From IMG/VR virus record IMGVR_UViG_3300032136_000011, positions 1-36,764 of that record: DNA of 36,764 bases, one strand, 5' to 3'. This stretch comes from a virus. Taxonomy: Duplodnaviria; Caudoviricetes. Made by a program: the position numbers and the translations under genes. Each line of letters opens with the position of its first letter. Within the stretch, counting starts at the first letter, position 1. Of this stretch, positions 1-36,764 are shown one piece after another. The notes beneath the pieces are model-generated. The model had not been told where the DNA came from and searched no databases. It worked only from the letters and a program-made list of their open reading frames with translations.

Positions 1-127
1 ATTAGCAGAAGCATTTTTAACGATAGCGTCTGCATCGTCGAAGTCGTCTATCTCATCTCCTGGGCTTTCAGCAGCATAGGTAGGAAGTGGGTTATTTTCT
101 GTATACTCATTTCCGCTAAAATCGGAT
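1..127. repeat. Exact 127-bp terminal duplication (copy at 36638-36764); circular assembly overlap
   Basis: ATTAGCAGAAGC...AAAATCGGAT is identical at both ends; 127 is a common assembler k-mer length; an ORF reads through the join. Confidence 0.95.
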
Positions 128-279
128 AAATGGGCCTTAGTATGGAGTCTTTTATCTGCTACGGTAGCAGTCTCGTTAGCTCCGTCTGGGTTATCCCCGT
201 CTTGTACTTTAATTAGTACTCTCTCGTCTAAATCCTGCTTAGACCTAACTGGTAATTGACTATCGTAATCAGTCGCCAT
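1..279 (-). CDS. 5' part of a 184-aa beta-rich virion-associated protein spanning the circular junction (MATDYDSQLPVR...)
   Basis: Hand-translated from the ATG at 279 with an AAGGAG RBS; open through the join to TAA at 36362; not in the ORF track. Confidence 0.85.
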   Translation of the reverse strand, partial: MATDYDSQLPVRSKQDLDERVLIKVQDGDNPDGANETATVADKRLHTKAHLSDFSGNEYTENNPLPTYAAESPGDEIDDFDDADAIVKNASAN

Positions 280-281
280 AT

Positions 282-464
282 TTACTCCTTCCCTTGGATT
301 TCGTTAATTAGCTCTTCTTCTCTTTTTTCCTGAGATTTAATATTTTCTTTTAATCTTTCTATATCCGCTAATCTTTCTAAGATTTTGAACTCCATTTCCT
401 GCTTAGCGTAGCGTACTCTGGATAACTCTAACTCTTTTCTAGACTTCTCTAAATCAGATATCAT
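282..464 (-). CDS. Small coiled-coil hypothetical protein
   Basis: 60-aa charged helical ORF packed between its neighbours in the late operon. Confidence 0.7.
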   Translation of the reverse strand: MISDLEKSRKELELSRVRYAKQEMEFKILERLADIERLKENIKSQEKREEELINEIQGKE

Positions 465-936
465 ACTCTTCTACCTTAATCGTACCATTAAAATCAGTGG
501 GTACGCTTCCTCTATTAACTACAAAAACTTCTATTTTATCAGAAGCTAAAAGCTTTAAATCGTCAAGGGGGATACTAGCGTTAAAATCGGCCCACCATGT
601 ACGTACTTTAGCCTCTACGTTACTATTAATTTTTACTATAAAGTTAGCGATATTATCTCCGCTACCTAGTACCGTATTTAGTACGGCCCCTTTTCCTGCT
701 GGTACTGTATAGGTCGCTATTAGCTGCTCGCTACCTACTGCTACCGCAGCTACTTCGTTATAAGTAGTGATTATATCCCCTACAGGAGCTTCCGTTATAC
801 GGTATACGTCTCCCTCTGGCTGTCTAGCTAGTACCTGCTTAGCTGGGGTACTATCTCCGAAGTCGTTAAAGACTCCTTTTTCCATGGTATCGAAATTTTT
901 TTCTCTAGAATATTCGGTTTTATATGTAGTACTCAT
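454..936 (-). CDS. Beta-sandwich virion-associated protein (possible decoration or spike)
   Basis: 160 aa, alternating beta pattern, YTVPAGK motif shared with the junction protein, downstream of the capsid gene. Confidence 0.6.
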   Translation of the reverse strand: MSTTYKTEYSREKNFDTMEKGVFNDFGDSTPAKQVLARQPEGDVYRITEAPVGDIITTYNEVAAVAVGSEQLIATYTVPAGKGAVLNTVLGSGDNIANFIVKINSNVEAKVRTWWADFNASIPLDDLKLLASDKIEVFVVNRGSVPTDFNGTIKVEEYDI

Positions 937-946
937 AACATACCTT

Positions 947-963
947 TAGAGGCCAGGCCTCTA
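947..963. other. Intergenic hairpin TAGAGGC-CAG-GCCTCTA
   Basis: 7-bp inverted repeat in a short intergenic gap; no U-tract. Confidence 0.45.
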
Positions 964-977
964 TGCTAGGATAAATC

Positions 978-1190
978 CTAGTCGATCTGCGCCAGAGCTT
1001 CTTTAACCCTAGCAGGTAGTCTTCTTTTTGCATTAATTAATGCATAGTGCTTTTTACCGTCGCTCCATATGCTATTAAGCTGGAAGACGATATTAATTAG
1101 CCGAAGCTTAGAGGCCAGTAGCTCTGCGCTACTCGCCTCTATAACTTCGACGTATTTAAAAAAATTCTGTTCGCTCGTTTGAGACTGCAT
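978..1190 (-). CDS. Hypothetical protein
   Basis: 70-aa ORF directly after the capsid gene on the same strand. Confidence 0.7.
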   Translation of the reverse strand: MQSQTSEQNFFKYVEVIEASSAELLASKLRLINIVFQLNSIWSDGKKHYALINAKRRLPARVKEALAQID

Positions 1191-1201
1191 TTAACCCTTT
1201 A

Positions 1202-2077
1202 TTAAGCGTTAACTACAGATACGTGCATTTTATCACCTTCGATACCGATAGCGGCTCCGCCTACTACGTCTACAGAGATAACGTATCCGAACTCTTCGTT
1301 GCTATGAAGGTCTGATACTTTAAATCTAGCACTCATCTGAGTTACCATATGGCAGAAAGCAGGGTGAAAGAAAAGAGCAGCAGGATTTCCAGTAGTAGGA
1401 GAAAGGCTGTCTAGTCCGTCTGAGTTATCTTCGATGATATTAAATCCGTAACGACGAGAAACGATTTCTCCGCCTACTACGGGCTGGTCTGCTACATAGT
1501 CTGTAGAAGTGATAGTCTTAGTAGAGTCCATTAGGTCGCCATAGTAGTCTGGGCTTAAAAGTCCATACCAGCCTGGAGACTTAGGCCATTTTTGCTTTCC
1601 AGCGATAACTCTAATCGCTTTAAGCTGCGCACCGTCCATAGCAGCTACCCCAGTTAAAGCCTGTCCAGCAGCAGGAGCTACTAGAGAGTAAAGGTAGTTA
1701 TTGATTTCGGTATTCATAGCGTCTACTAGAGCTTCTCTAATTTCGCTTCTTTCCTCAGTAATCTGAGATTGAAGTCCTACTAGGTCTTCGAATTTATAAG
1801 ATGCTACGAAGCGTCTATCGGCTTTAATGTCTACATAGTCTGTAGTCAATTGAGCAGGAGTAAAAGTATTATCTCCAGCAGCTCCGATAGTCTTAGTCTC
1901 TCCAGCAGGCTTTTTAACCTGGGATACTCTAACCGTATCACCTTGTCTTCTAATGCTTCCGTCGTATCTTTTATCGACTAGAGCTAGAAGTGGGTTACTT
2001 TCTCTCAATTCTGGCATAAATAAATCAGACCAGAAAGTTTGAATCTGATTTTGAACCTGTGCTAATTCTGTTAACAT
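1202..2077 (-). CDS. Major capsid protein (HK97 fold, P22-coat-like family)
   Basis: 291 aa; YDGSIRRQGDTVRV motif and GEIVSRRYGFNIIEDN segment typical of P22-gp5-like coats; GGAGG RBS; follows scaffold. Confidence 0.85.
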   Translation of the reverse strand: MLTELAQVQNQIQTFWSDLFMPELRESNPLLALVDKRYDGSIRRQGDTVRVSQVKKPAGETKTIGAAGDNTFTPAQLTTDYVDIKADRRFVASYKFEDLVGLQSQITEERSEIREALVDAMNTEINNYLYSLVAPAAGQALTGVAAMDGAQLKAIRVIAGKQKWPKSPGWYGLLSPDYYGDLMDSTKTITSTDYVADQPVVGGEIVSRRYGFNIIEDNSDGLDSLSPTTGNPAALFFHPAFCHMVTQMSARFKVSDLHSNEEFGYVISVDVVGGAAIGIEGDKMHVSVVNA

Positions 2078-2095
2078 TTTCCCTCCCTGGGTAGG

Positions 2096-2749
2096 TTATT
2101 TAAGCGTAACGTCTTTCATACGCTTCTTTCTTTCTTCTACTGGTAACTTTTTCCACTGTTCTACTGTTAACTTGGTACTAGCTCCGCTTGGAGTACCGTT
2201 AGGAAGATTAGCCGCATTTCCGAAGTCGATTAGCTCTTTATAATTTTCGATAAAGTTATTTACCGATTTATTTAAAGAGGCCTCGTCGATCTGGCCATTT
2301 TCGGGATTAGTAGCGATAGACTCAAAATCTACCATGTTCCAATACTCTTCCCTTTTAATCTTCCCGCCTAATGCCCTTTCGAAGGCCGCAGCCTTTTTAA
2401 AGTTATTAATAGCGGTATCCCTAACTTCTACCTCGCCTCTAGCCTTAGCTAAAGTCTCCTCCATTTCTTTAATCTGAGCTTCTCGCTGCTCCAGTAGGAC
2501 GTTATACTGTCCTTCTTTCTTTAGCCGCTCTTCTTCTAGCTCCCTTTTTTGCTGTTCAGCTTCGGACTCTTTAGCTTTATACTGCTGGAAGCCTTCTTTA
2601 TAACGCTTAGACTCTTCGAGTATGCGCTCTTTAGACTTCTTTTCGCTTTCTAGAGTCTCAGAGAGACTGGAAATCTGAGCCTGTAGCTCTTCTAATGTAG
2701 GGGTCTTTTGGCCTTCGCCATCGATAGAACCTTCGTTCTCAGTAGACAT
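2096..2749 (-). CDS. Capsid scaffolding protein
   Basis: 217 aa, acidic N-terminus, long coiled coil, PNGTPSG linker and short C-terminal helix; immediately upstream of capsid. Confidence 0.8.
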   Translation of the reverse strand: MSTENEGSIDGEGQKTPTLEELQAQISSLSETLESEKKSKERILEESKRYKEGFQQYKAKESEAEQQKRELEEERLKKEGQYNVLLEQREAQIKEMEETLAKARGEVEVRDTAINNFKKAAAFERALGGKIKREEYWNMVDFESIATNPENGQIDEASLNKSVNNFIENYKELIDFGNAANLPNGTPSGASTKLTVEQWKKLPVEERKKRMKDVTLK

Positions 2750-2762
2750 AGTTACTCCTTTA

Positions 2763-2792
2763 ATTATTTTTTACTACCGACCTCGTTGTCAA
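2763..2792 (-). promoter_or_regulatory. Sigma70-like promoter for scaffold and capsid
   Basis: Minus strand TTGACA (2792-2787), 18-nt spacer, AATAAT (2768-2763). Confidence 0.6.
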
Positions 2793-2815
2793 TAGTTTTA
2801 GTAAAAAACTTTAAA

Positions 2816-3526
2816 TTATTTTATGTACTTCCTAATGATCTGTCTAATTTCTCTACTAATTTCGTTTTTTTGAGACTTAGTAAATCCCATAAATACTCTG
2901 TCCATGCCTTCCAGGATTTTAACTAGAGCTTTATTACCTATCCGAGCTGGATAACCGAATAGGTCTTTTCCTCGTCTATCCCCTACTACTATCTTAAATC
3001 CTACTTTTCCGCTCTGGTTACGTAGTCTCACAGTCGATAATGCTCGAAGGAGCTGCCCAGTAGCAGTTAGGTTAGATTTAGACGGGGTAGTGGTGGAAGC
3101 GAGCGTCGATAATCTCTTTTCTGGCTTCTTTTTGGCCTTCTTCTTTTTAGAAAAGATGCGTTTTACTCGCTGGACGGCCTTTTTAATTCTACTTTTCTGC
3201 TTTCTTTTATTTTTCTCGCTATCTGGCTTTAAGGCTTTAGCGGTCTTAGCTTTCCCGCCTACTTTAATAATCCTACCGTCGCTTAGCGTATACCAGCGGG
3301 CTTCGCCTCGCCTGGCCTCTTTATAATTTTCGGATAATTTAGGAAATTTATAGGAAGCTCCCGTCTCAGGGTCGACTCCGATACCTAGCTGGGTACGTTT
3401 TACGATTTTATCTTTAACTGAGTCTGCATATTTCTGGTCGATACCTTTTTCCAGAGCTTCTGCGGTACGCTCGTCTAATATCTTCCTTAAATCTATGGAA
3501 ATGGTATCTGCGTTACGTATACTCAT
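2816..3526 (-). CDS. Virion morphogenesis / tail-completion-like protein with a basic insertion
   Basis: KRTQLG...SENYK...NLTATGQLLRAL motifs of the phage virion morphogenesis family; paralog of 3526-4032. Confidence 0.6.
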   Translation of the reverse strand: MSIRNADTISIDLRKILDERTAEALEKGIDQKYADSVKDKIVKRTQLGIGVDPETGASYKFPKLSENYKEARRGEARWYTLSDGRIIKVGGKAKTAKALKPDSEKNKRKQKSRIKKAVQRVKRIFSKKKKAKKKPEKRLSTLASTTTPSKSNLTATGQLLRALSTVRLRNQSGKVGFKIVVGDRRGKDLFGYPARIGNKALVKILEGMDRVFMGFTKSQKNEISREIRQIIRKYIK

Positions 3527-4032
3527 TACTCAATATCCAGTATATTTTCTGCGATACCTGCTGCAGCGGCCGCTCTGAGAGTATTAAATACAGCTTCCTC
3601 GCCTCCGTCTTTATATTTTTCTTTAATTTTAGTTAGCTCAGTACGCTGTATCCCCATAAAATCTCGCTTTTTTCCACGTATGGGAGCGTCCTGGCCATAT
3701 GTACCTTTAATATTACCTTCTGCTTTAGCGTTATTAAAGTCGTCGTCGGCTGGTATGCCTATAGTTAGACTCCCAGGAGCGGAGTCTAGGAGAGTTAGGG
3801 CATTTAACATCTCGCCCGATAGCGTTAGATTAACCTTCTTCCCTTTTCCTGCCAGCTTAAAGTCGAAAGAGCCTTTATAGCTATCTGAGTAGCCCTTAAA
3901 GTCTTTCCCCTTTTTATCTTTTCCCTTCTGAGTACGCTCGATAATATGATCTATGATATCTACAGCGATAGCAGCTCTAGTCTCTGCATCTAATCCCTTA
4001 GCTACTTTAACTGTAAATTTCTGCTGTGCCAT
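3526..4032 (-). CDS. Virion morphogenesis / tail-completion-like protein
   Basis: ERTQKGKD...YSDSYK...VNLTLSGEMLNAL...KRDFMGI motifs. Confidence 0.65.
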   Translation of the reverse strand: MAQQKFTVKVAKGLDAETRAAIAVDIIDHIIERTQKGKDKKGKDFKGYSDSYKGSFDFKLAGKGKKVNLTLSGEMLNALTLLDSAPGSLTIGIPADDDFNNAKAEGNIKGTYGQDAPIRGKKRDFMGIQRTELTKIKEKYKDGGEEAVFNTLRAAAAAGIAENILDIE

Positions 4033-4043
4033 AGTATCTCCAT

Positions 4044-4079
4044 AAAAAAGACGGGAGCTAACGAGGTAAAACTCCCGCC
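4044..4079 (-). terminator. Rho-independent terminator-like hairpin within the late operon
   Basis: Minus strand GGCGGGAGT-(12-nt loop)-GCTCCCGTC followed by TTTTTT. Confidence 0.6.
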
Positions 4080-4085
4080 CTCCGC

Positions 4086-4105
4086 AGAGTCAATCCGTTG
4101 ACTCT
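4086..4105. other. Perfect 8-bp hairpin AGAGTCAA-TCCG-TTGACTCT
   Basis: Inverted repeat directly upstream of the terminator-like hairpin on the minus strand. Confidence 0.6.
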
Positions 4106-4280
4106 ACTTATAAGCTGCGATTTCTTCTTTAGAATATGCTGGAGTCTTATGGCCAGCCGCTTTTCTTTTAGCGTTACGGTCTTCCATAAATTTAACTTTT
4201 CCAGAGTCTTTAGCCTTTTTAGTTACTTTTTTAGCTGGCTTCTTTACTTCTTTTTCTTCTTTAACTTCTACATTTTCCAT
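4104..4280 (-). CDS. 58-aa Lys/Glu-rich small protein (MENVEVKEEKEVKKPAKKVTKKAK...)
   Basis: Hand-translated; AAGGAG RBS overlapping the end of the portal gene; below the ORF-track cutoff. Confidence 0.75.
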   Translation of the reverse strand: MENVEVKEEKEVKKPAKKVTKKAKDSGKVKFMEDRNAKRKAAGHKTPAYSKEEIAAYK

Positions 4281-4282
4281 AA

Positions 4283-5821
4283 TTACTCCTTTATGTCTTC
4301 GTTGTCTTCTGCGCTATCTGGTGCATTTTCCTCGTTAATTGGTGCGATAGGTGCGTTTTTATTAATAGGGTCTTCTTCGTTATCTGGGTCGATATCGTCT
4401 TCTACTTCTTTCGAGCCGATTTCGTATCTAGGCTCCCCATATTCGAAGAAAATCTGATTAATTTCTTCTTCGGTCGCATAGGGATGTAGTCTTTTAATCT
4501 CTTTTTCTCTATAGCTTAGCCCATTTTGCAACATAGATACTGCGTTATTAATCTCGGTAGTATAATCGAGCTTGGCCATTGGCTCTTTAAATTCGATAGA
4601 GATACTATCCTTAATAGCTTCTACGTCTACTTTACGTAGCCCTAAGTCTCTAGACTCTGGGAGAGTTAGCCAGTAGTTATTTAATTTCGCTAATAAGATA
4701 AATAGCTGCTTTTCTTCTTTAGCTAGGTAGCTAATAGATTTCTTCCTAGCTTCTGTAGTGTCTAGCTCATCCATGGCCTTAGACAGACCCGAAGCGATAT
4801 CCTGGCTGTCTAACTGAGTAATGCTTCCCGCATCTATCCCCTTAGTATCTAGCCATAATGCTAATACGTTTTTGAACCACGTTAGAGCTTTATCGCTATC
4901 TACTTCTGGCTTAATAGTACCTATCTGGGCCGTTTTATCTGATTTATCTCTACTGGATAAATCCCAGATAGCATTAGGACTCATAGTAGCATCGTTAAAT
5001 TCTACGTCGATACCATAGATTAATGTAAAGCACTGAAACATTATGGCCCCGTTAATATCTGATAACATTAGCGGTAGTATCTGGGCCAATTTTCTAAAGT
5101 CTGTATCCTGTTTAGGTACGATATTCGATACCGACCTATTTCCATATACGAAAGGGATACAGCCTAGCGGATTTCTATACTGTAATTTCTCTGCGATTTC
5201 TGGTAGCCAGTCGCCATCTTCTGTAAATCCGATTATCTCGGTATCCGTATAGGCTATATACCATTTCTTTTCTACGATTTTATCTTTCTTCGTAGTATCT
5301 TCGATTTCCTGTCTTTCTACTGTACCCATAAATTCTACGAAGACGCTCGGATACATAGTATCGGAGGGGTCGTCTGCTTTTACGTAAAATTTATCGTAGG
5401 GTAGAACGTCCATTTTAATTTCGCCACGATTAGTTAATTTAGGTTTGAGTGCATAGCCTCTATTTAGATGCGAGTACTCTTCGGCCAGGCCCATTTTATT
5501 ATCTACGTCGATATACCTTTCGTACTCTTTTAAAAACTCCTGGTCGTCGCATTTTCTCAAAGGACTATCTGCATAGGATTTAGCTAATTTATCGACTATT
5601 TTCTGGATAAAATTTATCGGTAATATACGATGCTTAATCAGTTTATAATAACGCTCGTCTAGCGTCTCCTGCATTAACTTTTCTACATATTCTAGGAGAT
5701 TTCCCTCGTAGATATCTAGTATCTCTTCGTTATGCTCGTAGAAGATATCTAAGTCCTTTATATCTTCTAGTAGCTCGTCTATGCGCTCTTTTAGCGGCTT
5801 CGCTTCTTTAAAATCTATCAT
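4283..5821 (-). CDS. Portal protein (SPP1 gp6-like)
   Basis: 512 aa, follows terL; NFIQKIVDKLA, NPLGCIPFV and ASGLSK motifs; acidic tail. Confidence 0.85.
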   Translation of the reverse strand: MIDFKEAKPLKERIDELLEDIKDLDIFYEHNEEILDIYEGNLLEYVEKLMQETLDERYYKLIKHRILPINFIQKIVDKLAKSYADSPLRKCDDQEFLKEYERYIDVDNKMGLAEEYSHLNRGYALKPKLTNRGEIKMDVLPYDKFYVKADDPSDTMYPSVFVEFMGTVERQEIEDTTKKDKIVEKKWYIAYTDTEIIGFTEDGDWLPEIAEKLQYRNPLGCIPFVYGNRSVSNIVPKQDTDFRKLAQILPLMLSDINGAIMFQCFTLIYGIDVEFNDATMSPNAIWDLSSRDKSDKTAQIGTIKPEVDSDKALTWFKNVLALWLDTKGIDAGSITQLDSQDIASGLSKAMDELDTTEARKKSISYLAKEEKQLFILLAKLNNYWLTLPESRDLGLRKVDVEAIKDSISIEFKEPMAKLDYTTEINNAVSMLQNGLSYREKEIKRLHPYATEEEINQIFFEYGEPRYEIGSKEVEDDIDPDNEEDPINKNAPIAPINEENAPDSAEDNEDIKE

Positions 5822-7263
5822 ACCTTCGACCTCATTACTGATTTTTTAGGGTTAGAATATCTGTTAATTAAATAATCTATCCAATATGTTATGGCAGTCG
5901 TAACGTGCTGCTGCTCTAATGTATCGTCTTCTACATTATCAGCCCCCTTTTTAGGCTCTGTCAATCGGAAGCCCTCGTCTACCCAGTCGCAGCCTTTATA
6001 AACATAGAAGCGGATATCTCCCTTCTCATTTTCCATAACTCCATTAGCTGTATTATGCCTTCTACGTAGTGGGGGATTTTTGCGGGGAAGGCATAGCTCG
6101 AATTGCAATAGGGAGCCGTCTTTACGTCGATAATTAGCTATAAAATGCTCGATAATCTCATAGTCCGAGCGTATCGAGCGGGTATCTGCATTTTTACCTG
6201 TAGCATCTCCGAATACTCTCCAGCGTACAGGTAACTCGAAGGCCCCGTCTGCTGCCATTTCTTCTAGAAGCGAGTCGGTACGCATCGTCTCTGCGTGATA
6301 CTCTTTAAATATATGGAAAGTATCTCCTATATATTGGCCTAATGCCCAGGACATAGGCTTTCCCTTTCCTATGTTAAAGTCGGCCATTAAATCTACTGGG
6401 TATTTAGGGTCTAACTGATAGACTTCTTCTCTTTTAAAATGCTTATTAGAGTCGTAGGCATAATATACCCTATCGCTATCTATTTCTACCCATAGACCCC
6501 GAAGCTGCCTATCGGCTTCCTTTTTCGTTAAATTGTTTTTGAGAAATTCGACGTAGTTACTATCCAGAAATGGGTTATCGGTCGTGATACTATAATAGAC
6601 ATGAGTACCAGGCTCATGCGCTCTTTCTATAAAGTCTTTATGTATCCAATGAGCGGGAGAGTCTGGGTTAGTTAATAATAATAAAGTATTTTCCTTAATA
6701 TGGGGGATACGATTAAGACGCTGCATAATCTCTCTAATCGCTTGTTTATCTTCTGCATTATTTTCTGTAGCTTCTTCGATAATGGCCATGGAGATTTTAA
6801 GCGACCTAAACTTTTTATACCTTTTATCCCCCCACGTTCTACTAAATATCTCAGACTTAGTTTTAGGAAAATATATCCTACATACCGTATCATAGGTTAC
6901 GTAGTCTTCTCCTTCTACTAACGTCTCGTCTGCGTCTAATAGCTCTACGATATCTGAGTAGATAGTATCCCTTAAATCGGGAAGCCCTCGTCTACCTAGT
7001 AGACATTTAGCCCGCTTAAATTTAGTACAGTGATTAATGGCCATAAAGCCAGCTAATGTCGTCTTAGCAGACCCTACGCTCCCAGAAAATAGGACTCGCT
7101 GTACTCCTAAGTGATACTCCCAGGTATTGGCCTGCTCCCATAATACTCGATACTGCCATTTAATTTTACGTGGGTCGAAAGTAGAGTAGGAGAGTAGCTG
7201 CTCTGCGTATAGGTCGCTAAATGTCGGCTCCGTAGCTACTGCAGTACTGGCCATGGCTTCCAA
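5818..7263 (-). CDS. terL: Terminase large subunit
   Basis: Walker A GSVGSAKT, Walker B variant MAIIEEA, motif III LTNP, DNPFL, nuclease ADFN and GDATG. Confidence 0.92.
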   Translation of the reverse strand: MEAMASTAVATEPTFSDLYAEQLLSYSTFDPRKIKWQYRVLWEQANTWEYHLGVQRVLFSGSVGSAKTTLAGFMAINHCTKFKRAKCLLGRRGLPDLRDTIYSDIVELLDADETLVEGEDYVTYDTVCRIYFPKTKSEIFSRTWGDKRYKKFRSLKISMAIIEEATENNAEDKQAIREIMQRLNRIPHIKENTLLLLTNPDSPAHWIHKDFIERAHEPGTHVYYSITTDNPFLDSNYVEFLKNNLTKKEADRQLRGLWVEIDSDRVYYAYDSNKHFKREEVYQLDPKYPVDLMADFNIGKGKPMSWALGQYIGDTFHIFKEYHAETMRTDSLLEEMAADGAFELPVRWRVFGDATGKNADTRSIRSDYEIIEHFIANYRRKDGSLLQFELCLPRKNPPLRRRHNTANGVMENEKGDIRFYVYKGCDWVDEGFRLTEPKKGADNVEDDTLEQQHVTTAITYWIDYLINRYSNPKKSVMRSKV

Positions 7264-7442
7264 TGCCCTATTTTTGATTTCTCGATACGATATTTCCTAT
7301 TTTCGTAAATGATACCATTATATTTATTAACGAGTAGCCCTCTAAATATGATACGCTCCTCATTATCTGAGTATATCTGCATTATCTTAATCTTTAGGTC
7401 GGTATTATCTGCTGAATATGAGCGACCTTTTTCTAGCTTCAT
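7236..7442 (-). CDS. Hypothetical protein between terS and terL
   Basis: 68-aa ORF overlapping both neighbours on the same strand. Confidence 0.65.
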   Translation of the reverse strand: MKLEKGRSYSADNTDLKIKIMQIYSDNEERIIFRGLLVNKYNGIIYENRKYRIEKSKIGHWKPWPVLQ

Positions 7443-7921
7443 AGCTCATCGGGCTTCTTCGTTAAATCGAAGGCCAGGCCGTAGCCTTTTACTTCGTGGG
7501 TATTTTCAGTCTCTACATGAGAAGACTCTCTCATACCATGATTATTAATCGCCATAAACTTAGAAAAAGATGCGCTATAGTTACCATTAGTCGCATGGAC
7601 TTGGAGAAATCGCTTCTGCATGGCCTTGGCCATCTTGAGAGCTTTAGAAAAGTCTGGGTGCGTATTTCCCCAGACGCTAATAGTCTCAGGAGCTACCTTG
7701 CAGATTTCGAAAGCGAAGCCTTCTAACGTAGGTATGTCGTTAGCTCTTTTCTCGATAACTGTCTTTACAGCTCCAGAAGCAGACATTTTTTCCACTTCCT
7801 CCTCGATATATAGCGGCTGGTCGAAGTATTCGACTAAAGCCTCGCAAAATTCTTTTCGGTATTTAGGGGGTCGCCCGAAGACATAACCTTCTGGCTTTTC
7901 TGATTTCGACTTTTTAGCCAT
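7439..7921 (-). CDS. terS: Terminase small subunit
   Basis: GRPPKY...FCEAL and PTLEGFA...ETISVW...HPDFSKA HTH-type motifs; upstream of terL. Confidence 0.85.
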   Translation of the reverse strand: MAKKSKSEKPEGYVFGRPPKYRKEFCEALVEYFDQPLYIEEEVEKMSASGAVKTVIEKRANDIPTLEGFAFEICKVAPETISVWGNTHPDFSKALKMAKAMQKRFLQVHATNGNYSASFSKFMAINNHGMRESSHVETENTHEVKGYGLAFDLTKKPDEL

Positions 7922-7964
7922 TTACATAACCTTCGTTATAGTTTAGCCCTTCGGCTTTAATCTA

Positions 7965-7993
7965 AGTATTTACTTTTTATGCACTTCTGTCAA
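7965..7993 (-). promoter_or_regulatory. Sigma70-like leftward promoter for the packaging/structural arm
   Basis: Minus strand TTGACA (7993-7988), 17-nt spacer, AATACT (7970-7965). Confidence 0.65.
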
Positions 7994-8007
7994 TTATTAG
8001 AGGTTTA

Positions 8008-8016
8008 TGGTATAAT
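8008..8016 (+). promoter_or_regulatory. Extended -10 rightward promoter
   Basis: TGGTATAAT (TGnTATAAT) upstream of the AGGAGG RBS and ATG at 8042. Confidence 0.65.
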
Positions 8017-8041
8017 GCGTTAATATAACTAGGAGGTATTA

Positions 8042-8182
8042 ATGGAAGAAGACGAGAGACTCTGCGACTGCGGTAGCTGTAGATACTGCGACGCTTTCGA
8101 CTCTAGCGACTACGATTACGAAGGAGAAGGCTTTCTCTGTTCGACTTGTAACGGAGCGGGCTGCGCTCGCTGTGAGGAGTGA
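8042..8182 (+). CDS. 46-aa acidic, 8-Cys metal-binding miniprotein
   Basis: Hand-translated MEEDERLCDCGSCRYCDAFDSSDYDYEGEGFLCSTCNGAGCARCEE; AGGAGG RBS. Confidence 0.8.
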   Translation: MEEDERLCDCGSCRYCDAFDSSDYDYEGEGFLCSTCNGAGCARCEE

Positions 8183-8184
8183 TT

Positions 8185-8325
8185 ATGCTTAGCATCTTAT
8201 TATCTGTATCATTTATTATTTTTACTACGACTAAGGCCGACCCAGGCCCGCCTAAAGACTTAGAATTAATCGACGGCCTTAATGTTATTACCTACATAGA
8301 GGAAATGGCCGAAGACGAGCGATAG
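8185..8325 (+). CDS. 46-aa protein with an N-terminal hydrophobic, signal-like segment
   Basis: Hand-translated MLSILLSVSFIIFTTTKADPGPPKDLELIDGLNVITYIEEMAEDER; GAGGAG RBS. Confidence 0.65.
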   Translation: MLSILLSVSFIIFTTTKADPGPPKDLELIDGLNVITYIEEMAEDER

Positions 8326-8333
8326 GAGGAAAT

Positions 8334-8543
8334 ATGGCCAAAAAGAAGAAAGAATATGAAGTAAAAATACCAGTATCTCAGTACTGGGTATTTAGTTGTA
8401 AAGCATATTCTAAAAAAGAAATTTTAGAAGCCTTAAAAAATAATAAAGAGCATGAGTTAGAAGACTGGGAGCAGATATACGGGATAGCTGCTCCGATGGG
8501 GGCTTCTAAAACTATTGTTTTACAGTACCCAGAAGAAGACTAA
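8334..8543 (+). CDS. Hypothetical protein
   Basis: 69 aa, AGGAGG RBS. Confidence 0.75.
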   Translation: MAKKKKEYEVKIPVSQYWVFSCKAYSKKEILEALKNNKEHELEDWEQIYGIAAPMGASKTIVLQYPEED

Positions 8544-8767
8544 ACTACCTGGGCGGCTTCTTCGGTCGCCCCTCCGTCTATTAGCTTCCAATTATCTCTA
8601 AGCCTATTGGCTAGCTGCTGCTTTCTGAGCATAATCTGATATTTATCGTATTTACTTTCTATCATTATAGAGATGCGAGTCTCGTTAATCAGTCTCTGGA
8701 GCTTCTTTAATCGCTCCTGCTCCAGATACGAAGGCCAATAGCTTCCCCCGAAGTATATTATCTTCAT
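8540..8767 (-). CDS. Hypothetical protein (start uncertain, probably shorter)
   Basis: Fills the gap downstream of 8685-9086 but overlaps it by 83 nt. Confidence 0.4.
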   Translation of the reverse strand: MKIIYFGGSYWPSYLEQERLKKLQRLINETRISIMIESKYDKYQIMLRKQQLANRLRDNWKLIDGGATEEAAQVV

Positions 8768-9086
8768 GTTTTAACATCCCTTTTATCCAGTCTCTCATAA
8801 ACTCGTAATTAGCGGAGGCGAAAGTCTCTACTAAAATCTCCTCCAGCTCATGAGGTACCATGCCAGAGAAAGCTACTCCGTTACGATACATAGCTGCGTG
8901 GCCTATTTCGTGAAAAAGATTCCTATAATACTGCTCTACTGTAGAGCGTTGGTTAATCCAGATACGGGAAGCGTATCTATCACAGTTACCTTCCAGAGCT
9001 TCTACCATTTCTGCTGGCATCTCTTTAGCGGGCCTCGTGGTTACTTTATACTTCTGCCCTAATACGTTAACTGATTTTACTTCCAT
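8685..9086 (-). CDS. Small zincin metallopeptidase-like protein (ImmA/IrrE-like)
   Basis: LFHEIGH (HExxH) plus a downstream EEILVE glutamate helix; GGAGGT RBS. Confidence 0.75.
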   Translation of the reverse strand: MEVKSVNVLGQKYKVTTRPAKEMPAEMVEALEGNCDRYASRIWINQRSTVEQYYRNLFHEIGHAAMYRNGVAFSGMVPHELEEILVETFASANYEFMRDWIKGMLKHEDNILRGKLLAFVSGAGAIKEAPETD

Positions 9087-9138
9087 GTAGCATCACCTCC
9101 CTTTAATACATTTTCGGATAGTGAGTCCAGATAATCAA

Positions 9139-9268
9139 AGGAGTAAAATGGTATTTTTATGTCTTCCTAAAAGTAGTAAATTAACGGATTAATCCCCAGA
9201 AAAGCAGTAATAGGGCTAAAAGTAGGGAAAAGCAGGAGTAAAATGATATTTTTATATCTCCCTAGAAG
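9139..9268 (+). repeat. 35-bp imperfect direct repeat, two copies (9139-9173 and 9234-9268), each containing an RBS and ATG
   Basis: AGGAGTAAAATGGTATTTTTATGTCTTCCTAAAAG vs AGGAGTAAAATGATATTTTTATATCTCCCTAGAAG, 31/35 identical. Confidence 0.85.
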
Positions 9269-9416
9269 GAGAGTTTTAGAAAATAGGTAATATAGCGGGT
9301 ATTAATACCCCTAAAGGGAGATAAATTACCTATTTATTTATCTGTACAGTATGTAAATCTTAGGTTAGTCTTCCATTATGCATCCAAGCTACAGCGAATT
9401 CATTAACCTATCTTTT

Positions 9417-9446
9417 AAAGCCACTACTCTAAGTAGTGGTTTTTTT
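9417..9446 (+). terminator. Rho-independent terminator
   Basis: GCCACTACT-CTA-AGTAGTGGT followed by a T-run. Confidence 0.7.
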
Positions 9447-9506
9447 ATCTTTAACGCATCTCACGGTTTGGTTTTTAGCAAAAAATCAAAAAAACAAAAA
9501 GCTATC

Positions 9507-9597
9507 ACTACTTTAAGTAGTAGTATCTAGAGAGTTAGTAGATTACATAGTACTATGTATCTTAGTATAGAATCACCTAATATACGCAGCTTAGGTG
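9507..9597. other. Palindrome cluster; candidate replication origin or control region
   Basis: ACTACT-TTA-AGTAGT (9507-9521), perfect 16-bp palindrome TACATAGTACTATGTA (9544-9559), CACCTAA-N10-TTAGGTG (9574-9597); AT-rich; upstream of the helicase gene. Confidence 0.5.
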
Positions 9598-9612
9598 CGT
9601 TATAATTTCTCC

Positions 9613-9641
9613 TTTACTTATTAGCTCGGACTCTGTAAATT
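9613..9641 (+). promoter_or_regulatory. Sigma70-like promoter for the replication arm
   Basis: TTTACT, 17-nt spacer, TAAATT. Confidence 0.5.
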
Positions 9642-9737
9642 TTTCCAACTACGACTCTTCCGTCCTTTTCTCTGTTACCTGCGCAGGACTGGTCGGTATG
9701 GGTTAGAGATAGCTAATACAGATCAGAGAGAAAGGAA

Positions 9738-11270
9738 ATGGAGAGAAGCATGGGAGAGTCGTCGTCTAAAAATTTATCTAAATATCTATTAGAAAATTTC
9801 GAAGTTAAATTAAATAAAAAAGATAATATCGTAGTGGAAGATTTTACTTTAGCAGGTAATGGCCTGGCCACTCGGTTTTATAATCGCATTTTTAAAGGAA
9901 ATAGACAGGCTTTAGAGCTTATAGATAAAAAATGGCTTTATCTAGACGACGGGGAAATTAAAAAAGAGATAACCAGCGTCCTTCCTTCTACGCTAGAAGA
10001 GATAAAAGACTATTTTCGAGATATCGAATTTACTAAAGTAAAAGAAGAGCTGGGGTTAGAGATAACTAAAGAATTTTTGGCCCGCTTAATCCCTGTGGTC
10101 GATTTAGAGGACGTTAAAGGTACGTCCGTAATGATAGATAAATCTAACTATAGAGCTACTACTATCGAAGAAAAATCCTGGGAGAAGCTAGTAGGCGGAA
10201 AGCAGGTAACTATAACGAGGGAGCTGGGCTATAATGGCTTTTTCCACTATAACCCCAGATCATTAGAGCCATTTATTACGGTTAAAGCTAGCTTCGGGGA
10301 CGTAAAGAAATTTAATAAATACTCTCCTCCAGAAGCTAAGATAAATAGAGACGTAGAAGCTAAGTTAGACCCCCTTTTTATCGAGTACATGGAAGGCTTT
10401 TTTAAAGATAGCTGTAAAAGTTATGCGTATAACTGGCTCTATTACTCATTTTTCCAGAAAATGCCTACCTATATGGTACTCGTAGGAGTAGGCGGGATAG
10501 GTAAAAACCTAATAGCGGAGGCTTTAAAGACTCTCCATGGAAGTGATAACTTTAAAAAGGCCCCTCCTTCCGCCCTTAGCTCTAAATTTAATGGACATTT
10601 AGAAAATTGTACTATGCTTTTTTACGACGAGGCTAAATTTAGCTTAGGAGCAGATAAAGGCCATGCTAAAAATAGGCTAAAAGAGTGGGCCAATGATTAT
10701 GTACCTATTGAAAATAAAGGGCGAGATGCTAAGGGAGTAGATATTTTCTGCAGCTCGATTATCGCTACTAATAACGATAGCGACGTACATTTAGAGCAGC
10801 TCGATAGGAAATTTTCCGTAATGGAGCTATCAGAAGAAAGGTTAGAAAAGCGTATCGGGGTAGAAAATACGAGAAAGCTCTGGGAGATTATAACGAGGCC
10901 AGATTTCCCCCATGGCTGGCTAAATTGGTTAGAGACTAAAATAGACCCAGATTTTAACCCGCACGTAGAATACCGAGGCCCGAAATTTAAATCTCTCGTT
11001 ATCTCGTCGCTAACTACCTGGCAGACTGCTATCAGAGACGCTATTTTAACGGGCGAGCAGTCTAGAGTCTATCTAGCTTCTTTAAAAGAAGATATTTCCA
11101 CCATACCTACGTCGGTTAAAAAGATAGAAGACTTTCTAAATAACTACCTAGAAGACGGTAAATCTTTAGGAAAGCTAAAGATTGTCGAAGGTAAAAAATT
11201 TATAGAGATTAATGCGGATTTTCTAAAAGATGAGTATAAAGACCTTCCAGAAGGAGATGATTTAGTATGA
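9738..11270 (+). CDS. SF3/D5-like (DUF5906-type) replicative helicase with an unrecognised N-terminal domain
   Basis: Walker A GVGGIGKN, SKFNGHL, Walker B MLFYDE, IENKGRD, ATNN, DRKFSV. Confidence 0.85.
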   Translation: MERSMGESSSKNLSKYLLENFEVKLNKKDNIVVEDFTLAGNGLATRFYNRIFKGNRQALELIDKKWLYLDDGEIKKEITSVLPSTLEEIKDYFRDIEFTKVKEELGLEITKEFLARLIPVVDLEDVKGTSVMIDKSNYRATTIEEKSWEKLVGGKQVTITRELGYNGFFHYNPRSLEPFITVKASFGDVKKFNKYSPPEAKINRDVEAKLDPLFIEYMEGFFKDSCKSYAYNWLYYSFFQKMPTYMVLVGVGGIGKNLIAEALKTLHGSDNFKKAPPSALSSKFNGHLENCTMLFYDEAKFSLGADKGHAKNRLKEWANDYVPIENKGRDAKGVDIFCSSIIATNNDSDVHLEQLDRKFSVMELSEERLEKRIGVENTRKLWEIITRPDFPHGWLNWLETKIDPDFNPHVEYRGPKFKSLVISSLTTWQTAIRDAILTGEQSRVYLASLKEDISTIPTSVKKIEDFLNNYLEDGKSLGKLKIVEGKKFIEINADFLKDEYKDLPEGDDLV

Positions 11271-11446
11271 AGCATAACGAAGAAGCCTGCCTAGAGTGCG
11301 GGGAGAAGCTAAAATATACGGAGACTAGAGACTCGCTAATAGATAGCGGCTACTCTTCCCCAGAGTATTTTATTACAGATTATTACGAGTGTATTAGCTG
11401 CGAGACTATGCATAGAGATTATAACGACGAGTTAGAGCTTGCGTAG
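11267..11446 (+). CDS. 59-aa zinc-ribbon protein
   Basis: Hand-translated MKHNEEACLECGE...YYECISCETMH...; two CxxC motifs; ATGA overlap with the helicase stop. Confidence 0.75.
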   Translation: MKHNEEACLECGEKLKYTETRDSLIDSGYSSPEYFITDYYECISCETMHRDYNDELELA

Positions 11447-13466
11447 TGAATTAATCCCCCTAGATTTTGAATATTTTAACTCACACGAAAAAAATATGGA
11501 GTTAGTATGCTGCTCGCTAATCTATGAAGGGGAGCTGCGGGAGTATTGGCTACTTAATCCCGAAGAAAAGAAGCGATTAAAATCCGATTTATTAAAATTT
11601 AGAGAAGAAGGAAAAGCTCTAGTATGTTTTAACGCTACTGCGGAGGGTAGGGGTCTATTAACTTTAGGCTTAGACGTTAGAAAATTTAAATGGCTCGATA
11701 TCCAGGTAGAATATAAGATGCTTCTAAATCACTGGACTAAATTTCGCTATGGAAAGCAGTATATCGATGGGAAGTATAAAGTAACTTCTCCGCCTAGATA
11801 TAATAAAAAATATATGACTGAGGAAGATAAAAAGAAGTACGACTCTTCGCAGCCTAAGTCTAATCTATTGGCCTGTACTTATAAGATGCTAGGCTCTAAA
11901 GTGGACTCTGCTCATAAAGATAAAATGAGAGATTTAATTTTAACTGCTGATATCGATCTAATAGAAAATAATAAAAAGGCCATTTTAGACTACTGTAGCT
12001 CGGACGTAGAGGAGCTGCTAGATATCTGGGATAAAATAAAAGAAGCATATAGAGACTATTTTTCCCTGCCTGAGCGAAAAAAAGGCATGGTAAAAATGGA
12101 GGAAGTCTATTTTAGAGGTGATACTGTGGCCCGTACTGCTATTATGCAATGGACAGGGTATCCAGTTAACTTTAATAAGCTTAAAAATCTATCGCTAAAT
12201 GCTCCCATTATTATGCGGGAAATGATAGAGGACATTAACTCTCAATTCGACTGGCCTCTTTTTAGTCCTAATAAATCTAAAATCGGATATAAGCAAAATC
12301 AAAAAGAATGGAAAGAATTTATAGTTAACTCCGAGTATGCTTCGAAGTGGACGTTAACGGAGAAGGGGAGTATCTCTTTAAAGTTAGACGCTTTTACCTC
12401 AAAATTTAGCCACAGGCATGATTATCCGAAAGGAGACTTCTTCGCCCAGGCCATTAGATTTTTAAAAACTAGACAGGTATTAAATGGGCTAACCCCTTCT
12501 GCTAGTGCGGTAAAAAAGAAAGATACTATCTTCGATGCTATCGGCTCAGATAGTAGAGTACGCTATTTCCCGAATAGTTACGGTGGCCAGAGCAGCAGGT
12601 ATCAGCCTCCCGCAAAATCTTTCATATTTTTAAAGCCAGCCTGGATGAGGGGAGTCGTAGAGGCTCCGAAAGGAAGGGCGATAGTATCAATAGATTATAA
12701 ATCAGAAGAAGCATTAATCGGGGCATTAAATAGTAACGACCCCGCAGCTATACAGGCCTATAAATCGGGAGACGTATATCTAGATTTCGCTAAAAGAGCT
12801 AAGGCAGTACCAGAAGATGCGACTAAAGATAGCCATAAAGAAATGAGAGATTTATTTAAATCGACTTATTTAGGTATTTCCTATCTCATGGGAGCGGAAG
12901 CTCTAGGTAGGAAATTAACTAACGATACTGGGAAGCTAAAAACGAAAGAAGATGCGCAGGAGCTTATAGACGCTTTCTACGCAGCCTACCCACAGTATAA
13001 AGAATATCTCGATACTGTGGTCTATACTTATAATAAAAAAGGTTATCTAAAATCTAGCGACGGCTGGGTACTTTTCGGAGATAATCCTAATTTTCGCTCG
13101 GTATCTAACTGGAGTATCCAGACTCAGGGAAGCTGCATTTTACGACGGGCGATTTCTCTAGCTCAGGACGCTGGATTAACTGTAATATTCGGCCTCCACG
13201 ATGCGGTATACGTCGAATATGATGCAGGAGACTTTAAAACTATCGATACCTTAGCTAGGTGTATGGAGCAGGCATTTATAGACTTGTATCCTAATAACCC
13301 AGACGCTAAGCTAATTAGATTAGATATAGATAGCTGGAGTACCGACTACTCTCCAGGAAAAATAACTACTCCAGAAGGCAGGGAAGTAGAGTTAAAAGAT
13401 ATCTATATCGACCCTAGAGCTAAAAAAGAATATGAGCAGTTTAGTAAATATATGGAGGGTGAGTAA
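11439..13466 (+). CDS. polA: Family A DNA polymerase with a 3'-5' exonuclease domain
   Basis: Exo I LDFEY, Exo II FNATAE, Exo III YCSSDV; motif A SIDYKSEE, motif B RDLFKSTYLGISY, motif C LHDAV. Confidence 0.92.
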   Translation: MRSELIPLDFEYFNSHEKNMELVCCSLIYEGELREYWLLNPEEKKRLKSDLLKFREEGKALVCFNATAEGRGLLTLGLDVRKFKWLDIQVEYKMLLNHWTKFRYGKQYIDGKYKVTSPPRYNKKYMTEEDKKKYDSSQPKSNLLACTYKMLGSKVDSAHKDKMRDLILTADIDLIENNKKAILDYCSSDVEELLDIWDKIKEAYRDYFSLPERKKGMVKMEEVYFRGDTVARTAIMQWTGYPVNFNKLKNLSLNAPIIMREMIEDINSQFDWPLFSPNKSKIGYKQNQKEWKEFIVNSEYASKWTLTEKGSISLKLDAFTSKFSHRHDYPKGDFFAQAIRFLKTRQVLNGLTPSASAVKKKDTIFDAIGSDSRVRYFPNSYGGQSSRYQPPAKSFIFLKPAWMRGVVEAPKGRAIVSIDYKSEEALIGALNSNDPAAIQAYKSGDVYLDFAKRAKAVPEDATKDSHKEMRDLFKSTYLGISYLMGAEALGRKLTNDTGKLKTKEDAQELIDAFYAAYPQYKEYLDTVVYTYNKKGYLKSSDGWVLFGDNPNFRSVSNWSIQTQGSCILRRAISLAQDAGLTVIFGLHDAVYVEYDAGDFKTIDTLARCMEQAFIDLYPNNPDAKLIRLDIDSWSTDYSPGKITTPEGREVELKDIYIDPRAKKEYEQFSKYMEGE

Positions 13467-14401
13467 TGGGCATTAATGTATTATCCCTTTTCGACGGTAT
13501 GAGCTGCGGGCGGATAGCCTTAGAGCGGGCAGGTATCGAAGTAGATAGCTATTATGCTTCTGAGATAGACCCCCATGCTATGAAGATAGCTATAAAAAAC
13601 TATCCTAGTACTAAATTACTAGGATGCGTTAAAAATCTATCTGGGAGTATGTTTAGAGGTATAAATTTACTTCTAGGTGGAAGCCCGTGCCAAGGATTTT
13701 CTTTCGGTGGAAAGCAGTTAAATTTCGACGACCCTCGAAGTAAATTATTTTTTGAGTACGTTAGGATTTTAAAAGAAGTAAAGCCGAAGTATTTTCTACT
13801 GGAAAATGTACCTATGAAAAAAGAGTATTTAGACGTAATTACTAAAGAGCTAGGAGTAGAGCCTATAATGATAGACTCTGCGGATTTTGGGGCCATGCAT
13901 AGAAAGCGGTACTATTGGACTAATATACCAGTAGATACAGAGCGCACAGATACGGAGAAAAATCTAATAGATTACCTGGAAGATATCCCTTTAAGTAGGG
14001 CGGAATTAATTAAATCAGATTTTGCCGAGAAGATATTATCTTCGAAAATTTTAAGCGATAAAAATAGTGCATATTATTTATTTGAAAAATACCTACCTAT
14101 TAATTTTTCTAGCTCAGGTAGAACCTGGGGGGTAGAAAATCGCACTACTTTACTACCAGATAAAGCATTAACTTTAACGGCTTCAGGGTACTCCAGCCGC
14201 TCCTTTACTGGGGTTTGGTATCCTTCTGTAAATATCATGAGAAATTTAATTAGAAAATTAACGATAACAGAAATGGAGCGGCTGCAGACCGTACCCGACG
14301 GATATACCGAAGGAGTAACGGAGTCGCAGCGTAGAAAAATGCTAGGTAACGGCTGGACAGTGGACGTAATAGCTCATTTACTTAAAAATATGGAGAGATA
14401 A
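13466..14401 (+). CDS. DNA (cytosine-5)-methyltransferase
   Basis: Motif I LSLFDGMSCG, catalytic GGSPCQ, LENV, RKRYYW, ERLQTVPDGYT, LGNGW. Confidence 0.93.
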   Translation: MGINVLSLFDGMSCGRIALERAGIEVDSYYASEIDPHAMKIAIKNYPSTKLLGCVKNLSGSMFRGINLLLGGSPCQGFSFGGKQLNFDDPRSKLFFEYVRILKEVKPKYFLLENVPMKKEYLDVITKELGVEPIMIDSADFGAMHRKRYYWTNIPVDTERTDTEKNLIDYLEDIPLSRAELIKSDFAEKILSSKILSDKNSAYYLFEKYLPINFSSSGRTWGVENRTTLLPDKALTLTASGYSSRSFTGVWYPSVNIMRNLIRKLTITEMERLQTVPDGYTEGVTESQRRKMLGNGWTVDVIAHLLKNMER

Positions 14402-14727
14402 TGGAAATTAAAGATTTTAAAAAATTAGCAGCTTCCCAGGAGGAGAGTCTAAGATTTATCGCTAAAGAGACTGAGAAAATAGCGAGATATTTAAAAAAGA
14501 CTCCCTGGACGGAAGATAGATTAGACCAGGCGAAATCTAACGTAGTACAGGCCAGCTTTATGCTTAATAGCTACGCTATAGGTATTAGGGCCTTTAATAA
14601 AATGATAGCCGATAACGATAAAGACCCCGAAAATAATCGTAACTTAGTCGAATATTTTAAAGATGAGATAGATAAAATGTCCAAGTTAGAAGAAGAGCGT
14701 ATAAAGGCAGAAAATGAGCCTAGTTAG
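14401..14727 (+). CDS. Hypothetical helical protein
   Basis: 108-aa ORF translationally coupled to the methyltransferase. Confidence 0.7.
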   Translation: MEIKDFKKLAASQEESLRFIAKETEKIARYLKKTPWTEDRLDQAKSNVVQASFMLNSYAIGIRAFNKMIADNDKDPENNRNLVEYFKDEIDKMSKLEEERIKAENEPS

Positions 14728-14917
14728 CCTATTTTTTAGTACCTTAGCTTTTATCGTACTGGCAGCATATACCGCTTCTAGGACTTCCGACTACCAGCAG
14801 CGTATTTTTAATCTAGAAAATCGGCTCCATAGCTGCGAAGATAAAGTAGAAAATATAGACCGAAAAAATCACGTATTAGAGCATATACTGGGGGTAGAAG
14901 ATGCTAACGAAAATTAA
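14714..14917 (+). CDS. Small membrane-anchored coiled-coil protein
   Basis: N-terminal hydrophobic helix LVSLFFSTLAFIVLAAY followed by a heptad pattern. Confidence 0.65.
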   Translation: MSLVSLFFSTLAFIVLAAYTASRTSDYQQRIFNLENRLHSCEDKVENIDRKNHVLEHILGVEDANEN

Positions 14918-15497
14918 TATAGACGCTTCGAGGCTGGATACTAACGAGAGAAAAGAGAAAATCGAGCAGGTAGCAGTAGAAATGCACCAGATAGTTAACT
15001 CTCGTATCTTTCAGGATAAAGTACACACTATGAAAAAATGGGGCGAGACTTCTAAGTATAAAGATGCTTCTAACCAGCGTATCTATAAAATGATTATGGA
15101 CGGAGCGGAGACGCTAGACCCTATAGTCGATAACGAAATGGACATTTTTATCGACGACTATTTTAGCTGGAGACGAGTTATAGGTTATACGAAAAAGAAT
15201 ATTAAGACGATTTTCGTTAATACCCGCTACTTCGATAAAAGGGGTACTAAGTTAATCGGCTCTAATATCATGCATGAGTATGGACATAAATTAGGCTTCG
15301 GGCATGATTTCTATGCTACTGATAGAAGACCTTTTAGTATCTGTTATCAGTTAAATAATATCTATGAGGAGTGCTACGATAGACTCTTCGGTTATACATT
15401 ATCTAAAATAAAAGTCTGTTATCGTCCATGGTATTTTCTAGGGCTTCGTAAAAAATGCTACTGGAAAGAAATCGTCAATAGCCAGGAGCAGCGTTAG
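14901..15497 (+). CDS. Zincin metalloprotease-like protein
   Basis: HEYGHKLGFGH (HExxHxxGxxH); VIGYT and IFVNTRYF strands. Confidence 0.8.
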   Translation: MLTKINIDASRLDTNERKEKIEQVAVEMHQIVNSRIFQDKVHTMKKWGETSKYKDASNQRIYKMIMDGAETLDPIVDNEMDIFIDDYFSWRRVIGYTKKNIKTIFVNTRYFDKRGTKLIGSNIMHEYGHKLGFGHDFYATDRRPFSICYQLNNIYEECYDRLFGYTLSKIKVCYRPWYFLGLRKKCYWKEIVNSQEQR

Positions 15498-15580
15498 TGG
15501 AAGAGTTTTTAAAATGGCTATTTTTCTACGTAGCTGTAATCGCTATAATTATCGCATTTTTTAGAGGGGCGACTAAGTAA
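15497..15580 (+). CDS. 27-aa single-pass membrane peptide
   Basis: GTG start overlapping the previous TAG, AGGAG 8 nt upstream; MEEFLKWLFFYVAVIAIIIAFFRGATK. Confidence 0.6.
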   Translation: MEEFLKWLFFYVAVIAIIIAFFRGATK

Positions 15581-15612
15581 ATATTTACAGAGTAAATTTT
15601 ACTTAGTAGCTT
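15572..15612 (+). promoter_or_regulatory. Sigma70-like promoter embedded in a 16-bp-stem inverted repeat
   Basis: TTTACA (15584), 17-nt spacer, TAGCTT; ACTAAGTAAA-T-ATTTAC-AGA-GTAAAT-TTTACTTAGT. Confidence 0.55.
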
Positions 15613-15675
15613 AGCCTACCACGTATAAAGAGTAACGAAGCTCGCCTAATGCGAGTTAAATATAAAGGAGAAAAT

Positions 15676-16086
15676 ATGTCTATCGTAATGCAGGAAAGAC
15701 CTACGTACATTAAAAAGGGCGAGTTAAAGCCTAATACCATGGCCATCGAAGAGCTAAGGTATGTTAAATCAGCAGAAAATTTAAAGTCGAAGTATCCAGG
15801 TAGCCCAGGAAGTATTAATCATACTTTTAAAGACGACTCTGGCCAAAAATTCGTAATCTCAGGGGATACCGTTTTTAATCGTATGATAGAAGACGACGTA
15901 TACCCAGGTATGGCCGTTAGCTTCCTATATCTAGGTAAAGTAGATAACGAAGGTAACGAAGCTAATTACCATAACTGGCAGATAGGCTTCGACCCAGCAG
16001 AGCAGGAAAGATTAGCGAAAAATATCGTTATGAAAGCTGCCCCTACTCCAGCTAATACTAGCCCAGACTTAGACGATCTGGCTTAA
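15676..16086 (+). CDS. Probable single-stranded DNA-binding protein
   Basis: OB-fold-like beta pattern, acidic tail PDLDDLA, position before the nuclease; start moved to 15676 because of the AAGGAG RBS. Confidence 0.6.
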   Translation: MSIVMQERPTYIKKGELKPNTMAIEELRYVKSAENLKSKYPGSPGSINHTFKDDSGQKFVISGDTVFNRMIEDDVYPGMAVSFLYLGKVDNEGNEANYHNWQIGFDPAEQERLAKNIVMKAAPTPANTSPDLDDLA

Positions 16087-16088
16087 TC

Positions 16089-16991
16089 ATGGAAAATCAA
16101 TTAGAAATGAGTATCGAGGGAGCAGAAGCTCCCGTCGATACTAGATTATCCTACTCTTCGGCTAATTTATTACGTAACTGCGAGCAAAAATACGTCTATT
16201 ACAAGGTAGATAAAGTAGAAAAAGACGACGACTCTAACGTAGATAACTCGCATTTTAATTTAGGTACTTCCTTCCATTTAATTAATGAGATAGGGCTACA
16301 TAAAAAGCCTAAAAATGTAATGGCTTTATTGGAAAAATGCGTACAGGAGGAAGGGCTTCGAGAAGAAGACGTAGGGCTTCTCCATGCTATGTTACTTCAA
16401 TACTGGAGGCTTAGAGAAGGGGACGACTTCGAGACTGTGGCCTGTGAGTATAAAATAGAAGACGATAAAGTTATAGGCTACGTAGATTTAATCGAGAAGA
16501 GACCTAATGGGGACTGGGTTTTAAGTGATCTTAAGACTGCTGCGACGTTCTATAAAACTAAAATACCTGAGTTACCTAGAGATAGGCAGCTATGCCTTTA
16601 CTCTTCATACTATAAAGAAATAGCTAAAGAGTATAATTTAGACCCTGAGAAATTTATCGGCTGTAGGTACTTAGTTACTACTAAATCTAAAGCTAAACAG
16701 AAGAAGACTGAAAGCTATAAAGATTTTGTTATGAGATTAGTAGAATCTAAAAGCGTTAAATCTCATGATATCTTTATAAAGAAAGAGCTACTAGATTTAT
16801 GGGGAGCCAGAGAAGAGCATTTAGAGCTTTACGAAAAATCTATGAAGCTCAGACGGGGGGAGAAGCCCACTAGAAATTATACCTACTGTATGGCCTATTT
16901 TAGGCCCTGCGATTATTTCTCTCAATGTAGAGGAGAGACGTACTCCGAATACTTGGAAAATAATAAAATATTAGTTAGGTCTATCGAGTAA
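16089..16991 (+). CDS. PD-(D/E)xK (Cas4/RecB-like) exonuclease
   Basis: LSYSS..LRNC, GTSFH, GYVDLI, SDLKT, QLCLY and C-terminal C...C...C cluster ligands. Confidence 0.88.
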   Translation: MENQLEMSIEGAEAPVDTRLSYSSANLLRNCEQKYVYYKVDKVEKDDDSNVDNSHFNLGTSFHLINEIGLHKKPKNVMALLEKCVQEEGLREEDVGLLHAMLLQYWRLREGDDFETVACEYKIEDDKVIGYVDLIEKRPNGDWVLSDLKTAATFYKTKIPELPRDRQLCLYSSYYKEIAKEYNLDPEKFIGCRYLVTTKSKAKQKKTESYKDFVMRLVESKSVKSHDIFIKKELLDLWGAREEHLELYEKSMKLRRGEKPTRNYTYCMAYFRPCDYFSQCRGETYSEYLENNKILVRSIE

Positions 16992-17004
16992 TAAAGGAGG
17001 ACTA

Positions 17005-17175
17005 ATGCGAAGTATATTAATTAGCGAAAATTTTTCGGTTAAATTCGAGGCCCAACTAAGCGAGATGCTAGGCATATTAGCATCTAGGGGGGAAGAAATA
17101 TTAGACATAAAGTTTAGTACTAGTGCTTCTGATAATCATTGCTTATATTCAGCTTTAATTTTAATTAAAAACTAA
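17005..17175 (+). CDS. 56-aa small protein (Cse60/DUF2758-like pattern)
   Basis: Hand-translated MRSILISENF...EILDIKFSTS...LYSALILIKN; AAGGAGG RBS. Confidence 0.7.
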   Translation: MRSILISENFSVKFEAQLSEMLGILASRGEEILDIKFSTSASDNHCLYSALILIKN

Positions 17176-17177
17176 AG

Positions 17178-18377
17178 ATGGCTAAGTTTTTAGGCAAATT
17201 ATACGGACATCAGGTAGAAGGGGTAGATTTCGCCCTTTCTACTCCATACCATATTAACGGCTTCGAAATGGGCCTGGGGAAGACTGCTACTTCGCTAGCT
17301 GTGGCCTGTAAATTAGGAGCGAAGACGCTGGTAGTATGCCCTGCTTTTTTACGTAATAACTGGCTAAATGAGATAGAGAAATTTACCGAAGGGCTGGATA
17401 TAACTGTAACTTCCTACACTCAATTACATAAACTGGGGGTGAAAGGTTACGATTTTATTATAGCAGATGAGGCCCATTATCTTAAAAATCATAAAGCTAA
17501 GCGTACAGGGGCCTTCCATGAGTTAATAGTTAACGAGAAGCCTACGCACTTAATGTTAATGAGCGGTACCCCGATTAAAAATCGAGTCTCCGAATTTTGG
17601 AGCCTATTACAGCTATGCTATTACGGAGGAAGTTACGATATTTTTAAGCCTTTTTTTAAGTTGTACTTTAAATTTTGCCATAGCTTTAGCTACGAGCGTA
17701 CCTTCGAGGTTAATGGTATCCCGATAGTACGCTTCGACGGGGTTAAAAATGCAGAAGCTCTAAAAAGTCTAATAGCCCCTGTATACCTTAGAAAAAGAGC
17801 AGACGACGTATTAGACCTTCCAGATATAGTTAATACTAATATTTTTACTAAAAATGCGAAGAAATACGACGCTAAATTAAAAGAAGCTTTCGACCTTTTC
17901 CAGATAAAAGACCCTGCATATATGAGCTTAAAATCTGCTAATGCACTCGCTAAGATAGGGGATACTAAAGAGCTAGTTAAAGATATTTTAGAGCAGGATA
18001 AAAAGGTAGTAGTCTTTACCTGCCATCGGGAAAGCTGTAGGCAGTTAGCGAAGAAGTTAAAATGCGACTATATCGACGGCTCGATAGCTCCAGATAAAAG
18101 GCAGGCGATTATCGATAAATTTAACGATAGAGGAAGCGTCCTGATCGCTACTATCGGTGCGGCCTCTACTGGCTTTAATCTAACTTCTGCTAATTATATG
18201 GTATTTAACGACCTTCCTTTCGTACCAGCGGATTTAGAGCAGGCCAGAAAGCGGATACACCGTATCGGGCAGGATTTACAGTGCTTCTACTATTACGTTT
18301 TTAGTAGTGATACAGATAAAGAGCTTTTCGAAATGATTAATAGAAAGACTAAAGATATAGAGAAAGTTTATAAGTAG
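17178..18377 (+). CDS. SNF2-like SF2 helicase
   Basis: EMGLGKT, VVCPA, IADEAH, MSGTPIKN, GFNLT, QARKRIHRIGQ. Confidence 0.92.
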   Translation: MAKFLGKLYGHQVEGVDFALSTPYHINGFEMGLGKTATSLAVACKLGAKTLVVCPAFLRNNWLNEIEKFTEGLDITVTSYTQLHKLGVKGYDFIIADEAHYLKNHKAKRTGAFHELIVNEKPTHLMLMSGTPIKNRVSEFWSLLQLCYYGGSYDIFKPFFKLYFKFCHSFSYERTFEVNGIPIVRFDGVKNAEALKSLIAPVYLRKRADDVLDLPDIVNTNIFTKNAKKYDAKLKEAFDLFQIKDPAYMSLKSANALAKIGDTKELVKDILEQDKKVVVFTCHRESCRQLAKKLKCDYIDGSIAPDKRQAIIDKFNDRGSVLIATIGAASTGFNLTSANYMVFNDLPFVPADLEQARKRIHRIGQDLQCFYYYVFSSDTDKELFEMINRKTKDIEKVYK

Positions 18378-18414
18378 TTAGATAAGCATTTCTTAGTGAA
18401 TTAAAGGAGTTTAA

Positions 18415-18684
18415 ATGATTGATAACATAGAAAAGCTAGAAACCTTCGGACAGGCAAAATTGCATGATGTTTTATATATGCATACTTGTTATGGAACTTT
18501 TGTCGGAGAAATCAAAGAGGTTATTTTCGAGGGAACTTCAAGCGAAGAAATACTTTTAAATAAACCCAAGAACCACTATTTTCTAGTAAGTAAACTTATA
18601 AAAGGTGATAGTTGGGTGCGCTGTGCTTATATTTTAAAAGATACAAAACTATATAAACGAAATCGGGGCATTAAGAATTTATAA
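18415..18684 (+). CDS. Hypothetical protein, cassette-like gene 1
   Basis: 89 aa, AAGGAG RBS, atypical composition. Confidence 0.75.
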   Translation: MIDNIEKLETFGQAKLHDVLYMHTCYGTFVGEIKEVIFEGTSSEEILLNKPKNHYFLVSKLIKGDSWVRCAYILKDTKLYKRNRGIKNL

Positions 18685-18685
18685 C

Positions 18686-18709
18686 GCACGATAATCTTTC
18701 TTATCGTGC
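18686..18709. repeat. 24-bp palindromic element, copy 1: GCACGATAA-TCTTTC-TTATCGTGC
   Basis: Perfect 9-bp arms; lies between a stop codon and the next RBS. Confidence 0.85.
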
Positions 18710-18724
18710 AATGGAGATAGCATA

Positions 18725-18961
18725 ATGGATGAAATTAGTAGGTGTGATAACGGTGCTTGTTACAACGAAAACTTAATTGAAGAACAAGCAATAGAGATTC
18801 AAAAACTTAAAACCAAAAACAATAAACTTATAGAATCTATTGGTTTTGCTATTTATTTTATGAAAGAGTCGGGTTTTCATTGCTTGTGTGAAAGCGAACC
18901 TGAATTTCAAATGTATAAAGAATTTAAAGATATTATGAGTGAGTTTAAGAGCGCACGATAA
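18725..18961 (+). CDS. Hypothetical protein, cassette-like gene 2
   Basis: 78 aa, GGAG RBS; its TAA stop lies in the left arm of palindrome copy 2. Confidence 0.75.
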   Translation: MDEISRCDNGACYNENLIEEQAIEIQKLKTKNNKLIESIGFAIYFMKESGFHCLCESEPEFQMYKEFKDIMSEFKSAR

Positions 18962-18976
18962 CGTTTATTATCGTGT
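18953..18976. repeat. 24-bp palindromic element, copy 2: GCACGATAA-CGTTTA-TTATCGTGT
   Basis: Arms match copy 1 at 17/18 positions with a different 6-nt spacer; followed by an AAGGAG RBS. Confidence 0.85.
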
Positions 18977-18992
18977 AAAAGGAGAGAGAGTA

Positions 18993-19163
18993 ATGGAAAA
19001 ATTTAATGCAGATAATGGCTGGTATAGAAGAGCCTTTAAAATTAGAAATACGGCCAGTACTCACTATGGATACATTAACCTAAAAAGGCAGCTCGTCTGG
19101 GTACGGGGGGAGTATATCACTCCAGCGCAGGCTTATTTAAAGTACCTATGTAGTAAAGCATGA
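18993..19163 (+). CDS. Hypothetical protein (MEKFNADNGW...)
   Basis: Start moved from 18939 to 18993 because of the AAGGAG RBS after the palindrome. Confidence 0.65.
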   Translation: MEKFNADNGWYRRAFKIRNTASTHYGYINLKRQLVWVRGEYITPAQAYLKYLCSKA

Positions 19164-19372
19164 GAAAATTAATTATTTTAAATTATGAGACTGGCCAATT
19201 TTTCGAGGAGTATGCGGAGGAAGCTGCTATGGAGATAGTATCTACGTTACTACAGGAGGGAGCCGACTTGGAAAATATCCGAGTCTATGAAGCCAGAGAA
19301 AGAGAAATTTTAGAAGAAAAAGTTATATCTTTTCGCTATAGGATAGGGCCATGGAAGTCGAATTTACCTTAG
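19160..19372 (+). CDS. Hypothetical acidic protein
   Basis: 70 aa, ATGA coupling to the previous gene. Confidence 0.7.
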   Translation: MRKLIILNYETGQFFEEYAEEAAMEIVSTLLQEGADLENIRVYEAREREILEEKVISFRYRIGPWKSNLP

Positions 19373-19776
19373 ATATTAAGCCGCTTAGTTATAATGCTTA
19401 TTATAGAAATACCCGTAATGGGAAGAGAGTAAAGACTGGAGCAGGCCTAGCATACGACGAGGAGTTAGAGCTTCTTTTAGAAGATTATGCGCTAAAATTA
19501 GTCGATTTTGCAGCTCAGTTAGACGATACCAGAGACTATATTAAGCTCGTTATTATCCGCTTTAATCCTAACTTTCTGGTAAAAGACGGCTCTAGATTAA
19601 ATAAAACGAGCGGAGACGTAGATAATATCGTTAAAGTATTACAGGATAAAATCTTTAAAGTAGCAGGTATCGACGATTTTTTCGTTAAAGACCTTAGAGT
19701 CGTAGAAATGCCCGCCCTAGATAATAGAGTCTATATTAATTTAAAGAGAGAGTCCTATCCTAGACTCCCTCGATAA
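19351..19776 (+). CDS. rusA: RusA-like Holliday junction resolvase
   Basis: PLSYNAYY N-terminus; DVDNIVKVLQD...GIDD catalytic motif. Confidence 0.85.
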   Translation: MEVEFTLDIKPLSYNAYYRNTRNGKRVKTGAGLAYDEELELLLEDYALKLVDFAAQLDDTRDYIKLVIIRFNPNFLVKDGSRLNKTSGDVDNIVKVLQDKIFKVAGIDDFFVKDLRVVEMPALDNRVYINLKRESYPRLPR

Positions 19777-20581
19777 TTTTCCCGTCTGGTAATACTAGGC
19801 GATTATCCCAGACTTGGAAGACGTTAAAGTTAAAGGTATGGTCGTGGCGAAGGTTAATAACCCCGAAGCCATTAGACCAGTTATTTTCTGAGTTACGTAT
19901 GTAATGGGGATTTAAATCGCAGAAGGCGGGAAGACTCCAGGCCTGGCGAGTATCATTTCGGACGGGAAATGCTTTTACTTCGTATCTATGAACATGGGAA
20001 AAAATTACGTTATTACCTCCGCAGGCTTCATAATGCCTTTTATGGCAGGTACTCCCATGGTACATACCATGAGTTATACAGAGCTTTTTTCCTAAATCTA
20101 ACCAGTCGTTATAATAGACGACTTTTATCTTTCTCTCTTTTAATCTGAGCTGCAGCTCATAATTAAAATTATGCGAGTATGCAGCAGGGGCGACTTTCAT
20201 AAAGTCCCTATATCTCCAGTCGTGATTTCCTTCTACGAAAATAATTTCTGAGAAAAAACTCTGGAGTGCATCTAAGGTATCATTAGCCCAGCTAAACTCT
20301 TCTTCGGTTTTAGGTAGAAAATAATCTTCGATACCGTCTGAGCGTTTTATCCACTTTTTATACATAGGGCTTCTAGGCATTAAATGAGGACAGTCCATAA
20401 AGTCGCCATTAATGATTAATTTCCGCTTAGATTTAGGGAGTTTTTTTGCTACCTGGAGCATAATATCGAAAGTCGGTAGACTCATATGCTCGCTATGCCA
20501 GTCGCCTGCGATAAAATAGGTAGAAATTTCCCCTTTACGTGGGGGTTTTACGTATGTTATTTTCATAGCTCTATATCTCAC
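19760..20581 (-). CDS. Calcineurin-like metallophosphoesterase
   Basis: GDWH, NGDFMD, EGNHD, THG and SHVH motifs; start may be the ATG at 20566. Confidence 0.9.
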   Translation of the reverse strand: MRYRAMKITYVKPPRKGEISTYFIAGDWHSEHMSLPTFDIMLQVAKKLPKSKRKLIINGDFMDCPHLMPRSPMYKKWIKRSDGIEDYFLPKTEEEFSWANDTLDALQSFFSEIIFVEGNHDWRYRDFMKVAPAAYSHNFNYELQLRLKERKIKVVYYNDWLDLGKKLCITHGMYHGSTCHKRHYEACGGNNVIFSHVHRYEVKAFPVRNDTRQAWSLPAFCDLNPHYIRNSENNWSNGFGVINLRHDHTFNFNVFQVWDNRLVLPDGKIIEGV

Positions 20582-20643
20582 TAGATTACTGGGTTAATAT
20601 TAACTGTGGTGAGTGTATAATCTCTCAGTAATCTAGTTTTTTT
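20580..20643. other. Long intergenic inverted repeat with a T-run on the plus strand
   Basis: ACTAGATTACTG (20580-20591) pairs with CAGTAATCTAGT (20626-20637); inner palindrome GTTAATATTAAC. Confidence 0.65.
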
Positions 20644-21033
20644 CTATTCTACGTGTGCGTGATAAAATGTAGGATACTCTAGCACTTTATCGAAATTTCT
20701 CTCTAATAACTCTTTTAAATATGCTACTTCTAAAGGCTCTAAGTTTTTGGTCGAAATGTCAATCGCCTGCCCCATAGTATGCCTAGAGTTAGCTATCCCG
20801 CCTACGTCTTTATTATGCTGCTGGCAGCGAAAGCCCGAGTTAATCGTTAACTTTTTACCGAAAGCTAGTCGTACTACTGTCCAAGCGTCTTTTAATCTAG
20901 GACTCATTAGCGTTATATGGCAGGTAGTACTATTGCATTGGCATTTAAATTCGCTATGATCTAGCCCAGGAGCTAGCTCCATTTTTAGCGATTTATGTAA
21001 TATAAAATTTAATTTATCGTCTAAAGATATCAT
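20644..21033 (-). CDS. Peptidase M15A (D-Ala-D-Ala type) endolysin
   Basis: EFKCQC, INSGFRCQQHN..VGG..NSRHTMGQAID, FYHAHV. Confidence 0.88.
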   Translation of the reverse strand: MISLDDKLNFILHKSLKMELAPGLDHSEFKCQCNSTTCHITLMSPRLKDAWTVVRLAFGKKLTINSGFRCQQHNKDVGGIANSRHTMGQAIDISTKNLEPLEVAYLKELLERNFDKVLEYPTFYHAHVE

Positions 21034-21386
21034 GCGTCTGGCAGCTTAAAAATATGTATTCTAATGGTGGCCTGGCCGTAAATGTCTGCCCTATTCATTA
21101 ATATTCTAGCCCCCGCCCTAGTAAAAATATACGGTACTGGCCCGTAATCTTCGAAGCCCCCGAAAGGTGCTCCCCCTCCAGAAGTAAATAGCTGCGGGGT
21201 AGTGGGGTCGTCGATATAGCCTAAATTATCTGCATATACGCTAACTCCTTTTTGGGGGTCGTTAGCATTAGACTGGACTAGCTCTATTATAACCATACAG
21301 CGATATTCTACGGTATATGCTACTAGTGGGGTCTGGTCGAAGTGAGTAAATTCTACAGTCTTATAATCTAAAAATGGAAAAAACAT
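21030..21386 (-). CDS. Hypothetical beta-rich protein, possibly tail tip
   Basis: 118 aa, coupled to the tail genes. Confidence 0.55.
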   Translation of the reverse strand: MFFPFLDYKTVEFTHFDQTPLVAYTVEYRCMVIIELVQSNANDPQKGVSVYADNLGYIDDPTTPQLFTSGGGAPFGGFEDYGPVPYIFTRAGARILMNRADIYGQATIRIHIFKLPDA

Positions 21387-21388
21387 TA

Positions 21389-21976
21389 TTAAAGCTCCTT
21401 CATACGCATTTTAAAATGCAGATTTAATGCCTTAGAAGCATTGGATACGATAAAAGGTACTAGGATAGAGCCTGCGGGTATCGGAGTAGCGTTAGTACCC
21501 AGATTTAAATTACCATAGAAGAGCGTATGTCCTCCGTTATTTATAGCTATATTAGCAGGGGATACCGTATCTACGTCTTTTTTCCCCGCCATTACATTAG
21601 TACCATTGCTACCTGAGATGCTTAAAGCGTTACCTCCAGAGCCGAAAAGGTTATTAATAAAACCTCCTGCGCTATCGTAAATCGCTATATTAAAGTTAGA
21701 AGTACCCGATACTCCAGAGTTACGAAGAGCTAGCGAGTACATAGATACTACACTCTGCTTTTCTACGTATCTAATACCTGCGGAGCCGTCGTCGAATGAG
21801 TTAGCGTTAAAATAACCCCCGATAGTAAAGTCCTCGTCGATTACGAGTCTATCGAGTATGTAGTTAATATTTCCAGCTAGTTTTTGATTTATAGCTTCTG
21901 AGTTAGGCCTATTGGCCTCTACGTTACCTATAAAAATCTGCTGCCTAGAAGGGGTTACTAAGTCTGTACTGGCCAT
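21389..21976 (-). CDS. Putative tail tip / fibre-associated protein
   Basis: 195 aa, Gly/Asn/Ser-rich beta pattern, follows the large tail protein. Confidence 0.55.
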   Translation of the reverse strand: MASTDLVTPSRQQIFIGNVEANRPNSEAINQKLAGNINYILDRLVIDEDFTIGGYFNANSFDDGSAGIRYVEKQSVVSMYSLALRNSGVSGTSNFNIAIYDSAGGFINNLFGSGGNALSISGSNGTNVMAGKKDVDTVSPANIAINNGGHTLFYGNLNLGTNATPIPAGSILVPFIVSNASKALNLHFKMRMKEL

Positions 21977-24438
21977 TAGATTATCCTATATCCTTTCTCG
22001 TCTGCGAAAGCATAGACTTCTAGCCTATGTCCTATCGCTGGAGTTATGTCTAAGTCCTCATTTAATGTTATGGTATTCGAGGTTATATCGTCAATTATCC
22101 TAGTCTCAGAGTCTATCGTAAAGTCTTCGCTGTGGACTTGTACTTCCATACCTACCTCGTATTTACCTATCTCGCCCGCATCTACGGTAAAAATACTAGG
22201 AGAAGTTACTCCAGTTAATAGAGACGAGGGCATAACGAAGGTATGAGATAGCTTTATAGCTCTGTCTATATCTTCTTCGCTACCTTTATAGTTATCGAAA
22301 GTAGCGGCTTCTATCCAATAGCCCTCATTCGGGGCTATGGATAAAGCAGGAGTTATAATTAGCCCGTTATCGGTAACGGGGTCTAATGCATCTATAGTTA
22401 CCGTCTCTTCGAAGGTAAAATCGTCGCTTCTAACGGTAATCTGGAGTCCTACCCATTTTTCCCATTTTTCCCGCTCAGTTAAAAACTGGTCGCTCCCCCA
22501 AAAAGACTCTATTAATACTTTAGTCGTCGTAGAGCCTGCAGCGACTCTGGAAGCTGCGGAGTAGGTAGCAAAAATACCGTCAATACCGAAAGAAGTCTGT
22601 AGTAATTTTAGCGAGACTTCGCCCTTGATTAAATCTAGTTGACGGTCGATTACTTCGTACTGCTCTAGAGGAAGATTTCTTTCTCCAGACTCTAAATTAA
22701 CGAGCTGGGTATCTTCTCCCCCGAAAAATACGATATCTCCTATTTCTATGGTAGCGGCCGTAGAAAATAGAACCTTTACATTTTGGACGTATAAGCTACC
22801 GAATTTATAGCGATTTAGTATCCTATCACCTATCCGCTGGAGAGTCTGTAGGACTGCGCTAGAGCGTGGTAACCCCTTAGCTTCTATAACCTGGTCTTTT
22901 CTTCCAGCTTTTATGCGACTTAGAGAGTCTGCATTAATTTTTATCAGCTTATTAAAAAACTTTCCAGTCTCTAAGGTACCAGTATTATAGCGATAGATTA
23001 CTCTATTTAATAAATATTTATGCGTACTTCTTTTTAATTTTGTTTTTACTAGGTCGTAGCAATTTTCAGTATTGAGGACTGGTATCTCAGTAGCGGAGAA
23101 AGGAGGGGCCGTAAATTTTATCGAAGTACGGGCCTTTCTGCTTATAAGATATAATCCCATAGGGCGACATATTTCTTTTATTATAAACTCTCTGGTATCT
23201 GATATCGTCTCGTCTAGCTTAAAGCTAAAAGGTACGAAGGCCGAAGAAAATAAGTCGTTAACTTCCTGAAAGGCTGCTGTATCTATAAACTCAATATCGA
23301 GGCCACAGCCGTCTGGAAGCGTATTATACTGCGATTTTATCTGTAAATTTACAGTTAATCCCGTCTCTTCGGTTAAAGTCTCTTCTTCCACTACGATATA
23401 GCTTTTCCCTGTATCTAGCGTGGCGAAAGACTGTACGGTATACTCTCCGTCGTTAGAAGCTGTACCCGATAATAGGATTTTATCCCCAGGTACGAAGCCT
23501 AATTTACCTTGGATATCGAAGTAGTCGACGATAATCGCCCGCTCTACCGTCTCTGTAGAGCTAACTCTAAGCAGCGCAGATACATTATACCCAGTATCGG
23601 TAAAGGTATTTCCTTCGTTACTATGAAGAAGCTTTAATATTAGCTCGATAGGAGACTCGTTAATAGTGTAGTAACTCGTAATCTCCGACTCGTCTTCGTG
23701 GCTAGTCGCTATCGTACCCAGTCTTTCTCTAACGACGGTAAAGGTATTAGCTACCTCGTCTCTAGAGACGACTTCCATAATCTCGTCGCCTATCCTGATA
23801 TAACTCGTAACGATATCCTGGCTATCTAGAAAGGGATTTACGGTATCTGCGGAAATGGTAGTCGTTACGTTATCTATCGTACCGCTTAGTACTCCCTGGT
23901 AAAGCTCGTAGCTAGACTGTCTAGCTAAGTTAGTATTTAAGGCTATAGATACTGCGATACTTCCAGCGTTATACTCGATATCGTCTACATTTCCTTTTAG
24001 GATAGGTATAAAATCCTGTGGAAAGCGGGAGCCTTTTAAAGATACGTATACGGTCGCTTTCTTAGAAAGCGGGTCGCCTATCTGGTTAAATGATAAATCT
24101 TCTGCTACTTCTCCTTTATAATCAACTAAATCGACGGTAAAGTTAGAAATACTTCCACTTCCGCCCTTGTCGACGAGTAGCTGCTGGGCGAGTCTTTTCG
24201 TAGTCTGGCCGCCCTTTATGATAATATATGGCTTAGAGTCTTCTCTTTCTATCTCCCCGTCCCAGGTAACTCCGATATCATTATCCCACTTAATACGGGG
24301 GTCGTCCCAGCGGGCAGTTTCTTTTATGGGAGCCGTACCGTAAATATATTTACTATCCTGTATCTGCACAGCGATAATAGGCTCTTTATTTATCTGGTCG
24401 GCCAATGCCCTGAAAGTAGGAGTTACGGTATATGCCAT
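21976..24438 (-). CDS. Large tail protein (central tail hub or tip-like)
   Basis: About 820 aa, acidic and beta-rich; YIRIGDEIM...VVRERLGT..TSH motif and IEIGDIV segment typical of tail proteins; likely start MAYTVTP at 24438. Confidence 0.7.
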   Translation of the reverse strand: MAYTVTPTFRALADQINKEPIIAVQIQDSKYIYGTAPIKETARWDDPRIKWDNDIGVTWDGEIEREDSKPYIIIKGGQTTKRLAQQLLVDKGGSGSISNFTVDLVDYKGEVAEDLSFNQIGDPLSKKATVYVSLKGSRFPQDFIPILKGNVDDIEYNAGSIAVSIALNTNLARQSSYELYQGVLSGTIDNVTTTISADTVNPFLDSQDIVTSYIRIGDEIMEVVSRDEVANTFTVVRERLGTIATSHEDESEITSYYTINESPIELILKLLHSNEGNTFTDTGYNVSALLRVSSTETVERAIIVDYFDIQGKLGFVPGDKILLSGTASNDGEYTVQSFATLDTGKSYIVVEEETLTEETGLTVNLQIKSQYNTLPDGCGLDIEFIDTAAFQEVNDLFSSAFVPFSFKLDETISDTREFIIKEICRPMGLYLISRKARTSIKFTAPPFSATEIPVLNTENCYDLVKTKLKRSTHKYLLNRVIYRYNTGTLETGKFFNKLIKINADSLSRIKAGRKDQVIEAKGLPRSSAVLQTLQRIGDRILNRYKFGSLYVQNVKVLFSTAATIEIGDIVFFGGEDTQLVNLESGERNLPLEQYEVIDRQLDLIKGEVSLKLLQTSFGIDGIFATYSAASRVAAGSTTTKVLIESFWGSDQFLTEREKWEKWVGLQITVRSDDFTFEETVTIDALDPVTDNGLIITPALSIAPNEGYWIEAATFDNYKGSEEDIDRAIKLSHTFVMPSSLLTGVTSPSIFTVDAGEIGKYEVGMEVQVHSEDFTIDSETRIIDDITSNTITLNEDLDITPAIGHRLEVYAFADEKGYRII

Positions 24439-24728
24439 TAGTCGCAGTCTCCGAATTTTAAGCACTCGAAAAGACGCTGCTCTTTATTTTCGTAGTAATC
24501 TCGAATTAATTCTATTTCTTCCTGAGTAGGTATAACGGTTAGTTTATCAGGGATATCTAATACTTCCCCGTCGCAGGCCATTTTCCCTGCAAAATCTCCC
24601 TGCTGTATTAAAGTTATGCACTCTCGTACTTCGGGTCTATTAAAATATTCGCTAGCTTCCTGATTTTGACATTTCGCCCCCAGAATTAAGGGTAGAAAGC
24701 TCAGTAGATAGACGGATAATTTCCTCAT
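24438..24728 (-). CDS. Putative lipoprotein, o-spanin-like
   Basis: MRK, hydrophobic stretch, LGAKC (Cys20, non-canonical lipobox); further Cys residues; overlaps the upstream gene in another frame, as Rz/Rz1 do. Confidence 0.55.
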   Translation of the reverse strand: MRKLSVYLLSFLPLILGAKCQNQEASEYFNRPEVRECITLIQQGDFAGKMACDGEVLDIPDKLTVIPTQEEIELIRDYYENKEQRLFECLKFGDCD

Positions 24729-24900
24729 TAGTTGTAGCCTTTCTAATTTCTTTTAAAAGGTCGGCTCTTTTTTTGGACTTTTCTGCCCGAGCTTCCCTGC
24801 TTTCGCTTAAAAAGTATTTATCGACGATATAACCCACTAGCTTAGTAGCTAGTGGGTATATGATGTACTTAAATAAGCCTTCGAGTAGTTTAGGACTCAT
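24652..24900 (-). CDS. Putative i-spanin-like membrane protein
   Basis: Moderately hydrophobic N-terminus, charged helix, 77-nt overlap with the lipoprotein gene. Confidence 0.4.
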   Translation of the reverse strand: MSPKLLEGLFKYIIYPLATKLVGYIVDKYFLSESREARAEKSKKRADLLKEIRKATTNEEIIRLSTELSTLNSGGEMSKSGS

Positions 24901-25115
24901 TAGAGATTATCTTCTCCGTCGATTTTATCGATAGCGTCTACTACTAGTCCTTTAAGCATTTTCATACCTTGTAGGACAGTATCGTCTACTAGCGACACAG
25001 TATCCGCTACGTAGATTTCTGCGATTTCGATAGCCTCGTCTAGAGCCATAACTAGGTGTCCTTCTGCTTTTTTAAGTAGAAGTCCTTTGATTTTTTCTTC
25101 CATTGATTTTTCCAT
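24900..25115 (-). CDS. Hypothetical helical protein in the lysis cluster
   Basis: AGGAG RBS supports the start MEKSMEEK at 25115. Confidence 0.65.
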   Translation of the reverse strand: MEKSMEEKIKGLLLKKAEGHLVMALDEAIEIAEIYVADTVSLVDDTVLQGMKMLKGLVVDAIDKIDGEDNL

Positions 25116-25119
25116 GATT

Positions 25120-25398
25120 TTAACTCCTTTTAATAATTTCGCCTTCATAGGCTTCTAGAAATTTAGTAATCTGGGCCTGCGACCCTTCTAAAGTATGCAG
25201 TCTATCTCGTATTTTTACAACTTCGGAAGCGTTAACTCGGCTTCTTTCTTCCGTAGCATCATGCTTTACATTTAATTTTACTAGCTCCAGCCGTACTTCC
25301 GTTATGGCCTGGAGGGTCTGTCTAGTAAAGAAAGCGTTAATTATTAATAGTAGACTTAAAAATGAGCCTACTAAAGCTACGAGAAGGTCTAAGCTCAT
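25120..25398 (-). CDS. Single-TM coiled-coil protein (holin/antiholin-like)
   Basis: LLVALVGSFLSLLLIINAFF TM helix followed by a coiled coil. Confidence 0.55.
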   Translation of the reverse strand: MSLDLLVALVGSFLSLLLIINAFFTRQTLQAITEVRLELVKLNVKHDATEERSRVNASEVVKIRDRLHTLEGSQAQITKFLEAYEGEIIKRS

Positions 25399-25448
25399 TT
25401 TTTATAAACCTTTTTACCTTTCTTTTTGCATTTTTTCTTTTTTGCCAT
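25395..25448 (-). CDS. 17-aa lysine-rich micropeptide MAKKKKCKKKGKKVYKK
   Basis: AAGGAG RBS, ATG at 25448, TGA overlapping the next ATG (ATGA). Confidence 0.65.
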   Translation of the reverse strand: MAKKKKCKKKGKKVYKK

Positions 25449-25458
25449 AACTACTCCT

Positions 25459-26025
25459 TTAGTTACAAGTATACCCGCCCGCAGTTATTAAAGCTAATAT
25501 CTGAGCTTTTCTATCTGCAGTAATCTGGGCATTTTCTTCGATATCATTTACCTGAGTATAACCTGCGCATATATCCCCATTTTCGAAGCTCATAAAAGCG
25601 GGAGCTAGAAGAGTACGAAGAGCGATACGAGTAGGAGCGTCCCAGCCATTAGAGATAGATAGCAGCCTAGCTTCTGAGATAACAGACTTCCCGAAGGCTA
25701 CGTCTTTACCTAGCTGCTCTAATGCTAACTGCTTAGTATATCCTGCTGTGATATCGGTAAAAGTGAGACTAAAAGTATCTGGGCAGCCGTACTCGGTTTT
25801 TAACGTGATTTCGTTAACTCTTTCTTCTATATAGAAGTCGCAGGCCACAGTCTCCCATTTTATCTGGCCCCATTTAGTATAGGTAATTTTAGCGAAATCT
25901 TCTAACTCCGCTCTAGTATCAGCTTCTTTGTAAAGCTGCTCTGAGTTTTTAGTATTAATATCTAACTTCCAGCGAGCTTCGGCTGTAAAAGAGATTAGAA
26001 TAAAAAGTAAAGGTAAAAATCGCAT
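25459..26025 (-). CDS. Signal-peptide-bearing tail-fibre chaperone-like protein
   Basis: MRFLPLLFILISFTAEA signal; beta N-half and helical C-half, directly downstream of the fibre gene; 4 Cys. Confidence 0.6.
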   Translation of the reverse strand: MRFLPLLFILISFTAEARWKLDINTKNSEQLYKEADTRAELEDFAKITYTKWGQIKWETVACDFYIEERVNEITLKTEYGCPDTFSLTFTDITAGYTKQLALEQLGKDVAFGKSVISEARLLSISNGWDAPTRIALRTLLAPAFMSFENGDICAGYTQVNDIEENAQITADRKAQILALITAGGYTCN

Positions 26026-26033
26026 ATTATCTC

Positions 26034-28469
26034 CTATAATTGAGTAGTATCTACGTAGGTACTCGGAAGCTCGCAGACTTCTAAATATGTACCAGTTAAA
26101 AGGTTAGCTAACGTGCGGGCGGCTAGGTTAACCTGTAAAGTACTATCTGTGGCAGTATAAATCTTAGGAGAAAAAGTCGTCCAGCTATCCTGATTAGCTA
26201 CAGTATAGTAATTTCCCGTCCTAAAGTTGTCCATTACGGCAGAAGGTGCGCTATCCTGGAAGGAAATTACCATAGTTGACCTCCCAGCCCCCGTCGACCT
26301 TTCTCTAGCGTACATACGTAATCTATATTTTCTTCCTACGGTTAAATTAGAAAAAGTTAAATCGGACATAACTCCAGTGGAAGCTTTATCTGCTGATAGG
26401 GTTTTAGTCTGGCAGTTAACGGCCATATCTGCTGCTAAATTCTTTACTATCGCTTCTTTATTAGGGATTTCCTGTACATATAGGTGGTGTAGTACCGAGT
26501 TATTAGTATGAATAGCTGTCTTATTTATTTTAATAGCGTAGGTATTTCCTGCGGTTACGTCTATAATACACTCGAAAGGAGCCGCTCTAGAGCTTGAAGC
26601 CTGATATCCGCATATTTTAACCTGGGTCGAACCATTTTCATATATATAAACTGCAAAATCACTCTGAGGAGCGGAGATATAAACTGCCCCGCTAATAATC
26701 CAGGTACCGTCTCTAGGAGCGGTAGCTATGTTATTACCTGCCCAGATACCGTAGGGGTCTTTAACTTCGTTAAAGGTTAGACTAGTAGAGTTAGCTGTGA
26801 TTGACTGCGCTCCGTTTCCCCTACCTTCGAATTGGATTAACTCAGTATCTCCTATCTGCTCGAATACTCCAGCGATAACTTTAGATATATTCCTCAGTCT
26901 AACGTATGGTACAAGGGCCATGTTATTAGGCCTAGTCTCAGACTGCGTAGAAGAGACGGTAATAGCTGGGTCGACGGTGTTAGTACGGGCTGCATTAACC
27001 CCCGTACCTGTAGTACCTCCTGGCCTATTTTTAGACACTCCTACGTTAGTTACTCCGTATCTATGATAGTTAATATCTCCGTTAACTGCTACCCCAGACT
27101 CCCCTTGTAAATGGTAGTGGCCAGCCTGATTAGCAGAAAGTCCATTAACTGCTGTGGTATCGGTCTGCGTAGTACCTACAGCTAGCGAGCCTCCTGCGGC
27201 CCTGATAAATCTATTATCTGTTACTAAGTCTGGTACTCTAAATCCGTCTCCAGAAGTAGTAATCGTACAGTCTCCGTAGGTATCGGAGCCAGTATTAGCT
27301 ATAAAATCTGGGTAGTCGGCTTCTAAGTAGCAGCTCCCGTCGGCCTTTACTAAATCTTCTGTATTAGCGATATCTCCTGCTAGCCAGACGATTTCTCCAG
27401 CCTGATTAGCCGTAGTCTGGACATTTTGGACTGCAGCGTCTAGCCCCGAAGTCCAGCCTAATATAGGTACGTCTATATAGATATCTACACTATCTCCGCT
27501 AACGAAGGTAATGGGAGAAGTAGGATTAACTAGACTGGCCATAGTCGACCCGCTATCGTTAGTTAAAGTAAAATTAGTAGCTGTATTTACTCTAACTCTA
27601 CCTTGCCTAGCTGCTGCTGAGGAGTCCCAGATAAAAAAGTATCCTGCGTTTTTTCTAGCGTTAAAACCTTTAAAGGCAGCTACGTCTATTTCTAGTCCGT
27701 CTGGTAAATTAAAAATAAAGTTACCTCCCGCAGGAGTAGCCGTTAGAGATACCTGTATCCTAATTTCTAGGTTACTCCCTACTCTTCTTTTAGACCCTTC
27801 CGAGGTAAAGCCAGAAGTCCAGCCAGTTATATCTGGGTTAAAATCTTCCCAGTCGGTAATGGGATTTAGAGTACCCGTTAACGCACTACTGGCCTTTACT
27901 CCTCTAGGTACGCTAGAGTCGAATACTAGGAAATCTCCGTCGCTACCTGTAGCGAAGACTGATTTATCTATTTTCATAGAGCAGTCGTCTACGTAGTAGG
28001 TAGCTGATACGTTAGCGGCTTCTAGTTGAATACCGTTAGACGTAGCTCCGATATCGCCTCTAACTTCTAAAAACTCCGAAGAGCCGTCGGTTATAACCGT
28101 CTCTTTTTCTACTAGCCCGTCTTTTAACAGTCGTACTGTTAAATCTGCTCCAGAAGCGGAGAGATAGCAGCTAGCTACGTATTTTAATCCTGAGAAGGAG
28201 GCTAGAGAAGTGATTTCCTGCTTTAACTCTACATTTTGAGAAGCGCAGGATAATTTATAGGATTTATTTAAAAAAGGGATATTAGTCTCTAAAGACCTAG
28301 TACAGGTACCGTTATCCGTCCAGCCTTTATAGCCCTGCTCGAAGCTAGGGTTAACGAAAGCTCCTATCTGCTCTAGATATTGGCTCTGGGCTGGCTTAAT
28401 CTGGGCTTCCGCTACATAGCTAACGAAGCCTAGTAAAATTACCGTTAAAATAAATAAATTTTTTAGCAT
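26034..28469 (-). CDS. Signal-peptide-bearing mosaic tail fibre / adhesin with a tail-collar domain
   Basis: MLKNLFILTVILLGFVSYVAEA signal; NPSFEQ..GW CBM-like start; collar GEIVW...ADGS...YPD...FRVPDL...FIR...ETRPNNMAL; C1q-like segment ATAPRDGTWIISG; 10 Cys. Confidence 0.8.
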   Translation of the reverse strand: MLKNLFILTVILLGFVSYVAEAQIKPAQSQYLEQIGAFVNPSFEQGYKGWTDNGTCTRSLETNIPFLNKSYKLSCASQNVELKQEITSLASFSGLKYVASCYLSASGADLTVRLLKDGLVEKETVITDGSSEFLEVRGDIGATSNGIQLEAANVSATYYVDDCSMKIDKSVFATGSDGDFLVFDSSVPRGVKASSALTGTLNPITDWEDFNPDITGWTSGFTSEGSKRRVGSNLEIRIQVSLTATPAGGNFIFNLPDGLEIDVAAFKGFNARKNAGYFFIWDSSAAARQGRVRVNTATNFTLTNDSGSTMASLVNPTSPITFVSGDSVDIYIDVPILGWTSGLDAAVQNVQTTANQAGEIVWLAGDIANTEDLVKADGSCYLEADYPDFIANTGSDTYGDCTITTSGDGFRVPDLVTDNRFIRAAGGSLAVGTTQTDTTAVNGLSANQAGHYHLQGESGVAVNGDINYHRYGVTNVGVSKNRPGGTTGTGVNAARTNTVDPAITVSSTQSETRPNNMALVPYVRLRNISKVIAGVFEQIGDTELIQFEGRGNGAQSITANSTSLTFNEVKDPYGIWAGNNIATAPRDGTWIISGAVYISAPQSDFAVYIYENGSTQVKICGYQASSSRAAPFECIIDVTAGNTYAIKINKTAIHTNNSVLHHLYVQEIPNKEAIVKNLAADMAVNCQTKTLSADKASTGVMSDLTFSNLTVGRKYRLRMYARERSTGAGRSTMVISFQDSAPSAVMDNFRTGNYYTVANQDSWTTFSPKIYTATDSTLQVNLAARTLANLLTGTYLEVCELPSTYVDTTQL

Positions 28470-28477
28470 TTTATCTC

Positions 28478-29866
28478 CTACTCGTATGCTATAGAGGGGC
28501 TAAACTTTAGAAGCCTAGCGTCGTCTACGGCCGAAGAAGTCTCGTTAATATTATCTCTGTATAATTTTATAAGTAAAATATCCCCTGCGGCCACAGCATT
28601 TCCGTTAATCTGACCTGTAGCATCGGTTAAATCTAAGTCGCCCACTTTAGTTAATGCGTTAGCGGTAGTTAGAGTTAGCTCAGTATTAGCACTTAAATGC
28701 GTATCTAGCCCGCCCGTTACGTCGTCTCCCGTCTCGATTAATGTAGTATCTGCTTTAAAGAGTACGTTATCGGAAGAAGCTGCGCTAAAGAAGGCTGCAT
28801 TTTTTAGGAAAATCTGATTACCTGCTTTATAGCTTTCTGGTACGGTTACTAGAGCGTATACTTCCATATTAGACTCGAAATCGAAATCTAGAAGGCTCAT
28901 ACCGTTATAAATGGACTCAATAGGGGAGATATCCCCAGTTAATTCGAAGATAAAAGAGCCTCCGCCCCCTGCTCCTCCGCCTAGAAGATTTTCTAACTTA
29001 GCTTTCTTTTTATTAAATGAGTCTTCGGAGTCTTCGATTAATACGATATCATTTTCTACTAAATCGATTTTTTCTGTAAAGGTATTAAAGTCGCCTGCTG
29101 CTCTTTTTAACTGAGCGTCGTCGGTTACGTTTCCTAATCCTACCTGGGCGGGAGTATAGTCTCCAGTCTGAGCTACTACTGCTCCAGTACGACCGAATAC
29201 GCTCGTAACCTCGTCGTTAGTATCCCATTTCTGCCAGATAGTACCATTATTAACGGCTTTATCGCCTACATTAAAGGCTATAGCTCCAGCTCCGAAATCT
29301 ACCGAGCCTGCTACCGTACAACGATACCAGAAATTTTCTACTCCAGTATCCGTATTAGCTAGCGTCGGGGTATTAGTAGAAGCGTCCCAGGTACCTTTAT
29401 AGATTAATAAGCTATTAGGTATCTGAGTTAGAGGTATTTTACCGTCTGCATCTAAGGTAGCGATACCTACTGCTAGCGGGGCCGTAACTGAGTCTACCCC
29501 CAGAGAAGCGATAATATCCGCTATATCTCCGTCGTTACTTATAATGGCAGCTAAGTTAGAGGCGATACCGTCTGCATTAATTTTAACCTGAGCGTCTAGC
29601 TTCTCGATAGCTACTTTACGATTATCTCCGTTAGCTATGTAATTTTCGTTAGCATAGATTAGAGCGTTAGGGTCGCCCTCGCCTACGATACCGATAATCT
29701 CGCCTATGGTATAAATATGCTCCTGCAGATTAGTTAAATGCTTATTAACATCTACCCCATTTTGGAGGCTAAGTATCCCAGTTATAATATCGTCTTCGGT
29801 CTTTAGCAGGTAGACTGCATTGGCCTGGACGCTCGATAACTCCTGATTAAATTCTGTTTTTGCCAT
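28478..29866 (-). CDS. Tail fibre protein (proximal, no signal peptide)
   Basis: GIATLDADGKIPLTQIP, YKGTWDASTNTPTL and VTSVFGRTGAV...AQVGLGNV fibre motifs; poly-Gly hinge. Confidence 0.8.
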   Translation of the reverse strand: MAKTEFNQELSSVQANAVYLLKTEDDIITGILSLQNGVDVNKHLTNLQEHIYTIGEIIGIVGEGDPNALIYANENYIANGDNRKVAIEKLDAQVKINADGIASNLAAIISNDGDIADIIASLGVDSVTAPLAVGIATLDADGKIPLTQIPNSLLIYKGTWDASTNTPTLANTDTGVENFWYRCTVAGSVDFGAGAIAFNVGDKAVNNGTIWQKWDTNDEVTSVFGRTGAVVAQTGDYTPAQVGLGNVTDDAQLKRAAGDFNTFTEKIDLVENDIVLIEDSEDSFNKKKAKLENLLGGGAGGGGSFIFELTGDISPIESIYNGMSLLDFDFESNMEVYALVTVPESYKAGNQIFLKNAAFFSAASSDNVLFKADTTLIETGDDVTGGLDTHLSANTELTLTTANALTKVGDLDLTDATGQINGNAVAAGDILLIKLYRDNINETSSAVDDARLLKFSPSIAYE

Positions 29867-30651
29867 TATCTAACCTCTATTTTTAAAAATACCAAGCCGC
29901 TAATTTCGTAATATCCTGGTAACGACTGTCTAACCTTCTCCCGAAGCTCGTACCCTACTCCCTTCGAGTTATTACCAGTTTTATCTAGGATACAAGGTAC
30001 GAAATCGTTAGGCGAGCTGTAGTCGTAGATAAATTCTACTGGAGCTTTAGTAATTAAGTAATCTAAAAAGGCTTCCGCCTCGTCTACTCCAGTACTACTC
30101 TCCCTGATAAATCGCTGCGGTACATAATTAGTAATTAAAGGAAGGTCGCACTTCATACGCTCTAACGTAGAATAGGAGATAACTTCCGTTATGCCCGCTG
30201 GGGTAGTTTTTACCTGAGCTTCTGCTTTTTCTTTATTATATTTAAAGTCTGAAAAGTTTTTTAATGGGGTCTGAGTAATGTAGGCTTCTCCGCTAGCTTC
30301 TCCGCCCTCGTAGGTATTAGACCCAGTTACGTCGGCTCCGCTAAATCCCATTAAAGCGAAGGCAGTTACCGCTTTCTGATTACCTGTATCGATATTTAAG
30401 GTAAAAGCGTTATCTGCGGAGATAACGAGAGTCCTGGTAGCTCGATTTACGGTAACTGTATACTCCTGAGAGCCTGCGCTATTCATAGCTTTAGCTACTT
30501 TATCTGCGAAGCCCGTTAGAGTCGTAGCTCCTATTTCCACTGTGGCCGATAACTGTAATCCCGAGCCGCTTGGCTCAGTAAAGTTAATGTATCGATTATT
30601 TTGCGTAACCGTATGGCCGTAGTAGAAAGCTGAATATTTATTTAATGCCAT
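29866..30651 (-). CDS. Distal tail (Dit-like) protein
   Basis: 261 aa immediately after the tape measure gene. Confidence 0.55.
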   Translation of the reverse strand: MALNKYSAFYYGHTVTQNNRYINFTEPSGSGLQLSATVEIGATTLTGFADKVAKAMNSAGSQEYTVTVNRATRTLVISADNAFTLNIDTGNQKAVTAFALMGFSGADVTGSNTYEGGEASGEAYITQTPLKNFSDFKYNKEKAEAQVKTTPAGITEVISYSTLERMKCDLPLITNYVPQRFIRESSTGVDEAEAFLDYLITKAPVEFIYDYSSPNDFVPCILDKTGNNSKGVGYELREKVRQSLPGYYEISGLVFLKIEVR

Positions 30652-30659
30652 ATTTCTTC

Positions 30660-32567
30660 CTATGTAGTAGCGAAGTTATCGAATACTAGGCCCTGCTTTC
30701 CAGCTTCGCTTCCGATATCTTCTACGACTCCTCTAATAAACTCCTCGTCTCCTTTTATGTTACCGTCTACGTTAAAATTAACTACCGTAGCTGGCCCCGC
30801 AGAAGTACGAGTCTCGTCTAATGTCTCTGTATCTAACTCTCTGTCTTCGAACCTTGGAGCTGGAGCGGTACCTCCTGTAGTATTAGGTACATTTCCTCCG
30901 CCTCCGCCTCCAGCAGCAGCTTTTAATAAGCTACCTAGAGCTACTAACGCTGCCCCTGCTGCGATAGCTCCAGTACCAGAGATAGCATTTAAGGCTTCTA
31001 CTGCGATACCTTCTGCGATAAAGAAGCTACCTAGCTGGATAGCTAAATCCCCTACCGTCTGGAGTAGAAATTTCCCAAAATTTTCGAATACATTTTCGCC
31101 CTTCGCTAGGGAAGTTACGATATTTTGGATACCTCCAGAGATACCCTTGGCCAGGCCTCCCTTTACTATGTTAGCAGTCTGGGTAGCGACCTTGGACATT
31201 TCTTCTTTAGTTTTATTTACTCCGATTTTAACTGCATCGAAAGTATCGAGCGTTAAATCTGCGAAAGTCTGGGAAGTCTCAGTAGCTTTATCTACCTGAG
31301 TCTTTAATCCCTCCTGAGTTACGTTACCTTCTTCTTCGATAATAGCTCGCTGCTCCTGAAAATAGGTACGAAGCTCTTCGTTTTTAACTCTAAGCCCTTC
31401 GGATAGAGAGAAGTTATTTACATTATTTAGCGACTCGGTTAAATCGCCCGCTAACTTTTCAGAAGAAGACGCTAAAATATCTGCTCTATCTTTCCACTGA
31501 GCTACTTCCTCGTCGCTTTCTAATCCGAATTTATTTAAAAACTCTGCTATATTTACTCCCGCTACTGATATAGCTTCTAATAGAGAGTTAATCCCTAGAG
31601 TTACGGAGTCGAATACTACGTCTCCTACGTTTTTAAGTAGCTCGAAGGGAGCGATAACGTAGGTTATAAAAGCTTCGTTAAATCTAACTAACGGAGCTGC
31701 TACGTCGTCGAATACATTAAAATTTTCTTTAAAATCTTTAGTTAGAGACTGTATCGCCCCCGTTAATTTATTAACGATATCTACGACTATGGGGCTAAAT
31801 GCTTTCCCGATAGATGCAGATAGGTTAAAGAAGTTATCACCTAACGTAGAGATAACCCCCGTTAATGTTTTAGACTGCTTCTGCATACCTTGGAAGAAGA
31901 TACCAGTCTCTCCCGTTAGGTTATTTAAAGACTGAGTAAAGGCTTCGAAAGGTACAGTACCTTTAGAGATATCGTCTCTAATAGTTTTTAGCGAGCCTCC
32001 CGTCTGCTTAGCTAACTCTGCATAGATATTAACCCCTCTATCTGCGAATTTATCTAGCTCCTGTAGCGTTAGCTTCTGAGTAGATACAAGTCGCCCGAAG
32101 GGGATAGTTAGCTCGGTAATATCTGCCCCTGCTCCTGCTGCGATATCTCCTAGCTGCTGGAGAGTACCGATAATATTTTCCTGCTCTACCCCGAAAGATA
32201 GTAGCTGCTTAGTAGCTTCGGAGAGTCCTGGTAATTGGAAAGGGGTAGAAGCTGCGAAATCCTGCAGCTCTGCTAGTTGTTTTTGGGCAGCTCCAGCGGA
32301 GCCTAATATAACTTCGAACTGAGTAGAGATTACTTCTAAGGAAGCTGCATCTTTTACCGCTTTAACGAAGGTAATACCTCCGATAGCGGCTGCTGCGGCC
32401 CCGATACGCTTTAAGGAAGGCAGGATATCTTTAGAGCCAGTATCGAAAGACTTAGAAAATTTCTTCCCAGACTTTTCTCCAGACTTTTCGAATTCTTTCT
32501 CGGCCTGGTCGGTAACTACTTTTATATTACCGTTTTTATAGTCAATTATTAGCTGTAAATCCGCCAT
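30660..32567 (-). CDS. Tail tape measure protein
   Basis: FEVILGSA...FAASTPFQL...LLSFG...LGDIAAG tape-measure domain; QSKTLTGVISTLGDNF; Ala/Gly-rich. Confidence 0.92.
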   Translation of the reverse strand: MADLQLIIDYKNGNIKVVTDQAEKEFEKSGEKSGKKFSKSFDTGSKDILPSLKRIGAAAAAIGGITFVKAVKDAASLEVISTQFEVILGSAGAAQKQLAELQDFAASTPFQLPGLSEATKQLLSFGVEQENIIGTLQQLGDIAAGAGADITELTIPFGRLVSTQKLTLQELDKFADRGVNIYAELAKQTGGSLKTIRDDISKGTVPFEAFTQSLNNLTGETGIFFQGMQKQSKTLTGVISTLGDNFFNLSASIGKAFSPIVVDIVNKLTGAIQSLTKDFKENFNVFDDVAAPLVRFNEAFITYVIAPFELLKNVGDVVFDSVTLGINSLLEAISVAGVNIAEFLNKFGLESDEEVAQWKDRADILASSSEKLAGDLTESLNNVNNFSLSEGLRVKNEELRTYFQEQRAIIEEEGNVTQEGLKTQVDKATETSQTFADLTLDTFDAVKIGVNKTKEEMSKVATQTANIVKGGLAKGISGGIQNIVTSLAKGENVFENFGKFLLQTVGDLAIQLGSFFIAEGIAVEALNAISGTGAIAAGAALVALGSLLKAAAGGGGGGNVPNTTGGTAPAPRFEDRELDTETLDETRTSAGPATVVNFNVDGNIKGDEEFIRGVVEDIGSEAGKQGLVFDNFATT

Positions 32568-32817
32568 TACTTAAAATCCTTTTCAAGTCTTCTTCCTCTA
32601 CCATACGCTCAGTCTTATACTTCTCGTCAACGAGCTTAAAAATACTATTTATATGCTCGTCTCTAGCTTTCTGGGGCATATTTACGGTTAAATAATCCAA
32701 TATGCCATGTACTCTTCTAAGGGCGACGTTACTCACCATGGCCGAATACATTTTAGAAAGCCTGGTAGTAGGTAGTCTCTCCATTTCTAGAGGGCTGATA
32801 GAGTAGTAGTGGGCCAT
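32542..32817 (-). CDS. Tail assembly chaperone, T-like (C-terminal frameshift partner)
   Basis: Lies between the G-like gene and tape measure; in the -1 frame of the upstream gene and open back to the slippery site. Confidence 0.75.
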   Translation of the reverse strand: MAHYYSISPLEMERLPTTRLSKMYSAMVSNVALRRVHGILDYLTVNMPQKARDEHINSIFKLVDEKYKTERMVEEEDLKRILSNGGFTANN

Positions 32818-32849
32818 TTCGTATACTACTTTCTCAGTCTCGGAGATTT

Positions 32850-33101
32850 CTACTTTTTTATCGAGTTAACTTCCTTCCAGATTTCGATAATATGTTTAGC
32901 CTTAATAGGCTTTAACTCGAAAAATTTTTCTTCTAATCCCAGCTTTTTTAGCCACGAAATCATTAAATCCGTAGCTTCTTCTCCGCTTTTTTCCTGGAAG
33001 TCTTTAGAAATTTCCTGCGCTTCTGCGAAGCTCGGATATTCTACGCTAAAAACTTCTGGGCCTACTTTAATCTGAAATTTTTCTTCTTTAATTACTAACA
33101 T
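32850..33101 (-). CDS. Tail assembly chaperone, G-like
   Basis: 83 aa after the tail tube gene; ends ATA AAA AAG TAG. Confidence 0.75.
   Translation of the reverse strand: MLVIKEEKFQIKVGPEVFSVEYPSFAEAQEISKDFQEKSGEEATDLMISWLKKLGLEEKFFELKPIKAKHIIEIWKEVNSIKK
32853..32859 (-). other. -1 programmed ribosomal frameshift site A AAA AAG
   Basis: The -1 frame reads AAA GTA GAA ATC TCC GAG ACT GAG AAA GTA GTA TAC GAA ATG GCC into the next ORF. Confidence 0.8.
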
Positions 33102-33126
33102 TATTTACCTCGTTACGTTAGTTATT

Positions 33127-33148
33127 AGGGGCCGAAGCCCCTTTTTTT
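33127..33148. terminator. Hairpin after the tail tube gene
   Basis: Minus strand AGGGGC-TTCG-GCCCCT (cUUCGg tetraloop); the T-run is on the plus strand. Confidence 0.6.
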
Positions 33149-33150
33149 AA

Positions 33151-34074
33151 TTATACTGCTGATCTATCTACTAGCGAAATATCTCCGATAGAGAAGATAT
33201 TAATAGCTTCTGGCATAGTAGCGTCGAAAGCCGATACGAACTCGCACTCGATTACTTGTAGCTCTTTATTAAAGTTAATAGAGCTTGGAGTAGGAGCTGC
33301 TAGCATCTGCCAGTCGTTACTTCTATCGGTATAGGCTGCGTTAGCATCATGGCCTACTAATTTTCCAATTTTAGGCATTAATGAAGCGAAAAAGTTAGCT
33401 GTACCGAAGCCGATTAGTTTATCTGCTCCATTTACATACTCTCCGCCTAGAGGCTTAATAAAAATTTCTTCGAATTTTTCTCTAGAAGTATCGGTTAGAC
33501 TTAGAGTAATGGTAGCTAAGACATTTAAAAGAAATTTTTCGACGATAGCGTTACCCGTTGCGTCTGCAGTCTGATCTAGGTACTCGAATTCGAAAGAAGC
33601 CGAAGCTCCGTCCTCAGAAAGAAGGCCTAAAGCCCCGCCAAAGGACTGCTGTCCGATAGTTACGTCTAAATCAGTTACTCCCGTTACGTCCTCGTCTGTA
33701 ATAAGACCTAGATACTCGTTACGGATTTCGACGTTAGTACCGTCGATAGCTACCTGCATGAGTCCAGCCTGAGCCGAAGCTTCTAGTTGTACTTTAACGT
33801 CTGCGATAAAAGCTGCTAAGTCTGCGGCTGCTGCTGCATCTACTGTAGCGATTTTGGTTAATCCTGCTGGAGTCGGGTCTGCCCCTCCGTTAGTTACATG
33901 GATATATCCAAGTAACTCGGTATAGTCCTCATTAATTAAATTTAGAGGTACCGCTTCTTCTCCTGCTGGTACTGCGCTCCATACGTGCGCTCTGCAATGC
34001 TCTAGCCCGTAGAACCATCTTTTCGGATTTACTTTAGAATTTACAGTCTTCTTCGACTTACATACCTTGGCCAT
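33151..34074 (-). CDS. Major tail tube protein with an inserted extra domain
   Basis: 307 aa; LGLLSEDG...DQTADATG...ATITLSLTD tube pattern; between the terminator and chaperone genes. Confidence 0.75.
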   Translation of the reverse strand: MAKVCKSKKTVNSKVNPKRWFYGLEHCRAHVWSAVPAGEEAVPLNLINEDYTELLGYIHVTNGGADPTPAGLTKIATVDAAAAADLAAFIADVKVQLEASAQAGLMQVAIDGTNVEIRNEYLGLITDEDVTGVTDLDVTIGQQSFGGALGLLSEDGASASFEFEYLDQTADATGNAIVEKFLLNVLATITLSLTDTSREKFEEIFIKPLGGEYVNGADKLIGFGTANFFASLMPKIGKLVGHDANAAYTDRSNDWQMLAAPTPSSINFNKELQVIECEFVSAFDATMPEAINIFSIGDISLVDRSAV

Positions 34075-34076
34075 AA

Positions 34077-34508
34077 TTACTCCTCTATTCCATAAGATAT
34101 CGTAAAAATAAAGGTAATCTCGTAGCTATAAATATCCTGCGAGTCTTCTACTTCCCCAGGGGATACGCTAGAGCTTTTTATCCCTTTAATATAATCTTTA
34201 TTAATAATTGACGTAATGTCTAGTATTACGTCTTTTATGATTAATGCATGAGTAAATCCCTCGTCGAAGACGGCCGATTTATCGTCGCCTCCCTGTCTAA
34301 AGAGAGTTAAAGTTACGGGGATTTCTACTGCATTACCTAAATCGTCGTTAATTATCGCTGTACTGGCCCCCATGCGGATAGCATACTGTAAATCTACTCT
34401 ATCTCCCGCTACTTCCGATACGTCGAAAAATGGGTCGTCGATTTCTAAGTATCTGCTATCACAGGCCTTTATCGATGTTTTAATATGATTTCTGATTTCT
34501 GCTATCAT
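34077..34508 (-). CDS. Tail terminator-like protein
   Basis: 143 aa, ends in YSYEITFIFTI strand, precedes the tube gene. Confidence 0.6.
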   Translation of the reverse strand: MIAEIRNHIKTSIKACDSRYLEIDDPFFDVSEVAGDRVDLQYAIRMGASTAIINDDLGNAVEIPVTLTLFRQGGDDKSAVFDEGFTHALIIKDVILDITSIINKDYIKGIKSSSVSPGEVEDSQDIYSYEITFIFTISYGIEE

Positions 34509-34510
34509 AA

Positions 34511-35221
34511 TTATCTACTAAAAAAAGTCTCTCTAGTTGTACGAGTATAATCGTCCTCGTCTACATTACCGTCTTTATTACTATCGTATTGGATAATATA
34601 TCTCTTCCTAGCATCGGCTCGCTTCTCGCTATAATCTACTAGCTTCTCGTTAAATGCTTCTGCGTTAGAGTTTTTAATATCCTGATAAATTAGAAGTAGT
34701 ACCTCGTAAATGGCCCACTGATCTAATTTATCACCTATTAACTGAGTCTTCTCTATCTGCGTACCGTCTGGATTAATTATGCCATTACGGTACATATAAT
34801 CCAGCATTTCTTTCTGCGCTAGGCGATGCATATATTTAAAGCTATTTCGCCCTGCGGGGATATATCTTTTTAACTCTGGCTCCCTAGCGAAAATCTGCTC
34901 GTCGCTAGAAAATAGAGCGTCTTCTGCTGCTGTAATAGCGGATACGCTATAATCTTTAGTCTCGCTACCATTGGCCAAGGTTACTACCTCTACTCGGACG
35001 GTATAGTCGCCTGCTGTAGAGTAGGCCCAGTCTAGATACCAGTCTTCGGGGCAGTTAGCTACGTATACGTCCAGTACGGTAGCTGGAGTACCTACGAAAT
35101 CAGGGTAGATATTGATATCAGTAATCTCTACTCCCTCTACTGCGAATACCCTAGAAGCGTCGAAGCGTATTTTATCCGCCTCCTGTACTATTGAGTCTAA
35201 TATTAGATTAGGAAAAATCAT
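34511..35221 (-). CDS. Head-tail adaptor-like protein with an N-terminal Ig/PKD-like domain
   Basis: WAYSTAGDYTVRVEV PKD-like motif; helical C-half; likely start MIFPNL at 35221 (ATGA overlap). Confidence 0.55.
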   Translation of the reverse strand: MIFPNLILDSIVQEADKIRFDASRVFAVEGVEITDINIYPDFVGTPATVLDVYVANCPEDWYLDWAYSTAGDYTVRVEVVTLANGSETKDYSVSAITAAEDALFSSDEQIFAREPELKRYIPAGRNSFKYMHRLAQKEMLDYMYRNGIINPDGTQIEKTQLIGDKLDQWAIYEVLLLIYQDIKNSNAEAFNEKLVDYSEKRADARKRYIIQYDSNKDGNVDEDDYTRTTRETFFSR

Positions 35222-35430
35222 TTCTTTACCTCCACAGGCCAAAACCAATGCCCTATTAGTATCCCCATAACTAGGGGGGCGGCTGGGGAGTAGTAGGAAA
35301 ATGCTGTAATCTCTACCGATATAGTTTTATAGTCGAAAAAGAAAGCTATTACGTCCCAGATTAGCCAGATTAAGGCAGTAGCTAATAATAAAAATCCTGA
35401 TATTGATACTTTTCTGTACTTTAACTCCAT
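35218..35430 (-). CDS. Two-TM membrane protein (holin candidate)
   Basis: Two hydrophobic helices, GILIGHWFWP end. Confidence 0.55.
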   Translation of the reverse strand: MELKYRKVSISGFLLLATALIWLIWDVIAFFFDYKTISVEITAFSYYSPAAPLVMGILIGHWFWPVEVKK

Positions 35431-35432
35431 AT

Positions 35433-35834
35433 TTAACCCTCGTCTCGTATCTCATGTAATATAAAATTTACTCCGAACTCCTGGTCGAAATTTTCTGAGT
35501 TTTTAACTAATGCTTTTACTGTTATCCCCTGTGGGAGTCTCGAAGCGTACTGGGCTTCTCTTTCGTAGATAACTTTCCCCATACATACGTCGAAGCCGTA
35601 CTGTTCTACCCAGACTCCAGGCTGTAGAGGACTCTCTACCCCCATGTCCGTCTGGCTTAGAACGTCCTGAAAGATTTCTAGCCCTTGTAAATATGCTTCC
35701 GTATACGGTATCTGCATCTCGAAGCTATGCTCCCCGTTAGCTGGTACTACGGCCCGCATACCATGTATTTTTAAATAAAGGACTTTATCGTCGTCCGTTA
35801 GGTTATTAGAAAATGGAGTACTCTGAGAGCGCAT
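35433..35834 (-). CDS. Beta-sandwich virion-associated protein
   Basis: 133 aa; LPQGITVKALVKNS...FGVNFILHE ending resembles its neighbours. Confidence 0.55.
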   Translation of the reverse strand: MRSQSTPFSNNLTDDDKVLYLKIHGMRAVVPANGEHSFEMQIPYTEAYLQGLEIFQDVLSQTDMGVESPLQPGVWVEQYGFDVCMGKVIYEREAQYASRLPQGITVKALVKNSENFDQEFGVNFILHEIRDEG

Positions 35835-35836
35835 AA

Positions 35837-36349
35837 TTATCCTACCTGTATAATCGAAGCTATATACTTTTTACTCTGCCCTGGGGCCGATCTAGCCTGT
35901 ACTTTAATCGAAGTCTCCGATTTAATCGGAAAATTAGGAGTAAAGTAGAAGACTTTTAAATTATCGTTCCAAGCTATATATAGAGGAGGCTGCGAAGCCG
36001 CATCTAAATTAGAAATTTCTTTAAATGCTTCTATGTTAATATCGAAAATCTCTACCCCGTCTATCTCCAGCCTAATAAAGACTTTTTTATCGCTAACCTG
36101 TATAGCGAAGCCCGATACCGTTTTTACTCCAGAAGCTACGTATATATCGTAGTTAGTAACGTCGCTTAAAGTAATATCCTGCCCAGACTCCTGTATAATA
36201 CCTAACTCGGTACTGATAGAAGTCTCAGAGTCAACTAGTAGCCTTCTCGCCCCGTCGCCCTTTAATATTACGTCGGCTTCGTAGGCTTCGTCCCCTCCAG
36301 TGATACGGATAGGGCTAGAAGCTTGGATATCTGTTAAATCTGTGGCCAT
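35837..36349 (-). CDS. Beta-sandwich virion-associated protein
   Basis: 170 aa, MATD start like the junction gene, beta-rich C-domain. Confidence 0.6.
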   Translation of the reverse strand: MATDLTDIQASSPIRITGGDEAYEADVILKGDGARRLLVDSETSISTELGIIQESGQDITLSDVTNYDIYVASGVKTVSGFAIQVSDKKVFIRLEIDGVEIFDINIEAFKEISNLDAASQPPLYIAWNDNLKVFYFTPNFPIKSETSIKVQARSAPGQSKKYIASIIQVG

Positions 36350-36361
36350 TAACCTTCCCTA

Positions 36362-36764
36362 TTAAATCTCTAAGCCCTGTACCTGGCTATAAAGCGACTG
36401 TGGCTGGTTATCTAAGTTAGTCTTAGTAACTCTAACGATAACTCCCGTCGCTACTTTCTTTTTATAAATTAGCTCAATATTAGGCTTAGCTGTAGAGTTA
36501 AATCCTACTGCTGCTGTGGTAAATACTCCCGAAGCTGCGGCCGTTTCGATTAGTAGCTCGAAGCGGGCTTTACCGCTAGCGGAGCAGGGTACTTCAATAT
36601 CTTTTAAATCTTTACCTGCTGATACTGTGTAATCATGATTAGCAGAAGCATTTTTAACGATAGCGTCTGCATCGTCGAAGTCGTCTATCTCATCTCCTGG
36701 GCTTTCAGCAGCATAGGTAGGAAGTGGGTTATTTTCTGTATACTCATTTCCGCTAAAATCGGAT
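36362..36764 (-). CDS. 3' part of the 184-aa junction-spanning protein (...YTVSAGKDLKDIEV...SQVQGLEI)
   Basis: Open frame continuing from 1-279 to TAA at 36362-36364. Confidence 0.85.
   Translation of the reverse strand, partial: SDFSGNEYTENNPLPTYAAESPGDEIDDFDDADAIVKNASANHDYTVSAGKDLKDIEVPCSASGKARFELLIETAAASGVFTTAAVGFNSTAKPNIELIYKKKVATGVIVRVTKTNLDNQPQSLYSQVQGLEI
36638..36764. repeat. Second copy of the 127-bp terminal overlap
   Basis: Identical to 1-127. Confidence 0.95.

Follow-up and report, generated by a model that had tools for sequence, protein, structure and literature searches.

Tailed phages assemble capsids and tails in the cytoplasm, whereas filamentous phages assemble at the membrane, and the filamentous phage protein pIII is exported by Sec. 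To our knowledge every virion part of tailed phages is taken to be built in the cytoplasm, and no description of an exported-fibre route in tailed phages was found in the literature searched, which was mostly without subscription journals or supplements. Fibres that dock onto other fibres are found in branched receptor-binding systems, of which the TSP4 complex of CBA120 is reportedly one. In the Klebsiella phage KP32 the branching domain of gp37 binds the conserved N-terminal peptide of gp38 (PMC13352976). In the part of that paper available, a virion-anchored domain docks a second receptor-binding protein by its conserved N-terminus, the two genes are adjacent, and the term "signal peptide" has 0 occurrences. 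The MAT fibres of Bdellovibrio bacteriovorus have, according to the available part of their description, a signal peptide, a conserved N-domain of about 130 aa stated to be without a PDB homologue, and mosaic TNF/C1q tips with disulfides; they are encoded by the cell and lie on the predator surface (PMC10769870). The fOg44 and SAR endolysins are phage proteins that take the host Sec route and are not virion parts (PMC6116005, available in part). Mu Tfa and the chaperones of Alteromonas phages are tail-fibre assembly chaperones or caps, small proteins encoded right after the fibre and sometimes dispensable (PMC10579305, available in part).

The window analysed here, from an uncultured phage, is the complete virus record IMGVR_UViG_3300032136_000011 (36,764 nucleotides), and the features of the fibre region are all on the minus strand. 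Within the tail module, an 811-aa distal tail fibre (26034..28469) comes behind the anchor fibre, a leaderless proximal tail fibre of 462 aa (28478..29866), and is followed by the gene of a 188-aa accessory protein (25459..26025). The 811-aa and 188-aa ORFs start as quoted in the initial annotation. Each ATG lies 4 nt past a GGAGA ribosome-binding site (28474..28478 for the fibre, 26030..26034 for the 188-aa gene) that overlaps the upstream TAG by one base, its first G closing the stop codon of the 462-aa and the 811-aa gene, respectively; the spacing had been given as 4-5 nt. Positions 24400-30000 were identical in a public assembly (0 differences), a match that is not independent because the assembly is probably from the same sample.

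Signal peptides were predicted with a heuristic combining an 8-residue hydrophobic core, a basic n-region and a small-x-small site. The only passes among the 50 window genes were the 811-aa fibre and the 188-aa protein, in agreement with the Sec-type leaders previously proposed for both and with the lack of one on the 462-aa neighbour; the protein of the small gene at 8334-8543 has no hydrophobic start. The predicted Sec/SPase I signal peptide of the fibre (28404..28469), which rests on the heuristic and on family conservation, is 22 aa long, with a basic n-region, a hydrophobic h-region and a small-x-small site ending in AEA, and has neither a twin-Arg motif nor a lipobox. The leader of the 188-aa protein is 17 aa long. 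As had been argued, the fibre leader is not a mis-called extension: the next Met is residue 164, the mature sequence has a conserved Gln at its start and a Gln codon is incapable of initiating translation, and the leader is kept in the family.

Relatives of the fibre N-domain were collected with a query that included the leader, and 15 of 129 representative matches, being below 34 bits, were left out to give 114 members. A hydrophobic leader was present in 112 of these; the two exceptions look start-truncated, and one of them (P0004) regains its leader in locus L007. The leader was also present in 22 of 23 members in which the N-domain is internal. L011 and L012 were removed from the family as unrelated bacterial CBM proteins. 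With the +1 Gln as anchor in 75 members, the residue at -1 was Ala in 62, Gly in 8, Ser in 4 and Thr in 1, and position -3 was always Ala, Ser, Val, Gly or Thr. Mean identity rose from 25% in the leader to 58% over mature residues 1-10. Judged from these patterns, the 811-aa fibre is almost certainly exported by Sec and its leader cleaved. A Gln in the +1 position is also reminiscent of the Q-rule (PMC5837995), a source that in its available part does not mention Bdellovibrio.

The conserved mature N-terminus of the fibre and the CBM-type jelly-roll that it leads into (27963..28403; helix 26-35, jelly-roll 31-169, Cys pairs 56/75 and 101/163) form the predicted plug. The AF2 model of this N-domain matched 5w6h (Z 16.3, rmsd 2.3, 135 aligned) with many CBMs close behind, and its Atlas match was CBM_4_9. 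A beta module at residues about 191-341 (27447..27899) is common to the MW202898 fibre and to the leaderless fibres P0011 and P0012. A tail-collar-type region at residues about 355-525 (26895..27407; Cys pair 380/401) was assigned by BLAST to P0002 and P0010, whose homologous region matches Pfam Collar PF07484; the 811-aa fibre itself had no Collar match at E<=1. Residues 539-672 (26454..26855; Cys pair 620/634) form a C1q/TNF-like domain, trimeric in its structural matches, of which the monomer model matched the C1q head 5hkj (Z 14.4, rmsd 2.5, 129 aligned). The C-terminal beta domain, residues 683-811 (26037..26423; Cys pair 686/799), is replaced in some relatives by a collar-like tip. The C1q/TNF fold, and the collar by homology to the Pfam-positive relatives, are domain types of trimeric fibres and adhesins. 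Across the family the N-terminus is conserved and the tips are mosaic. No PDB sequence relatives of the fibre or of the dock described below were found.

The 10 cysteines of the fibre fall into 5 covarying pairs. Among 90 aligned fibres, both residues of pair 56/75 were present in 40 and neither in 50, with 0 discordant; the corresponding values were 24, 64 and 1 for pair 101/163, 18, 2 and 2 for pair 380/401, 11, 13 and 0 for pair 620/634, and 59, 1 and 10 for pair 686/799. An even number of cysteines was found in 93 of 99 full-length family members (2.0 Cys per 100 aa) and in 16 of 42 leaderless dock proteins (0.36 Cys per 100 aa), counts that are not independent because the members are related. 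Disulfides in the 811-aa fibre are, from this covariation and parity, very strongly indicated, and together the leader and the paired cysteines imply that the outer fibre is likely to fold outside the cytoplasm. Disulfides alone do not explain export, since the exported fibres of L033, L044 and L045 have just 3 cysteines and the leaderless P0011 and P0012 have 6 each.

The 462-aa protein has 1 Cys and was divided with AF2 into a putative N-terminal anchor, coiled coil, stalk, Gly linker and dock; residues 93-255 have PHROG minor tail protein matches. The dock domain (residues 302-462; 28481..28963) is modelled as a jelly-roll beta sandwich and is the predicted socket for the exported fibre. 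Its fold matches were only generic CBM-like ones (best Z 9.7, rmsd 2.9, 125 aligned), and the 50 matches listed included no T4 gp10-type domain. In contrast to the KP32/CBA120 type, the stub carries nothing for receptor binding apart from the dock, and the docked fibre has a Sec-type leader and paired cysteines. No dock was found in named phages.

As a prospective test, a DNA motif search was run on the dock alone. It returned 25 viral loci, all with true dock genes, and a leader-bearing N-domain fibre came after the dock gene in 24 of the 24 loci with downstream DNA (in L040, after the second dock gene), where five of the downstream N-domain matches were weak (20-33 bits) and the profile included a few of the tested fibres. 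These 24 loci represent 19 distinct pairs, 15 of which had not previously been found via the fibre. The dock occurs on siphovirus, T7-type and Mu/P2-type anchors: in L033 it forms one protein with a Mu/P2-type myovirus fibre anchor, next to a baseplate wedge gene, in L042 it is fused to a T7-type anchor, and it follows a lambda-J-type gene in L034 and a wedge gene in L043. It is conserved, with a median identity of 35% over 24 diverse phages. Dock and N-domain distances were correlated (rho 0.44, p 0.0005, 24 pairs), which does not separate binding from a cassette, as adjacent genes may travel together without binding. Leaders were present on 3 of 47 dock proteins (P0049, P0054 and P0055), and in P0015 and P0059 dock and collar are fused in one leaderless chain. 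One trait of the KP32/CBA120 type is a second protein whose conserved N-terminus is coupled to a virion-anchored domain; here the mature N-terminus is conserved and its genetic coupling to the dock holds in all 24 loci. That the 462-aa protein could be the docking partner, as initially suggested, is strongly supported by this comparative evidence, namely the constant order of dock and fibre and the variety of anchors. Binding of the dock to the fibre N-terminus, with incorporation into the virion, is considered probable.

On the reading that we prefer, the fibre would be split into a leaderless 462-aa stub ending in the dock and a leader-bearing 811-aa outer fibre. The outer fibre would be exported by Sec, fold with disulfides and trimerise in the periplasm; lysis would then mix the compartments, and the fibre N-domain would insert into the dock of the completed particle. 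This course of export, periplasmic disulfide folding and trimerisation, and docking at lysis is, taken as a whole, likely. It is supported as well by the unsplit relative L031 described below, which has fibre body in the place of the dock, and has a precedent in the KP32 branching domain. Docking at or after lysis would follow if export, binding and incorporation hold, given the cytoplasmic assembly of capsids and tails. Four small genes (24438..25398), which had no family match, encode membrane proteins and a spanin-like lipoprotein and are, judged from their sequence, a likely lysis cassette; lipobox-bearing genes occur at the matching position in L001 and L006-L008. A spanin-like cassette implies a two-membrane host and offers a route by which periplasm and cytoplasm could mix. 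Three roles had been proposed for the fibre in the initial annotation, and the comparative evidence strongly supports periplasmic maturation with joining of the virion at or after lysis. Display on the infected cell and action as a decoy or exclusion factor give no account of a fibre that always follows a dock on a virion anchor.

The same dock/N-domain coupling could be used by a free bridging adaptor: the fibre would be released at lysis and bind the host receptor ahead of the virions, which, lacking fibres of their own and sharing the free ones, would dock onto them at the cell surface. Export does separate the fibre supply from virion assembly, as such an adaptor would have it. In the systems known so far, however, a secondary receptor-binding protein that docks is a stable component of the virion (PMC13352976, available in part). 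Dilution after lysis would also make stable capture at lysis more economical, and the adaptor is regarded as unlikely.

A slightly less probable arrangement has the dock serving as the virion's own sugar-binding tip, the CBM-like fold being one that could bind sugar. The exported fibre and the 188-aa protein would then act as a receptor-blocking, decoy or exclusion factor shielding progeny or the infected cell, a role which we take to resemble that of T5 Llp; the optional nature of the 188-aa gene and the exported lipoprotein-like genes after the fibre in L040 and L045 would fit. The dock is conserved and the fibre tips are mosaic, however, which is the reverse of the pattern of a receptor-binding tip. 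Unsplit relatives also place the fibre body on the virion. L031 encodes a single leaderless 1131-aa fibre with 2 Cys, which over residues 2-428 shares 39% identity with P0043; past the Gly linker, P0043 runs into the dock and L031 into a fibre body, covalently attached to the virion anchor, that has 36-38% identity with P0011/P0012 and with the leader-bearing fibre of MW202898. The T7-anchored P0012 is a fusion of homologues of the MW202898 T7 anchor gene and of its leader-bearing fibre. L031 and P0012 share anchor types and homologous body modules with the split fibres, but each is one cytoplasmic chain with neither leader nor dock.

The features shared with MATs, and a best named DNA-polymerase match to a phage of Silvanigrella (Bdellovibrionota; E 1e-66), would suit an auxiliary host-type adhesin displayed on the infected cell and changing prey or surface attachment. 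MATs are encoded in cellular genomes, whereas the window is a virus record and the fibre family had no genome matches: two pattern scans of 185,579 prokaryotic genomes gave no relative, at a sensitivity that is partial since the second pattern fits 50 of the 114 members. All 20 sampled family members were on contigs of <=48 kb, and no integrase or repressor was found among the 38 proteins scanned. Moreover, the fibre starts with a clear CBM fold, whereas no PDB homologue is reported for the MAT N-domain, and is tied to a virion-anchored dock that a host adhesin would leave unexplained. Such an adhesin is accordingly rated improbable, and the Bdellovibrio link is at most a weak hint of the host. 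No N-domain or dock gene was found in the Silvanigrella phage, whose record has gaps, and terminase and capsid searches for a host gave distant matches only. Bacteroidota are not known to use Shine-Dalgarno motifs, and D-(S/T)-(A/I/L/V/M/T) is the Bacteroidota-type glycosylation sequon. Shine-Dalgarno-like motifs preceded 32 of 44 genes against a background of 22%, and the sequons were not in excess (281 observed, 301 expected; 99 proteins); both argue against a Bacteroidota host, the Q-rule resemblance of the +1 Gln notwithstanding, and a glycosylated exported protein of Bacteroidota type was rejected on the sequon count. An uncleaved or bypassed leader, giving a membrane-anchored fibre or, from an internal start, a cytoplasmic form assembling normally, is very improbable, given the strict small-x-small residues at -3/-1, the onset of conservation exactly at the +1 Gln, and cysteine pairs requiring an oxidising compartment.

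If the preferred Sec-routed, lysis-docked fibre is real, the particle would be complete only at lysis, disulfide-stabilised adhesin domains would be gained, and infectivity would depend on host Sec and Dsb functions. The coupling is defined by two domains of about 160 and 150 residues across three tail morphotypes, and the dock motif alone predicts exported fibres. More tentatively, the dock and the CBM-type N-domain might constitute a portable plug-and-socket standard shared by sipho-, podo- and myoviruses that infect a single group of hosts, with fibres maturing in the periplasm and captured at or after lysis; particles could then take fibres from other cells or phages, changing host range without genetic change.

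The 188-aa protein has 4 Cys and may be a fibre cap or chaperone. Like Mu Tfa and the Alteromonas phage chaperones it is small and encoded right after the fibre; unlike them it has a leader, and no sequence or fold match to them was found. Its earlier description as chaperone-like is unproven, with no matches in Pfam, PHROGs, PDB sequences or Atlas and the gene present in 3 of the 18 loci with the next gene visible. A protein search gave 1 homologue; leader-bearing homologues are P0014 and those in L001 (137 aa) and L006 (144 aa). The gene comes after two tip types (that of the window and L006, and that of L001) and is missing in L007 and L008, which have these same tips, a distribution that does not follow the tip and does not fit a Tfa-type partner tied to a given one. 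Co-export as an optional cap or chaperone has roughly an even chance. Viral scans with the 188-aa protein or with an 829-aa protein alone gave no matches. A 188-aa motif scan gave 6 loci, of which 5 were chance matches and one, L031, was weak (hhalign probability 24%, E 8e-4, 23 columns). The L031 look-alike has no leader and lies after the leaderless fibre.

Sec leaders with ribosome-binding sites had been assigned in the initial annotation to the 811-aa distal tail fibre and the adjacent 188-aa protein; the sequence was as described, and these two were the only genes of the 50 in the window to pass a signal-peptide heuristic. The fibre family was searched with residues 1-170 of the 811-aa fibre as query, giving 129 representatives at 50% clustering, and the 114 that carried the mature N-domain (the conserved CBM-type domain of the mature fibre N-terminus) at a score of at least 34 bits were kept as members. 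A hydrophobic leader was present in 112 of the 114. It was also found in 22 of the 23 members with an internal N-domain, where the leader of the query could not have assisted detection. Positions −1 and −3 were small in all 75 members anchored on a +1 Gln, and mean identity in the family was 25% within the leader and 58% across the first ten residues of the mature chain. In 185,579 genomes, two pattern scans located no family members and 20/20 sampled members lay on contigs of ≤48 kb; as far as tested, this is not a host gene family. In phage MW202898 (L002, 35766-38486) GenBank starts the 'caprin-2 domain protein' at an upstream ATG; starting it instead at an ATG 11 codons downstream, which a GGAG site precedes, yields a typical signal peptide. 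Similar leaders may be concealed by start miscalls.

The 811-aa fibre was modelled as an AF2 monomer (mean pLDDT 74, with 419-505 poorly modelled). A short helix (residues 26-35) and a CBM-type jelly roll (31-169; Z 16.3, rmsd 2.3 over 135 aligned residues to CBA120 TSP4, with many CBMs scoring little below) are followed by a region homologous to relatives' collar regions that match Pfam Collar (355-525) and a C1q/TNF domain (539-672; structural match Z 14.4). Relatives retain the N-domain and exchange the remainder. In the leaderless 462-aa proximal fibre a coiled coil and a stalk, the latter matching PHROG minor-tail families, lead through a Gly linker to the dock, a jelly roll of 160 residues whose structural matches were generic CBM-like only (best Z 9.7).

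At every locus found through the fibre (L001, L004, L006-L010, L020, L022/L024 and L023) the preceding gene carried a dock; L004, which resembles a podovirus, has a gene for a T7-type fibre anchor directly upstream. For a prospective test, viral contigs were scanned with the dock motif alone. This yielded 25 loci with 25 real dock genes, none with a leader. The gene 3′ of the dock gene encoded a leader and N-domain in 24/24 loci, the 25th stopping at the contig edge; in L040 a second dock gene intervenes. This gene order supports the initial suggestion that the 462-aa fibre could be the docking partner, with binding itself predicted. The 24 loci comprise 19 distinct dock/fibre pairs, 15 of them new. 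N-domain scores were 21 to 182 bits (≤33 bits for five pairs), using a profile that includes a few of the fibres tested, and in L008, L020, L045 and L055 the likely fibre start is downstream of the first in-frame start codon. Anchors of unrelated types bear the dock: one of Mu/P2 type adjoining a baseplate wedge gene (L033) and one of T7 type (L042); in L034 the dock comes after a lambda-J-type gene and in L043 after a myovirus wedge gene. Dock and N-domain distances were correlated (rho 0.44, p 0.0005, 24 pairs), which co-transfer alone could produce.

Unsplit fibres locate the join. L031 encodes a single leaderless fibre of 1131 aa with two cysteines, whose first 428 residues are 39% and 38% identical to P0043 and P0061; in these, compared as proteins, a dock follows a Gly linker beyond the L031-like part. 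Beyond residue 428 the L031 body shares 36-38% identity with P0011, P0012 and the MW202898 fibre that bears a leader. The latter and the window fibre have two modules in common (E 1e-13 and 4e-7), parts of which also occur in P0011 and P0012, and P0012 unites homologues of the MW202898 T7-type anchor gene and leader-bearing fibre in one chain. From these comparisons the dock takes the place at which the outer fibre would otherwise be joined covalently.

Disulfide formation requires the periplasm. Cysteine counts were even in 93 of 99 full-length family members (median 14) and in only 16 of 42 leaderless upstream dock proteins, a set from which a leader filter had removed 5/47, three with true leaders; cysteines per residue were sixfold lower in the upstream proteins. 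The window fibre has five cysteine pairs, each gained or lost jointly among aligned relatives (discordant: 56/75, 0/90; 101/163, 1/89; 380/401, 2/22; 620/634, 0/24; 686/799, 10/70). Against this, some exported relatives have just three cysteines and two leaderless relatives have six.

We propose that the fibre would be exported by Sec and cleaved before Gln23, would form disulfides, fold and trimerise in the periplasm, and would be stored there until lysis mixes the compartments and the dock on finished tails captures it through the predicted binding. This route as a whole is considered probable. Similar docking logic is found in the branched receptor-binding systems of KP32 (PMC13352976) and CBA120 (PMC8825819), and a similar fibre design in Bdellovibrio MAT adhesins (PMC10769870). 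Some endolysins are known to be exported by Sec (PMC6116005). No description of exported tailed-phage fibres was found in the literature searched, most subscription journals lying outside its coverage. Should the host be one that grows within prey, the prey envelope would, speculatively, hold fibres and virions together after lysis.

For the 188-aa protein, leader-bearing homologues occurred in P0014, L001 and L006, but the gene was present in only 3 of 18 loci with a visible gene after the fibre, with no tie to one fibre tip type. There is about an even chance that it is a cap or chaperone. In L031 the leaderless fibre is followed by a 187-aa protein without leader or cysteine, with a weak 23-column match to the 188-aa protein. 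If this homology holds, the partner acquires its leader together with the fibre, as would suit a protein that has to meet it.

The virus record that makes up the window is complete, at 36.8 kb, and has direct terminal repeats; from 24400 to 30000 it agrees, without a difference, with a public assembly that is probably from the same sample. One ORF has overlapping parts at both ends (36362-36763 and 1-279, minus strand), reflecting the terminal repeat of a circular assembly. The gene complement includes terminase, capsid, tape-measure, DNA polymerase A, primase, helicase and M15 endolysin; no integrase or repressor was found among 38 proteins scanned. The tail module (minus strand) runs tape measure, 261 aa, 462 aa, 811 aa, 188 aa, four small lysis-like genes and 829 aa. 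The best named polymerase match was a phage of Silvanigrella aquatica (Bdellovibrionota; 33% identity, E 1e-66), the runner-up among the matches listed reaching only E 2e-8, which hints weakly at the host. A Bacteroidota host is argued against by the use of Shine-Dalgarno sites and by glycosylation sequons that are not in excess. A 198-aa HEXXH metalloprotease-like protein (14901-15497, plus strand), without Pfam or PHROG match, has relatives in the L001 genome (52%), the L004 podovirus and MW202898, and may mark a host group that these phages share. Between the capsid and neck genes, a conserved run of small genes (282-1190 and 35433-36764, minus strand) without family matches recurs in L001, L006, L007, L023 and L024; these possibly encode head decoration proteins. 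The terminase-like gene of the L004 podovirus itself (L018, 10498-13077, minus strand; 859 aa) has an apparent intein-like insertion, presumed from its motif.

Leaders on 3 of 47 dock proteins perhaps mark intermediate segments: P0049, P0054 and P0055 have a leader at the start and a dock at the end, P0054 also an internal N-domain (28 bits). Leaderless P0015 (999 aa; three tandem docks and a collar) and P0059 (526 aa; a collar and one dock, on contigs of about 200 kb) might serve to attach several exported fibres. In L041 and L054 a 180-aa dock gene stands alone, with no long anchor (around 5000-6150, coding strand), beside a possible head-associated gene; the exported fibre and a glycosyltransferase-like gene come next, and here the fibre may decorate the head. 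Lipoprotein-like genes of ~300 aa lie immediately 3′ of the exported fibre in L040 (8912-9859) and L045 (7997-8833; both coding-strand coordinates), and in L033/L047 a 620-aa ORF with 36 cysteines lies beyond the fibre and lysis-like genes.
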